A stretch of DNA of 64,000 bases. It comes from Spirochaetota bacterium. GTDB taxonomy: Bacteria; Spirochaetota; UBA4802; UBA5550. The notes under the pieces are model-generated. The model saw nothing but the letters and a program-made list of their open reading frames with translations, made no database searches and was not told the DNA's origin. The translations under genes were made by a program, and so were the position numbers. Within the stretch, counting starts at the first letter, position 1, and the number at the start of each line of letters is the position of its first letter. Location of the stretch: NCBI GenBank assembly GCA_963664815.2, contig CAXXHB010000001.1, forward strand, positions 29,511 to 93,510. Reading direction: 5' to 3'. Shown in pieces: positions 1 to 64,000 of the stretch.

Positions 1-2
1 TC

Positions 3-386
3 ATGGAGACAATTGAATCACATGTTTTTGGCCGAGGTTATGCTTACCGTCAAGGCGGAGATGAATATCTTATACTTTTGCCGAGCATTAATCTTAATGA
101 TGCAATAAAAACTTTTGATGATTTAAGGCAAAAATTAGCCAATTTAGAGTATCCCAATATTCGTGAGCGCACGACTGTATCCATCGGACTTTGTTTTGTG
201 AACCAGGAATGTTTTCTAACAGACAGCGAGGTCCGCGAAAAGGCGAATGATGCTAGTAAATATGCTAAAGAACATAATGGTAAACAAATGAAAAATTGTA
301 TTGCAACATATAACGGGAGCAGATACAGGCAAGAGGATCTATATGTGGCTGCACCCGTGGATCCGGTGAAAACTGCTACTGATTAA
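3..386 (+). CDS. GGDEF-domain protein, C-terminal part (runs off window start)
   Basis: AYRQGGDEY motif, then TVSIG and ANDASKYAK..GKN-like segments typical of diguanylate cyclase domains. Confidence 0.8.
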   Translation: METIESHVFGRGYAYRQGGDEYLILLPSINLNDAIKTFDDLRQKLANLEYPNIRERTTVSIGLCFVNQECFLTDSEVREKANDASKYAKEHNGKQMKNCIATYNGSRYRQEDLYVAAPVDPVKTATD

Positions 387-548
387 TAAATGCTTTTTAC
401 TTCATGTTTCTCCCATGTGGAATGTTTAGTTCAGAATCATTGGCAGCTATGAACCAGAATATACAAGAAAAAAGATATAAATCATACATTTTAATACCTG
501 GCTAATCAAAAGGTGGCTGGAATGTATAAAATATTACTATATCATATT

Positions 549-842
549 TTATGACTGAATTGATTTAATAATACAAACAACCCAGTTTGAGAGCAGCTGC
601 AGCAGAAATCCAAAGGTCAAAAAAGCTAGACCAATTTTCATTTTGTAATACTTTTGTTTTTCATATTCAGCATATTTTGGGTTTTCTGTTACCGGGGGAA
701 CACCGGGTATATGTGCTAATGGAAGAGAATGAAACTTACTGCCATGAAACTGTTTAACAACCTCCCATGCAACAAGCCAGGCACCTATGACATCACAGAT
801 AAGGCCTGCGGAGTTTATGATTTTATCAAGATGTGATATCAT
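549..842 (-). CDS. small two-TM membrane protein
   Basis: Two hydrophobic segments (AGLICDVIGAWLVAW; IGLAFLTFGFLLQLL). Confidence 0.6.
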   Translation of the reverse strand: MISHLDKIINSAGLICDVIGAWLVAWEVVKQFHGSKFHSLPLAHIPGVPPVTENPKYAEYEKQKYYKMKIGLAFLTFGFLLQLLSNWVVCIIKSIQS

Positions 843-988
843 TAAACACTTCCATTATCCATTCAATTGCACTCTTGCCATTGACTACATATTCATAAGC
901 TTTAGCCGGAATGTTTTCAATTGTTCTTTTACTGTTATACGCCTTTTGATAGTATCTGCTCTTTTGGTGATTTTTAATGTCATTATTT

Positions 989-1264
989 TTATTTAAAACT
1001 TACTTCCAGTTTTTTACCAAGAACCTCTGCCACCTTTTCAAGAGTTGAGAGCCTTACGCTTTCCGCATGGTTTTCGAGCCGGGATACCGCGCTTTTTGTT
1101 GTCTTCAGTTTTTTTGCCAGCTCCTCCTGGGTTATACCTTTACTGGTCCTTAATTCCTTTATGCGTGCGCCTATCATCATGTTGTTATATTCTTCCATGA
1201 TGCCTTTTTTAAAACCTGGTGTTTTCTTTTCGCGTTTTGCGATGTATTTTTCAAGGTCACTCAT
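989..1264 (-). CDS. XRE-family HTH antitoxin (HigA-like), orphan
   Basis: MSDLEKYI...IKELRTSKGITQEELAKKLKTTKSAVSRLEN; AGGAG RBS upstream; no toxin gene upstream. Confidence 0.8.
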   Translation of the reverse strand: MSDLEKYIAKREKKTPGFKKGIMEEYNNMMIGARIKELRTSKGITQEELAKKLKTTKSAVSRLENHAESVRLSTLEKVAEVLGKKLEVSFK

Positions 1265-1419
1265 CGGCTGTTCCTCCTTTCTATAACTATATAAATGCAA
1301 ACCCGCTTAACAGGGGGCCGGCTGTCGGGGGTCTGGACGGTTTTGGGCTTTACAGACGAGATGGAAAGAAAGATACAAATGCAGCAAAAGAGAGAGGCTC
1401 ACCTGCCAAAACGGTGCTT

Positions 1420-1571
1420 CAGCAGTATGAAGACCCTGTTAAAAACCGTTTCAATACCGTTTCAATTCCGTTTACGACAGAGAAAAACGTGCGTTTATAG
1501 CTGTCAACAGCGTGTTTGAGGCGAAACTAAAGTGAAATTAAAGCGAAGTTGACTTTTCTGTAAAGAGAGTC
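1420..1571 (+). repeat. dispersed ~150-bp element, copy 1 (copy 2 inverted at 29764-29903)
   Basis: Shared blocks agcagtatgaagaccc, ccgtttcaat repeats, gtgtttgaggcg, acttttctgta. Confidence 0.8.
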
Positions 1572-2270
1572 TGGCTTTTATCATAAATCCGCCGTGGTAT
1601 TGATCATAAAACTGTTGATGCACAGCGTTGAGTACGCGGGAGTACGATACCTCTATCCGCAGGAAATCCCGATAATCCTTAAATCCTGTAATCGTGTTCA
1701 GAATTATTTATATAACAGGTTTAAGTACGGAACTGGTTTCTTTGCTGCGATCCCACTAGTTGAAAAAGGAAAGCAGTTGTCCACCTTAAGCTCAGTAAGT
1801 TTTTCTTTACCGTCAGCTACGCAATGACCGTGTTATGCTCTGTAAAAGCTAAATTAATGTTTCTTGACTTATGCAATAATATCTGCAGTATAAGTATAAT
1901 ATTTAACTCATCCAGCTTCAAGGCACGGGGAGCGAATGCGTACTCTCGGACAGCACCTTCAATTTCCCGCAGATTCAGGGTAAGTCAAGGTAGAGTGAGA
2001 GAAAAAAACAAGTCGCTATTTCTAGCGACGCAGGAAATGGGGAGTAAAAAACTCGTTCCAAAATAAACATACATGGTATGCAAGGAGGATATATCATGAA
2101 AAAGACTATTAATTTATAGGTTAAACTTTATCAGGGAAGTTACAATTATTTATAAACCAGGGAATCCATTTCTATTAAACTATCCGGCAGGGCCGGCATT
2201 TCTTTACCAGTATTATTTGTCTGTTTCATCAATTAAGAGCCATAGTTTATTTTTTAAAAGAATTCTGAAC

Positions 2271-2301
2271 AGACAACCCCGGCAATTTACCGGGGTTGTC
2301 T
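2271..2301 (-). terminator. hairpin downstream of tatA
   Basis: agacaaccccgg-caattta-ccggggttgtct inverted repeat. Confidence 0.6.
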
Positions 2302-2352
2302 GCAGTTAAAATTAAATTCGAAAGTATTTTAAGAAGGCTTCTTTTTTCTCTC

Positions 2353-2532
2353 TTATTTTTTCTTTTTCTCGTCAGCCTTTTCTTCTTCTTCAAGTTCGCC
2401 ACTCATGGCTTTTTTAAACTGATTTATTCCTTTTCCCAGGTCTTTTGCTATAGAAGGGACCTTTCCAGCTCCAAAAAGTACAAGTACAATTAAAAAAATA
2501 ACAACAAGTTCCCCCATGCCGGGCATGCTCAT
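2353..2532 (-). CDS. tatA: twin-arginine translocase TatA/E subunit (59 aa, below ORF-track cut-off)
   Basis: Manual translation [46 protein letters not shown]...; GGAGG RBS. Confidence 0.9.
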
Positions 2533-3063
2533 ATAAAAACCTCCATATATTTTTAATTATGTTATATTTTTCAAAAGGTGGTTACAAATAATTTACTGTC
2601 AATCACTCAATTGTTTTTATCGCTATTTAATCAATATTAATTCATTAACATTGATTTTAGTGCAAAATAAAGGCTTATATCTCCCCTCCACCGCATCTTT
2701 TAACGCATGCGCTGTTCGTTCCGTTACATTCTCCGGATGTTTTTGTCGGAGTATCAATCAACTCTGCACAGCTTCTCTCTGAACTATGGCCCGGTGAGCA
2801 TAAATGTATGGCATACACAGCATCCCATACATTTCTTGAGTATTACCATCTGCCGTATGATCGTCTGCCGGTTCCGACAAGGTATGTTAATGATCTTAAT
2901 TAATCGAAGTTAAAATCCGGGTGAATATTATTTCCCCCGGTTTCCGGTTTCATACACAGGAACGCAGAAAAGTTTACGGAGGTATTGCTTATAAACAGAA
3001 CTGTTGTTATATTAATCACTGAATCCATAAAAAGTAAATTCAGCATGCAATAAAGCGGGGCAT

Positions 3064-3687
3064 ATGAGAACAGCAGGAAAAGCCGGAATTTTAAATTTTT
3101 TTCTTTGTATAACATCTTTTATCTTAATAATATCTTTTATTTCAATAACATCTTTTATCTCAATAACAGTGGCATTCTCCAGTGAGACTGTCTTTACACC
3201 GGTTACCATGGATGAGCTGATACGCAGTTCGGATTTTATTGCCATAGTGGAAAACCCCCCTGTGGAGACCTCCACGGAAAATATATTCACAGGCCTGTTT
3301 AACCCTTCATTTAAAAAAGTCACAAATCACTTCAGGGTAGTGGAGGTTCTCTACAGAAAACCTGACCTGGATGTTGACACGAAAAATATAATCAGAGTAG
3401 TGATGCCGCACTATCTCTCAAAGCTCTCCGCCCATAAATCCTACTACAAGGAAAGAATAAGCGGGTCTTATATCTATGACCGCTATCCGAATCATGATAA
3501 TTATGATATAAAAGAGAAAAGTTTAATCCTCTACGCAAAACAGCATTTTGCCGCTAAAAGATTTTCTGAAGATGAAATTGTACCTGTCAAAGGCGTTCTG
3601 GAGTGGACCATGGAAAACTCCTATGACCTCCTTCCGGACAGGGATAAGATTTTGCAGATTCTTAAATTCCAGGGGAAGATTAAGTAA
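3064..3687 (+). CDS. hypothetical exported protein
   Basis: 207-aa ORF with a hydrophobic N-terminus expanded by three 18-bp tandem units (~3109-3165). Confidence 0.6.
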   Translation: MRTAGKAGILNFFLCITSFILIISFISITSFISITVAFSSETVFTPVTMDELIRSSDFIAIVENPPVETSTENIFTGLFNPSFKKVTNHFRVVEVLYRKPDLDVDTKNIIRVVMPHYLSKLSAHKSYYKERISGSYIYDRYPNHDNYDIKEKSLILYAKQHFAAKRFSEDEIVPVKGVLEWTMENSYDLLPDRDKILQILKFQGKIK

Positions 3688-3768
3688 ACTATAAGGCTTT
3701 ATATGGTTTCCAGGATTTTATAATAAAAAGAGTTGACCATGTAACTATTTTTGATTACATTGCCGGAG

Positions 3769-4032
3769 ATGTTTAATGTAAGAATAAATAAAAAATCCCA
3801 GAAGAACATTGAAAAAATGCCTGCAGAGATAAAGGATGTTATGGCATTTTTAATTGAAGACTTAACTAATAAAGGACCAATGTTAAAAGACTGGGCTAAT
3901 TTCAGCAGGCTGGAAGATAATAAATATCACTGCCATCTATCTTATAAATGGGTAGCGTGCTGGAAAAATGAAAAGAATTCTATAACAATAGAGGTGTATT
4001 ATGCAGGTTCACGTGAAAACGCCCCATATTAA
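3769..4032 (+). CDS. RelE/HigB-like toxin, paralog 1
   Basis: Basic 87-aa protein ending IEVYYAGSRENAPY; overlaps the downstream XRE gene. Confidence 0.75.
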   Translation: MFNVRINKKSQKNIEKMPAEIKDVMAFLIEDLTNKGPMLKDWANFSRLEDNKYHCHLSYKWVACWKNEKNSITIEVYYAGSRENAPY

Positions 4033-4363
4033 AATTGATATTGAAGGGGAAATCCCGGAATCAATACTGGCAATCGTTAAAAAAGAATATGGAACAAAAG
4101 TAAAAATAGAAAATGACGACGAATATATTTCAGCTGTCGAAACTGAATGGTATAAAAAAACAATGGAAGATATGACCCCGGCACGCGCTATGAAGGCATA
4201 TAGATTATCCAGAGGGATGACTCAGATAGAATTAGGGAATAAATTGGGAGGTATACCCCGACAGCATATTTCAAATATGGAAAAAGGTATCAGAAAAATA
4301 AATATTGAACTGGCAAAAAAACTGGCTGAGCTTTTCAAAGTTTCTGTAGAAAAATTTATTTAA
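4001..4363 (+). CDS. XRE-family HTH antitoxin, paralog 1
   Basis: C-terminal HTH: YRLSRGMTQIELGNKLGGIPRQHISNMEKG. Confidence 0.8.
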   Translation: MQVHVKTPHIKIDIEGEIPESILAIVKKEYGTKVKIENDDEYISAVETEWYKKTMEDMTPARAMKAYRLSRGMTQIELGNKLGGIPRQHISNMEKGIRKINIELAKKLAELFKVSVEKFI

Positions 4364-4438
4364 CCTTATTTACTTGACATGATTTTATAATATACTGAGA
4401 TCTTTACATACAACTGACAAAAAAGGTTTATTAAAAGT

Positions 4439-5692
4439 ATGGCTGCCAGATATAAAAAAGATATTCAATACGCCAAATTCAGCGCATATGGATTCCTCAA
4501 AAACCTTAAGCTCTTTGAGCCGTTTCTGGTTTTATTCCTCCTTGAAAAGAATATGAGCTTTACCCTTATCGGCACGCTTTACGCCTACCGCGAAATCATG
4601 ACCAACCTGCTGGAGGTTCCAACCGGAGTTATTGCCGATGCCCTCGGCAGAAGGCGTACAATGGTGCAGTCTTTTCTGTCATATATAATCTCTTTTATAA
4701 TATTCTACTATGCTTCCTCCTTCTGGGTTTTAATGCTCGGCATGACGCTGTTTGCCTTCGGCGAAGCGTTCAGGGGGGGGACACACAAGGCAATGATATT
4801 CGAATACCTGAGGATGAACGGCTGGGAGGATCAGAAGGTCGATTACTACGGGCATACCCGTTCATGGTCGCAGAAGGGATCGGCCCTTTCAGCGCTTATT
4901 GCTGCGGGGATTGTTTTTGTAAGCGGCCGTTACGATGTTATCTTCCTGGTCTCAATTCTGCCATATATCGTAAACCTGCTGCTTATGCTTTCCTATCCGC
5001 AGGAACTCGACGGGGAACTGAACAAAAGCGGATCTGTTAAAGAGAGTTTTGTAACCGTCTGGAAAAGTCTGGTTATTACATTTAAAGGCCACGGAGCTCT
5101 CCGGGCAACAACCAACGTCTGCATCTATGACGGATTCTACAATGCCGTGAAGGATTTTCTGCAGCCTGTAGTCAAGACTATGGCCGTAGCAATGCCGCTT
5201 CTGGCCTTCCTGCAGGAGAAACAGCGCTCCGCTGTTCTGGTCGGTATTGTATATTTCTTCATCTATCTGATGACCTCGCGTGCAAGCAGCCGCTCCGGCG
5301 ACTTTGCCTCGCACTTTAAGATAATCACCAGGCCCCTGAACATTACAATGCTCTCCGGTTTCGGCCTGGGCATATTCTGCGGCCTCAGCTATCTTTTACA
5401 CTTTAACATGGCGGCGATACTGTTTTTCACCGGTATATTCATTATTCAGAACCTGCGATCCCCCATGAGCGTAAGCTATGTCAGCGACACAGTCCCATAT
5501 GAAATCCTGGCTACGTCTCTTTCAGTCCGCTCCCTTGTGACTGCCTTTTACACTGCAGTCATGGCCTTTGTAATCGGGGTTATTGCCGACCATTTCGGCC
5601 TTGGACAGGCGCTGATTATTCTCGCCGCGGCCCTTATTCTACTGACGCCACTTTACCTGGTCAGGCCAGCGGAAAACACGGCATTAAATTAA
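4439..5692 (+). CDS. MFS transporter
   Basis: 417 aa, ~12 TM segments, motif-A-like EVPTGVIADALGRRRT. Confidence 0.9.
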   Translation: MAARYKKDIQYAKFSAYGFLKNLKLFEPFLVLFLLEKNMSFTLIGTLYAYREIMTNLLEVPTGVIADALGRRRTMVQSFLSYIISFIIFYYASSFWVLMLGMTLFAFGEAFRGGTHKAMIFEYLRMNGWEDQKVDYYGHTRSWSQKGSALSALIAAGIVFVSGRYDVIFLVSILPYIVNLLLMLSYPQELDGELNKSGSVKESFVTVWKSLVITFKGHGALRATTNVCIYDGFYNAVKDFLQPVVKTMAVAMPLLAFLQEKQRSAVLVGIVYFFIYLMTSRASSRSGDFASHFKIITRPLNITMLSGFGLGIFCGLSYLLHFNMAAILFFTGIFIIQNLRSPMSVSYVSDTVPYEILATSLSVRSLVTAFYTAVMAFVIGVIADHFGLGQALIILAAALILLTPLYLVRPAENTALN

Positions 5693-5796
5693 AGCCGGTA
5701 TAGTATACATTCAGCGACCGACCCCGCACCTGCTTCGACAGGCCCCGGCAACATTACACCACTGCCAGTATAGTATACCTTCAGCATCAGGAACCT

Positions 5797-5864
5797 AACA
5801 GCCCCCGCACCCCCGGAGGGGGCAAAGCAAAATCCTTGCCCCCTCCGGGGGTGCGGGGGCTGTT
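5797..5864. repeat. REP-like palindrome family A (also 30037-30085/31780-31796, 38116-38172, 39544-39600, 53585-53650, 55050-55138, 57412-57477, 59036-59101, 61286-61336/63044-63060)
   Basis: aacagcccccgcacccccggagggggcaa-N~9-ttgccccctccgggggtgcgggggctgtt hairpin seen at least 9 times. Confidence 0.95.
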
Positions 5865-6175
5865 GAAGCAGGTGCGGAGGCTGCCTGCAGAATCATTAAA
5901 GAAAGTAAGTCTGAGAAGCAGAAAGTTATTAATCTATATATATAATTCCAATTCTGGCTCTCATACTTGGAACAATCTTTGTAATCAGGTACTTTATATC
6001 AAGTACAGACCCCGATGATGATATAAAAAATAATAATTCAAATCGAATGTTGTCACGATACAAAAACAAAAAATGAACACTCATCCGGATATCAGAATGC
6101 ATGGAAGCTTGTTGTTATAAGCATAGCCAGGTTTGGTATAAGGTTTGCGGCTGACTTGAGTTTTGCCGATATTTT

Positions 6176-6490
6176 TCACTTTTTTTTACATCCCTGCCCG
6201 GAGCTTCCATATACCACCGGCAAAGTCTCAAACAATTCTGAACACCGCACGCATACCCTGTACCTCCTTGCGCTGTATTCATAATACCTGATCATAACCG
6301 TATCCTCAATATTGAAGTAACTGCCGCACCGGTTGCACCTCCTTCTGTTTCCACCTCTCCGCACAGATAAATTACCTCTTTTCCTGTTTCTCTCCATAAA
6401 CTTATAGCTCCGGTCTATTATCGGTTCGATTTCCGGATTTAACGGGGGGAAGACTATTCGCGGAAAATTAAAATCAGTTCTCTTTTTCAT
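6176..6490 (-). CDS. small basic protein with a CxxC...CxxC zinc finger
   Basis: CNRC...CVRC motifs. Confidence 0.5.
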   Translation of the reverse strand: MKKRTDFNFPRIVFPPLNPEIEPIIDRSYKFMERNRKRGNLSVRRGGNRRRCNRCGSYFNIEDTVMIRYYEYSARRYRVCVRCSELFETLPVVYGSSGQGCKKK

Positions 6491-6733
6491 AGTGAATCAT
6501 CCGTAATGTTTAAAACTGCATATCATGAACCTACTGATATAACGATCTGATGTTTTGAGTCAATGCCCGGAAGTTATGATTTGAATGGAAAGTACGGATT
6601 GTTTCGTTTTTTTTTAAGTATAGACCTGTTTATAATAAAAAATGTAATATCTGCCTGCTGATAATAAATGAATAGATGTCTGACCGCATATAAAAATATT
6701 TGACAGGTAGTAATTATTTTACTACCATGATTT

Positions 6734-6997
6734 ATGTTTACAGTAAAATTAAAAAAACAGGCTCAAAAGAGCATTGATAAGATGCCTGTGCAGATTGTGA
6801 AGCGTCTCTTTCAGCTCGTAGATGACCTTGAAAGAAGCGGATCTATACAATCAAGCTGGCCGAATTACAGCAGGTTAAGCGAAAATGAGTTTCATTGCCA
6901 CTTATCTCATAAATGGGTTGCATGCTGGCGACATGAAAATAATTCAATTATAATCGAGGTATATTATGCAGGTTCACGTGAAAACGCCCCATATTAA
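6734..6997 (+). CDS. RelE/HigB-like toxin, paralog 2
   Basis: Clear paralog of 3769-4032 (HCHLS.KWVACW..E.NSI.IEVYYAGSRENAPY). Confidence 0.75.
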   Translation: MFTVKLKKQAQKSIDKMPVQIVKRLFQLVDDLERSGSIQSSWPNYSRLSENEFHCHLSHKWVACWRHENNSIIIEVYYAGSRENAPY

Positions 6998-7328
6998 AAT
7001 AGATATTTCGGGGGATATCCCCGAATCAGTTATTGCCGTATTGAAAAAGGAATACGGTAAAAAACTGCTGCTTTCTGATGATGAAGAATATGTTGATGCC
7101 AAAGATATGGAGTGGTACAAAAAGATTAAAGAGAAAATGACCCCCGGGGAGACTATGTCAATTTATAGAAAATTACATAAAATGACTCAGTCGCAACTTG
7201 GGGAAAAGCTGGGCGGCATCTCAAAACAGAATATTTCTCATATGGAAAAAGGGATACACCCGATAAGCAAAAAGATCGCCAAAGAGCTTGCCGCATTATT
7301 TCAGGTTTCTGTTGAGAAATTCATTTAA
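6966..7328 (+). CDS. XRE-family HTH antitoxin, paralog 2
   Basis: Paralog of 4001-4363. Confidence 0.8.
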   Translation: MQVHVKTPHIKIDISGDIPESVIAVLKKEYGKKLLLSDDEEYVDAKDMEWYKKIKEKMTPGETMSIYRKLHKMTQSQLGEKLGGISKQNISHMEKGIHPISKKIAKELAALFQVSVEKFI

Positions 7329-7349
7329 TTGTCTCTATCTTTAATCCGG

Positions 7350-7550
7350 TCAATCCTGAAAATTCTGATCCAGACGTTTTCTGCATTCCGCCAGATAGGT
7401 TTCTATTGAGCTTTGAGGGATATGGTATCTTCCGGTTGGAGAGGTTATTGCCCTGATCCAGCCGGCCTGTATGTATCTGCGGACTGTGACCGGATCTACA
7501 TTGATCATCCTGGCAGCCTGGGCCGGGGTGTAGAGTTGTTCAACCTTCAT
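7350..7550 (-). CDS. excisionase/MerR-like HTH_17 DNA-binding protein
   Basis: LYTPAQAARMINVDPVTVRRYIQAGWIRA...GRYHIP. Confidence 0.8.
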   Translation of the reverse strand: MKVEQLYTPAQAARMINVDPVTVRRYIQAGWIRAITSPTGRYHIPQSSIETYLAECRKRLDQNFQD

Positions 7551-7642
7551 AATTTCTATATATCTTCATGTAAAAAGCCCTGTCAATTAAAATGCAGGTA
7601 TATACTGTATGAAAATCTGGTACAGGCCTTTTAAACAGAATA

Positions 7643-8038
7643 TTATTTCATCCCGGGGATCTCTACCGGACTTTTCTCAAAGGATTTTGACCCTGTTGTG
7701 CATTTATAGCCTGGAAGTATAAGGAGAAGGAAGAGAGAGGCTATAATGAGCAGTACAGAGATAAACAGAAGAACCTTTTTCCAGTTTAAAAAGATCTCCC
7801 TGAAGACAAAAACTGTTGTTTCGTCCACACTGCCGGGATCACCGCAGTTCTCCTCAAGGCCAGGTTCAGAGACTCCACCGGCTGAATTTCTCTGCCTGGA
7901 CCCTGAAGGTAGGCGTTTGCCCAGAGAATATTTTATTAACCGGAACAGATCTTCTGCTCTCCCGCCTCCGGGAATGATACGCCCCGGAAGTGATAAAATT
8001 CCGGAAAAAGCAGTTTTGAGAATTTTAAATATAAGCAT
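7643..8038 (-). CDS. small membrane-anchored protein
   Basis: Single C-terminal TM (VLLFISVLLIIASLFLLLIL); GGAGG RBS. Confidence 0.55.
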   Translation of the reverse strand: MLIFKILKTAFSGILSLPGRIIPGGGRAEDLFRLIKYSLGKRLPSGSRQRNSAGGVSEPGLEENCGDPGSVDETTVFVFREIFLNWKKVLLFISVLLIIASLFLLLILPGYKCTTGSKSFEKSPVEIPGMK

Positions 8039-8065
8039 GGTAACCTCCCTGTTTTATTATGCTAT

Positions 8066-8740
8066 TTATTTTTTCCGGATGCGGAGATGTAGATGTTGCC
8101 TGTGCTGCCACATCCGGTATATTTCAGGATGATTCTTTTTATCACTGTATATCTCTAACGGATATTTATTCCATTCATTTGGTACAGGTCTCTTCATTCC
8201 CCCGGAACCGAAAAGTATCCTCCAGGGGGAATATAGATCAAGGATTTCTTCCCGCGCTACAAGACAGTCATACAGGATCTTTACCGGGGTTGGTTCCACC
8301 ATGTTGTTATCAATATCACGGAAAAATGCATCTCCGGTACCGTCTTTGAATGCAATCGCTGTTACATCTATTGCATGGCCGCTGTCGTGGCCGGCGGATA
8401 ATATGGCGGAACCCAGATTATAGTAAGTTGCCGAAACGGTTACACTTTTTATCAAGTGGATTTGTATCATCTCATAAAGCAGAAAGATCATGACCGGATC
8501 AATACTTTTGGCATAGGTTTTTAATGACATTCCATATTTGGCTGCAGCGGCTTCTGCTGTTTTGTTGAGGATGAATTCGGAACCTGCAAATATAAACCGG
8601 CTCCCTGAGATCATATCCGCAGAATTGATATATTCCTCTTTCAGGGATTCCAGGGAGATGTTTTTCAGCAGAGAGATACCGGGACCTGTCTCTGCTGCAG
8701 GTATCTGTTTTTTCTCATTCTTTTGATCCGTATTCTGCAT
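8066..8740 (-). CDS. M15/extensin-like (LAS) zinc peptidase, possible peptidoglycan hydrolase
   Basis: H-x6-D (HDSGHAID) plus C-terminal HxH (HRQHLHL). Confidence 0.6.
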   Translation of the reverse strand: MQNTDQKNEKKQIPAAETGPGISLLKNISLESLKEEYINSADMISGSRFIFAGSEFILNKTAEAAAAKYGMSLKTYAKSIDPVMIFLLYEMIQIHLIKSVTVSATYYNLGSAILSAGHDSGHAIDVTAIAFKDGTGDAFFRDIDNNMVEPTPVKILYDCLVAREEILDLYSPWRILFGSGGMKRPVPNEWNKYPLEIYSDKKNHPEIYRMWQHRQHLHLRIRKK

Positions 8741-8750
8741 AGTGCCCCCT

Positions 8751-9305
8751 TTATAAAATATCCTTTATTCCGGTAATACCGGTTTCGCGCAGCCTGTTAA
8801 AGAGTGACCTGCGGATAATGCTCTTTCTATACCTTGCGCGGCCCGATACGCTGTCAGATTCATTTAAATACTGATCAAGTACATTTTTATATTCCGGGAT
8901 GGAATCAAGAATTATACGCATGACAATGCCGTTTTCTGGATCTTCCGGAAGGGGAGGGGGGAGAAAAAGATCCTGAGCCTCACTGTAGTCCCGCCTTATA
9001 TTTTCAAGAAGAATGTTTTTTGCCGTTGAGTAAAGCCAGGGCCTTACGCTCTCCTCTTTCAGATTTTCTTTAATATCTTGATTAAAATCTTGATTAAAAT
9101 CTTCTTTGAGTGAACTCATTCTGAGGAAAAGACGGAGGTAAACATCCTGCAGAATATCCTCCGCCGTTTCATGGTTACCTGTTTCAGAGAAGAGGAAGCC
9201 GAGAAGTTCCCTGCGGTATTTTTTATAGTTTTCTGTAAAGCGCTGATCCTTATTAATTATAATAATTGACCCCCTGTTTTCCCCCTTTACCGCCCCCCGG
9301 AGCAA
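8751..9305 (-). CDS. ECF-like sigma-70 factor (region 2 clear, region 4 divergent; start uncertain)
   Basis: GNHETAEDILQDVYLRL...RPWLYSTAKNILLENIRR. Confidence 0.7.
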   Translation of the reverse strand: MLRGAVKGENRGSIIIINKDQRFTENYKKYRRELLGFLFSETGNHETAEDILQDVYLRLFLRMSSLKEDFNQDFNQDIKENLKEESVRPWLYSTAKNILLENIRRDYSEAQDLFLPPPLPEDPENGIVMRIILDSIPEYKNVLDQYLNESDSVSGRARYRKSIIRRSLFNRLRETGITGIKDIL

Positions 9306-9492
9306 CAGCCCCCTAAATCGGAAGAGGGCTTGAAGATACTGTTATTAAACTATTTGTGTTTTAATATATTTATCCCTGTATCCATCACATTCTTTTCCGG
9401 GTTTATAAGCATCTCCATTAATTTTATGGGTGAAATGAAAATGACATGGGGCAAGAAAAATACTTTTAAATTCAAAAAAAATTTAATCCGAC

Positions 9493-9531
9493 ACCGTCAT
9501 TCCGGCCTTGCAAAGCGTAGTGCCGGAATCT
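9493..9531. repeat. GTCATTCCGG-type REP-like hairpin
   Basis: ccgtcattccggc...gccggaatct. Confidence 0.5.
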
Positions 9532-9680
9532 GTACATGGCAGCATAGATTTATTTATCAACGATAGATTTCTGTACCTGTACTGATGAGCAGATTGTGAA
9601 AAAAGTTCAGCGGAAAAAATGACATGAAGTCACTTAACACCGGACGGCATGGATGCCGGAATAAAAAAATGGAGGTCTTT

Positions 9681-10319
9681 ATGTCACTGGTTAAGCTTAA
9701 TCCAATGTTCCATAAAAACACAAGGAGCCTTGGAGATATCGTCTTCTACGAGCGAAACGGAGTTCTTTTCAACAGGGTCAAGGGTGAAAGGAAAAAAGCT
9801 GCTTCTGCCGTGGAACTTGAAATCCGCAAAACTTTCAGGCATATGACAAGCAGCTGGAGCGGTTCAACAGATGCCATCCGGAAAGCCTGGAACGCCTACG
9901 CCCTGGCAAAGGGTGCAGGCCTAAGCGGCTACAACCGGTTTATAAAGGAGAACTACACTCCTGCAAAAGCCGGTACTCCTCTTCAGCTCTGCAGGCAGAT
10001 GGGGGATATAAAAGCGCCGACCCTGACAGTAGCCACTGCCACAGTTTCGGGGAGTATAACCGGAAACTATGTAAATCCCGCCGGTAACCCTGACGGAAAG
10101 TTTATCCAGGTACTTGCGATAAACAAAAAAGCAGGGGAGACACAGGAGAAGGCCCACGTTGTTACAGAAGCAGTAACAGCCGCAGCAGGAGACTTTGAAA
10201 TAACCGGGCTTATCCCTGGTGATACATATTTCATCTATGCGGTTTTTACAGATGTCAACGGAGCAGCTGTGACCAAGGTTTCGGAGTCTGCAGCATTGAC
10301 AGCAATTGCTGCAGTGTAA
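9681..10319 (+). CDS. DUF6266-like protein with a C-terminal Ig/FN3-like domain
   Basis: LGDIVFYERNG...R...F...W...RKAWNAYA...SGYNRFIKEN N-terminus; beta-rich tail ITGLIPGDTYFIY; GGAGG RBS. Confidence 0.55.
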   Translation: MSLVKLNPMFHKNTRSLGDIVFYERNGVLFNRVKGERKKAASAVELEIRKTFRHMTSSWSGSTDAIRKAWNAYALAKGAGLSGYNRFIKENYTPAKAGTPLQLCRQMGDIKAPTLTVATATVSGSITGNYVNPAGNPDGKFIQVLAINKKAGETQEKAHVVTEAVTAAAGDFEITGLIPGDTYFIYAVFTDVNGAAVTKVSESAALTAIAAV

Positions 10320-10334
10320 GAGAATAAGGATTGA

Positions 10335-10360
10335 AGGGGAAAGCGCAAGCTTTCCCCTTA
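10335..10360 (+). terminator. intrinsic terminator-like hairpin
   Basis: aggggaaagc-gcaa-gctttcccct directly after the stop codon. Confidence 0.7.
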
Positions 10361-10489
10361 TCTATTATATATTATTTTAATCATTTTAAAAGGCATTCAA
10401 GCAATTCCTTGACAGCCAGTTAGTCTTGAGAAGTTGAACCAGTACATTACTGACAATAATTATTCAAGTTGACCTGTTTGAATTAAATT

Positions 10490-11161
10490 TCACCAGGGAA
10501 GATCATATTTAACATTGATTTTTTTACCGCTTGTTTCTTCTGCTACATAATTTTTTATTGCTTCGAGAAGCTGATCAAAATTGGTATAGGGATTAACCAT
10601 ATATGTTTTTAATTCATGTGGTGTGCTTTTAGACATATTTTTTCTTAAAACAACCGCATTACGAGACGCAATTTTTTCCGCATTTTCTTCTTTTTGATGG
10701 AGATCACGGTATATGTTCGAATTTCCTTTATCATAAGCAAAAGCAATATCCGGTTCACTTTTCATATATTTTATTACCTCACTGCTGCTTTTAAAATTTC
10801 TGGATGAATACTTCAGATGAAGAAGTATCCATATTTCAAATGATATGTTCGAAAAAGCGATATTTATACCATTATCACGGGCTTTAATCATTGCCTCATC
10901 CAGAGGATGCTCATCACAATCAAAAGCAGCCCATAGAATATCTTCATCAAGCTCTTTATACAACAGTATTTCATCAACAAGACCGCGTGGATTATTTTTA
11001 TCAATATCAACACATTTTATCTTTATTGAAGGAAGCTCATAATTATTTTTCTGCATAAACCCTTTTATATAAGCATGCTCGGAATGATCCATAGCTCCTT
11101 CAAATGCAATATACATGCATCTCCGTGGCTGGAGAACAGATTTTTTCTTTTCTTTCGGCAT
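10490..11161 (-). CDS. rloB: RloB-family protein
   Basis: FEG..E..Y, WAAFDCD, AFSNISFEIWILLH, NPYT motifs; coupled to an AAA ATPase. Confidence 0.85.
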   Translation of the reverse strand: MPKEKKKSVLQPRRCMYIAFEGAMDHSEHAYIKGFMQKNNYELPSIKIKCVDIDKNNPRGLVDEILLYKELDEDILWAAFDCDEHPLDEAMIKARDNGINIAFSNISFEIWILLHLKYSSRNFKSSSEVIKYMKSEPDIAFAYDKGNSNIYRDLHQKEENAEKIASRNAVVLRKNMSKSTPHELKTYMVNPYTNFDQLLEAIKNYVAEETSGKKINVKYDLPW

Positions 11162-12444
11162 TACTTCCTTTCCGGAAGGAGACTTCTATTTATATGGGGA
11201 ATCGCATCGAAGCGGCCCTCAAGGTACCATTTTCCAAAAGGGGTATTGCCCCGAACCTTGTCCTTATCATATTCATCGAGGGAGTAGAGCTTTGTCTCAC
11301 CATTTTTTTCCTTCTCAGTGAACCACACCTGGTCACGCCTGAAGTTTTCAGGCTTCATCAGAGATATATCATGGGTAGTTACTATAAGCTGCGCACCATG
11401 GGGATTACGTTCAGGGCTGTTGAATTCGGAAATGATAAATTCTGAAAGCAAGGAATGGAGAGAGCGATCTATTTCGTCGATAACAAGAAGACTTCCTGAA
11501 TCCAATGCAAAAATAACTGAATGAGCAAGTTTGAACAACTGCTGAGTTCCATCTGATTCATCAACAAAGTCAAACAATACCTGCGAATTATCCTCAAGAA
11601 TATGTTTAACCTTTATTTCATATTTAAATAAATTTTTTAATTTTGATGCAGATTCCTGCGGGAAATGCATTTCTGAAAAAAGATTGTCAATATTATCTCT
11701 TTCATTGAACACAATATCATCAATGGCAATATCAGCAGAATTGATATATCTCAATATCTCATTTTTAAAATTCATATTTTCTGCCGGGTATACTCCGGAA
11801 AGATACATCATTTTTGATAACAGCTCATCAGTTGTTCCCGTCTGGATTATTTCTGTTGTATCAGAAAAGATCCTGTAAACAGGATCGAGCTGGCTCAGAT
11901 TATTATTTACTGCAACAGATAAATATAACTGATTTGCAAGAAGTATATTTTCTATCTGTTTTTTATGGCCTTTTAGTTGTGTGCCAAACTCAATTGATTT
12001 CCCTTTTTCCCTTATGAACAGCTTTGTCTTCTGTTTTTTCGGATAGTAGAACAGGGATTCAAATATAACCTCTTTTTTATCAAATCTGACAGCATATAAA
12101 TACCTGATTTTATCATCTGCAATAAATTCAACTTCAAAAGATGAAGGTTCATTCCTCGATGTACTGTCAAGCTGATAGGGCTCATAAAACTGTATAGGTT
12201 CATCCTTGCTTAATTTATGAGATACTTCAATATATTCCCAGAGAACATTTAGCGCCTTAACTACATTGGATTTTCCAGATGCATTGGCTCCGTAGATTAT
12301 GGCAGAGGGGAGAAGCCTGAAGTTTTCTCCGGGTACTTCAATCCTGTTATCAATAAGGTCGCCGGTACTGTCGGAGGCTACCAGACTGAGTGTCTGTTCG
12401 TTTTTTATTGAACGGAAGTTTTTTACTGTAAAATCAATTAACAT
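11161..12444 (-). CDS. rloA: RloA/AbiEii-type AAA_21 ATPase
   Basis: MLIDFTVKNFRSI, GANASGKS, ESDGT, IDEIDRSLH, QLIVTTHD, RRDQVWF, YLEGRF. Confidence 0.85.
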   Translation of the reverse strand: MLIDFTVKNFRSIKNEQTLSLVASDSTGDLIDNRIEVPGENFRLLPSAIIYGANASGKSNVVKALNVLWEYIEVSHKLSKDEPIQFYEPYQLDSTSRNEPSSFEVEFIADDKIRYLYAVRFDKKEVIFESLFYYPKKQKTKLFIREKGKSIEFGTQLKGHKKQIENILLANQLYLSVAVNNNLSQLDPVYRIFSDTTEIIQTGTTDELLSKMMYLSGVYPAENMNFKNEILRYINSADIAIDDIVFNERDNIDNLFSEMHFPQESASKLKNLFKYEIKVKHILEDNSQVLFDFVDESDGTQQLFKLAHSVIFALDSGSLLVIDEIDRSLHSLLSEFIISEFNSPERNPHGAQLIVTTHDISLMKPENFRRDQVWFTEKEKNGETKLYSLDEYDKDKVRGNTPFGKWYLEGRFDAIPHINRSLLPERK

Positions 12445-12914
12445 AAGTATAACCAGTTAAAATTAAAGCTATTTTCGTAAATATAATACAAATTATGAGT
12501 CAATTATAATACATACATCTGAAATTGCTATCTTTTTTTGCTGGTTTTTTAATATAAAAAGTATTCAATACGACCTGTTTAAATTAAATTTTTACTTTTT
12601 TGAGCCGGAGGATGATGTTTAATCCCCCGAAAATTTATGCAGGTTGCTGATATAGTTTCTATTTCTTCTTTAATACAAAATCTGTGTCCTTAACTATTTG
12701 ATCCAGAGATGAGTCAGCAAGCTCAATTCCAGATTTTTCAGCATTTTTTTTATCTGTGTATAACTGCGTAAGCATTTTAATTTACTATTATGAGATCAGG
12801 CGAGCGGATTGAACGATTTATAATATAAATAATTCATGTAAATAAATAGTATTAGTATTAGAAATTGCCCTTGCCGGAGACGGCAGCAATCACATTCACT
12901 TAACCGGGAAACGG

Positions 12915-14171
12915 CTACTTCTGAAACTCGTCATTAGCCCATGAACCCTGCTGTGCTATTGATCCGTCGCTGTAATACATTGTCCCATTTCCATGAAAGC
13001 TGCCATTGATAAAATCGCCGACATACTTCTTGCCGTTGTTAAATGTATAAACGCCTTTCCCCTCTCTTATCCCCTCTTTCCAGTCCCCGGTATAGCTGTC
13101 TCCGCTTTTAAACTTTATAGTCCCTTTCCCGTTTACGAAGCCGCTCTTCCATGTCCCTTCAATGACTGCTCCGTCCGGCTGGGTTTCTTTACCGTGGCCA
13201 TCGTAATACCCCTCTTTGAATTCCCCTGTAAAAACAACTCCGGTGAAAGATGTAAGAGTACCACTTCCGCTTCTCATTCCATTTTTAAATTCCCCTTTAT
13301 AGCGGCTCCCGTTTGTCCAGAAAAATTCACCCTTGCCATGCATCCGGTTCCCTTTGAACTGGCCGACATACCTATTCCCGTTAGGGAAAAGAAATGTATC
13401 TTTTCCCTTCTTTATGCCTGCCATCATTCTGTAAACGGGAAATCCCTTCTTCACCCGGGTAACAAGAGTTCTTGTCCCTCCGACCATTTTACACCTGGAT
13501 ACGGTCATCATCGGGAAGTTTACAACAAGGGCGCACATTATACCGTTAACTTCAACAAAAAGCCTGTCGCCAAGCATTAATCCCCCGGCATCAGTTACAG
13601 TAACTTCATAAGCAGGGGAATTAACCTCTACAACCTTGCTGACCGGTACTCTATCATTATCCCCTTTGTCGGGGAGAGCTATATTCCCTGTGAAGATGTA
13701 ATGAGAGAACATGCCGTCTTCGACAGTGCCGTCAGCATAAATGTATCTGCCCCTGCCATTGGGGGTGTTTTTATAAAACTCCCCTTCATATTTATCGCCG
13801 TTGGAGAAGTTATGAACCCCGGATCCGTTTCTGCGTCCGGCTGAAAAATTACCGGTATAACTGTCGCCGTTAGACCATTCAATTGTACCGGCGCCGTTCA
13901 GATCGCCGTCTTTAAATGCTCCTGTATAGCAGTCTCCGTTTGTCCATAACATGATTCCGTTACCGTCAGGTTTCCCTTTCAGCCAGTCTCCCGAATAGAT
14001 GATACCGTCCTTTTTCCGGATTATTCCTTTGCCGTTTATGCAGTTCCCTTCAATGCAGCCGGTGCCGGTTTTTTTCAGCAGCTCGTTTTTTTTGGCTGCA
14101 TTTTTAACGGGAGCGGCGGCGCATGAGAATATAAGCAAAACTGAAAGATAAATAAAAAAATGTCTCTGCAT
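12915..14171 (-). CDS. MORN-repeat lipoprotein with a central beta domain
   Basis: Lipobox-like LIFSC; many YxGxFxxGxxxGxG repeats. Confidence 0.85.
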   Translation of the reverse strand: MQRHFFIYLSVLLIFSCAAAPVKNAAKKNELLKKTGTGCIEGNCINGKGIIRKKDGIIYSGDWLKGKPDGNGIMLWTNGDCYTGAFKDGDLNGAGTIEWSNGDSYTGNFSAGRRNGSGVHNFSNGDKYEGEFYKNTPNGRGRYIYADGTVEDGMFSHYIFTGNIALPDKGDNDRVPVSKVVEVNSPAYEVTVTDAGGLMLGDRLFVEVNGIMCALVVNFPMMTVSRCKMVGGTRTLVTRVKKGFPVYRMMAGIKKGKDTFLFPNGNRYVGQFKGNRMHGKGEFFWTNGSRYKGEFKNGMRSGSGTLTSFTGVVFTGEFKEGYYDGHGKETQPDGAVIEGTWKSGFVNGKGTIKFKSGDSYTGDWKEGIREGKGVYTFNNGKKYVGDFINGSFHGNGTMYYSDGSIAQQGSWANDEFQK

Positions 14172-14185
14172 GATAACCCCGGTTA

Positions 14186-15310
14186 TTAATGCTTCGTCTT
14201 CGCTTCGAGAACCTTCTCCGCATCTTTATACGGCCTTCCCGACATTGCATTATATTTTTTGAAAAGTTCATATGCCCTGACAAGCTTTAAGTTGTCCACC
14301 GCCCCCTCAACAGTTTTTCCCGTGTAGATTGCCGGCAGATAATCAAAGGCTGTTTTTCTGGCAGATGATTTAATAGAAAAATCAGCCTTGCTCTGCGCAG
14401 CCTCATTAAGAATCGTTTCAAGAGTTTCTGAGGAAACATAGGGAGTATATTCGGCAAGAATCATCAGCATTGTCTTTTTTGATGTTTTGTCAATGAGATA
14501 GTTCGGTTTGTTCTTTAAAATATAAGATGATGATTTTAAAAGCACATCTTCAAGATATTTTGTCTTTTCATCATCTACTCCTGTATACCTGTTTGTCAGA
14601 TTGGAATACATCCCGACAAAGAGCATTTCAATAAAGGATTTGTTCTGCCCCCCCGTATCGGCCGCAGGATCAGCTCCATTTGCAAGAAGCAGATCGAAAC
14701 AGGCTGTATTGAGTTTATTCCTGGAATTGCTGTTCGCATTAATACAGAAAAAAACGGCTGAATCGCCCTTACCCTTTACATTTTTATCACAGATATTGTC
14801 TCTTTTTTTAATGTCAGCTTTATTTTTTATAAGAGCTTCAACAATATCCGAATCCATTACCTCCACCGCTCTCATAAGTGCAGTAATTCCTATTTTGTCA
14901 CTGGCATTAACATTTGCCCCGGATTTAATCAGGAGATTGACAACATTAACATTTCCCCGGCCTGCTGCCTTAATCAGCGGGGTCTCATTTTGATTATTTG
15001 CAAGATCGACCTTAGCTCCGGCCTCCAGAAGGAGATTGATCATATCAAGTCTGGTCTTTTCATCTTTGTCTTTATCATAAAAACTGACCGCAGTGATAAG
15101 GGGCGTACTCGAGTCATAGGATCCGGTTTGTACAACATTTATGGCATCACGGTCTTTGACAAGCTCCTTAAGAGATGCCACATCCTTTTTTTCTATTGCT
15201 TTAATAATCTCCTGAGTCTTTGCAGTAATTTCAGGCGACGGATCTTTTGAGTATGAGTTAATGCCGATTGAAACAATAAATGCGGTAATTACCAGTAAAT
15301 ACTTTTTCAC
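14186..15310 (-). CDS. exported ankyrin-repeat protein
   Basis: TPLITAV, TPLIKAA, TALMRAV repeats; signal peptide from GTG 15310 after GGAG. Confidence 0.85.
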   Translation of the reverse strand: MKKYLLVITAFIVSIGINSYSKDPSPEITAKTQEIIKAIEKKDVASLKELVKDRDAINVVQTGSYDSSTPLITAVSFYDKDKDEKTRLDMINLLLEAGAKVDLANNQNETPLIKAAGRGNVNVVNLLIKSGANVNASDKIGITALMRAVEVMDSDIVEALIKNKADIKKRDNICDKNVKGKGDSAVFFCINANSNSRNKLNTACFDLLLANGADPAADTGGQNKSFIEMLFVGMYSNLTNRYTGVDDEKTKYLEDVLLKSSSYILKNKPNYLIDKTSKKTMLMILAEYTPYVSSETLETILNEAAQSKADFSIKSSARKTAFDYLPAIYTGKTVEGAVDNLKLVRAYELFKKYNAMSGRPYKDAEKVLEAKTKH

Positions 15311-15661
15311 AACTTCTCCTCCGGGAAACAAATTGAATTTATAACGACATAAATATCTAAAATACAGACATGCAGAAAAGCAAGAACTATTCATTTAAAC
15401 GGCAGGGTTTTTCGGCAGGATTTTAAAATCCTCCTGCTCACAGCCCTGTAGTGGACGTTTCTGTATACAGTGAAGGGGGGGAAACAACATTGATACGGAA
15501 TACTTCAATGAAACGCCATTTTAAATTCAGGACCGTTTAATTCCTTCGTTTCTCTTTCATTCATTTCACCTAAAAAACCCTTTGTGCTGATTGTTTTTTT
15601 TATATAATTTTTCCTGCCAGTATTTAAAGAATCAATCCAGATCCAGTCCGGCCAGGTACAT

Positions 15662-15721
15662 CCGGATAACTTATATTTAGGCGTAAAATTCCGGGATTAT
15701 GCCGATATAAAAATTATCCGG
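15662..15721. other. candidate recombination/binding site (25-bp inverted arms, 10-bp spacer)
   Basis: ccggataacttatatttaggcgtaa / ttatgccgatataaaaattatccgg, 20/25 complementary, ~80 bp upstream of the recombinase. Confidence 0.5.
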
Positions 15722-15802
15722 CTGCGCATGTTGAGTTTAAGGACATTACGCTCATTGAGCGGAGTCGAAATGAGCTGTTTATGAACTATATGGAGAATAT
15801 AT

Positions 15803-16807
15803 ATGCCGGGGATTTCACACATCGGGAAAAAACAGATAATAGACCAGGTTGAGAAGTTTCTTGACTCCAGAGGCCTTGATTCGCTGAACGGAAGCGAACT
15901 TGAGTATATAACAAAGCAGCTTCTTGTTGACCGTTTAAAGGATGAGCTGAAAATTGAGCTGAAAAAATCCTCGGTTGATCTGGAGACGCTGCTGGACCGC
16001 TGGCTTGAAGGTTTCGATTCTGAGGCCACGCGCGAGACTTACGGCAAAGGCCTCCAGATTTTCTTTAACTGGCTTGAGCTTCACGGCAGAAACATTTTCA
16101 ACCTTAACTCCATTGACGTTGACGATTACGTGAACTTCATTAAAAAGCAGTATTCAATGAGCAACAGCATAAGGGAAAGAATTGCCGCCGCTTCGAGTTT
16201 CTTCTCTTTTCTTGAAAGAAATGACGTTATTGCCAGGAATTATTTTAAAGGGTGCTCGAGGCCTCCAAAGCCCTTTGACACAAAAAGTCCGGATGATGTT
16301 CCGGGTGAACATGAACTGGAGATTATTTTTAATTCACTTTTTGAGGAGCTGAATGCTGAGGGTAAAGGTTCGGCAGGGAAAAAAAGGCAGGCAAGGATTT
16401 TAACCGGCGTGCTCAGCGTTATTGTCCGCCACGGTATAAGGTGCGGCTCCCTGCCGTCCTTTTCCGTTGATAAAAACGGCCACTACAGGGCGCAGAGCAA
16501 AGGGAAAGAGATCCGGGGGACTCTTGACAGTGATGTTGCTGAAAAGCTCGGAAGCCTCGGTTTTGACAGGGCCAGACCCTTTAAAGACCTGAAGGTTAAT
16601 TCGGTTCAGAAGGCCTTTGAGAGGTTCAATAAACGGCTTGTGACGGAAGGAAAGCTGAAGACCGTTTACAGCCTGCATGACCTGAGGCATTATGCCGCCG
16701 TCAGGTTTTATTCCGTGGGTAAGGATATCATTGCCACACAGAGGTACCTGGGACACAGTTCGGTCGCCATTACGCAGGTTTACCTGGCGAGCCTGGAGTG
16801 TGAATAA
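15803..16807 (+). CDS. tyrosine recombinase (phage integrase family)
   Basis: Catalytic R (GIRC), HxxR (LHDLRH), LGHSS..TQVY; SAM-like N-terminal domain. Confidence 0.92.
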   Translation: MPGISHIGKKQIIDQVEKFLDSRGLDSLNGSELEYITKQLLVDRLKDELKIELKKSSVDLETLLDRWLEGFDSEATRETYGKGLQIFFNWLELHGRNIFNLNSIDVDDYVNFIKKQYSMSNSIRERIAAASSFFSFLERNDVIARNYFKGCSRPPKPFDTKSPDDVPGEHELEIIFNSLFEELNAEGKGSAGKKRQARILTGVLSVIVRHGIRCGSLPSFSVDKNGHYRAQSKGKEIRGTLDSDVAEKLGSLGFDRARPFKDLKVNSVQKAFERFNKRLVTEGKLKTVYSLHDLRHYAAVRFYSVGKDIIATQRYLGHSSVAITQVYLASLECE

Positions 16808-17048
16808 AATCATTATTTATGCTTTTTGAAATTATTAAAGCTGTCTGAAATTTAACAGATGGTCAGCAAAAGTGCAGAAGACAGACCCTTCCGCGCTCTC
16901 ACTCTGAAGCCCTGAAACCGGTATTACCCTTTTACCAGATGCTGATGAACGATGCAATGCCGGTCTGCTGGTTATAACAATTTCAGGGTGCTCCGGAAAA
17001 GGAAAGATCAAAAATAACCCTGATCCTGCTAATAATGTCAAATGTCCG

Positions 17049-17435
17049 GTGTGCAAAGGTTCAGGTGTAATTAAAATACATGCTGCACCGGAAAACAGAA
17101 AAAATACTGAAATAGATGAAGATTCATACTGCTACCGTACCCTGGTCACTGCAGGCTGTCTCTTCTGGCTTGGGTACGAAATCGCGCATAAAGATGACAT
17201 GGAATACAAAAACAGGGAAATGGACCGTGAGATCAGGGATATTGAGAATCATGAAGCAGAAGACCCGGCAATACATGTTGAAAGATCGGCTACTGTAAAA
17301 AGGGTCAAATGCCCCAGATGTAATGGTACCGGATGGATCAGCAAATCAGATTATGATACTCCGGCAGGTGACAACAATGACATTGATTTTATCATACGCC
17401 GGAACGATGAACTGAAACACAATAAACCGGAATAA
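17049..17435 (+). CDS. hypothetical protein with DnaJ-type CxxCxGxG motifs (5' end unclear)
   Basis: KCPVCKGSG and KCPRCNGTG in one frame, open from ~16908 with no ATG near the 5' end. Confidence 0.45.
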   Translation: MCKGSGVIKIHAAPENRKNTEIDEDSYCYRTLVTAGCLFWLGYEIAHKDDMEYKNREMDREIRDIENHEAEDPAIHVERSATVKRVKCPRCNGTGWISKSDYDTPAGDNNDIDFIIRRNDELKHNKPE

Positions 17436-17561
17436 ATAACTTTGAGCGCTTTAATCCGGGAAATAATAAATAATTGACAGGATAATTATAATATAAATTT
17501 AAAAATAATTATTCATGTTTTATTCCAGTGCGCTATTACCGCAGGAAAACCCGTTATCCCT

Positions 17562-18332
17562 TCATTTATCCCTGTAAACAATACCACCCCTTGTAAAACG
17601 GCATCCGGACGCATCCCATTTCATCTCAACCGCGCGATCCGCGGATTTTTTCATAAAATTGCAGTAATCCTCCAGATCACGGCCGGTACCGCGCGTCCGT
17701 TGAAAAAAGGTATGGTCATCAATCGGGCATGGCACAAGGTATACCGTTGTCCCTTTCCTGGGGAGCACGTATTCCCAGTCAACAAGGTCGGCGTATTTCT
17801 GCCGCATTGGATTTCTGCCGGAATAAAATTCAGGTAATTTTACCGCGGGGAACAGGTCGCTCAGGTCATAGCGTTTCCAGACGTGTTCCCTGAGATCAAA
17901 GAATACGCATTTCCTGGAATCGCCATCCGGGTGATTTTCAACTACTGAGTACGCCGGTATAATACTTTTATCAGCGCGTGTAAATATTACAAAAGTCAGA
18001 ATTGCCGTTGTCCCTTCATCTTTTATTTCAATCCTGATATAACCGTTCCTGATATCAATTATCTCCGGAGTGATTGTAAAACCCGCGATTTTTCCCGGGG
18101 ATAACAGCCTTTTGCGTTCATAAAACATGGTTGACTGGTCCGGACAGATGTTTTCAGCCGAAGTGATTAACCCTTCTTCAGGGCTGAGACGTATTTCTCC
18201 GCATAGCAGAAAATAATCGACAACCGTCTGCGGTGACTTCGCAACCTGGTTATAGCTGCGGTTATCCTGCGTAAACGCAGACTCTGTGAGAAACATCATC
18301 GTTATAAACAGTATTATTGTCCTTACCTGCAT
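17562..18332 (-). CDS. hypothetical exported protein
   Basis: Signal-peptide-like N-terminus MQVRTIILFITMMFLTESAFT. Confidence 0.6.
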   Translation of the reverse strand: MQVRTIILFITMMFLTESAFTQDNRSYNQVAKSPQTVVDYFLLCGEIRLSPEEGLITSAENICPDQSTMFYERKRLLSPGKIAGFTITPEIIDIRNGYIRIEIKDEGTTAILTFVIFTRADKSIIPAYSVVENHPDGDSRKCVFFDLREHVWKRYDLSDLFPAVKLPEFYSGRNPMRQKYADLVDWEYVLPRKGTTVYLVPCPIDDHTFFQRTRGTGRDLEDYCNFMKKSADRAVEMKWDASGCRFTRGGIVYRDK

Positions 18333-18597
18333 ATTTAAACCCCGCCGTTTTAAAAGATATCGTTTATTCATGGAGTATATATAATTTATTGTCAATCACT
18401 GATATGCACCGGCAGTACATTTAATTTATAATTTTCTGATATAATTTTCTGATATAATTTTCCATACGGTAAAAATGCGATTATATTCAGAAGGCTTAAA
18501 CTCAAATCCCGGAAGATAAATGTTTCTCTGTGAAAAACATTGCAGACACAAAGAAACCGTTATCTCCGGAAGTGATCTTTTCCCGGTATTCAGAAGA

Positions 18598-19047
18598 TCA
18601 TGAATTGCCGCCGTCTTTGTCTGAACCGGCGGGGGAGGGGGGCGTTTTGTCTGTTCTGTTCATCCGTCTGTCGTACTCCTTTACATAACGTTCGTACGCC
18701 GCCTTTCCTTCATCCGCCCAGAACCTGTGCAGATTGTGCCTGTCATCCCCATGAAAACCGTGATGAAAACCGCGGCGGGGATTTCTGTCAAAACGCGTAT
18801 ACCCTCTGTAGTACGGATGACCGAATCCGCCGAACAGTAACTTTGAAAGGACTATCAGCACAAAAGCCTGCAGAAAGGTTATGGTCCTGAATCCGAACAG
18901 TCCGGGAAACAGCCAGTTCCATAAATACTGCACAAGCAGTCCGAATATCAGCGCAAAAACAGTGGCGATAATCAGTCCTCCGGCCATCATCCGGAGTACA
19001 TGCATCAGCCGTAATCCGCGTCGTGTACCGTTGTCAGTTTTTCTCAT
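18598..19047 (-). CDS. membrane protein coupled to an ECF sigma factor
   Basis: VQYLWNWLFPGLFG...ITFLQA...LSKLLFGG; overlaps the sigma gene. Confidence 0.7.
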   Translation of the reverse strand: MRKTDNGTRRGLRLMHVLRMMAGGLIIATVFALIFGLLVQYLWNWLFPGLFGFRTITFLQAFVLIVLSKLLFGGFGHPYYRGYTRFDRNPRRGFHHGFHGDDRHNLHRFWADEGKAAYERYVKEYDRRMNRTDKTPPSPAGSDKDGGNS

Positions 19048-19600
19048 AAATATCCTCCAGATAAGATAAAAGTGTAAGTTCTTTCCTGATCTTTTTCATC
19101 GCGCGGGATTTTCTCGACAGCAGAGTCCCCACCGGGATTCCGCTCTCCTCCGAAATTTCCCTGAAAGATCTGGACTCGAATTCTGTCAAATATATGATCG
19201 ATTTCTCCTCCTCATCGAGAGAATCGATTGAAGAATAAAGCGCCTCAATCATGTCGTTTTTTTCGATCTCAGACATAACATCGTACCGGTCGTCATAAAT
19301 CATATCGTAGATCGAATATCCGTCTTCCGATACGGCATCGATCGAAACTGTATCACCGCCCCGTTTTTTCAGGATATCGGTCACCCTGTTGCGGAGCGAC
19401 CGGTAAACGTAAGCGGCAAGGTTCTGTACCGGCACGGTTACATCCGCAAGATTGAACATGTTCAGCATTACATCCTGCAGAATATCCTCACTGTCACGGT
19501 CTGCCGCATCGTCTATCATGCGGCGAACGTACCTGAGCAGATTTTCACGCTCATCTTTAAAAAACCCGGCGATACCGGAATGTATTCCTTTCTCTTTCAT
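19034..19600 (-). CDS. ECF RNA polymerase sigma-70 factor
   Basis: SEDILQDV, AYVYRSLRN, SFREISEESGIPVGTLLSRKSRA. Confidence 0.9.
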   Translation of the reverse strand: MKEKGIHSGIAGFFKDERENLLRYVRRMIDDAADRDSEDILQDVMLNMFNLADVTVPVQNLAAYVYRSLRNRVTDILKKRGGDTVSIDAVSEDGYSIYDMIYDDRYDVMSEIEKNDMIEALYSSIDSLDEEEKSIIYLTEFESRSFREISEESGIPVGTLLSRKSRAMKKIRKELTLLSYLEDIYEKN

Positions 19601-19658
19601 TCTTTATAAGACGACATCCATATACTTTTATTGCATAGAAAAAAATATTTTTTACGAT

Positions 19659-20486
19659 TTAATGCCCGCGTTTAAACACCCTGACCGTCGAAAAATCCGC
19701 TTTTGAAAACCGTTTCACACACAAAATAAAAAACAGAATGCACATAGTAAAAATTATAAGAGCACTGATGGCCGGCGTTATAATAAATCTGTTTAAACAA
19801 AACGCTACTCCGGCATCAACAAGAGCTGCTGACGGCATATTTTCCATATGCAGGGCCGCAGACCTGAATGCGGCCGTAGCGTAAGTCAGCGGATTCAGGT
19901 ATACCAGCGGTATTAAGATTTTCGGCAGGGCCGTTACCGGGATATAGGCACCCGACAGGAAAGTTAAAGGGAAGGTAGCTATCATCACAATCAGCTGAAA
20001 GCTGTCCGATTCTTTCGCTAAGGTGGCAAGATACAGGCCCATTGAACTGAATGTCAATCCGACAAGAAACATCAGCCCCAGCATCACTGTTCCGTGGATA
20101 AAACTGATTTTCAGCCCCATAAACAGCGCAATTACAACTATAATCACCCCCTGAATAACCGATATTATCATCGACGAAAGTACGTGACCTATGGCAATCT
20201 GCCACCGGTAAACAGGCGACACCAGTATCTCCTTCATGAAACCGGTGGAAATATCCTCCAGTATATTCATCGAATTGGTTAACGATGATTGAAATACCGT
20301 CATAATAATTATGCCTGAAATCAGGTAGTTCATCGGATTTTCTATCCCCCGGGCAACTGATTTCATTACAAATGAAAAAATAAACAAAAACACACCGGAC
20401 ATCAATAGTGTCATAAACAGCTTCAGCCTGTTGCGCTTCAGCTTTATAAGATTTCTGATTAATATGGCTTTTACCGGACGTATCAT
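19659..20486 (-). CDS. ABC-2 type exporter permease
   Basis: GFMKEILVSPV, FLSGAYIP, NPLTY. Confidence 0.9.
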   Translation of the reverse strand: MIRPVKAILIRNLIKLKRNRLKLFMTLLMSGVFLFIFSFVMKSVARGIENPMNYLISGIIIMTVFQSSLTNSMNILEDISTGFMKEILVSPVYRWQIAIGHVLSSMIISVIQGVIIVVIALFMGLKISFIHGTVMLGLMFLVGLTFSSMGLYLATLAKESDSFQLIVMIATFPLTFLSGAYIPVTALPKILIPLVYLNPLTYATAAFRSAALHMENMPSAALVDAGVAFCLNRFIITPAISALIIFTMCILFFILCVKRFSKADFSTVRVFKRGH

Positions 20487-21400
20487 TCCCTTATCTCCTT
20501 TCCCGTGATGGCTATAAACGCATCGTTCAGCGTGCCTTTGTTAATTTCAATATCCGATATGCTCTCTTTAAATAACGATACAATATTCAGGAGTTCATCC
20601 GTGTTTGTGGTATATACCTCGATATGTTCCGTGTCAGATTTAAATCTGATATTCCTCACTTCCAGATACTGCATAAGATCCCCCCTTTTCGGGGTCTGAA
20701 TTTTCATTGTTGTGGCAGTGTATTTTTTTTTCAGATTGGCCGGAGTATCATAAGCCACAATCCTGCCGCCGTCAATAACCGCCACATTATTACATATTTC
20801 AGCCTCCTCCATATAATGTGTTGTGAGAAAAATTGTAATATCCTTCTGCTTCTGAATTCTGCAGATATAGTCCCAGATGCCGGCTCTTGTCTGCGGATCG
20901 AGACCTGAAGTCGGCTCATCCAGAAACAGCACTTTCGGGAAATGAACAAGTCCGCGCGCGATCTCGGCACGCCTTTTCATGCCGCCCGAAAGACTGTCAA
21001 CGGGCGCATTACGGCGTTTGCCCAGATCGACCAGATCAAGAACAAAATCGATACGCCCTTTAACCTCAGGTTCCGGAACGTTATAAAAATCGCAATGCAG
21101 CTTCAGATTCTCTTCAACAGTGAGTTTCCCATCCAGCGTCGATTCCTGAAAAACAATCCCGATATCATTTCTTACCCTGTCTTTCTGACGGGTTATGTCG
21201 TTGCCGTTAATATACAGATCTCCACAGGTTTTATCCTGTATTGTACAAAGCGTGTTGATTGTTGTACTCTTGCCTGCACCGTTCGGTCCGAGAAACGCAA
21301 AGATAGTCCCCTTTTCAACATCAAACGAAATATTATCCACCGCAGTGATACTGCCGAATCTCTTTGTAAAATTTTTTACTTCAATACTTTTTAAACTCAT
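20483..21400 (-). CDS. ABC exporter ATP-binding protein (DrrA-like)
   Basis: GPNGAGKST, LSGGMKRR, LDEPTSGLDP, TTHYMEEA. Confidence 0.95.
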   Translation of the reverse strand: MSLKSIEVKNFTKRFGSITAVDNISFDVEKGTIFAFLGPNGAGKSTTINTLCTIQDKTCGDLYINGNDITRQKDRVRNDIGIVFQESTLDGKLTVEENLKLHCDFYNVPEPEVKGRIDFVLDLVDLGKRRNAPVDSLSGGMKRRAEIARGLVHFPKVLFLDEPTSGLDPQTRAGIWDYICRIQKQKDITIFLTTHYMEEAEICNNVAVIDGGRIVAYDTPANLKKKYTATTMKIQTPKRGDLMQYLEVRNIRFKSDTEHIEVYTTNTDELLNIVSLFKESISDIEINKGTLNDAFIAITGKEIRE

Positions 21401-21516
21401 AACTGTTCCCTTTAATTTAATCCCCTTCAGCTCAATAAATTTTCTTCCATTTTTAACTTCTATGTTTATACAGACGATATTGGTGAGAATTTATTGCTCC
21501 GGCCTGTACGCTTTAC

Positions 21517-21580
21517 GCCCCCTCTGTTTCTCCCCCATGAATGGGGGAGATCTCGTGCCAGGGACAGTGGAGGGTAATGC
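21517..21580 (+). repeat. dispersed palindrome family (also 25093-25152, 27336-27396)
   Basis: ccccctctgt.tctcccccatgaatgggggaga...gccggtgacagcggcggataat. Confidence 0.8.
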
Positions 21581-21812
21581 GGCGACAATTTTATTGATAT
21601 AACCGTTTTCCTGTGTTTCCCCTCGTTTTAAAAAAGAAAAACCTGTTTCATTTTAACGGATTTTCCTGAAAAAGAAAAAACCGCAAATTTTTCATATATT
21701 TCATATTTTTTGGGGAATAATTATAGCTTTTTTCTACTATACCTATTATGGAATAAAATTAAACGTTTAACCTGTATTTATATTATATTAATTTTTATAA
21801 GTGGTATCAGTT

Positions 21813-23219
21813 ATGATAACAAAAATTTCCGGAATCCGGGCTGCGGCCCTTTCCGCTGCTCTGATCATTATAATGGCCATGGCCACCCCCCTCAGTGCCG
21901 AATTTATTTTTCTCAAAACCGGAGAGATTTTAGAAGGCTCAATTGTGAACGATAAAGCGGCCACGGTATTTCTCCGCACAGCCGATAAAAAGACCCTTCA
22001 GATAAAACGTGACAGCATAATGCGCATACTCTACACAAAGCTGAAGATGGGGAAGATATATATCCAGAAGCGCAACGGCGAGGGTATTGTCGCCTTTATT
22101 GTAGACGAAGACCAGGAGAACTACATATTCAGGAAAGAGCTGTACAAACCGCAGGAGTTCAATCTCAAAAGGTCGGAGGTTCTCTTCATGGCGGAGAAGA
22201 ATCCCTCGGGGCTGGCAGTCTCCGGCGAGATTGGAACAGACAGGGTATCGCTTGTATGGCTTCCGCCGTATGATGCCGTTAAAAAGTATAATATCTACAT
22301 AAAGAAAAACCGGGAGGATAAGTATGAACCTGCTGAAAGCGTGAAAGATAAAAAGGCGGTATTGAAAAAGCTTTCAAGCAACACAAAGTATTATCTCATT
22401 GTGACAAGCGTGGACAGCCAGGACTACGAATCTGAACCTAGCAACGAGCTTGTAATCACAACAAAAAATATTGCGCCGTCAAAACCTGGCGGTATAACCC
22501 GGGAAATGAAAGGGGATAGCGTAACAGTCAGGTGGAAAGAATCAACCGACCCGGACGGCTTTTTGAAGGGTTATAACATATACCGGATTGATGGTAAAGA
22601 GAGGGTCAGGCTGGCCTCTGTGAAGAAGCCTGAATACAGCGTGCCCGGTGATATCTCCGTATTTAAACTGGAGATAACCGCAGAAGATGACCTGGGAAGC
22701 GAATCGCCGAAGAGCAGGGTGCTTATGCCGCTGCAGCTTGCGGTAATGGCCTGCCCCGCAGTTTTTTCACTCACCGGGGAACTCGGCGAAAAGTTTAATC
22801 CCGGTACGGGCGGTACACTTAATATAGGCCTTCGTAATACCATGTTCCAGAACATGGAAGCAGGAATAAGCTGCGGATACTTTACTTTCAAAGGGAAAGA
22901 TAAGGAGAACACTGAGAGCATGAGCCTGATCCCTTTTTCTGCTTACGGAGGGTATCATTTCAGGTTTATGGAAACCTTTACCTTTTTCCCCTTCGCCAAA
23001 CTCGGCGGATCCTGTTTAAAAATGAAATACACGAGTATTGAAGGTAATACAGACAAAACAGTAACAGACCCTGCTGCGGCATTTGGCGTTTCACTGACAG
23101 CTGAATACGGCAGGTTTAATATTTCAACAGGCGCGGACTGCGGCCTGTTATATGAAAGTAAAGGCTCAAGGCCTTTTTATGAGTGCTTTATAAACATTGG
23201 CACGCTTTTTGAGTTATAG
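21813..23219 (+). CDS. exported fibronectin type III protein with a C-terminal beta-barrel-like region
   Basis: Two FN3 repeats (W.PP...YNIY...LSSNTKYY.VTSVD...ESEPSN). Confidence 0.8.
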   Translation: MITKISGIRAAALSAALIIIMAMATPLSAEFIFLKTGEILEGSIVNDKAATVFLRTADKKTLQIKRDSIMRILYTKLKMGKIYIQKRNGEGIVAFIVDEDQENYIFRKELYKPQEFNLKRSEVLFMAEKNPSGLAVSGEIGTDRVSLVWLPPYDAVKKYNIYIKKNREDKYEPAESVKDKKAVLKKLSSNTKYYLIVTSVDSQDYESEPSNELVITTKNIAPSKPGGITREMKGDSVTVRWKESTDPDGFLKGYNIYRIDGKERVRLASVKKPEYSVPGDISVFKLEITAEDDLGSESPKSRVLMPLQLAVMACPAVFSLTGELGEKFNPGTGGTLNIGLRNTMFQNMEAGISCGYFTFKGKDKENTESMSLIPFSAYGGYHFRFMETFTFFPFAKLGGSCLKMKYTSIEGNTDKTVTDPAAAFGVSLTAEYGRFNISTGADCGLLYESKGSRPFYECFINIGTLFEL

Positions 23220-23229
23220 GGGGGTAAAT

Positions 23230-25065
23230 ATGAAATTCCGGGGACTTTTTTTTATTTTACTGGCGGTTCTGTTATCCGGTTCCTGCGAGTCGGGATTATA
23301 TGATATGATTGATGAGTCAAACATGGCCAAAGCCGCACTGAAGAGTGTGACACTCTCAAAAGGAAGCCTCTCTCCTGAATTCAGGAGTTACACAACATCC
23401 TTTGAAGTTTATACCGGGGAAAATGTTACAAGTGTAACAGTCTGCCCAGTCCCTGAAATGGATGACTCGACAATAAAGTACAGGGTGGACAGCGGAGACT
23501 GGAACGAGGGGAATATAGTCCTTAATGGAGTTTCAGCATTCACTGTAGTTAAACTCGACATCAAGGTCACTTCAGGTGACGGGAAAGCTTCTCTTGTTTA
23601 TACGTTTAATGTAACGCAGACATCAATAAAAGGATATATTGTCAGGTTTTCATGCCCTGATGCGAATGTGGAGCCGGAGTATTACACAAAAATATTAGGT
23701 TCTTCCGAAACAACAGTGGGGACACTTCCCGGGTCACCGGGGAGGTACGGTTATGCCTTTGCAGGATGGTACACTGGCGAAAACGGTACAGGTACGCAGT
23801 TCACAAAGGACACGCCTGTCACAGGGGGCATTACTGTTTATGCGTACTGGAAGGGGGGCACATCCGGGCTGAGCTTTACAGGTGGCGTAGTAACCTCTTC
23901 AAGCATATCAACAGGGGAGGTTGTTATACCTGAATACACTGCCGGAGGCAATAAGGTCACTAAAATAGCGGACAGTGTATTCAATGGTAAAACAGGGATA
24001 ACGGGTTTTAATATCCCGGGAACTGTCACGGCCATAGGAAACTCCACCTTTTCCGGCTGCACCGGATTGACCGGTATGACAATACCTGCTGGTGTAACAT
24101 CCATAGGAGGGTATGCATTTGATAATTGTACCGGATTAACCAGTGTAACAATCCCCGGGAGTGTGACATCCATAGGGACTTTTGCATTTAGAAGTTGCAC
24201 CAAATTAACCAGTGTGACAATACCTTCGGGAGTAACATCCATAGGGGTTAATGCATTTTATAATTGCACCGAATTAACCGGTGTGACAATACCTTCAGGA
24301 GTAACATCCATAGAGGCGGGTGTATTCAGAGGCTGCATCAAATTAACCAGTGTGACAATACCTTCGGGAGTAACATCCATAGGGGATAACGCATTTTATT
24401 ATTGCAGCGGGTTAACCAGTCTTACAATTCCTGCAAGTGTCACATCCATAGGGGTGCAGGCATTCGGGTATTGTACCGGTTTAACAGGGACATTGACTAT
24501 TCCTTCCGGTGTAATAACAATAGGGGAGGGTGCATTTACATATTGCACCGGATTAACCGGTATGACAATCCCTTCGGGAGTAACATCCATGGAAGCCAGC
24601 ACTTTTGAGAGCTGCACGAATTTAACCAGCGTGACAATATCTTCGGGAACAACATCCATAGGTGTATCCGCATTTAAAAACTGCACAAAATTAACCAGTG
24701 TGACAATACCCGGAAGTGTGAAGACCATAGGAGATTACGCATTTTATGGTTGCACTATATTAACCGGTGTGACAATACCTTCGGGAGTAACATCCATAGG
24801 GCAGTACGCATTTTTTAATTGCACAGGTTTAACAGGGGCACTGACAATTCCTGCAAGTGTCACATCCATAGGGCAGTACGCATTTGGTAATTGTACCGGT
24901 TTAACCAGTGTACGTATTTATTGCAATCCAGTCCCAACTACTGGTACACAGGTTTTTTATAATCTTTCAGGACGTACCCTTTACAGACCAAACGGAGCAA
25001 CAAGCTATAATGCATACCCCTGGAGAGTAGCGGATGGTGTATTCAGTTCAATCCAGGATCTATGA
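23230..25065 (+). CDS. BspA-type leucine-rich-repeat (LRR_5) lipoprotein with cadherin-like and InlB-B domains
   Basis: About 13 TIPSGVTSIGxxAFxxCTxLT repeats; GYAFAGWYT...ITVYAYW; lipobox LSGSC. Confidence 0.92.
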   Translation: MKFRGLFFILLAVLLSGSCESGLYDMIDESNMAKAALKSVTLSKGSLSPEFRSYTTSFEVYTGENVTSVTVCPVPEMDDSTIKYRVDSGDWNEGNIVLNGVSAFTVVKLDIKVTSGDGKASLVYTFNVTQTSIKGYIVRFSCPDANVEPEYYTKILGSSETTVGTLPGSPGRYGYAFAGWYTGENGTGTQFTKDTPVTGGITVYAYWKGGTSGLSFTGGVVTSSSISTGEVVIPEYTAGGNKVTKIADSVFNGKTGITGFNIPGTVTAIGNSTFSGCTGLTGMTIPAGVTSIGGYAFDNCTGLTSVTIPGSVTSIGTFAFRSCTKLTSVTIPSGVTSIGVNAFYNCTELTGVTIPSGVTSIEAGVFRGCIKLTSVTIPSGVTSIGDNAFYYCSGLTSLTIPASVTSIGVQAFGYCTGLTGTLTIPSGVITIGEGAFTYCTGLTGMTIPSGVTSMEASTFESCTNLTSVTISSGTTSIGVSAFKNCTKLTSVTIPGSVKTIGDYAFYGCTILTGVTIPSGVTSIGQYAFFNCTGLTGALTIPASVTSIGQYAFGNCTGLTSVRIYCNPVPTTGTQVFYNLSGRTLYRPNGATSYNAYPWRVADGVFSSIQDL

Positions 25066-25309
25066 CAACCTTGTTGCTAACTATTATACCCGCCCCCTCT
25101 GTGTCTCCCCCATGAATGGGGGAGATTGTGTGCCGGTGACAGCGGCGGATAATGCAGAATCGAGCACGTACAGGAGGTCCGGAAAAGCGCCCGATTGATG
25201 TTGCTCTTTGCCCCCTTCTGGGGTTGCGGGGGCTATAATTGCAGGACGAATATCATCCGTCCTGCTGCCCGCAGGCAGCTGCCTGGAAACGACTGTTTTA
25301 CATTATAAC

Positions 25310-26254
25310 CTATTCTTTAGCTCCATAATCCTTTAATAACTTAACAATATCATTTCGTTTTAAAGAATAAGCATATGTCAATGCTGAAGATTTGCCTTGT
25401 GTTCTTGCATTGGGATCAGCTTTTTTATTCAATAAAAGTTTTATTATTTCAATATGCCCCTGAGTGCTTGCTGCAATTAAAGCTGTCATTCCAAAATCAT
25501 TTTTTAGATTAGGGTCCGCTCCTTCTTCTAACAGAACTTTTACAATCTCTGTCCTCCCTGCCATTGAAGAATACATTAATGGAGTCTGGCCATTAAAATC
25601 CGTTGTATTGATATCTGCCTTTTTTGCCGCTAATGCTTTTATCGCTTCTTCACTGTACTGACAAGACGCATGTATAAGAGCGTCTTTCCCGCTTTTATCT
25701 TTAATTTTTACGTCTGCACCTGCTGACAATAAAAGCCGGACATTGGAAATCATATTATTTTTTACCGCATGTATTAATGCTGTCTGTCCGGTTGAATCGG
25801 TTTTATTTATTTCGGCTCCATGTTCAATTAAAAGCTTTGTTATACCTTTTGCTATATCTTTTGATGATTGCATCAAAGGCGTAGTCCCGTCGAATTTCTG
25901 AGCGTTTAAAGCTGCTCCTTTCTCGATAAGCAATTTTGCAATTTTTTCATTTCTATTCTCAACAGCCATTATTAAAGCGGTGGAATCAAACTTTTTTGTT
26001 TTTATATTAACATCTGCACCGTGCTCAAGTAATAGTAAAGCTATTTCATATTGATTAAAATTTACGGCAGTCATTAGAAGTGTTCTATTAGTACTGCTTA
26101 AATCATTTATATTTATGTTATCTGCAATTTCTCTTTTTACCTGCTCTATCTCTCCTTTCTTTATGGCATTTGATATTTTATCAAGGTTTGATTTTTGTAA
26201 ACTTGAACAGCCTGTTATAAATAATATGACGACGATGGTAATGAATTTTTTCAT
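25310..26254 (-). CDS. ankyrin-repeat lipoprotein
   Basis: ITGC lipobox; ~8 ankyrin repeats. Confidence 0.9.
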   Translation of the reverse strand: MKKFITIVVILFITGCSSLQKSNLDKISNAIKKGEIEQVKREIADNININDLSSTNRTLLMTAVNFNQYEIALLLLEHGADVNIKTKKFDSTALIMAVENRNEKIAKLLIEKGAALNAQKFDGTTPLMQSSKDIAKGITKLLIEHGAEINKTDSTGQTALIHAVKNNMISNVRLLLSAGADVKIKDKSGKDALIHASCQYSEEAIKALAAKKADINTTDFNGQTPLMYSSMAGRTEIVKVLLEEGADPNLKNDFGMTALIAASTQGHIEIIKLLLNKKADPNARTQGKSSALTYAYSLKRNDIVKLLKDYGAKE

Positions 26255-26656
26255 CTTAGTCCACTCCCTAAAATCATGAAATATATTTTTAATTCTCCTG
26301 CAGTTGCTTCTTTTCTATTCAGAAAAATGCGATTATTTTCAGAGGGTTTTAACTCAAATCTCTGATGATAAAGATCATAATGACTGTTGACTGAATGTCA
26401 AATCTGCATCTTTGAGCCAACACGACATCCGCCTGCCGGCATGAAACATGATGTTTAAGCAAAACCGGCCCTGACAAAAAATATAAAGGCACTGCCTGTT
26501 TGAATTAAATTTACGGCTAATGAGACAGATTCCTATATCCCTGCCAACGTTATTAAAAATAATATCTGGCTTGACAGTCTGTTTCATACATGTATATATT
26601 AAGTCAATATTTCCAGATTTTTTCTGTTCACTTATTATTAAGCGGATCTTTATAAA

Positions 26657-26971
26657 TTGATAGATAAAATAAAAAAAGCAATATCACTTGATAATATTAT
26701 TTTCAAGAAGCATGCCCTGGTAAGAATGCTTGAAAGAGGAATTGAATCAAACAATATTATACAGGCCCTTGAGAATTGCAGTATTGTTGAAGAATATCAC
26801 GATGACAGACCGTACCCAAGCTGTCTGTTTCTTGGATACTCAGGCAACAGGCCGCTGCATATCGTATTATCTTTTAATCCGGACATTGAACTGATCTTTA
26901 TTATTACAATATATGAACCTTCTGACGAATTATGGGAAGGCGACTACAAAACCAGGAGGAGAAAAACATGA
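26657..26971 (+). CDS. DUF4258 toxin
   Basis: KHALVRMLERGI...EEYHDDRPYPSCL...PLHIV...ITIYEP...W. Confidence 0.85.
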   Translation: MIDKIKKAISLDNIIFKKHALVRMLERGIESNNIIQALENCSIVEEYHDDRPYPSCLFLGYSGNRPLHIVLSFNPDIELIFIITIYEPSDELWEGDYKTRRRKT

Positions 26972-27198
26972 ACTGCCCGTTATGCAAAGGTGAAATGCAG
27001 AATGGAACAACGCATGTTCTGATAAATCACGGCGAGGATTCAGTCATTGTTATTAACAAAGTCCCTGCCCTTATCTGCGAACAATGCGGTGATGATTTTA
27101 TTGATATTAATACCACCAGGAAAATAGAAGCGCTTCTGAAAAAGCTTGAAGCTGAAGGCCTCCGAATGGGATTTATAGATTATACCAGAGCAGCTTAG
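26968..27198 (+). CDS. YgiT/MqsA-type zinc-finger antitoxin
   Basis: MNCPLCKG...VPALICEQCGD; ATGA overlap with the toxin. Confidence 0.85.
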   Translation: MNCPLCKGEMQNGTTHVLINHGEDSVIVINKVPALICEQCGDDFIDINTTRKIEALLKKLEAEGLRMGFIDYTRAA

Positions 27199-27626
27199 CC
27201 GCAGGCAGCGAGATCATACATAACATATAACCGGCCACAACCCCCTCTCCATCGTATCATGGAGAGGGGCGGGGTGAGGCGTATTCTTGCATCTGAAACA
27301 GGCAGATTCTTCAACGAAAACTGTTGCGTCTTCCGCCCCCTCTGTGACTCCCCCATGAATGTGGGAGATTGTGCGCCGGTGACAGCGGCGGATAATCATG
27401 AAATGTCTGAAATTTTTAAACCTTTATGTCCATATAATCCCGTATTATATGGACATAAAAAAAAGTTGGGGAATGAATAATTCCTGCAGTTATTTCATAT
27501 TTTTTAAAGCAGTTAATTCATCTTTAGCCAGGTTGTCTTTTTCGTTCTTTGCAAAAGCGAATTATATCAACCGGGGAAATTCCCCGGTTGATATAATGCC
27601 TGGGAGAGTTTTATTCTGTCATTGTT

Positions 27627-28937
27627 TTAAAACAATCTCAACACTAAACCGGCCTGTACATAATATTCAGGTGGAAAATTTCCTTTAAAATCCATGGTTG
27701 TATTTTTAAGCATATTCTGCTGCGCTGCAGGAATTGTCCCGGTGTTTGCTGTATTTGTTTCACTAATTTCAACATCAGATATCAGTTCTGAAAATAGGTG
27801 AAAATCAACTCCGGCTAAAAAAAACAGATCAACATATCTGGATACATATACGGAAAATCCTGTCTCAATTTTAAATATATATGAATAAATATCGGTTTCA
27901 GCATCAAGATTGTATGTTGATGCATACCTATACGTTACAGGATAATTCGAATAAGCATAACTATAATTATTTTGCGATTTTGAGTATTTAAGATTGAATT
28001 TATCAACTCCTATACCTGGTATCAGATAAAAGTTAAATCCTTCAACGGGATATATCATCTGAAAATTTAAGGCTAAACCATATCCATTATTTAAATCATA
28101 ATCGTTTAAAGATAAAGAATTACCTTCATTAATAGTTCCATTTACTAGATTACCATTATTATAAGAAGTTGATCTGTTTTTGAAGCTGCTGTACATATAT
28201 TTGATATCCATTCTGACACCGAAATTGCCGGTAAACTCATAGGAAGGGGATATAACAGCGGTCTTCATTTTAATATCTGCTTTTTTTGATGTTAATCTCA
28301 ATGATTCAAATAAGCTGTTTTTAGTTACTTCAAAGGTTGGTACATTAACATCCTTGATTATCCCGTATCGATAAAAAAATCCCACGGCGTATTTTTTTCT
28401 GCTTTCATCCTGCATGTATGTTCTCATCGGCGTTGCGTAGGATGTTCCGGCAATTTTATTAACCAGTTTAACGGCCAGTATCTTTGAAGCAAGTTCAAGA
28501 TCCTCTTCTGTCAGACATCTTTCAGATTCTGCAGAATCAATCTGCCCGGTTTCAACATCAACAGACTTCGCAGTTAAAATAAATGCCTTCCCTGTCTTTG
28601 CAAGCGTTCCCAGTATAATCTTCTTTGCAGAGAGAAGTTTTCCCATCTCAACAGCACATTCCTGCTCTGTACATCCGGTCTGCTGAAAACCCTGCTCATT
28701 CAGGATAGCGCCTATCTGTTTTCTTTCAATCACAGTGAGCTCGCTTTTTTTTGCCATCTCTGTACTGACAAATTCAGATACAGCCTTTGCCGCATATTTG
28801 GATGTGCCGTTGGCGTCAAAATCGAGTATTGCGATTCTTGTTGATCCTGCTGCAGAGGCCTGGATAAAAGATGAAAAGAGAAAAATTCCGGTTATGAGAA
28901 CAGAGACTGATGCATTCTTCAATTTTTTGACTGACAT
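27627..28937 (-). CDS. CsgG/TolB-N-like domain plus a C-terminal outer-membrane beta-strand region
   Basis: IAILDF, VIERKQIGAILNEQ, AVEMGKLL, VDVETG; C-terminal Phe. Confidence 0.7.
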   Translation of the reverse strand: MSVKKLKNASVSVLITGIFLFSSFIQASAAGSTRIAILDFDANGTSKYAAKAVSEFVSTEMAKKSELTVIERKQIGAILNEQGFQQTGCTEQECAVEMGKLLSAKKIILGTLAKTGKAFILTAKSVDVETGQIDSAESERCLTEEDLELASKILAVKLVNKIAGTSYATPMRTYMQDESRKKYAVGFFYRYGIIKDVNVPTFEVTKNSLFESLRLTSKKADIKMKTAVISPSYEFTGNFGVRMDIKYMYSSFKNRSTSYNNGNLVNGTINEGNSLSLNDYDLNNGYGLALNFQMIYPVEGFNFYLIPGIGVDKFNLKYSKSQNNYSYAYSNYPVTYRYASTYNLDAETDIYSYIFKIETGFSVYVSRYVDLFFLAGVDFHLFSELISDVEISETNTANTGTIPAAQQNMLKNTTMDFKGNFPPEYYVQAGLVLRLF

Positions 28938-28946
28938 TGCGTACCT

Positions 28947-29447
28947 CTATTTATATTTATTGTTTAAATATTTTTCGAAGGAGCTGATGCTTTCAGGTTT
29001 ATAGCCGACTGACCGGTAGATGATCTGCCTGTTTTTATCTATAAGAAAAAATGCCGGTATTGCAAGTGACGGCGAATATTTTTTTATGGTCTGCTGATAT
29101 ATGTCGAGAAGGCAGGTACAGTTTTTAATGCCGAGCTCATTTAATACCCTATCCGCCTCCGGTTTCCCCTCTTTGTCTATATTTATAAACAGCAGGGTGA
29201 TATTGCCGCTATACCTTTCATGCAGTTTAACGAGCTCAGGGATCTCCTTTCTGCACGGCGCACAGTAGCCGGCAAAAAAGACAATTAGGATATCGCTTTT
29301 TTCAGTTTCAGTGCTGAGTTTAACAAGGTTCCCCTCAGTGGAGAAGAGTGCAAATAAAGGGGCTTCTTTATCAGAAGAGTAAGCTGTAAATGAATATAAA
29401 ATAAGGGAAACCGACACACAGAGCTTGATGAAAATGTTGTTTTTCAC
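28947..29447 (-). CDS. TlpA-like thioredoxin
   Basis: FAGYCAPCRKEIPEL; cis-Pro IPAFFLID. Confidence 0.85.
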   Translation of the reverse strand: MKNNIFIKLCVSVSLILYSFTAYSSDKEAPLFALFSTEGNLVKLSTETEKSDILIVFFAGYCAPCRKEIPELVKLHERYSGNITLLFINIDKEGKPEADRVLNELGIKNCTCLLDIYQQTIKKYSPSLAIPAFFLIDKNRQIIYRSVGYKPESISSFEKYLNNKYK

Positions 29448-29763
29448 AGTTTAATCTCCTGAAATTAATTCGTTTATAAAAGCATACTCCTCTGACATAT
29501 ATTACATAGCTCTGCCTGCTGAAGACACAGCGGATAATCTTAAACACTTCTGATGCATGGGGATGTAATTTTATCCCCCTGAAAAATTATGCGGCTGCCA
29601 TGATCAAAAGAAAGGGTAATTTAAATTTTAATTTAAATAGAATATATTGCATATTTTTTGTCAAGAAAGATTTTAGTGCCTTCTGAGACTGGTTTTAAAC
29701 ATATACAGGAATCCGGTTCCCACTGACATTCCGGGGCCTAACCGTTTTTCCTGCGAAAATACT

Positions 29764-29903
29764 GACCCTCTATACAGAAAAGTAAATTTCGCTTCAGTTA
29801 CGCCTCAAACACCTTACCGACAGAGAAAAACACGCGTTTTCCTCTGCCGCAAACGGTATTGAAACGGAATTGAAACGGTATTTAAAAGGGTCTTCATACT
29901 GCT
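29764..29903 (-). repeat. dispersed ~150-bp element, copy 2
   Basis: Reverse complement aligns with 1420-1571. Confidence 0.8.
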
Positions 29904-30085
29904 TAAAGACTGTTTTTGAAGGTTCATGAACTTAACATATCCCCCCTCCCCTGCTTTAATTTTATCTGTACTATAAGCCCCCTAAATCCCCGCACCATGG
30001 CCGGTATAGTATACTTTCAGCGACCGGAACTTAACAACCCCCGCACCCCCGGAGGGGGCAAAGATAGTCTTGCCCCCTCCGGGGG

Positions 30086-31779
30086 TAGCATGTTGAATAA
30101 TAAAAATTCAAAACAGGAAGTATGAATTTTCTATAAATTTTTATTATACTTTCTAATTATTCAAATATTTTACTTCGACTTCATATACATCGCATAAACC
30201 ATCCACGACATCTTCTCACACTACTGCAGATTGAATTCCATCCCATCCTATATCCGCTACTGCCTTCTGAAGTTTTTTCAGGTTATATGTAATGCCGGCC
30301 AGAATCGATATAGTATTACATTTCTTTCGTCCCCGCCAATTCAAACGGCTCAGACCATTGTTGAATTTCAAGTCAAAGAAATTGTGTTCTTTTCCAATAC
30401 GCCTGTTATATTTATACTTCCATTCTTCGCTTTGCATTCGATCTCTATATTTGAACCAGAGTTCTTTGTTATCAACATAGGTTTTTGATACCGTAAAGAC
30501 TCTGCTCTTATTTCTATCCTTATCTTTCCAGCATGATGAATAATGCTCACATCCTACACAAAAATTACGGCTCAATGTGAATTTGTACTTATTGTCAGAT
30601 TTTTCTAATCTCCCCTTTTTCTTACGTTTACCTTTGCAGAAAAAATATACTCCATCTTCTTCTTGTTGTACATGATGTTCTCCCTTTATAAACCAGCTCT
30701 CTGTAAAATGTAATGGGGGTGCTATATATAAATCTTTACCTTCCTGAATTAATTCACTCATCTGTGTAATGTTGAAATAACCTTTGTCTAATAAATACTC
30801 ACTTTCACATTTAACTGCATTGCTTTCTTTAGCAACTTCTACTTTTTCTACCATATCTGAAAGCAGGCTTATATCGCTTTCTTTAGATGTGGCCTCTATT
30901 GAAAGAAGTATGTCGTTGCTGCAAGTTATATCCCTGAATATAGCTTTCATCCTTTTTAAGAAGCTTACTCTCACTATCGGTTAAGTTCACTTTTGTTTCA
31001 GGTGTGATTCTTTCCTCTTTGACCTCATCCTCATATGACTTTATTTTCATCATGATCTGGTCATATTTATTTTTCTGCTTTTCTATCAGATCTTTCTCTT
31101 TATTTAATTCTTCTTCGCTTATTTCGTCCTTATCTTTTAACTCTGATACGTATTTTGCTCTCGCTAAAAGTTTCGCGGACAGGTTCTCATAATGTTTTAG
31201 CTTCTTATCGAAACCTTCCTTGTCTCGTGTAAATTCTTTACTGGCATTACTGCTTATCTTTGTACCGTCTATCATTATTCTGCGCCAGTCTATCAGATTT
31301 AATTCTTCAAGTATATATAATAAACGGGCAAAGATAGCTGGAATCTGATCTGGAAAATCGTTAAGAAAACGGCAAAGTGTCGAATAATCTATTGATCTGC
31401 CGCCGCTTAAAAATAAAAATCCGGGATGATTGCGATTAAGCATTCTCTCGATCTTTCTCATCGACTCTATCCCCTGGCTTAATCCATATAAAATTACTTT
31501 CAATTTTGCCGAGGGCTCTATCGCCTTTTGCCCTACCGTATCATTCTTATATTTTTTATCAAATGGTTTTGTATCAACATATTCATCTATGAATCTATCA
31601 ATTACCTTCTCTATTGAATTATCATCAAATATTTCTTCCGGATATATTGTTAAAAAATATCCTTGCCCCCTCTCTATAGGTTTATACTTTGCCATGTATA
31701 ATCTCCATACCTTTGATATTTTCATCATGGTTTATAATTTCCTGCCTGTCAATTAATACTTTGATTAATCAACAGGCAA
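30086..31779 (-). mobile_element. IS1182-family element, copy 1 (1694 bp)
   Basis: Imperfect 16-bp TIRs tagcatgttgaataat / attaatcaacaggcaa; GGGG target duplication; DUF772 plus IDGTKI/NLTD/DKGY transposase. Confidence 0.9.
30216..31695 (-). pseudogene. IS1182 transposase with a 14-bp deletion frameshift near 30924
   Basis: Lacks aatgccgcctgcac that is present in copy 2. Confidence 0.85.
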
Positions 31780-31841
31780 GGGGTGCGGGGGCTGTTGCCG
31801 GAAGAGGATGGATCCGCCGGTGATTCACTTGTACCAGAAAG

Positions 31842-32075
31842 CCCCCTAAATCCCCCGGCGGGGGACTTAAAAGACTGCTGTACTGATAAATATTTAAGTC
31901 AATAATACACAGATACATGCCTGATTTTTTCTGTCATGAGAAAAAACCTGCAGTAGAAATTTATGGGGATGTTCATAAACTCAGAAAGGATTATGACGAC
32001 TACATGGATGAATACATTAAAAACAAATAGTTTAATAACAGTATCTTCAAGTCCCCCGCCGGGGGATTTAGGGGG
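31842..32075 (+). mobile_element. MITE-like unit: family-B inverted ends enclosing a DUF559 remnant (also 57529-57766 inverted; partial 58797-58992, 9309-9380, 63769-63820)
   Basis: cccctaaatcccccggcgggggactt ... aagtcccccgccgggggatttagggg; interior reads YMPDFFCHEKKPAVEIYGDVH..RKDYDDY.DEYIK. Confidence 0.7.
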
Positions 32076-32165
32076 CTGTTGCCAAGGGTATATGGTTCCG
32101 CCGGGGTTTCAGGAAACTGTTGCCAAGGGTATATGGTTCCGCCGGGGTTTCAGGAAGCTGTTGCC
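32076..32165 (+). repeat. two tandem ~41-bp units
   Basis: tgttgccaagggtatatggttccgccggggtttcaggaa occurs twice. Confidence 0.85.
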
Positions 32166-32215
32166 GGATGATTAAACTTAACATATCCCCCCTCCCCTCA
32201 AACTTCTTTTTTCAC

Positions 32216-32249
32216 TTGACTTTTGTACATATGTACACTCAACTATTAT
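32216..32249 (+). promoter_or_regulatory. par operon promoter with a palindromic operator
   Basis: TTGACT followed by the perfect palindrome tgtacatatgtaca. Confidence 0.55.
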
Positions 32250-32302
32250 GTCACATCAATAATAATTTCTTAACAGATCTTTCAGTGAAAAAAGGATAAT
32301 AT

Positions 32303-32476
32303 ATGGACAGAGGAATAATAAGCGCAAAGGATGAAAAGTCGCAGACCCTCATCCGCGAAGCGAAAAAGAAGGCGATTGACCAGGGGATGAACTTCTCTGA
32401 AGCCATGCTGCTGCTCATCTCCAAATGGGTAAATGGCGAGGTAAAGATAAAACAGAACACCGGGAGGCATAAATGA
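32303..32476 (+). CDS. 57-aa ribbon-helix-helix-like protein (not in ORF track)
   Basis: MDRGIISAKDEKSQTLIREAKKKAIDQGMNFSEAMLLLISKWVNG...; AAGGA RBS; ATGA overlap with parA. Confidence 0.65.
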   Translation: MDRGIISAKDEKSQTLIREAKKKAIDQGMNFSEAMLLLISKWVNGEVKIKQNTGRHK

Positions 32477-33201
32477 AAACAATAGCGGTACTTAATCAGA
32501 AGGGTGGCTGCGGTAAATCAACCCTCACAATGCTTATGGCCCTTGCCCTTGCATCCGGAGGGAAAAAGGTGCTTGCCATTGACTGTGACCCGCAGGGGGG
32601 ACTTTCATCGTTTCTGATAATGGCCTCGGACAACCTTCCCGGCCTCTTCGATTTTCTGGGTAAGTTTAAAAAGCTTAAAGAGGTCATATGCCCTGTCGCG
32701 CGCGGCGGGATTGAATTTGACCTTATCCCCGCAGATTACAGGCTCGATTCCATTTCATCCAGCCTTGACCCCTTCGCCCTTAAAAGGGCGCTGAAGAATG
32801 TGAAAGAGGTAAAGGATTATGACTATATAATTCTTGATAACCCACCGACGGTACAGGGGATATCGCGGGCCTCCGCGATCCTTGCCGATAAGATCATAAT
32901 CCCTGCGGAGGTTTCGGCCCCCGCCCTGGGGCCGACGCTGTACACCCTTAAAAGCCTTGAGGAGATAGAGAAGCAGGGGCGCATTCTGCTTGTCGGCTAC
33001 AAGGAGCCGAAGGAGACCGGCGGGGGCTATATGTCGGATCTTACAAAGAGGTTTAACGCGGAGCTCGGTTCCGCAATTGCGGGGTCAATCCCCAGAACAG
33101 TTACAACGGCAAAGGCCGTGGCGGACCCTGAAACCGTATGGACAGCCGCTAAAATTGAAAAGATCCTGAATCCCGTCAGGGATATAGTGGAGGCCCTATG
33201 A
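32473..33201 (+). CDS. parA: ParA/Soj ATPase
   Basis: NQKGGCGKST, AIDCDPQG, YDYIILDNPP. Confidence 0.92.
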   Translation: MKTIAVLNQKGGCGKSTLTMLMALALASGGKKVLAIDCDPQGGLSSFLIMASDNLPGLFDFLGKFKKLKEVICPVARGGIEFDLIPADYRLDSISSSLDPFALKRALKNVKEVKDYDYIILDNPPTVQGISRASAILADKIIIPAEVSAPALGPTLYTLKSLEEIEKQGRILLVGYKEPKETGGGYMSDLTKRFNAELGSAIAGSIPRTVTTAKAVADPETVWTAAKIEKILNPVRDIVEAL

Positions 33202-34028
33202 CACAGAAACAGTTTAAAATAAAGTCCATCCAGCCCATAAGCGTGGAGGAGCTTCAGCCGTCCCCGGAGCTTATGGAGGTACAGAGCTTCCTTCCGATAA
33301 GCGCGGATGACAGGGAGCGGCTTAAAAACGACATAGAGAAGTCGGGGGAGATCCGCGACCCGGTAAAGATATATTTTGACAGAGAGGGGAACCCCATGAT
33401 ACTCGGGGGATTCAACCGCTGGAATATCGCAAGGGAGCTGGGATGGAAATTTATCCCCTGTGAGGTGATGAACGTGGCGCCGAAAGAGAGGAGGGAGCTT
33501 GCCATTATGGACAATCTCGCCCGCCGTCACATGACAAGGGAGCAGAAACAGAGGGTTGTTGAGATGTTTCTTAAGAATGACCCGGTGCAGTCCGACAGGA
33601 TTATAGCGAAAAAGACCGGAGCAGACCATAAGACAGTGGGTGTTGTCAGGTCAAAACTTGAATCAACCGGGGAAATTCCCCGGTTGGAAAAAAGGGCAGG
33701 CGCAGACGGCAGAGTCCGGAAGGCCGAACCTGAAAGGCCTGTCAAGAGGCAGGCATCTGAAGGTACAGAGATAAACAGCACTCCGTCAGGGAAAAAATCA
33801 GCCGTGGAAATTCCCCGACAGGAAAAAACCGCTGCTGCGGATAAGGGAAAGGGGAAAAGTGAACATGCTGTTTTTAGTTCAATCCTCAGCGCCGTGGATG
33901 ACCTCGGATCTCCCGAACTTCACAGGCTTGCATTGATGTCGGCGGAGGAGAGCCTTAAACGCCTGAAGGGGGCAGAGAGAAACAAAGCAGTTTCGGAGCT
34001 TCAGAAGGTTCTGAAGAGGTACCAGTAG
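33198..34028 (+). CDS. parB: ParB-like (ParB/Srx N-domain plus HTH) protein
   Basis: LKNDIEKSG..DPV...ILGGFNRW...DNLARRHMT; HTH SDRIIAKKTGADHKTVGVVR. Confidence 0.75.
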   Translation: MTQKQFKIKSIQPISVEELQPSPELMEVQSFLPISADDRERLKNDIEKSGEIRDPVKIYFDREGNPMILGGFNRWNIARELGWKFIPCEVMNVAPKERRELAIMDNLARRHMTREQKQRVVEMFLKNDPVQSDRIIAKKTGADHKTVGVVRSKLESTGEIPRLEKRAGADGRVRKAEPERPVKRQASEGTEINSTPSGKKSAVEIPRQEKTAAADKGKGKSEHAVFSSILSAVDDLGSPELHRLALMSAEESLKRLKGAERNKAVSELQKVLKRYQ

Positions 34029-34094
34029 CCCCACACTGCGTAAATTAAATGCCGCGGTTTATCCCGCGGCTCATTTCAATATTGCGGATTTTGT

Positions 34095-34493
34095 ATGAAC
34101 TACTATATATGGATTATATTTATAACATCAATTGCCCTGGCGGTTTCTCTTACCTGGCATTTAACAAAAAAGATAAGTTATCAGGAGGGGAAAAGGGACG
34201 GAGCGGAGGAGGAGCTGAAGAAATTTATTGTAAGGTATACAGCCTTCACCGATGAAACAGGGAATGTAGTGAATAAAAAGATCCGCATTGGTTACGACAT
34301 GCAGCTTTATTACCAGAATTTTCCCGTGGGGGACCCGACCAGAAGAATTATCAGGGAGGAGAAGCGGCTCAATGAAGATGTGGTAAATGCCGTCATTGAA
34401 ACACTGAAGGCGCTGCCGCAGAATAATATAACAAAGAACTTCACAGTGGATATAGTCACCGCGGCATTGTCAAAGGCTGTTAAACGGCGGTAG
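34095..34493 (+). CDS. hypothetical N-anchored membrane protein
   Basis: N-terminal TM segment, 132 aa. Confidence 0.55.
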   Translation: MNYYIWIIFITSIALAVSLTWHLTKKISYQEGKRDGAEEELKKFIVRYTAFTDETGNVVNKKIRIGYDMQLYYQNFPVGDPTRRIIREEKRLNEDVVNAVIETLKALPQNNITKNFTVDIVTAALSKAVKRR

Positions 34494-34738
34494 CACCGGA
34501 TTTTCTTTAAAGCGGAGACATCACTGGAATATTCGGGGATGTTTAATTATATATCTCTATATCACTTCGGCGGATGGAAAATATTTATGTTTAAAAATAC
34601 AAAAAAATTAAAGTACCGCTATTCTGGATCGCATTAAAATGTATCATATTGTAATAAATATTGACAAATTATAATGTTCAGTCCATTTCAAGATGTAATT
34701 ATTGACAATCATTTAAAGAAAAATAAAAAAGGTATCTA

Positions 34739-35449
34739 ATGAAATTACCTAAAAAGATTACTCCCTGCCCGATAGTAGACTCAATACTGGAATTGCGGTT
34801 TGCAACAGGTTTTCCACATGATGCAGTTTTTGGGATTGTATATAATGCATTTAAAAGCGAATATCCGAAATATGAAAGCCTGCCCATACTTCAGTTACCA
34901 GAACCGGTAAGAAAAGCTGATCCAAATTTAAGGTTTAAACCTTATTATCGTCTGTCAAATGATAAGTTTGTAATTCAAATTGGCGCAGATGTAGCAACCA
35001 TCAGTTCATTCCCTGAATATTCAGGGTGGGATGTCTTCAAACAGGAAATATGCAGTTTTTTTAAAACAATAAAAACACTTTCAATCATCGACGATGTTTC
35101 AAGGATTGGTTTACGTGTTATAAATTTTTTTCCTGAAGCTGATATTTTTCAGGAAGCAAAGATATCATTTGCAATCTCCGATGAGCCGGTTGTTTCTCAG
35201 AAAACATTATTCACAACAGAATTTTCTTTTGAGAATAATATTAAAAGTACATTAAATATATCAAATGATGCGATGATAAATTCCATACAGGGATCTATTA
35301 TTGATATAGACACCTTTTGTGAATACAATAAAGAATTTAATGTTTCTGATATATTAACAGAAATAGAATTAATCCATAATAAAGAAAAAGATCTTTTCTT
35401 TTTATTGTTAAAAGATGCTTTTTTAAAGAAATTTAATCCGGAGTATTAG
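34739..35449 (+). CDS. TIGR04255-family protein
   Basis: PIVDSILELRF, YSGWDVF, SRIGLRVINFF, IDID signature. Confidence 0.8.
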   Translation: MKLPKKITPCPIVDSILELRFATGFPHDAVFGIVYNAFKSEYPKYESLPILQLPEPVRKADPNLRFKPYYRLSNDKFVIQIGADVATISSFPEYSGWDVFKQEICSFFKTIKTLSIIDDVSRIGLRVINFFPEADIFQEAKISFAISDEPVVSQKTLFTTEFSFENNIKSTLNISNDAMINSIQGSIIDIDTFCEYNKEFNVSDILTEIELIHNKEKDLFFLLLKDAFLKKFNPEY

Positions 35450-35451
35450 TA

Positions 35452-35733
35452 ATGGGTACAGTAACAACGATCAGAGGGGTTTTTTTATTAGCAGCCCTCG
35501 GTGCATCAAATACGATTGCACCTTTACCATATCAGTATAATCCGATGAACACTTCAGTCTTTGGAAGTTATAATGAAATTAAAGAATTTAATAAAAATTA
35601 CTATAAAACATTTCGCGATGAATCACAATCAGATATAATTGCTCATATTTCAAAACATTTGATAGTTAACTCAAAAAACATTGAACCCGAGTTTGTTGAT
35701 ATTGTTAACGATAATTTTTGGGAATTGATATAA
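35452..35733 (+). CDS. hypothetical protein, middle gene of the TIGR04255 operon
   Basis: Tightly coupled; acidic aromatic tail VNDNFWELI. Confidence 0.65.
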   Translation: MGTVTTIRGVFLLAALGASNTIAPLPYQYNPMNTSVFGSYNEIKEFNKNYYKTFRDESQSDIIAHISKHLIVNSKNIEPEFVDIVNDNFWELI

Positions 35734-36350
35734 TGCTGTCTGAAGATATAAAGATTTATCTGCCCAAATTTCTATCAGTCGAATCAACTCAGGAGTTATT
35801 TCAGTGCTTAAAAGATTTTCCAAATAATATTGATGAAAGATTATATACATCTTACTTAAAAGAAGAAGATTCAATTTTCCAGGGCGATGGTATGAAGAAT
35901 ATGCTTGTTGTCAATCTTCCGAATTCAGATATCCGCCCGGCTCCCAGCATGATTCTTTCCAATACCTGTGATATATCTCAGGATAATACAAGATTATTTA
36001 ATACAAATATTCTGTATTCTCCAATTTTTAATTTACGAAAATATAAAGAAAAAATCAGTAATAATTCAACTAAATCACCTCAGGCTATTGAAGATCACAT
36101 CGCGGCGATTAAACGGCAGGAGGTTACTCAGATATTTTATCTTCCGGAGTTGAAAGATCAGATAGAAGACTCAATTGTATTTTTTGATCGTGTTTGCAAT
36201 TGTTCAAACAGCAGTGTAAAAAGAGACAAAATCAATACAGAAAGAATTTTTACATTAAGTGATTATGGTTCGTATCTTTTTGTATTAAAACTCTCAATTA
36301 ATTTTACCAGAATTTTTGATAAAGTAGAAAGAAAAAACGGGGGATTTTGA
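35733..36350 (+). CDS. hypothetical protein (QGD...ILSNTCD), possibly PemK/MazF-like fold
   Basis: IFQGD, MILSNTCDI, IFYLP, NFTR; TAATG coupling. Confidence 0.6.
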   Translation: MLSEDIKIYLPKFLSVESTQELFQCLKDFPNNIDERLYTSYLKEEDSIFQGDGMKNMLVVNLPNSDIRPAPSMILSNTCDISQDNTRLFNTNILYSPIFNLRKYKEKISNNSTKSPQAIEDHIAAIKRQEVTQIFYLPELKDQIEDSIVFFDRVCNCSNSSVKRDKINTERIFTLSDYGSYLFVLKLSINFTRIFDKVERKNGGF

Positions 36351-36384
36351 GATATATTATATCTGGCAGGCTTGATACTTGTTT

Positions 36385-36525
36385 AGCCTGCACAAGCTGA
36401 AGGGTAAACTGCCGGAACTGTATTCAGTATCTATAAATATAACTTACAGGATTTGCATTTATTTCATAATCAAAGATGACATGATAATACCGGTTGATAT
36501 TGGTAGCCATGACGAAGTATATTGA
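36385..36525 (+). pseudogene. RelE/YafQ-like toxin C-terminal remnant
   Basis: SLHKLKGKLPELYSVSINITYRI...PVDIGSHDEVY* with no start codon. Confidence 0.75.
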
Positions 36526-36787
36526 ATAACCCGAAGAAGAATTTTATGAGAATAGATCTTTTTATTCACATGTACTATCTGCCTTATGACCGGGATTAAA
36601 GCTGCAGCCGGGAGAATCTGTTCCTGTAATACTCTATTCCGTAAAATGCAGATCTCTCTTTTTTTACATTGACATCTGAACATTTTACTGTAATATTATT
36701 GTATTACATTATAATGCCTCTGTAATAAAAATCTTTAAAACTGCTGCTTTTTCAGGAATACGGATCTTTTTTTAAGGAGTGTACTGA

Positions 36788-37375
36788 ATGCGATACATTA
36801 TTCCTCTTCTTTCCCTTTTTCTTTTAATCTCATGCAAAAGCTTTGATAACAGACTTTTCGACCAGAAGGAATATCTTGATAATTCCGTTGTTCCGATGAA
36901 AATCGTTATAAACCAGTCGAGTATTGATAAAAGTATACATTTCAAAGATTTTCCTGCTTATGTATATATAACCGATGAAGAAGTCACCAGAATTATTAAT
37001 CAGCAGCTTATTTTTGAACAGAAACCGGGTAAGATATATCTGAGCGTTATTGTCCGAAAAACAAATATCGATATTTTCAGCCACCTCTATCAGATGTTAT
37101 TTTTAATGGTTCCTGTGCTTCTGGGTGCGCCCATGGATACTATGACTTTTACGATTAAACTGGATGCCGCTATAATAAAGCAGGATGGCAGAATACTTAA
37201 AACATATACATCAACCGGGGTGGCTACAGATTATAATGGCGGTACTGCACACTACTATTATACCAGTACAGATGCCCCCAAAACATTATATATCAGGGCC
37301 TTGCAGGCCGCCTGTAAGGATTTGCGTGAACAGCTGAAGAACGATTCAGATACCATCAACAGAATTGCACGTTAA
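36788..37375 (+). CDS. hypothetical lipoprotein
   Basis: LLISC lipobox; AAGGAG RBS. Confidence 0.7.
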   Translation: MRYIIPLLSLFLLISCKSFDNRLFDQKEYLDNSVVPMKIVINQSSIDKSIHFKDFPAYVYITDEEVTRIINQQLIFEQKPGKIYLSVIVRKTNIDIFSHLYQMLFLMVPVLLGAPMDTMTFTIKLDAAIIKQDGRILKTYTSTGVATDYNGGTAHYYYTSTDAPKTLYIRALQAACKDLREQLKNDSDTINRIAR

Positions 37376-37386
37376 GGATACCGGTT

Positions 37387-37800
37387 ATGACAAAAAAATA
37401 TATTTCATTAATAATCTTCTCTGCACTTTCAGTTCTTTTTATCTCATGCAATACAAATTATGAACAGATATATGACGGCCCACATACTCTTACCGGGGCC
37501 CCCATACCTGAAAAGATTAAAAAAAGCCAGGATGTAACGGCAACAGCTGACCCTGCTGTTGTGCAGGGGAAGGCAGTGGGCACAATATCCTCGGTTAATT
37601 ATCCGAAGAAAGAAGTTATTGTGAACCAGAATAATGTAGTTGAACTGGGGTCTGTTGTATATGTAATTATCGACAACAGAGAGATCCTTATGACCGTAAG
37701 CTTCCCCATGATGAGTTCTTTCAAGTGCCTGATTGTTCCGAACCAGATGAAATACTTTAAAGATTTAAAAAAGGGTATGACGGTTTATATAAAACAGTAA
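37387..37800 (+). CDS. small lipoprotein consisting mainly of the shared 'FPM' beta domain
   Basis: FISC lipobox; VGTISSV...LGSVVYV...FPMMSSFKC...LKKGMTVY. Confidence 0.7.
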   Translation: MTKKYISLIIFSALSVLFISCNTNYEQIYDGPHTLTGAPIPEKIKKSQDVTATADPAVVQGKAVGTISSVNYPKKEVIVNQNNVVELGSVVYVIIDNREILMTVSFPMMSSFKCLIVPNQMKYFKDLKKGMTVYIKQ

Positions 37801-37928
37801 CCGTTAAATAAAATGTAATTACTGTTTTAAATTCCTAATGTGCTTTCACTCAATTCATTCGTTTCATAGTTCATAGACTTAAAAACTATAATCAGCTTTT
37901 TATCTGCACCTGCTTCGACTATCTCCCA

Positions 37929-38104
37929 GCCATGATTGTAGAAAAACTATCGGAGAAGATATTAAAACAGTTCAATTCGGCTGGCCTTTAGGTATGCCGG
38001 TTGTAAGAAAACTTGAACCCGGGATATGGGAAATAAGATCAAATATTAAAAATGGCAAAGCAGATGCGGTATTGGGGAAAAAAATTAAAATTGAATTAGT
38101 ATAA
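37929..38104 (+). pseudogene. internally deleted duplicate of the 38881-39532 TA pair
   Basis: Near-identical to 38977-39104, then joined at short microhomologies to the antitoxin 3' end. Confidence 0.85.
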
Positions 38105-38206
38105 ATGATAGATAAGCCCCGCACCCCCGGAGGGGGCAAGACTATCTTTGCCCCCTTCGGGGGTGCGGGGGCATTGAGGTTTCGTTAAGTGTCGGTTTTC
38201 TCTTTG

Positions 38207-38629
38207 TCATATATTTACAAGCGGCCTGCCTAGTATTTTTTCCAGCTTTGAAATAGTCTTTAAGGATGGATTTGCCCGCCTTGGATTTTCTAATCTTTGA
38301 TATGCCTGATAAGAAATAGTCAGTTTCTCGGCAATCTGTTTCTGGCTGAGTTGTTTCTCTTCTCTCTCTCTTCGAAGAAGTATAGCAAATGCCACATTTG
38401 GCTCCGGAGAAATATAATATATATCTTTCCCGCTAGTTCTGACCGGCTCCGGTATTTTCATATTTTCATCAAATGCAACTTCAAGCCATCCGGTTAAAGC
38501 TTCCTTTGCAAATTTCTGCGCCTCCTCCATTGTCTTACCGTAAGTATGGCAGCCTTTCACATCGGGAAAGTATACTTCAAAAACTCCGTCTGTTTTGTTA
38601 TATTTAATTTTAGCCGGATATTCTAACAT
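38207..38629 (-). CDS. hicB: HicB antitoxin with a C-terminal XRE HTH (hicA partner lost)
   Basis: FPDVKGCHTYGKTMEEA...EAL. Confidence 0.85.
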   Translation of the reverse strand: MLEYPAKIKYNKTDGVFEVYFPDVKGCHTYGKTMEEAQKFAKEALTGWLEVAFDENMKIPEPVRTSGKDIYYISPEPNVAFAILLRREREEKQLSQKQIAEKLTISYQAYQRLENPRRANPSLKTISKLEKILGRPLVNI

Positions 38630-38880
38630 AGTTACTCTTCCTGTTTCAAGCCTGAATCTTATTCTTTGACAACACAGAAAAAAGATTCTTAAATTTTTAA
38701 AAATAAGTCTTTGTACCGGGTTGAGCATGAAATAAATGAATTTCTGTTATCCGGTCAGAAATACGGATATTGGTTAGTAAACAAATGAAAGGGGCCTGCA
38801 GGATGTAAGTTTTCATTTTGCTTTATATCAGATAAAAAATATTATTGACCTGCTGTATCTTTTTTGGTACATTGTCATGA

Positions 38881-39261
38881 ATGAAGAATAAAGAGATTCC
38901 GGAATTAATTTTAAAAGTAAGTTTTTATAAAACTGAAAGTGAAAATGAACCTGTCAGGGAATGGTTAAAATCTCTCAGCCATGATTGCAGAAAAACTATC
39001 GGAGAGGATATTAAAACAGTTCAATTCGGCTGGCCTTTAGGTATGCCGGTTGTAAGAAAACTTGAACCCGGGATATGGGAAATAAGATCAAATATTAAAA
39101 ATGGAATTGCACGAGTGATTTTTACAGTCTTGAATGATTCAATGATTCTTTTACATGGCTTTATCAAAAAATCTGTCAAAACTCCACAGGATGATCTTGA
39201 TACGGCCAAAAGCAGAAGAAAAAATTTATTGGGGCAGATTAAACATGAAATCAAAAAATAA
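38881..39261 (+). CDS. RelE/HigB (Gp49/DUF891-type) toxin
   Basis: EPVREWL, GWPLGMP.VRKL..GIWEIR, LLHGFIKKS.KTP. Confidence 0.9.
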   Translation: MKNKEIPELILKVSFYKTESENEPVREWLKSLSHDCRKTIGEDIKTVQFGWPLGMPVVRKLEPGIWEIRSNIKNGIARVIFTVLNDSMILLHGFIKKSVKTPQDDLDTAKSRRKNLLGQIKHEIKK

Positions 39262-39532
39262 ACATATCGGTTCAGATTTTGACGATTTTTTACAGGAAAA
39301 TGGCATTCTCGCAGAGGCTGAATCTGTTGCTGTAAAAAGAATAATAGCGTTTCAGCTTGAAGAGGAGTTAAAACGGACAAAAATGACCAAACAAAAAATG
39401 GCAAAGCAGATGCGCACAAGCCGCTCCTCCATAGACCGTCTCTTTGACCCTGAAAATAGTTCAGTAACATTATTAACACTTAACAAAGCTGCTGCGGTAT
39501 TGGGGAAAAAAATTAAAATTGAATTAGTATAA
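39245..39532 (+). CDS. XRE-type antitoxin
   Basis: HIGSDFDDFL...MAKQMRTSRSSIDRL.DP. Confidence 0.88.
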   Translation: MKSKNKHIGSDFDDFLQENGILAEAESVAVKRIIAFQLEEELKRTKMTKQKMAKQMRTSRSSIDRLFDPENSSVTLLTLNKAAAVLGKKIKIELV

Positions 39533-39634
39533 AGGATAGATAAGCCCCGCACCCCCGGAGGGGGCAAGACTATCTTTGCCCCCTTCGGGGGTGCGGGGGC
39601 ATTGAGGTTTCGTTAAGTGCCTGTTTTCTTTTTT

Positions 39635-40057
39635 TCATATATTTACAAGCGGCCTGCCTAGTATTTTTTCCAGCTTTGAAATAGTCTTTAAGGATGGATT
39701 TGCCCGCCTTGGATTTTCTAATCTTTGATATGCCTGATAAGAAATAGTCAGTTTCTCGGCAATCTGTTTCTGGCTGAGTTGTTTCTCTTCTCTCTCTCTT
39801 CGAAGAAGTATAGCAAATGCCACATTTGGCTCCGGAGAAATATAATATATATCTTTCCCGCTTATTTTGGATGGTTCTGAAAATTTGAAATTATTTTCAG
39901 TCACAGATTCCAAAAATACAGACAATACCTCTTTCGCGTATCTCAACGCATCCTCTAATGTTTTCCCGTATGTTACACAACCTGGAAGATCCGGAAATTC
40001 AACCTCATATGCATCATCTTTCTTGTTATATTTTATTTTAGCTGCATATTCTAACAT
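39635..40057 (-). CDS. hicB: HicB antitoxin with XRE HTH
   Basis: VEFPDLPGCVTYGKTLEDA. Confidence 0.9.
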   Translation of the reverse strand: MLEYAAKIKYNKKDDAYEVEFPDLPGCVTYGKTLEDALRYAKEVLSVFLESVTENNFKFSEPSKISGKDIYYISPEPNVAFAILLRREREEKQLSQKQIAEKLTISYQAYQRLENPRRANPSLKTISKLEKILGRPLVNI

Positions 40058-40059
40058 AG

Positions 40060-40248
40060 TCACTCCCCCTGTTTCAAACCTGCTTGTTTTAAAATCGCAT
40101 TCAATGTGCCAGCAGGAATATCCTGATTTCCATGAACCGGCACTGGAACTGACTTATCATCTTTTATAAAAACATGATGCGAACCTTTGATTCTATCAAG
40201 TTCCCAGCCGTTTTGCTTAAGAAGCTTAATTAACTCTTTAGCCTTCAT
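40060..40248 (-). CDS. hicA: HicA toxin
   Basis: LKQNGW..RIKGSHH...VPVHGNQDIPAGTLNAILKQAGL. Confidence 0.92.
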   Translation of the reverse strand: MKAKELIKLLKQNGWELDRIKGSHHVFIKDDKSVPVPVHGNQDIPAGTLNAILKQAGLKQGE

Positions 40249-40390
40249 AGTTTATATATACAACATATAGGTTGTACTGTCAAATATTTTTATCCATATT
40301 TAATAAAAGTAAAAATTATTCATTTTTTTTGCCGGAAACGCATATATTAAGAGAGGGGGGAAAATAATGTATAATAATACAAGCTGAATA

Positions 40391-41479
40391 CTACAGCCTC
40401 AATTCGGCCTTTAGTTTAACGTCAAACTCGGCTTCAATTTCATTTACTATGGCGTTAAAAAATGATGCTGCCGGATCTTTGTCATCCCTGGAAACAATTG
40501 AATAATAAAGTTTTTTATTCTTCATATCCAGATCGTAATTTTTAAACCATTCCCAGTGATTCTTCAGTTTGTGTTTAAGATACTCATGTATTGCAAACTG
40601 CAGATGCTTGCCGAAACCCTTTACTCCCAGCCCCTTAGCCTCTGCTTTTTTCCGTAAAATACCGGTGAAATAACTCATATCACCCTCTTTGTTCTTTTCT
40701 ATGCAGACGTTAAGGGCATGGGTAACTTCATTAAGCGAACACCCGTATTTACCGGCGTTGTGGTTTATCCAGAAAAATGTGTCATCCCTGTACTGGTTTG
40801 AATCATCAATCAGAAATCCGTTGAAGGCCTTCCGGAATTTTTCATCCTCAGGCGCACCCATAACTATAAGATAACTCTCTGGAGTGGTCTCTGAGGTAAT
40901 CTCTGTATATTCTATTCCGGTAGATCCGCTTTTCGATTCCCCGGATATGCTTTCACCAGAAGCAGCTTTACCATGTTTCGTACCGCTGATTTTCGTACTA
41001 CCTAAAGCAGGTTTCGGCTTTACGGGGGAGTTATGGCCATCTCCTTCCGTACCGTTGGTTTCATCTTTTCCTAAAGCTGAATCCTGCGTTACGTAAAGAG
41101 GGAGAATTTTGCTGAACAGATACTCTTCATTTACCGTATAATATGTAATCCTGTCCGGGGTAATCCAGTAATATATAAATGCATCGGGGAGACTGTCCTT
41201 ATTCCCTTTATTGCGCTTAACAGCCAGGTTGGAGAGGGCTATATCGAATTCCGAGCGGGAAAATCCCAGCTCTTCGCACCATGAATCACCCTCTTTATAC
41301 AGGGCATGGCCGCAGGGCTCTTTAAACTTGTAGAAGGGTTTTCCGTCATTTTTTTTATGCCAGTAAAGGATCTGCAGAAGCAGAATTGTGGAGGTGACCG
41401 ACCCGGTAACCCTGTTCAGCCTGGGCCTGTATGTAACAAGGGATTTATCCTCGGCAAGTAATTCCAGAATAGGTTTCAT
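40391..41479 (-). CDS. phage O-like/plasmid replication initiator (winged-helix N-terminus)
   Basis: YRPRL...TILLLQILYW...FYKF...SWCEELGFSRSEF; low-complexity linker ending TEITSETT. Confidence 0.65.
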   Translation of the reverse strand: MKPILELLAEDKSLVTYRPRLNRVTGSVTSTILLLQILYWHKKNDGKPFYKFKEPCGHALYKEGDSWCEELGFSRSEFDIALSNLAVKRNKGNKDSLPDAFIYYWITPDRITYYTVNEEYLFSKILPLYVTQDSALGKDETNGTEGDGHNSPVKPKPALGSTKISGTKHGKAASGESISGESKSGSTGIEYTEITSETTPESYLIVMGAPEDEKFRKAFNGFLIDDSNQYRDDTFFWINHNAGKYGCSLNEVTHALNVCIEKNKEGDMSYFTGILRKKAEAKGLGVKGFGKHLQFAIHEYLKHKLKNHWEWFKNYDLDMKNKKLYYSIVSRDDKDPAASFFNAIVNEIEAEFDVKLKAELRL

Positions 41480-41519
41480 AACGTGCCCCTTTAATTATGT
41501 CACATAAAAATTTTTTTTG

Positions 41520-41548
41520 TTGACACATGGGCACAGGACTATTATATT
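41520..41548 (+). promoter_or_regulatory. sigma70 promoter antisense to the rep leader
   Basis: TTGACA-17 bp-TATATT. Confidence 0.65.
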
Positions 41549-41587
41549 GATTATAACATTTGAAAATTCAGGGCCCTGCGCCCCTTT

Positions 41588-41630
41588 AAAAAAACCCTGT
41601 TCAGCCGCCAAGCAAGCAGGGTTTTTTATT
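41588..41630. terminator. bidirectional intrinsic terminator
   Basis: aaaaaaaccctg...cagggtttttta. Confidence 0.7.
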
Positions 41631-41812
41631 TATTGCATTACACCTTCAGCTTTAAGAGACTGCCGGGTTCTATAGACTATTTCAGCTGACAGTGACCGGC
41701 CGTTTTCCCTGGCAAGCCTTACAAGCGCGTTCCTGTCTTTACCTTTCATGCTTACCATTTGAGTGACAGTTTCATCGTCAGGAACAAGTTCTTCCGATAG
41801 CTTCCTCGACAT
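41630..41812 (-). CDS. Arc/CopG-like RHH repressor
   Basis: LVRLARENGRSLSAEIVYR; GGAGG RBS. Confidence 0.75.
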   Translation of the reverse strand: MSRKLSEELVPDDETVTQMVSMKGKDRNALVRLARENGRSLSAEIVYRTRQSLKAEGVMQ

Positions 41813-42094
41813 AAAAATGCTACCTCCATCGTTCTATAATTAATCAAAGTTAATTATCATTAATCAATATCTATAATCATTAATTATTGTCAATCAATTT
41901 ATTATGTCTCATGCGAAAAATGTCGGGAAAGAGGTTAAGTCTTTAAGCGGTGCTGACCTGTTCCGGTTTTTTTATGAGAAAAACATATCATCCGGAGGAT
42001 CCATAGTACTACGGCAGCAGCTCCTTGAATCCCGCACAACGTATCAGCCTTGTAGCGGCCGTCAGACAGCTCAAGATCATTCACAAGGACAATC

Positions 42095-42302
42095 CGTGTG
42101 GAGGAACAGCAACAGATGGCTGCCGGAGAGTATGGGAACAGACTTGACAATTTCGGACTTTTATGATGCAAATGGGAATATAAAAGCACTGGAACAGGCA
42201 GCGGCAATTACATGGAATTACCGTGACAACCTGAGTTCAGCAGTTCTTTTAAAACGAGACGCCCCCACAGGTGGGGGAGAGTTAATAAATGACGCGGAGT
42301 AC
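42095..42302 (+). pseudogene. Rhs core fragment
   Basis: YDANGNIKAL...ITWNYRDNLSSAV...DAEY, truncated at both ends. Confidence 0.7.
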
Positions 42303-42464
42303 AAAGTTATTCCGGACTAACCGACCCCTTACCGGTCAGGTTTTACTTTTTTAAAATTACCGGAGTACAGGAAATTGCATTAATTCAATAAAGTTCAACA
42401 GCACACAAAAAGAGGAGCGGACACGACGCCCCCTCCGGCTCCCCCACGGGTGGGGGAGAGTTAA

Positions 42465-43934
42465 TTAATGACGCGGAGTACTATGTATATGACGCATCGG
42501 GGCAACGTGTACGGAAAGTCAGGGAGACTTTACGAAGTGCAGATGTAATAGAAGTAGATGAAAAGATTTATCTTGGCGGAGTGGAGATAAAGCGAATCCG
42601 TGCAATCCAGAATAACAACAATACTACAGAACTGGAAAGAAGTACCCTTCATTTTATGGATGACAAGCGCAGGATTGCAGTTGTACATAACTGGTCTGCT
42701 GATAACAATAACAAGGAAATTGATTCATCCTTTGATTTAAATAACAATAAGATAAGATACCAGTACGGCAACCTTCTCGACAGTGCATCACTGGAACTGG
42801 ATGGGGCAGGGCGTATAATATCTTATGAGGAATATGACGCCACAGGATGTGGCTAATGCAAAGCGCGACAGGATGTCAAAAAAGCGCTTTGCCTTTCCTT
42901 ACGGTGATACAAGCTTTATGGCCGGGACTAACCAGAAGGAAGTTAAGCTCAAAGAGTACAGATACACCGGGAAAGAAAAAGATGACGCCACGGGATTGTA
43001 TTACTACGGAGCAAGGTATTATGCTTCATGGCTGGGGAGATGGTTGAGTGCAGACCCGCTGTTCAGGGAGAACCCGGGAGTATATGAGAGGCCGAAGGGG
43101 AAGGATGAGGATGAACAGAAGAAGCTTGATGAGGAGTTTAAGGGGAAGCTTTATACATAAGGGATGAACCTTTACGGTTACGTTAAGGGGAATCCGGTGA
43201 GGTTTAGTGATCCGAGTGGAAGAGATGGTAGTGATATAATTCTCGATTTACAGCGGGGCCTTGATGAAGGTGCAAATAATCAATGGAAACAGGCAAAACA
43301 GGATTTTTCAAGCGGATCAGCATTGGGTCTATTGAAAGGATCGTGGAATACATATGCAGCTAGCGTAAACAAAGTAACAGCATTCATATTACCTTTAAGC
43401 AAGGATGAAATGTTTGTAGCGGCAATGACTATGGGGTTAGCACCCGCAGCAGGTAAATCTATGAATTATTTGTTGAATCGAGGTGAAAGTCTGCTTTCAA
43501 AAATGGCTATAAAAGGTGGGACAAACAAAGCGTTAGGTTTTGTTGATAAAGTCATTACAAAGGATCAATTTTATGAAAGTGCAATGAAAATTGCTAAAAC
43601 AGGTAATTTTCAAGCAGGAAAAGACAGTGCCATTTTTTATTCTGGACAAGGAATTATGGGAAAAGCGACAAATTTTGCAGAAAGAACTGGAAAGAAAACA
43701 ATTGAATTGACTGATGCAGGTTCAGTTCTAGACAAAATGCACTTGTATAAAAATTTGGGACCTGATCTGGCCGATAAAATATGGAAAGAAGCTTCAACGA
43801 ATTATGCTAAAAGTGCAGAAGGTATCGTCCATAAGTTTATACAAGGCCACCAGCAAGGCAGGGTGTATCAGTCCATCGAAAAACCCATTCTAAAGAATAA
43901 TTCAAAAGTTACCGGATCTAAGTCTCATTACTAA
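42465..43934 (+). pseudogene. orphan Rhs cassette 1 with an ADP-ribosyl-cyclase-like C-terminal toxin (58-nt insert; TAA at 43158)
   Basis: YVYDASGQRVRK, YRYTGKEKD..GLYYYGARYY..W.GRWLSADP, NLY.YV.GNPV..DPSG; tip FYSG...TIELTDAG...WKEAS..YAKSAEG. Confidence 0.75.
42836..42893 (+). other. 58-nt structured insert with two GGA-loop hairpins (identical copy at 44843-44900)
   Basis: Splits EEY|FPYG; gccac-aggat-gtggc and gcaaagcgc-gac-aggat-gtc-aaaaaa-gcgctttgc. Confidence 0.9.
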
Positions 43935-43961
43935 CATTACAAGAATAAGGATGGTCTGCAA

Positions 43962-44255
43962 ATGAAGGGATTTAAAAAAGTATTTGAGGGTGAAGTTATT
44001 CATGAATCAGGGTATGGAATATCTTTTGAAAGAAATAAATTAAAATATTGGAATAATGAGAAAATATTATATATTCCATATGAATCAAATTTAGACCCAT
44101 ATACAGTTATTATCTTCACTTATGGGATTACTAACTGGTACTTACGACCGGATGATTTTATAAAGGAAAGTGAAAAAAATATCATAATTAAAAACATTGA
44201 TAAAGCAATATCTTTTTTAAATATTAAACATGAATTTAATGATGTAAAATATTGA
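43962..44255 (+). CDS. immunity protein (Imm74-like)
   Basis: Directly after the toxin; ITNW..P..I.ESEK..II.NI.KAI.FL. Confidence 0.6.
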   Translation: MKGFKKVFEGEVIHESGYGISFERNKLKYWNNEKILYIPYESNLDPYTVIIFTYGITNWYLRPDDFIKESEKNIIIKNIDKAISFLNIKHEFNDVKY

Positions 44256-44258
44256 AAT

Positions 44259-44490
44259 TGCCCATGCCACACCCTAGTCCATTCTGGACTTGGCGGTTCT
44301 TTATAAGGAACCGCAAGTTCCGGGTACATCCGTTTTTTCTGCTGACACTTAAAAGTCAGTAAATAAGCCGGAGTACAGGAAATTGTATTAATTCAATAAA
44401 GTTCAACAGCACACAAAAAGAGGAGCGGACACGACGCCCCTCCGGCTCCCCCACGGGTGGGGAAGGGTTGATTAATAACGCGGAGTACTA
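44259..44490 (+). repeat. Rhs inter-cassette linker (also 46888-47111; 3' half at 42360-42480)
   Basis: Near-identical multi-hairpin sequence after each immunity gene. Confidence 0.9.
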
Positions 44491-45839
44491 TGTATATGAC
44501 GCATCGGGACAGAGAGTACGCAAAGTCAGGGAGACTTTACGAAGTGCAGATGTAATAGAATTAGATGAAAAGATTTATCTTGGCGGAGTGGAGATAAAGC
44601 GAATCCGTGCAATCCAGAATAACAACAGTACTACAGAACTGGAAAGAAGTACCCTTCATTTTATGGATGACAAGCGCAGGATTGCAGTTGTACATAACTG
44701 GAATCTGAATTCAAACAACAGGGAAATTGATTCATCCTCTGATATAAATAACAATAAGATAAGATACCAGTATGGCAACCATCTCGACAGTGCATCACTG
44801 GAACTGGATGGGGCAGGGAGTATAATATCTTATGAGGAATATGACGCCACAGGATGTGGCTAATGCAAAGCGCGACAGGATGTCAAAAAAGCGCTTTGCC
44901 TTTCCGTATGGAGACACAAGCTTTATGGCCGGGACTAACCAGAAGGAAGTTAAGCTCAAAGAGTACCGATACACCGGGAAAGAAAAAGATGACGCCACAG
45001 GATTGTATTACTACGGAGCAAGGTACTATGCAAGCTGGCTGGGGAGATGGTTGAGTGCAGACCCGCTGTTCAGGGAAAACCCGGGAGTATATGAAAGGCC
45101 GAAACCCAAAGATAAAGATGAAGCACAGAAAGCAGAAGCAGAGTATATGCAGAAGCTTTATTCTGAAGGGTTGAATCTTTATTGCTACGTTAAGGGGAAT
45201 CCGGTTAGGTTTAGGGATGAAAATGGCAATTATCTTATTGAGCATGGAAACAATTCTGATTTATACTTTGTACGTTTTCAAAGCAAAGCAGAGAATAATA
45301 TTGAATTGGCATTCAAAGCTCAGCCATTGATACCATTTACAACAGCCATACTTCATGGTTCAAAAACAATAATGGGAGAATACGATTCGGATCTTAAATT
45401 TCAAACAACAATTAGTGAATCTATTCTAGATTTAATAAAAATGAAGAGTATAAAAACAGCTAAAGAAGTACTCGATTTATATTCTGCTGAAAGGACATTA
45501 AGAGCAGAAATAACAAAGAGAGACTCAGATGCGTTAAGAGAATATGCATTTACTAATGCTGGTGGTGGAAATATAAAAGGTCTAGATACTGTAATTGTTC
45601 ATAAAGATCGTAAAGCAGTTGAAGAGATGGTGAATATATTAGATTTAATGATTGAAAATAAAATTGGTGAGTTAACTAAAGAATCATTTAATCCATATCA
45701 TGATATAAAAAGTGAAAATCAAAGAGAGGATTTTGTAAAAACAGAATTAAATAATTACATAACAACTGAGTTAAAAAAAGATTTTAAACAATTTATTATT
45801 CCATATATCGAGAAAAAGTATGGAAAAACTAAAAATTAA
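44468..45839 (+). pseudogene. orphan Rhs cassette 2 with an uncharacterised C-terminal toxin (58-nt insert)
   Basis: Core near-identical to cassette 1; diverges after GNPVRF.D..G. Confidence 0.75.
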
Positions 45840-45851
45840 AGAGGGATTTTT

Positions 45852-46880
45852 ATGAATGAAAAAGTTCGATTTATAATTTATTCGTTATTTTTCATATTTA
45901 TTACATTCCCATGTTATGCGGATATTTTTCAAATTATTGAAAAGAATAATTATCAGGAATTAAACGAATATCTTAATGATAAGAGAGATATTAATATTAA
46001 GAATGATAAAGGAGAGACTCCTTTAATATTTGCAATTATCCATAAGAATGAAGGAGCAGTTAAATTGCTTTTAAAAAATAATGCTGATATTAATTCTTAT
46101 GATAATAATTATATGACTCCACTTTGCCATGCAGTTGATTCAAATAACATTATATTTATTGAATTATTATTAGACCAGGGGGTTTCATTAAAGAGGAATA
46201 AAAAAATATATACATGTTCACCATTGATAAATACAGTATCGTTGAATAATAAAAAGATTCTCAGGTTACTTATAGATAGAGGAGGGGATATTAATGAAAG
46301 TAATAAAATAGGATGGAGTCTTTTACATTACAGTATAATTGATGGGAATACTGAAATATCAGAATTACTGATTGAGAAAGGGGCTGATATTAATCAGCAG
46401 GATAAAAATGGAGATACACCACTAATTAAGGCTTTAAAAAAATCTAATTTTAAAATTATTAAATTGTTAATAGACCATGGGGCAAATCTTAACATAAAAA
46501 ATAACATAGGGGAAAATGCTTTAATAATCTCTATCCGCTATAATAATATTGATATTATTCAATATTTATTGGCAAAAGGTGCTTCAATTAATAATAAATC
46601 TAATTCTGAAAAGTCAGCTTTACAAGCTTCTGTTGATACGGGTCGAATTGACATAACGAAATATCTTTTTGAAAAAGGGGCAAATATTAATTTAGAAATT
46701 GGTAATGGTGGATATCTTTTAATTAAAGCAATTAAACAAGAAAGATTAGATACGGTTGAGTTACTTTTACAATACAAAGCATCGATATATTGGAAAGATG
46801 AGTTAAAAATGAATGCCCTTGATTGGGCAAAGCAAATTAAGAATGAAAAGATAATTAAAGTAATAGAGAATGCTAAATAA
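45852..46880 (+). CDS. signal-peptide ankyrin-repeat protein, probable immunity protein
   Basis: ~8 ankyrin repeats; AT-rich; 12 bp after the toxin stop. Confidence 0.8.
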   Translation: MNEKVRFIIYSLFFIFITFPCYADIFQIIEKNNYQELNEYLNDKRDINIKNDKGETPLIFAIIHKNEGAVKLLLKNNADINSYDNNYMTPLCHAVDSNNIIFIELLLDQGVSLKRNKKIYTCSPLINTVSLNNKKILRLLIDRGGDINESNKIGWSLLHYSIIDGNTEISELLIEKGADINQQDKNGDTPLIKALKKSNFKIIKLLIDHGANLNIKNNIGENALIISIRYNNIDIIQYLLAKGASINNKSNSEKSALQASVDTGRIDITKYLFEKGANINLEIGNGGYLLIKAIKQERLDTVELLLQYKASIYWKDELKMNALDWAKQIKNEKIIKVIENAK

Positions 46881-47139
46881 CACTGCCTTGCCATGGAACA
46901 AACAAGTCCATTCTGGACAGTACGGTTCCTTATAAGGAACCGCAAGTTCCGGGTACATCCGGTTTATCTGCTGACACTTAAAAGTCAGTAAATAAACCGG
47001 AGTACAGGAAATTGCATTAATTCAATAAAGTTCAAAAGCACACAAAAAAAGGAGCGGACACGACGCCCCCTCCGGCTCCCCCACGAGTGGGGGAGAGTTA
47101 ATTAATGACGTTTCCGCGACTGGTGCTATCCGGACATGG

Positions 47140-47325
47140 GGCGGGTGTATCCAGACAAGCTGGTGATGGGCCTGGGCAACTTTAATAAGTTCATATTTTG
47201 GCGATACATCCATGTTGATGAATTTAATCAACTCATCCATATAGTCATTCACACGGGAAAAATCAGGTGGTATATGCCTGGATCGGTTGATTCTGACATT
47301 TTCTTTCCTGTAAAGCCCCGGGGTT
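47140..47325 (-). pseudogene. Fic-domain fragment
   Basis: PGLYRKENVRI...PP...MDELIKFIN...AHHQLVWIHP, ending at the HPF motif. Confidence 0.7.
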
Positions 47326-47328
47326 CTG

Positions 47329-47511
47329 CATTCCCGTTTCGACTCCGCTCAACGGGCGGTGTGATATATGGTTAAACATGTTAATCCACAGGCTGGGTGC
47401 ATCTGCCGGGTTTGTCAATTTTAAATCGGTGGTGACATCAATGTCAGGGAACTGTCCGTATTGTATTGCAGGTAATCCCGTTAATCCTTAAATCCTGTAA
47501 TCGTGTTCAGA
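47329..47511 (+). repeat. direct repeat flanking the FGE gene (also 49150-49308; partial 50791-50858 and 1666-1703)
   Basis: cattcccgtttcgactccgctcaacgggcgg...taatccttaaatcctgtaatcgtgttcaga. Confidence 0.85.
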
Positions 47512-47514
47512 CAG

Positions 47515-49080
47515 TTACTCAGGTACCCGGATAACCATCCAGAAACCGGTGCCCTGGTCGGTTATCCGCTTAAAGGGATTTGGTATGTCATATTGGTCCC
47601 GGTAATCTGTATGGATCTGATACCATACACTGTACCGCAGATCCTTTATATCACTGCGGCACCCGCCGCCCCTTATATGAAAACTATCAAACCACTCCCA
47701 GGCATTCCCTATCATGTCATAAAGGCCCCAGGCATTGGGCTTCTTTTCACCCACAGGGTGGAGCCTGCCCCCTGAATTCCCTTTATACCAGGCATAGTCA
47801 TCTGTCTTATCATTGCCCCAGTAATAATCGGTATCTGTGCCCGCGCGGGCAGCATACTCCCATTCGTTACGTTCCGGAATATCTGCTTTCACTCCATGTT
47901 TCTTGCCAAACCATCCGCAGAACTCCCTCACCATATAGTGAGACGTTTCAACAACCGCAGGATACCTGCTGCCGAATGTCCATGCCTCTTTGTTTTCAGG
48001 AAAACTCCTGCCAGCTTCATAGCTGTACTTTAAAAATTCACCAAGGGTTACTTCATACTTTGTTATCCAGAAAGCCTTCACATCCATTAAATAACGTTGT
48101 TTTGGATCAAAGCTGTCAGACAGATAAAACTCACCCGCAGGTATATATACAAACTCTATGCCGCCAATGACTTTAACATCACCGGCCCTGGGCTTTCCCC
48201 CTGACTTCAGAACATCAGCATACTTCACATCGTTCTTTTTATAAAAGCGGGGTTCAGTATCTTTATTTATCGATGAATATTTTTTACCCTTATCCTCGAC
48301 AAGTTTAAAGATACCTCTCCCCTTATCATTGCTTTTACATTCAAAGGTTACAATATCCCCGTCAAAGAAACAGAATACCTGGTCGCCCGGGTTTAACGCA
48401 AAACCGGGTTTGTACTCTACCTCAATCCTCTTTGACCATGAACCTGTTTCAACAATCCTCCCCACTACAGGGCGCCTGACAAGATCTTTATATCTTGTTG
48501 CGGTCTTATACGACTTTATTCTGGCAATAAGCTCTTCCGCGCTCTGACGTGGAACCATTTCACATCCGTATTCACACTCTGCATTATGCTCAACACGTTT
48601 AATCTCCTTCCCGGTTTCATCATAGAAGATCTCCGGGCCGCACATAACGTTTTCAAGGGATTTATCTTTCTTTAAACGGAATGTATAGCAGCGCTCTTCT
48701 TTAATTTTACCGTTTTCATGAAAGCGGAGCTGCTTACCGATGTAACGGTCAAAAGAAGAATACCCGGTTTTTTTATGTTTTTCTTTTAAATAATCAAGAT
48801 CAATTTCCTGAACTTTTCTTTCAAGATTACCATTACTATAAAAATAATCATCAATTAAATACTTCCCATCCTCAGTTTCATAAAACAAACGGGACAATTT
48901 CCCATTTTGATACCAAAATACAGAAGGGATTGTATGGAATTTATCATCATATCTCCAATCCGTACCATCCCATATTGCATCTTCAGGTATGTTCGAAGGT
49001 TTTTCTGGTATCTTTTTCTCATCTGCTAAAAGGAATATACCAGCAGCAAGAAAACCAAAAACGAGGATAAGCTTTTTCAT
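47515..49080 (-). CDS. exported FGE-sulfatase (SUMF1/CLec-fold) protein with MORN-variant repeats
   Basis: KYEVT, EWEYAARAG, KKPNAWGLYDMIGNAWEW, RGG. Confidence 0.9.
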   Translation of the reverse strand: MKKLILVFGFLAAGIFLLADEKKIPEKPSNIPEDAIWDGTDWRYDDKFHTIPSVFWYQNGKLSRLFYETEDGKYLIDDYFYSNGNLERKVQEIDLDYLKEKHKKTGYSSFDRYIGKQLRFHENGKIKEERCYTFRLKKDKSLENVMCGPEIFYDETGKEIKRVEHNAECEYGCEMVPRQSAEELIARIKSYKTATRYKDLVRRPVVGRIVETGSWSKRIEVEYKPGFALNPGDQVFCFFDGDIVTFECKSNDKGRGIFKLVEDKGKKYSSINKDTEPRFYKKNDVKYADVLKSGGKPRAGDVKVIGGIEFVYIPAGEFYLSDSFDPKQRYLMDVKAFWITKYEVTLGEFLKYSYEAGRSFPENKEAWTFGSRYPAVVETSHYMVREFCGWFGKKHGVKADIPERNEWEYAARAGTDTDYYWGNDKTDDYAWYKGNSGGRLHPVGEKKPNAWGLYDMIGNAWEWFDSFHIRGGGCRSDIKDLRYSVWYQIHTDYRDQYDIPNPFKRITDQGTGFWMVIRVPE

Positions 49081-49546
49081 TTCTTATTATACTCCTTAGA
49101 TTTTTATTTTACAGCAAAGTGTCACCGTTGTCAAGAACAACATCTTCCGCATTCCCGTTTCGACTCCGCTCAACGGGCGGTGTGATATATGGCTAAACAT
49201 GTTAATCCACAGACTGGGCGCATCTGCCGGGTTTGTCAATGTCAGGGAACTGTCCGTATTATATTGCAGGTAATCCCGTTAATCCTTAAATCCTGTAATC
49301 GTGTTCAGAATTATATGTATAACAGGTTTAAGTTGATCTGCTCCCGAAATTTTAAAAATGCGGGTAGAAGTCATTTTGGTAAATGGGGGTGTTGAGAGAA
49401 GAAAAACGGGGGGATTTACAGTTAATTGAACTATCAGCAGCCTTGATTTTAAGTGACTCATTACACGGTCATAATTCTTTTTTTTTACACTCTTGGACAG
49501 GCAAAGAAAAGAACGCAACGCAGGCGCATTACGCCGCAAAAAATAT

Positions 49547-50563
49547 TTATTTAATTCTGCTTAAGACAGTCTCTTTGTTCTCGGCGGAGAGCAGTATCTC
49601 TAAAGCCTCTTTTATCATCACAGGATCACTGCAGTTTTTAATTATTGCCTCATCATCTTCTGTAACTGATGATCCGAATTTTGTTTTAAGAAATCTTATA
49701 AGAATATCCTGACTCTCGATAAGTTTCCCCTTTTCAATACCCTTTTCAATACCTTTTTCAATGCCTTTTTCAATGCCTTTGAGCTCACCCATCTCCATAA
49801 GTCTTGTTGCCGTTGACATAGCTGCCAAACCTCCTTCAGCGGATATACCTGATATTGTTTTAACAATTTCACCAGGTTCAAAATTCCCCGCGTTATATAG
49901 ATAAAGTATTAAAGACTTCAGAAAATTCAACCCTTTTTCCTCTTCAAAATAGAGCCGGCATATGTTTAAGAAATCTTCAAGGTTTTCCTGCAAAGCCTCT
50001 TCATTGTGAATGTTTTTCATCAGAAGGAATGCTGTCTCAAGCGAAACCCTACGGAAGAAAGTATTCTTTATTTCATCATCTGTAAACCTTGACAGGTCCG
50101 CAAGTATATATTTAAAGTCAGGTACAAACTTTTTAAGGTTTTCATCTATGCCGCTGAAATATTCCGGTAATTCACGGGTATCCCATTTCCCCTCTCCATG
50201 ATATACTATAACAGGTATGACGGGGGTAACTTCCTTATTCTGTTTAAGACATGTTTCCCATATTTTCAACATATATTTAAGCACCTGGAAATGGGGATAC
50301 CTGACCTGATAACTTTTATGTTCAAATAAAAGCGATACCCTTATAACTATATCACCTGTATATTCACATGTATATACTATATCAGAAAACTGTTCCTCAA
50401 GCTCTTCATCAATATATGAGTTAGTATCAATGGCAAGAGTTTCCAGTTTAATATTTCTCCTCAGTTCTCCGGGGAAAATACCATTTATAAAATCAGCTGC
50501 ATTCTCTATATCGCTGAATACTTCTTTAAAGAACTTATCATGAGGATTGGCAATTTTTGTCAT
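49547..50563 (-). CDS. Rpn/YhgA-like (Transposase_31) PD-(D/E)xK nuclease
   Basis: PHDKFFK, SDIVY, LFEHKS, PVIPVIVYHG, GIEK repeats. Confidence 0.92.
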   Translation of the reverse strand: MTKIANPHDKFFKEVFSDIENAADFINGIFPGELRRNIKLETLAIDTNSYIDEELEEQFSDIVYTCEYTGDIVIRVSLLFEHKSYQVRYPHFQVLKYMLKIWETCLKQNKEVTPVIPVIVYHGEGKWDTRELPEYFSGIDENLKKFVPDFKYILADLSRFTDDEIKNTFFRRVSLETAFLLMKNIHNEEALQENLEDFLNICRLYFEEEKGLNFLKSLILYLYNAGNFEPGEIVKTISGISAEGGLAAMSTATRLMEMGELKGIEKGIEKGIEKGIEKGKLIESQDILIRFLKTKFGSSVTEDDEAIIKNCSDPVMIKEALEILLSAENKETVLSRIK

Positions 50564-50861
50564 AAAGGTCACCTCTTTGAAGAGAAAAAAAGAATTAATG
50601 AAAGATGTCAACCGTTTCATTTTAATAAAATCTATTATACAGTGAGTATATAAACACACCGTAGATGGCGGGGTATAACCTGTCCTTTTGTGCCGTCACC
50701 CGGAGAGCCCCTATGTGCCAAATCACTTGTGGTGAGCGAAGTCGAACCACTTGTAAAAGTGTTTACAGTATCGGGCTGGTATTTGACGGTTCAGGGAACT
50801 GTCCGTATTATATCGCAGATAATCCCGTTAATCCTTAAATCCTGTAATCGTGTTCAGACAG

Positions 50862-51250
50862 TTACTCCGGTACCCGGATAACCATCCTGAAACCGGTGCC
50901 CTGGTCGGTTATCCGCTTAAAGGGATTCGGTATGTCATATTGGTCCCGGTAATCTGTATGGATCTGATACCATACACTGTACCGCAGATCCTTTACATCA
51001 CTGCGGCACCCGCCGCCCCTTATATGAAAACTATCAAACCACTCCCAGGCATTCCCTATCATGTCATAAAGGCCCCAGGCATTGGGCTTCTTTTCACCCA
51101 CAGGGTGGAGCCTGCCCCCTGAATTCCCTTTATACCAGGCGTAGTCATCTGTCTTATCATTGCCCCAGTAATACGCGGTATCAGTCCCTGCGCGGGCAGC
51201 ATACTCCCTTTCATCGCGGTTTGGAATCTCTGTATCTACTCCATGTTTCT
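50862..51250 (-). pseudogene. 3' fragment of an FGE-sulfatase paralog
   Basis: Near-identical to 47515-47900; no 5' part. Confidence 0.85.
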
Positions 51251-51548
51251 TTTATGCAGCTTATCAGATCAGAATACGGCACATCCGCAGGTGAAGCGGC
51301 AGTAATAATGAAGGGGCTGAACAAGACCAGGGATGAAATCATCGAGGTTTTGCGGACTGTATATAACTGTTCTGACAGTAAAATTGCGAAAATACTGCAG
51401 GATATCGGAATGTAAAAAACCGATAAACACCCAAAAAAAGTTCAGGGGGTTTGACATTCCGCTAAGATACTATTATGGTCATTTAACTCCAGCGGGTGGA
51501 TCTTAAACCCGCGGTGTCTTTATTGCAGTTTTCCGGATAGAAAATTTT

Positions 51549-52919
51549 TCAGAATGGTATTCTGTTAGTTTTTGACCAGATACCCATCTCCTGCGCTGAT
51601 TTAAGCAGGCCTTCTCTGAAATCAGGATGAGCTATGCTGATAAGAGCTTCAGCCCTGCCCCAGACAGATCTGGCCTTCATGTTTACTACACCGAACTCAG
51701 TTACAAGGTATTGAACCATTGTTCGTGGAACAGTAACAACGGAGCCTGGTGTAAGGAGTGGATTTATTCTCGATTTAATTTCACCTGTTTTTTTATCCTT
51801 GTAGGTTGATGTAAAAGCCAGAAAACTCTTTCCTCCCCTTGAATGGAACGCACCGATTACAAAGTCAAGCTGGCCGCCTGTTCCTGAAATCTGCCTGAGC
51901 CCTGATGTCTCGGAACATACCTGAGAGAGCAGGTCAACTTCAACGATATTATTGATTGAAACAACATTATTATTCTGTGCCACGAATTCAGGATTGTTTG
52001 TATGGTGGATTTTACATGATGCCAGTCTTGGATTATCATGGATAAAGTCATATGTCTCTTTTGTTGCAAGACTGAAAGAGAATGTACTCTTGTTTATATC
52101 AACGCTTTTTTTGGCATTTGTGATCTTGCCAGCGTTGTAAAGCGTAACCATGGCATCACAGAACATCTCACTCTGAATTCCAAGGTTCCTGACATCGCTA
52201 TGTGCAATCATTTCTCCAATAAAATTTGGCAATGAACCTATTCCAAGCTGCAGGCATGCCCCGCTTTCAACATAAGGCACGATGAACTCGGCAATTTTTT
52301 TCTCTGAGGGAGACGCCTCGGGAAGTGTTGGAGTCGAAAAAATGGGGGTGTTGCTCCCTTCAATTATATAATCCACTTCGCTGATATGCACATATTCATC
52401 ATTTCCGCCAAGACAGCGCGGCATATTTATATTTACCTCAACAATCATTATATCAGCCTTTAATGCCATACCCCTGTTATGCGAATTACCAATGCCGAAA
52501 TTAAAACATCCGTTCCTGTCCATCGGTGTTACCTGCGCACACCAGACCTTCGGTTTAAGAAAATTCAGATCGTTATTGTAATATGCCACCAGCGTCGCTT
52601 CATGATAGTTAAAAGGCAGGTGACATGCAAGTCCCTTATCTCCGGCCATCCTGTCCATAAGCGTATAATACCAGCTAAAATACTGGAAGGTTTTCTGTTC
52701 CGGATCATTCTGTATTACTGCAGGAACCGGCGGAATAGTCCCTGTTCCCCTTATAGATACATTTTCAATTTCACCAACGCGTTTGCTTAACGCCACATCA
52801 AAATCAACCGGTTTTGTTGCAAACATACCATAATCGATAATATCATTTGAATTGATCATGTTTGCCGCTTCAGCAGCACTGATAAGCTTTCTTTTGTAGT
52901 CCGATAAATAGGTGTTCAT
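51549..52919 (-). CDS. acetyl-CoA hydrolase / 4-hydroxybutyrate-type CoA-transferase
   Basis: LQLGIG, SEM, SGTGGQLDF, VTEFG, IAHPDFR. Confidence 0.92.
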   Translation of the reverse strand: MNTYLSDYKRKLISAAEAANMINSNDIIDYGMFATKPVDFDVALSKRVGEIENVSIRGTGTIPPVPAVIQNDPEQKTFQYFSWYYTLMDRMAGDKGLACHLPFNYHEATLVAYYNNDLNFLKPKVWCAQVTPMDRNGCFNFGIGNSHNRGMALKADIMIVEVNINMPRCLGGNDEYVHISEVDYIIEGSNTPIFSTPTLPEASPSEKKIAEFIVPYVESGACLQLGIGSLPNFIGEMIAHSDVRNLGIQSEMFCDAMVTLYNAGKITNAKKSVDINKSTFSFSLATKETYDFIHDNPRLASCKIHHTNNPEFVAQNNNVVSINNIVEVDLLSQVCSETSGLRQISGTGGQLDFVIGAFHSRGGKSFLAFTSTYKDKKTGEIKSRINPLLTPGSVVTVPRTMVQYLVTEFGVVNMKARSVWGRAEALISIAHPDFREGLLKSAQEMGIWSKTNRIPF

Positions 52920-53340
52920 GCTTTTTTCTCCTTTTTTATTTTATCTTTTATAATCACTTTATTTATCATCCGGGGAAATATATGATGAAACAGATAATAA
53001 TATAATAAGCATATACTTATAGACTACAGTAAAAATATTCCAGCTTCTGTAATTATATTCACATTCATTACAGTTTAAATCACACGGACTAATTTCAACA
53101 CTCTTAAAGAAAAAGGCAGCAGAATCTTTTTTTGTTTCAAAAAGCAAAGGATCAGCGATACTGTAATATACCCGTGATTTTTTCCAATTATCTTCCAGCA
53201 GGCCGATAATATACAAATCCTGATATGCTGCGATACAGCAGTCTGCGTTATACTAAGTATGGAAGAGAAATCTGGTAATCATAATTTTTATAACTATTAG
53301 ATTATATGCATACACTAATAGTTATAAAAATGTCAACAGA

Positions 53341-53586
53341 TTTTAAAAAAACCTCATAATTTTCTATCCAGAAAAATATAATATTTCACCTTTATGAAAG
53401 TATGTTAATCAGAAATTTTAAAGATGTACCGGGATAAAAACCGGATACTATATATACAACAGACGAAAATCGCAGAATAAATTATTCACTTACGCCCAGC
53501 CTATGCCGGCTGAAAGATCACCGGCTGATCCATATACCCACGGCAACAGCCCCTAAATCACCAGTGGATCTATAATCTTCCGGCAA
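53341..53586 (+). repeat. ~245-bp direct repeat bracketing the HEPN-MNT pair (copy at 54721-54967)
   Basis: Near-identical ttttaaaaaaacctc...ctataatcttccggcaa. Confidence 0.9.
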
Positions 53587-53936
53587 CCGCTCCCGCACCC
53601 CCGGAGGGGGCAAAGATAGTCTTGCCCCCTCCGGGGGTGCGGGAGCGGTTAAGTTCCGGTCGCTGAAAGTATACTATACCGGCAATGGTGCGGGGGAATT
53701 AGGGGGCTTCTGGTACAAGTGAATTTATCGGAAGATGTGATTTCCATACAAGAAGTGTGTGAGCAGAGGAGCCTTGCTAAGATCATGAACCTGACGGTGC
53801 TGCATGGACCGAATCACGCCCCCGGCCTGTCGGCCACCCCCTTTGTTAAGGGGGTTTGACATTCCGATAAGATACCATTATCTTTCTTTATAATCTCAGC
53901 AGGAAAAATCTTCACTTTGTTTAAACCCAGAATTCA

Positions 53937-54260
53937 TCATGCTATCTTCAGTTCAATCCCTTCATGCTTTGCCGTTTCAATAACCGGTGATCCGGAATCG
54001 CTGTTGAAATACTTTTCGCCTACAGGTACTGGCTCTATTCTGTAATCACCTATCTTCGTGAGTTTCCACAGCAGCCCGTAATAACGCTCTCTCCCTTTAT
54101 CGAATTCAGGAGAAACGAGAAGAAGATCGATATCGCTTTCATCGGTATAGTCGCCGCGGGCGTAACTGCCGAAGATAATTGCCCTGGTAATAACAAGGCC
54201 ATGTTCGGACAATGAAGCCACGTATTTACATGCAAGCTTTACAGCATCTTCTCTGCCCAT
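53937..54260 (-). CDS. MNT nucleotidyltransferase antitoxin
   Basis: FGSYARG...SDIDL. Confidence 0.9.
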   Translation of the reverse strand: MGREDAVKLACKYVASLSEHGLVITRAIIFGSYARGDYTDESDIDLLLVSPEFDKGRERYYGLLWKLTKIGDYRIEPVPVGEKYFNSDSGSPVIETAKHEGIELKIA

Positions 54261-54616
54261 TTCATCACTTCCGTTGTTTTATCCATAAACCGGGACACCT
54301 GTTCACCATCGTGTTCTGTCCCTGATGGTTCAGGGTATCTCCCCTGTATATTGTATTCCATCAGTATTCCAAAATGATATTCAATCTCATCATTGAGCTT
54401 TATACCGGATTTTTCTGCCAGCATGAAAAGATTATGGCTTTTTGGTGCAAGTTCTGATGTTTTCTTCACATACAGGGCTTTCAGCATTTTTTCCATTGCA
54501 AGATGACAGAAAAACATCCCCTCTCGGTATTTTTTCTTTTCGATCAATATCCCTGCTGTCTCAATATCAGACAGTGATCCGCTATGCCAGTAATTTATCT
54601 GTTTCTGAATATCCAT
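54239..54616 (-). CDS. HEPN-domain protein
   Basis: FFCHLAMEKMLKA...KSHNL...RYP. Confidence 0.88.
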   Translation of the reverse strand: MDIQKQINYWHSGSLSDIETAGILIEKKKYREGMFFCHLAMEKMLKALYVKKTSELAPKSHNLFMLAEKSGIKLNDEIEYHFGILMEYNIQGRYPEPSGTEHDGEQVSRFMDKTTEVMKWAEKML

Positions 54617-55219
54617 TTAATAAATCATTCCATTAAACGGTTTTTTAATCATAATTTAATGCAATGTCAACAGATTTTTCGCTCCCGCTGTCACTGGTTT
54701 GACATTCCGATAAGATAAGATTTTAAAAAAACCTCGTAATTTTCTATCCAGAAAAATATAATATTTCACCTTTATGAAAGTATGTTAATCAGAAATTTTT
54801 AAGATGTAGCTGGATAAAAACCGGATATTATATATAATACAGACGAAAATCGCAGAATAAATTATTCACTTACACCCAGCCTATGCCGGCTGAAAGATCA
54901 CCGGAGGATCCATATACCCACGGCAACAGCCCCCTGAATCACCAGTGGATCTATAATCTTCCGGCAAGAGCCCCCTAAGTCCCCCGGCGGGGGACTTAGG
55001 GGGCTTTCTGGTACAAGTGAATCACCGGCTGATCCATCCTCTTCCGGCGACAGCCCCCGCACCCCCGGAGGGGGCAAGACTATCTTTGCCCCCTCCGGGC
55101 GTTGTGCTGAACTTGCCGAAGCAGGTGCGGGGGCTGTTAAGTTCCGGTCGCTGAAAGCATACTATACCGGCCGAGGTGCAAAGGCCGAATCGCGGCATCA
55201 TCCACTGTTCCGGGGCCAG

Positions 55220-57181
55220 TTATCTCTTTTCATTTTCTTTTTCGTTTTTAACTTTGGTGTATTTATAAACCTTCATGCCCGGTTTTATATCGTTTCTGTT
55301 TCCTGAAGTTATTTCGCATTTGGTCAATGTCTGCATGGGGAATGTTGCGCGGAGTATTATTATTTTATTCCCTGAATACAGACAGAGTTTATCACCCATA
55401 TATACGCGATCAGCAATATTCCTCCCCCCTACCAGGATCTCTTTTTTATCTACGGATTTAACCTCGCCGACATACAGACCCGATTGCTCAAGAGATTCTT
55501 TCTGTTTGGCGGCGGAAAGAGGATTTTTTAAAATACCATACCTCCCGTTTTTTTTAACAACAGCGATACCTTCAGAAAAAGTACCTGCTTCTTCCAGTTC
55601 AGGTTCGATAACAAACTTACCATCCCTGTTTATATAGCCCCAGGTTGAATTATTATAATCTGTTTTAACCTTTGCCAGCCCTTCAGAAAAACTCTCTGCA
55701 ACATCAAACTGCGGCTCTATTGCAAATTTACCATTTTTATCGATAAAGCCCCACTTCTCATCGTTTTTCACGGCGGCAAGACCTTCGGTAAAATTCAGTA
55801 CACTTTTAAATTGAGGTTTCACAACAACATTTCCCTCAGCATTTATAAAACCATATTTGCTGAAAACAGACATGGTCGAAAAGGAGAAAAATCCATTGAA
55901 ACAATTGTTCGGTACACAGATTTCGGTTGAAGAATATATCCATGCCATCCCTTCTGAAAAGCTGCCAATGCGCTTATATTCAGGTTTTATTAAAAATTTC
56001 CCATATTTGTCAATATAGCCATACCTTGAATCAATCTGGTAAAAATTGCGTTTTTCAACTCTTGCAGCACCTCCGGTAAAGTCATCATAGTTATAAAACT
56101 GGGGTTTAAAAATTAACCGGCCATCCTTATTCAGCAGACCATGTTCATAATAATAAAAGGGTGTATTGCTGAGATATATTTTAGTTACCCATGCGACGCC
56201 ATCGGAGAAATGCCTTGGACGTTCATATTCAGGTTCTACTATAATTTTACCATCTCTGTTGATGAAACCCCAGTATCTGTCAGTTTCAACCGCGGCTATT
56301 CCCTCTGAAAACGATTCTGCACCCTGAAATTGAGGTTTAATTACAGTCACGCCATCTTTATTGATGAAACCCCATTTATATGTTTTGTCAGTTAAAATCG
56401 CGGCAAGTCCCTCTGAAAATGGTATTGCGGCCTGAAATTGAGGTTTAATTACAATCTCGCCATCTTTATTGATGAAACCCCATCTATATGTTTTGTCAGA
56501 TTCAATCGCGGCAAGCCCTTCTGAAAATGAGTATGCTTTATAAAACTGAGGCGCTGCTGTAATTGTACCATCTTTATTGATGAAGCCGTATTTTTTATCT
56601 TTTATTATTAATGCCATCCCTTCGGAAAAGTTATCTGCTTCATCAAACTGCGGTTCTGCTATAATTTTGCCGTCTTTACTGATAAAACCCCATTTGGCAT
56701 CTTTTTGAACTATAGCAATATCTTCAAAAAAATTATTTATCTTAGAAAACTGTGGTTTTGCTATAATTTTACCATCTCTGTCAGCTAAACCCCATCGGTT
56801 GTCTTTACAGATTTTAGCAACACCCGGAGAAAGTATCTGTATATCATCATATTCAGGTTCAACAATTACTTTACCATCTTTATTTATCAGGCCCCATTTC
56901 TTATTTTTACTGACTCTGGCCATTCCTTCAGAAAAGGATTCTATTGAGTCAAACTGAAGTTCTGTTAAAACCTTTCCCTCTTTATTTATAAGTCCGTATT
57001 TACTGTTTTTATATATCTCCGCAACACCATCGGAAAAGGGGCTTATGTATTCATATTGATTTTTTTCAAACCAGATTGTATTGTCGCTGTTTTTATGTTG
57101 AGAGCTGCCCGCTGAGGGGAGAAGGGAAAGCTGTAGTGTCATTATAACTATTATCGATATTATTCTCATTATTTTTCTCAT
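55220..57181 (-). CDS. exported WG-repeat protein with a C-terminal 'FPM' beta domain
   Basis: Many FSEGLA...KWGFINKDG...IKPQF repeats. Confidence 0.9.
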   Translation of the reverse strand: MRKIMRIISIIVIMTLQLSLLPSAGSSQHKNSDNTIWFEKNQYEYISPFSDGVAEIYKNSKYGLINKEGKVLTELQFDSIESFSEGMARVSKNKKWGLINKDGKVIVEPEYDDIQILSPGVAKICKDNRWGLADRDGKIIAKPQFSKINNFFEDIAIVQKDAKWGFISKDGKIIAEPQFDEADNFSEGMALIIKDKKYGFINKDGTITAAPQFYKAYSFSEGLAAIESDKTYRWGFINKDGEIVIKPQFQAAIPFSEGLAAILTDKTYKWGFINKDGVTVIKPQFQGAESFSEGIAAVETDRYWGFINRDGKIIVEPEYERPRHFSDGVAWVTKIYLSNTPFYYYEHGLLNKDGRLIFKPQFYNYDDFTGGAARVEKRNFYQIDSRYGYIDKYGKFLIKPEYKRIGSFSEGMAWIYSSTEICVPNNCFNGFFSFSTMSVFSKYGFINAEGNVVVKPQFKSVLNFTEGLAAVKNDEKWGFIDKNGKFAIEPQFDVAESFSEGLAKVKTDYNNSTWGYINRDGKFVIEPELEEAGTFSEGIAVVKKNGRYGILKNPLSAAKQKESLEQSGLYVGEVKSVDKKEILVGGRNIADRVYMGDKLCLYSGNKIIILRATFPMQTLTKCEITSGNRNDIKPGMKVYKYTKVKNEKENEKR

Positions 57182-57958
57182 TCGGGTATACCGGTCTTTA
57201 TGTTGTATTGTGGTGATGAATAAGGAGATAGCATATGCCGGTTCAGATGTCCATAAGAATTAAATTACAATAGATTTTTTTTAATGTGTTTAATATATGT
57301 TAAGCAACATAAACGCATCGTACTTCGCAACCCGAGACGGCCACACCAGTCGAATCCATATACCCACGGCGACAGCCCCCTGAATCACCAGTGGATCTAT
57401 AAACTTCTGGTAACAGCCCCCGCACCCCCGGAGGGGGCAAAGATAGTCTTGCCCCCTCCGGGGGTGCGGGGGCTGTTAAGTACCGGTAGCTGAAAGATCA
57501 CCGGTGGATCTATAATCTTCCGGCGACAGCCCCCTAAATCCCCCGGCGGGGGACTTGAAGATACTGTTATTAAACTATTTGTTTTTAATGTATTCATCCC
57601 TGTAGTCGTCATAATCCTTTCTGAGTGTATGAACATCCCCATAAATTTCTACTGCAGGTTTTTTCTCATGACAGAAAAAATCAGGCATGTATCTGCGTAT
57701 TCTTTGACTTAAATATTTATCAGTACAGCAGTCTTTTAAGTCCCCCGCCGGGGGATTTAGGGGGTTTTCTGGTACAGGTGAATCACCGGCGGATCCATCC
57801 TCTTCTGGCAACAGCCCCCGCGCCCCCGGCCTGTCGGCCACCCCCTTGTTAAGGGGGTTTAACTTTGAGTGCATAAGCAAAGCATGTTATATGAAACATT
57901 TATATCTTGATTAATCTGCTGAAGTAATGTATGGTATATAAAAATATTGAGGTTTAAA

Positions 57959-58097
57959 ATGAAAGTAAAGCACGATATGAAGAACAGATAAACAATATAT
58001 ACACTACAAGAAAATCCAGAAAAGAACTGGAGAAACTTAAATGATTTATATACTCGATACAAATATATGTATTTATTTATTGGATGGTAATAAAAAA
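57959..58097 (+). pseudogene. vapBC-like remnant (PIN N-terminus)
   Basis: MIYILDTNICIY at 58041, preceded by a broken small ORF. Confidence 0.55.
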
Positions 58098-58784
58098 ATG
58101 AATGAACACCTGTACCTGTTACCCGTACTTCTTGAGAATTCAGGTTTCCTTTTTGAGGCAGAGGTCGTGAAGGATTTTCTGTATAAGAAAAAGAACCTTG
58201 AAAAGCTAAATGAAGTTCAAAGCCGGATACTCGGAAAAAAAATATACTATGGCGCCAGGTTGCCTGTTAAGGCAGCAACTGGAGATTACTGGTTCGATAT
58301 TTATTCTTTTAGTTTGTTCATGTATATAGAATCGGGAAATTTTTCTTACTGGTTAGCCATGTCTCCCCTGAGAGCAATTAATATTCTGGAGGGGGGAGAT
58401 CCGTGTGCAATAATTCATTTTAATGCTTTTGAAGAGATTAAAGAGAGTATGAGTTCATTGCAGTATAATGTCTGGACGCCCGATATTTTTCAGACTATTA
58501 TACATAACTGTGAGTACAATTTATGGGATTTCAGCAATTATAAAGAATGGGTCGAAGATGGATACGAATACAAAGTAATTATTGATAACAAAATGACCAT
58601 TGAAAAGAAAACTTCAGTCGGTTCTGAATGGTCTGCCATTTTAGAGTATGAAGATGTAGTGGAAGAATTTTGTGCCCGTTTATCTTTTGAAGATAAAAAT
58701 TATGAACTGGAAATCTCAAATGAAAAATTTCACCAAAGACTGAGTGCAGTTACTGATTATCTCCTTGCAGTTTCTGAAAAGTAG
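58098..58784 (+). CDS. hypothetical protein
   Basis: Open 228-aa frame, in frame with the PIN remnant. Confidence 0.5.
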   Translation: MNEHLYLLPVLLENSGFLFEAEVVKDFLYKKKNLEKLNEVQSRILGKKIYYGARLPVKAATGDYWFDIYSFSLFMYIESGNFSYWLAMSPLRAINILEGGDPCAIIHFNAFEEIKESMSSLQYNVWTPDIFQTIIHNCEYNLWDFSNYKEWVEDGYEYKVIIDNKMTIEKKTSVGSEWSAILEYEDVVEEFCARLSFEDKNYELEISNEKFHQRLSAVTDYLLAVSEK

Positions 58785-59427
58785 TTCTGCATATATTAAA
58801 CTATTTGTGTTTTAATATATTCATCCCTGTAGTCGTCATAATCCTTTCTGAGTTTATGAACATCTGAATCAATTTCTAATACAGGCTTTTTCTCATGACA
58901 GAAAAAATCAGGCATGTATCTGTGTATTATTGACTTAAATATTTATCAGTACAGCAGTCTTTTAAGTCCCCCGCCGGGGGATTTAGGGGGTTTTCTGGTA
59001 CAAGTGAATCACCAGCGGATCCATCCTCTTCCGGCAACAGCCCCCGCACCCCCGGAGGGGGCAAAGATAGTCTTGCCCCCTCCGGGGGTGCGGGGGCTAT
59101 TAAGTACCGGTAGCCGAGAGTGTATCTAACCGCCAGAGTGCAATGCGGGGCTGTTAAGTTCCGGTCGCTGAAAGTATTCTATACCGTCAATGGTGCGGGG
59201 ATTTAGGGGGCTTTCTGGTACAAGTGAATTTATCGGATGATGTATCATCCAGACAAGAAGTGTGTGAGCAGAGGAGCCTTGCTAAGATCATGAACCTGTC
59301 AGCACTGCATTGCATATAATCTTTAATTCTGTACTTTAACTTTTTTACTTGATCCGGCGGGGATATACGGCATCTTTGTCCTGAGGATAAACATGAAACA
59401 AAAACCGATCAAACAGCAGGCCAGTCA

Positions 59428-61176
59428 GTGTTAAGAAAACGGGTGAGGCAGTATCTTGATACTGATATATCAAAATATATATCGCATGTATTTATTTCAA
59501 TTATAATAGGTCTCCTTGCCGGGGGTGGGGCTATTGTTTTCCATAAGGTTCTGTATATCACCAGAACTTTCTTCAGGCCGAATAATTTCAGGGCGGTATT
59601 TGATATACCGGTTTATTTAATAATATTGATCCCTGTTTCAGGGGGGATTCTCACTTCGCTCCTCTCATGGATGTACCCCTCAATCGCAAAGGAAAAAGGG
59701 GTTATAAGCGTAATAAAGGCAATATTGATAAGAAAGGGCTTTATCCCGGTTAAAGAGACAATATTTCATTTTATCGCACCGATTATCTCCATAGGGACAG
59801 GTGCGCCTCTTGGTCCCGAGGGCCCTTCCGCAAAAATCGGAAGCGGGATAGGCTCGTACCTGTCGCAGTTTTTCAGGCATAATAGCAATGATATGATCAT
59901 GTATACAGCCGCCGGCGGCGGCGCCGCGATCTCTGCGGTATTCAATGCCCCCATAGCCGGGGTGTTTTTCGGGATTGAAGTTATTCTGCTTAACGATCTT
60001 AAAAACAGGGCTCTCAGCGCCCTGATTATTGCGGCGGTAATGGCGGATATCCTTTCGAGGACTGTGCTGGGCACTCACAGGATCTTTGTCATACCGGCAT
60101 ACAATATCGGCGATATTTATTCCTATCCGTTCTATATACTGCTTGGAATTCTCTGCGGGATCATTGCCATTATTTATTTCAGGTTCTCTGAGGTAATTAA
60201 ATTTCTCTTTGATGAGAAGCTGAAACTGACCAATCCATTTTATAGACTTCTGCCGGTCACGTTTCTGTTCGGCATATTTCTTATTTTCCAGTATGATCTT
60301 TTCGGCATCGGGTATATTGCAATAAACAATGTACTGCAGGGGAATTACCCTCCATGGCAGCTGCTTAACCTCCTTGTTCTGAAGGTTATATTCCTTGCTC
60401 TGTTTCTCCAGGCCGGTTCATTCGGGGGATCATTTGCTCCTGCCCTGAGTATCGGCACATTCCTCGGGTATCTCATGGCCATAGTCTCCAATCTGATGCT
60501 GGGGACATCTCTTGACCCCATAGCTTTTGCCCTTGTGGGGATGGGTGGAGTTCTTGCGGGGATAAATTCAATCCCCCTTACGTCAATTCTTCTGGTATTT
60601 GAGGTTACCAGTGATTATAACTTTATTCTCCCTTTAATGCTTGTTTCGATACTTTCACATCTTGTGATTTTGTATTACAGAAAGGGGAGTGAATATACTC
60701 TCGCGCTTCTTGACGAAAATATTGATGTAACTAAAAAGGGTGATCTTGATATATTTTCAAAAATGACTGTTGATATGATTCTACAGAAAGATATGGATGT
60801 TGTGGATTACACCGCCCCCTTTAAAGATATTATCAAAATAATTATGAACGCGAAATACGGTGATGTTTTTGTAACCAACCGGGAGAATCAGCTCATCGGT
60901 GTTATAACTCTCAAAGATGTACGGCAGGCCCTGCTGGACAATGACCTTTCATACCTGCTTACGGCGGGCGACCTGGCAATCGATATCCCTCCGGTGAAGA
61001 TAACCGATTCTGTTGCGGCAGCCATTGAGAAGATAAGAGACTACAACATTGAGAATATTCCCGTTGTGGTTTCGGACAGCGGCATGGAGTTTGCAGGGAT
61101 AATAAACCACAGGGATATTATAGAGACCTATTATAAAAAGCTCGATGATATAAGCATGACGGAATTTCTTTTATGA
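59428..61176 (+). CDS. CLC voltage-gated chloride channel family protein with a CBS pair
   Basis: GPEGP, AVFNAPIAG..F..E, GGSFAP, two C-terminal CBS domains. Confidence 0.92.
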   Translation: MLRKRVRQYLDTDISKYISHVFISIIIGLLAGGGAIVFHKVLYITRTFFRPNNFRAVFDIPVYLIILIPVSGGILTSLLSWMYPSIAKEKGVISVIKAILIRKGFIPVKETIFHFIAPIISIGTGAPLGPEGPSAKIGSGIGSYLSQFFRHNSNDMIMYTAAGGGAAISAVFNAPIAGVFFGIEVILLNDLKNRALSALIIAAVMADILSRTVLGTHRIFVIPAYNIGDIYSYPFYILLGILCGIIAIIYFRFSEVIKFLFDEKLKLTNPFYRLLPVTFLFGIFLIFQYDLFGIGYIAINNVLQGNYPPWQLLNLLVLKVIFLALFLQAGSFGGSFAPALSIGTFLGYLMAIVSNLMLGTSLDPIAFALVGMGGVLAGINSIPLTSILLVFEVTSDYNFILPLMLVSILSHLVILYYRKGSEYTLALLDENIDVTKKGDLDIFSKMTVDMILQKDMDVVDYTAPFKDIIKIIMNAKYGDVFVTNRENQLIGVITLKDVRQALLDNDLSYLLTAGDLAIDIPPVKITDSVAAAIEKIRDYNIENIPVVVSDSGMEFAGIINHRDIIETYYKKLDDISMTEFLL

Positions 61177-61336
61177 TGCAGAGGGGATGACGCATCAAAA
61201 CAAGCACTCCGCACTCCCGGAGGATCCATCCTCTTCCGGCACCAGCCCACTGAATCAACGGCGGGGATCCATAAACTTCCGGTACCAGCCCCCGCACCCC
61301 CGGAGGGGGCAAAGATAGTCTTGCCCCCTCCGGGGG

Positions 61337-63043
61337 TAGCATGTTGAATAATAAAAATTCAAAACAGGAAGTATGAATTTTCTATAAATTTTTATTATAC
61401 TTTCTAATTATTCAAATATTTTACTTCGACTTCATATACATCGCATAAACCATCCACGACATCTTCTCACGCTACTGCAGATTGAATTCCAACCCATCCT
61501 ATATCCGCTACTGCCTTCTGAAGTTTTTTCAGGTTATATGTAATGCCGGCCAGAATCGATATAGTATTACATTTCTTTCGTCCCCGCCAATTCAAACGGC
61601 TCAGACCATTGTTGAATTTCAAGTCAAAGAAATTGTGTTCTTTTCCAATACGCCTGTTATATTTATACTTCCATTCTTCGCTTTGCATTCGATCTCTATA
61701 TTTGAACCAGAGTTCTTTGTTATCAACATAGGTTTTTGATACCGTAAAGACTCTGATCTTATTTCTATCCTTATCTTTCCAGCATGATGAATAATGCTCA
61801 CATCCTACACAAAAATTACGGCTCAATGTGAATTTGTACTTATTGTCAGATTTTTCTAATCTCCCCTTTTTCTTACGTTTACCTTTGCAGAAAAAATATA
61901 CTCCATCTTCTTCTTGTTGTACATGATGTTCTCCCTTTATAAACCAGCTCTCTGTAAAATGTAATGGGGGTGCTATATATAAATCTTTACCTTCCTGAAT
62001 TAATTCACTCATCTGTGTAATGTTGAAATAACCTTTGTCTAATAAATACTCACTTTCACATTTAACTGCATTGCTTTCTTTAGCAACTTCTACTTTTTCT
62101 ACCATATCTGAAAGCAGGCTTATATCGCTTTCTTTAGATGTGGCCTCTATTGAAAGAAGTATGTCGTTGCTGCAAAATGCCGCCTGCACGTTATATCCCT
62201 GAATATAGCTTTCATCCTTTTTAAGAAGCTTACTCTCACTATCGGTTAAGTTCACTTTTGTTTCAGGTGTGATTCTTTCCTCTTTGACCTCATCCTCATA
62301 TGACTTTATTTTCATCATGATCTGGTCATATTTATTTTTCTGCTTTTCTATCAGATCTTTCTCTTTATTTAATTCTTCTTCGCTTATTTCGTCATTATCT
62401 TTTAACTCTGATATGTATTTTGCTCTCGCTAAAAGTTTCGCGGATAGGTTCTCATATGTTTTAGCTTCTTATCGAAACCTTCCTTGTCTCGTGTAAATTC
62501 TTTACTGGCATTACTGCTTATCTTTGTACCGTCTATCATTATTCTGCGCCAGTCTATCAGATTTAATTCTTCAAGTATATATAATAAACGGGCAAAGATA
62601 ACTGGAATCTGATCTGGAAAATCGTTAAGAAAACGGCAAAGTGTCGAATAATCTATTGATCTGCCGCCGCTTAAAAATAAAAATCCGGGATGATTGCGAT
62701 TAAGCATTCTCTCGATCTTTCTCATCGACTCTATCCCCTGGCTTAATCCATATAAAATTACTTTCAATTTTGCCGAGGGCTCTATCGCCTTTTGCCCTAC
62801 CGTATCATTCTTATATTTTTTATCAAATGGTTTTGTATCAACATATTCATCTATGAATCTATCAATTACCTTCTCTATTGAATTATCATCAAATATTTCT
62901 TCCGGATATATTGTTAAAAAATATCCTTGCCCCCTCTCTATAGGTTTATACTTTGCCATGTATAATCTCCATACCTTTGATATTTTCATCATGGTTTATA
63001 ATTTCCTGCCTGTCAATTAATACTTTGATTAATCAACAGGCAA
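61337..63043 (-). mobile_element. IS1182-family element, copy 2 (1707 bp)
   Basis: Same TIRs and GGGG duplication as copy 1; different flanks. Confidence 0.9.
61467..62959 (-). pseudogene. IS1182 transposase with a 1-bp deletion near 62455
   Basis: ctcatatgtt versus ctcataatgtt in copy 1. Confidence 0.85.
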
Positions 63044-63057
63044 GGGGTGCGGGGGCT

Positions 63058-63561
63058 GTTAAGTACCGGTAGCTGAGAGTGTATCTAACCGCCGGAGTGC
63101 AATGGCGGGGGCCGTTAAGTACCGGTAGCTGAGAGTGTATCTAATTGCCGGAGTGCAATGGCGGGGGCCGTTAAGTACCGGTAGCTGAGAGTGTATCTAA
63201 CCGCCGGAGTGCAATGGTGGGGGCCGTTAAGTACCGGTAGCTGAGAGTGTATCTAATTGCCGGAGTGCAATGGCGGGGGCCGTTAAGTACCGGTAGCTGA
63301 GAGTGTATCTAATTGCCAGAGTGCAATGGCGGGGGCTGTTAAGTACCGGTAGCTGAGAGTGTATCTAACCGCCGGAGTGCAATGGTGGGGGCTGTTAAGT
63401 ACCGGTAGCTGAGAGTGTATCTAACCGCCGGAGTGCAATGGTGGGGGCCGTTAAGTACCGGTAGCTGAGAGTGTATCTAATTGCCAGAGTGCAATGGCGG
63501 GGGCCGTTAAGTACCGGTAGCTGAGAGTGTATCTAACCGCCGGAGTGCAATGGCGGGGGCT
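63058..63561 (+). repeat. tandem array, 9 x 56 bp
   Basis: gttaagtaccggtagctgagagtgtatctaa(cc/tt)gcc(g/a)gagtgcaatgg(c/t)gggggc(c/t); units start every 56 bp from 63058 to 63506. Confidence 0.97.
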
Positions 63562-64000
63562 GTTTGTAGACAGGATCATTTTGCGCTCCGCAGTTAGGAT
63601 ATTGGTAGTGTCCCTCGGCATAAGGGAGATACGATTTTCCGCATGCAGTGTATTGCGGCACATCCTCATGAAAGTGAATAGTCACTGTAAACCTCCCGGC
63701 GGATCCATAATCTTCCGGCACCAGCCCACTGAATCAACGGAGGGGATCCATAAACTTCCGGCGACGGCCCCTGAATCGGCGGGGGACTTGAAGATACTGT
63801 TATTGAACTATTTGTGTTAAATATTTTCTTATTTCAAAAACAAATTTAATTTAAACAGGTCGTATTGAATACTTTTTGTCAAGGCCGCCTTTTTTATGAC
63901 ATCCTGCCATGTGGCGGCAGGCGAACATCGTGTTCGCTTAATGATACTGGTTTGACATTTCTATAAATATCATTATGGTTATTTAATTCCAGCGAGTGGA

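Follow-up and report, generated by a model that had tools for sequence, protein, structure and literature searches.

A 58-nt two-hairpin repeat inserted at a single conserved site in orphan Rhs toxin tips of a spirochaete

Two Rhs cassettes of the Spirochaetota bacterium GCA_963664815.2 carry the same 58-nt sequence at the same codon boundary of a conserved motif, and the locus raises the question of whether this insert is a device that controls the toxin tips or a sequence that has come to lie within them. The window referred to below is the whole stretch of DNA analysed, 64,000 nt of contig CAXXHB010000001.1 (29,511-93,510, forward strand). A preliminary description of this DNA had reported the insert and proposed a dedicated switch, acting by recoding or bypass, by precise excision or through a CsrA-gated internal start. 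Its observation was confirmed item by item and its interpretation is partly supported; the insert is an unusual site-specific insertion, not a proven gene switch. The insert and its parts are located as follows.

42836..42893, + strand: copy 1 of the 58-nt insert (exact match), placed after the Tyr codon that closes ..SYEEY and before the Phe codon that opens FPYG
44843..44900, + strand: second copy, with the same sequence as copy 1; bridged by a unitig of run X1 (44782-44905)
42839..42853 (copy 2, 44846-44860), + strand: hairpin 1, GCCACA-GGA-UGUGGC, from the fold
42858..42892 (copy 2, 44865-44899), + strand: hairpin 2, a 9-bp outer stem around GACA-GGA-UGUC with an A-rich bulge, from the fold
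42854..42856 (copy 2, 44861-44863), + strand: TAA in the inter-hairpin linker, closing the incoming Rhs-remnant frame, where the ORF ends
44841..44855, second unit 44989-45003 (DDATG codons), + strand: 15-nt direct repeat ATGACGCCACAGGAT of cassette 2

The exact 58-mer, for which none of 100 shuffles gave a match in the exact search, occurs three times in the genome, the third copy lying in an Rhs tip on another contig. It folds into two hairpins (-24.4 kcal/mol, z = -4.7), the loops of which both read ACAGGAUGU, and in the family alignment described below 4/6 pairs of hairpin 1 and 9/9 pairs of the outer stem of hairpin 2 are altered on both sides. As first described, removal of exactly 58 nt restores the motif: the paralogue C3a reads ...ISYEEYFPHGDTSF, minus exactly 58 nt. 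The motif SYEEYFPYG is uninterrupted in 11/11 close database homologues fetched, EEYFP(Y/H)G is unbroken in the fourth tip of the genome and in all close homologues examined, and a near-identical empty allele (P0122) was found among metagenomic proteins. The insert is a real and precise insertion. It begins with GACGCC... and ends with ...TTTGCC; at the four readable junctions there are neither terminal inverted repeats nor a target-site duplication, the flanking TAT and TTT being unduplicated. The sequence that received the insert forms a short inverted repeat of its own, AGGAA-TAT-TTCCT, which pairs around the insert in 3/4 folds. The recurrence of ATGACGCCACAGGAT 148 nt downstream, also noted earlier, is exact only in copy 2 and matches at 14/15 positions in copy 1; neither the third copy nor a metagenome copy (L163, see below) has the repeat, which is no conserved feature. 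An alternative parse, a 148-nt insertion flanked by the 15-nt repeats, was rejected because insert-less homologues have both EEYFPYG and KDDATG.

The insert is the same in both copies, as had been stated, and the codons that follow Phe show four silent differences (CCT/CCG, TAC/TAT, GGT/GGA, GAT/GAC). The flanks (±200 nt) of copies 1 and 2 are 92.7% identical, and those of the third copy are 72.5-73.5% identical to them; if the insert had diverged as its flanks did, the 58/58 identity would thus have a P of about 0.013 and about 1e-8. These comparisons indicate that the insert is younger than its flanks, or homogenised relative to them. The check proposed on intact rhs homologues came out in part against the switch, in that the insert was never present in them. 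An element of the repeat family described below (model R1) was found at the junction in 0/79 Rhs loci of other genomes, part of which were fetched via the contiguous ISYEEYFP pattern and are insert-less by construction, and in 0/30 Rhs core loci of the order.

The cassettes that received the insert comprise the following features.

42441..42835 (cassette 2, 44448-44842), + strand: 5' Rhs core remnant of cassette 1, from repeats D10/D18 and alignment
42825..43160, + strand: tip ORF of cassette 1, insert leader and Rhs_assc_core, ended by the TAA at 43158-43160
43962..44255, + strand: candidate immunity gene of cassette 1, named from position alone, no Pfam match
44832..45839, + strand: intact tip ORF of cassette 2, 335 aa, with leader, Rhs_assc_core and a toxin domain of unknown family
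45852..46880, + strand: ankyrin-repeat protein (Ank_2, E = 9.6e-67), by position a candidate immunity gene after cassette 2

The TAA announced for the incoming frame is present and the upstream ORFs stop there, and the +1 (tip) frame is open, with an in-frame ATG (42873) in the second CAGGATG loop. Copy 1 offers three in-frame ATGs in all, at 42825, 42834 and 42873, and copy 2 has its counterparts at 44832, 44841 and 44880; that at 42834 is created by the junction itself (tAT followed by G), and that at 42873-42875 (copy 2, 44880) sits in the loop and stem of hairpin 2. The 5' Rhs remnants amount to about 95-130 codons, with neither a shell nor a credible start. The TAA that ends the tip of cassette 1 corresponds to GAA in copy 2; the remainder of that tip is open (43164-43934), and no Pfam family was matched by its toxin part. 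The tip of cassette 2 likewise has no Pfam match, and its TIGR03696 match begins at model position 3, window 44904. RHS repeats (PF05593) are without a match in this 96%-complete genome; Rhs_assc_core occurs at only four sites, and at all four tips TIGR03696 scores above cut-off and the C-terminal parts differ. These are the marks of orphan Rhs tips, namely a core domain with a variable C-terminus and no N-terminal domain or YD-repeat shell upstream, and all tips with visible context, in this genome and on L163, are orphans. The cassettes stand in arrays with conserved intergenic repeats between them, both here and on L163. In-frame TAA nonsense codons are found in 2/4 tips of the genome and in one of its three insert-bearing tips; across all six distinct insert-bearing tips, the frame is open from insert through toxin in five.

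The 58-mer does not stand alone. A pattern scan gave 52 related loci, several per genome and, by titles, mostly from Spirochaetota and Leptospirales MAGs, and R1, a covariance model built on the 58-mer, matched 84/122 genomes of the order and 61/63 of the family. In the 36-sequence alignment, 84% of cells are paired, compared with about 30% in slid controls, and 14/20 pairs are altered on both sides; counts of G-U versus A-C (31 vs 21) gave no decisive answer on the strand of the family. A same-genus genome (G006) holds 46 R1 copies, mostly beside gene starts and embedded in longer mosaic repeats, and this genome has four more outside Rhs, one of them in the window. Intergenic members of the family also lie at C2:505964-506028 and C3:3490592-3490656.

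63879..63942 (C1:93389-93452), - strand: diverged family member, intergenic; R1, 34 bits, E = 5e-5

The 58-mer is one variant of a lineage-specific repeat family. The family shows the many copies and conserved hairpin of a dispersed repeat; the exact 58-mer itself has only three copies. The idea of a dedicated device is contradicted by this spread through 84 of 122 genomes, with up to 46 copies in one. No Rfam family corresponds to the two-hairpin repeat, and searches of Rfam with inserts, relatives and extended repeats returned only sub-threshold Bacillaceae-1 and chance miRNA matches. Y1 transposase genes (Y1_Tnp) number 0 in this genome, and in relatives 0/8 Y1 genes have an R1 element within 1.5 kb.

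Against this background, the exact variant was found only at the junction between EY and FPYG of Rhs tips. It was absent from the species-representative genomes, from the 121 other genomes of the order, from plasmids and from phages, and the junction pattern, hairpin 2 followed by the FPYG codons, gave 0 matches in the representative genomes. A metagenome contig, L163, carries a 57/58-identical copy between ..YEQMEY and FPYGETW in an unrelated Rhs tip, the flanks being 35-56% identical to those of this genome, compared with 43% for shuffled sequence. Three metagenomic protein clusters (seven sequences) begin with the insert-encoded peptide.

P0092/P0204/P0205; P0034 with members P0202 and P0203; P0042: insert-peptide clusters

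The preliminary description had named as its own refutation a common intergenic repeat at random sites; this holds in part, the family being common and intergenic, but the exact variant occupies one site, in two unrelated Rhs families, and for that reason the refutation does not apply to it.

The reading that we favour, and to which we would give about an even chance, is that a native structured repeat has been copied site-specifically into silent orphan Rhs tips, where it is likely a passenger. The source is a short two-hairpin repeat native to the spirochaete lineage, each hairpin presenting ACAGGAUGU, and one variant of it has entered, exact to the nucleotide, the DNA for the (E)EY-FPYG junction, where the Rhs-associated core domain has its N-terminal edge. 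The recipients are orphan toxin tips in cassettes older than the insert. The tip is severed from the upstream Rhs remnant by a stop after six codons and remains open from ATGs made or carried by the insert; as a side effect, it may form a separate cistron with its start in or beside a CsrA-type hairpin. Because orphan tips are not translated within an Rhs protein, insertion would cost nothing there, and the insert most likely persists as a passenger. Spread from filled to empty sites may have proceeded by site-specific, homing-like or short-patch copying. Against this reading stand the facts that no enzyme is in view and that no exact copy was found outside Rhs tips, so that no source copy is visible. 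The open frames in 5/6 tips and the position at a domain boundary fit a selected function as well as a recent arrival.

Such a function, a possibility that we hold only tentatively and that lies on the unlikely side, would make the insert a portable leader turning a silent orphan tip into its own toxin-immunity cistron, with starts at the junction ATG or the hairpin 2 ATG gated by CsrA on both GGA loops. In-frame ATGs are present in every copy, P0202 begins MSKKRFAFPYG in its NCBI annotation, and the insert falls at model position 1-2 of Rhs_assc_core, in keeping with this proposal, as are the intact ORFs. The preliminary description had taken the loops for CsrA sites; ACAGGAUGU indeed resembles the SELEX consensus RUACARGGAUGU reported in PMC7652899 and agrees with its core, but is one base (a purine) shorter. 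The two GGA loops lie 25 nt apart, one abutting an ATG. The genome encodes csrA (PF02599, 90 bits, C3:1555902-1556060), and 4/5 of its flagellin-type leaders carry CAAGGA hairpins, three reading CAAGGAUG, ahead of GGAGGA- or GGAG-type Shine-Dalgarno sequences. A precedent is offered by Salmonella Rhs tips, which, as described in PMC7043789, are expressed from promoters and starts inside the gene, as toxin-antitoxin modules. However, none of the three ATGs has a Shine-Dalgarno sequence at usable spacing, and the fold hides ATG 42873 in a stable stem. In the promoter scan, promoter-like sites in the region number 7 against 7.6 expected, with none on the + strand within the Rhs remnants upstream. 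The nonsense codon in one of the three insert-bearing tips here also speaks against a selected function, as does the wider family, in which changes in hairpin 2 frequently affect the ATG and even the GGA (GACACGATGTC, GGCAGGACGCC) and one GGA is lost in many copies of a related genome; the family is therefore not built around a start codon. Judged from these sequence features, CsrA-gated stand-alone tip expression is putative, if plausible.

Mobility and regulation would be combined if the insert were a non-autonomous 58-nt element that homes to the Rhs junction, the target being AGGAA-TAT-TTCCT as DNA or as a hairpin, across unrelated Rhs families, and that yields CsrA-gated toxin-immunity cistrons; we regard this as unlikely.

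Conversely, there may have been no mobility, only one old insertion per Rhs family, its identity kept by concerted evolution among paralogous tips, whether through gene conversion over short patches or through hairpin-driven template switching. An alignment of the neighbouring tips C3a and C3b revealed a shared identical tract of about 190 nt, from which it follows that gene conversion does occur, and it could imitate mobility among the three paralogues here. C1b and C3b share 11-12 identical nt to either side of the insert, which also fits, as does the pairing of the site around the insert. Such conversion leaves unexplained, however, the 57/58 identity in an unrelated Rhs family with flanks at shuffle level, and its tracts would need to have ended repeatedly within 12 nt on both sides; we consider an immobile insert improbable.

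A recombination site through which tip cassettes are reshuffled or taken up, in the manner of attC in an integron, would account for an identical hairpin-forming sequence in each cassette and for cassette arrays with conserved intergenic repeats, but is very improbable, since the cassette mosaic breakpoints fall away from the insert, its left and right flanks diverge together, no recombinase lies beside the arrays in the stretches read, and no attC-like core sites were seen by eye.

For bypass, frameshifting and excision, no support was found. Recoding, by a hop from GCC (insert 4-6) to GCC (56-58) or by +1 frameshifting at AGGA-UGU-GGC-UAA to give a continuous Rhs protein, is scarcely credible and in this genome close to refuted: the letters do offer matched GCC codons 52 nt apart, a +1 frame open throughout and an SD-like AGGA three bases ahead of the codon before the stop, as in prfB, but the mechanism has nothing to act on, the upstream pieces being short remnants in a genome without RHS repeats; 0/82 candidate long proteins end in YEEYDATGCG (weak evidence), the stop lies four codons after the take-off codon instead of beside it, and GGC to GCU re-pairing would probably be poor. 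Loss of the insert, whether at the DNA level (precise excision, or a deletion between the 15-nt repeats) or by intron-like removal at the RNA level, has next to no likelihood: copy 2 does have the direct repeat, but the third copy and L163 lack it, the insert ends are not intron-like, Rfam gave no ribozyme or intron match (E limits of 5 and 1), and in four runs no contig joint skips 44843-44900, contigs being blind to rare forms. Assembled contigs bridge the insert and then branch into C1-type and C3b-type flanks, and the sole insert-less contig end carries the flank of C3a.

Hairpin repeats of this small size mostly lie dispersed in intergenic DNA, and here one variant of such a repeat sits at a single nucleotide position of a conserved coding motif in two Rhs families with dissimilar flanks. 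If the copying is enzymatic, it would represent a form of target choice new for miniature elements, and orphan toxin cassettes would be marked, silenced or provided with a start of their own by a novel route; if the homing reading were true, the element would be a mobile module that regulates polymorphic-toxin loci in particular. As a neutral passenger, the insert would still be a clean natural marker for short-patch DNA exchange among Rhs tips. The parent family, absent from Rfam, might amount to a sizeable regulon or sponge linked to CsrA, in a spirochaete lineage for which few CsrA targets are assumed.

It is worth comparing the insert with the systems that it most resembles. REP and BIME elements are short hairpin units present in tens of copies per genome, mosaic and mostly intergenic, and so are the R1 units, which occur in both orientations; R1 differs in that no RAYT/Y1 transposase link was found, in that its loops, besides its stems, are conserved across genera, and in that one variant lies within coding DNA at a single conserved site. 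It is also set apart from MITEs, since these are recognised by terminal inverted repeats and target-site duplications, and the insert has neither. The coding gap of T4 gene 60 and the mitochondrial 'byp' inserts are short structured inserts that interrupt a frame; the present insert has matched GCC codons, but has no translated upstream gene, the upstream part being an untranslatable remnant, and no stop adjoining the take-off codon. Like the CsrA hairpins described in PMC7652899, it presents GGA in hairpin loops between ACA and UGU, with a loop one base short of the consensus and a binding that is putative. In Salmonella, the end of the Rhs core together with the toxin could be made alone from signals in the constant region, the promoter and start lying, according to PMC7043789, within an uninterrupted rhs frame, whereas here the frame is broken by the insertion and expression is only putative. 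Bacillaceae-1 RNA (RF01690) likewise has two hairpins and a conserved loop; its best score was 31.2 bits against a gathering score of 35, on the opposite strand of relatives only, and the 58-mer itself had no Bacillaceae-1 match in Rfam. Finally, Rickettsia palindromic elements are small palindromic repeats within coding sequence, as is this insert, but they are in frame and translated inside functional proteins, whereas the insert, at 58 nt (3n+1), brings a stop and occupies one site, in orphan tips only.

In the window sequence, two toxin cassettes lie in tandem, each composed, in order, of a short 3′ remnant of the Rhs core, a 58-nt insert (58-mer), an Rhs-associated core domain fused with a variable tip, and a small gene. 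The 58-mer separates the Tyr and Phe codons of the Rhs EEY|FPYG junction, and BLAST against the whole genome revealed a third exact copy.

Window 42836-42893: exact 58-mer, cassette 1
Window 44843-44900: exact 58-mer, cassette 2
Contig C3, 3192458-3192515: exact 58-mer, third Rhs tip (C3b)

In the incoming frame the 58-mer reads DATGCG and then TAA, and its +1 frame has no stop and continues in phase into FPYG and the tip, with in-frame ATGs at 42825, 42834 (created by the junction) and 42873 (within the second CAGGATG). The RNA is predicted to form two hairpins, one being GCCACA-GGA-UGUGGC and the other a 9-bp stem around GACA-GGA-UGUC (-24.4 kcal/mol, z = -4.7). The same BLAST search found a fourth Rhs tip, the paralogue C3a, in which precisely these 58 nt are missing, giving ISYEEYFPHGDTSF; SYEEYFPYG is unbroken in all 11 close database homologues fetched. 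The preliminary description of the exact duplicates, their frames and the ATG in the CAGGATG loop was confirmed. All three genome copies are identical at 58/58 positions, with flank identity (±200 nt) of 92.7% for the two window copies and 72.5-73.5% for either of them against the third; identity continues for at most 12 nt beyond the left end and stops within 5-11 nt on the right. Under equal divergence, such identity would have a probability of ~0.013 for the window pair and ~1e-8 against the third copy. By these comparisons, the 58-mer is an insertion, and younger than (or homogenised relative to) its flanks. The neighbouring tips C3a and C3b also share a ~190-nt identical tract (C3:3190555-3190745 and its counterpart after C3:3192700), preceded by sequence only ~80% identical, which is a recent conversion tract.

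The insert-bearing Rhs tips of this genome sit in an orphan, decaying context. The whole genome (96% complete) yields no RHS repeat match and four Rhs_assc_core matches, all being the Rhs tips including C3a. In the tip of cassette 1, an in-frame TAA (43158-43160) replaces the GAA of cassette 2, and C3a has TAA at a codon read as TAC in the remaining tips. In a Pfam search, the toxin parts of the window cassettes matched no family, and the downstream neighbour of cassette 2 was found to encode an ankyrin-repeat protein. Several other repeats lie in the window.

Window 42352-42473, 44262-44481 and 46891-47110: conserved intergenic repeat of ~220 nt, 5′ of each Rhs remnant (repeat comparison)
Window 41992-42031 and 53521-63751: a further dispersed repeat (families D5, D6 and D8), 10-12 copies in 12 kb
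Window 62937-63676: 56-nt unit (GGGGGCYGTTAAGTACCGGTAGCTGAGAG...) repeated in tandem, at least 10 copies, families D1 and D3

The third ~220-nt copy is followed only by a cut-off Rhs remnant (47078-47123), and its junction with this remnant is a loose end in the assembled contigs of all four runs. One D5/D6/D8 copy lies immediately 5′ of a truncated Rhs fragment (41904-42320) and may mark the point where the rhs body was lost. Related single copies of the 56-nt unit occur at 55129 and 59092. On contig C3, 2 kb from the tips, a 413-codon ORF (3194702-3195940, minus strand) resembles, by eye, a group II intron reverse transcriptase gene.

The exact variant is site-specific for the EY|FPYG-coding junction. 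No exact or near-exact 58-mer was found in the 121 other genomes of the order, nor any in the representative genomes, plasmids or phages searched. One metagenome scan gave a single contig, L163, in which ...DKDGRFYEQMEY and FPYGETWINNK are separated by a copy with 57/58 identity; this is the homologous junction in an Rhs family other than that of the window. Flank identity between the L163 and window copies is 35-56% (43% for shuffled sequence), and the L163 tip is likewise an orphan within an array. Searching with the insert peptide gave three metagenomic protein clusters (seven sequences with differing toxin parts, one from a Spirochaetota MAG) beginning MTPQDVAN(A/G)KRDRMSKKR(F/V)A(F/M)PYG or MSKKRFAFPYG, together with near-identical relatives lacking the insert, such as P0122. 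The covariance model R1, built for the repeat family of the 58-mer, found no element at 79 Rhs loci of other genomes, fetched by the patterns ISYEEYFP and KLKEYRYT, loci found by the former being insert-less by construction; nor was one present at the junction in the best 30 Rhs core loci of the order.

Comparative evidence places the 58-mer in a large family of two-hairpin repeats. A DNA search in relatives matched only the insert portion of the query, at non-Rhs places with compensatory stem changes, and a pattern scan of species-representative genomes found 52 loci, several per genome, mostly in Spirochaetota or Leptospirales MAGs as judged by titles. In a 36-sequence alignment, whose loop letters were preset by the search pattern, 84% of cells are paired, versus ~30% with slid partners, and 14 of 20 pairs show changes on both sides. 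R1 matches occur in 84 of 122 genomes of the order (61 of 63 in the family), and four further copies lie outside Rhs in this genome.

Contig C2, 505964-506028: R1-family copy
Contig C3, 3490592-3490656: R1-family copy
Contig C1, 1824-1887: R1-family copy
Window 63879-63942: R1-family copy

The highest per-genome number of R1-family copies, 46, is reached in the complete same-genus genome G006, where copies lie within ~200-nt mosaic repeats that fall into two oppositely oriented subfamilies; by a crude ORF call, 29 of 30 adjoin one gene start or more, and just one lies between convergent genes. Loops in the repeat family read ACAGGAUGU, and members occur in the relatives G014 and G017 as well.

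The simplest account is probably that a lineage-native structured repeat gave rise to one variant, the 58-mer. A process that is site-specific, or acts on very short patches, would have copied this variant into the DNA coding for EY|FPYG; it would persist in orphan tips because nothing there needs continuity with the Rhs shell, and working rhs genes would either have lost it or never have fixed it. The insertion site forms a small inverted repeat (AGGAA-TAT-TTCCT) that arises incidentally from the E-E-Y-F-P codons; its arms pair around the insert in three of four context folds, and this modelled pairing may matter for targeting. No machinery for such copying was found: the 58-mer has neither terminal inverted repeats nor a target duplication; the genome encodes no Y1 transposase, and in relatives the repeat family showed no link to Y1 transposase genes.

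Alternatively, the 58-mer may be a selected switch for CsrA-linked stand-alone expression of the tips. Its loops match the SELEX consensus for CsrA (PMC7652899) in the core, being one base shorter than the full consensus, and csrA is encoded in the genome. Moreover, CAAGGA hairpins occur in four of five flagellin-type leaders (three read CAAGGAUG), ~20-50 nt 5′ of a GGAGGA- or GGAG-type Shine-Dalgarno, a layout that would be expected for CsrA control of flagellin.

Contig C2, 811920: flagellin-type leader with CAAGGA hairpin
Contig C2, 261749: flagellin-type leader with CAAGGA hairpin
Contig C2, 260564: flagellin-type leader with CAAGGA hairpin
Contig C3, 3801394: flagellin-type leader with CAAGGA hairpin

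Rhs tips expressed on their own have a precedent in Salmonella (PMC7043789), and the reading frame runs uninterrupted from the insert to the end of the toxin in five of six distinct tips that carry the insert. However, no Shine-Dalgarno is suitably spaced from any of the insert-region ATGs, one of these ATGs is hidden inside a stable stem, no promoter-like site was found in the Rhs remnant, and the ATG or one GGA is often absent in the wider family. The dedicated switch first proposed is thus supported only in part: the CsrA-like loops, in-frame ATGs and open tips stand, whereas the lack of Shine-Dalgarno and promoter-like sites and the commonness of the family speak against it. Excision was not borne out: in the contigs of four runs, which can miss rare forms, the insert is present in both window-type and C3b-type flanks, no joint skips it, and the sole insert-less contig end belongs to the paralogue C3a. 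The downstream repeat of the insert 5′ end held in part: a 15-nt match between this end, taken with the AT before it, and the DDATG codons in that tip is exact solely in copy 2 (44841-44855 and 44989-45003), where its length exceeds chance, and is absent at the third copy and in L163. Bypass or frameshifting is not supported, as the genome lacks RHS repeats, leaving no translated gene upstream to serve, and none of 82 long relatives ends in YEEYDATGCG.

The 58-mer is worth pursuing as a site-specific miniature insertion of polymorphic-toxin cassettes, and as a way in to an abundant hairpin-pair repeat family not yet described, for which Rfam holds no corresponding family. In G006, GTAGAGACGCAGCATGCTGCGTCTCTAC palindromes adjoin several family copies on contig C1 around 883400-896300. 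GTAG...CTAC palindromes often stand beside the G006 copies, and an initial GTAG is a hallmark of REP sequences.
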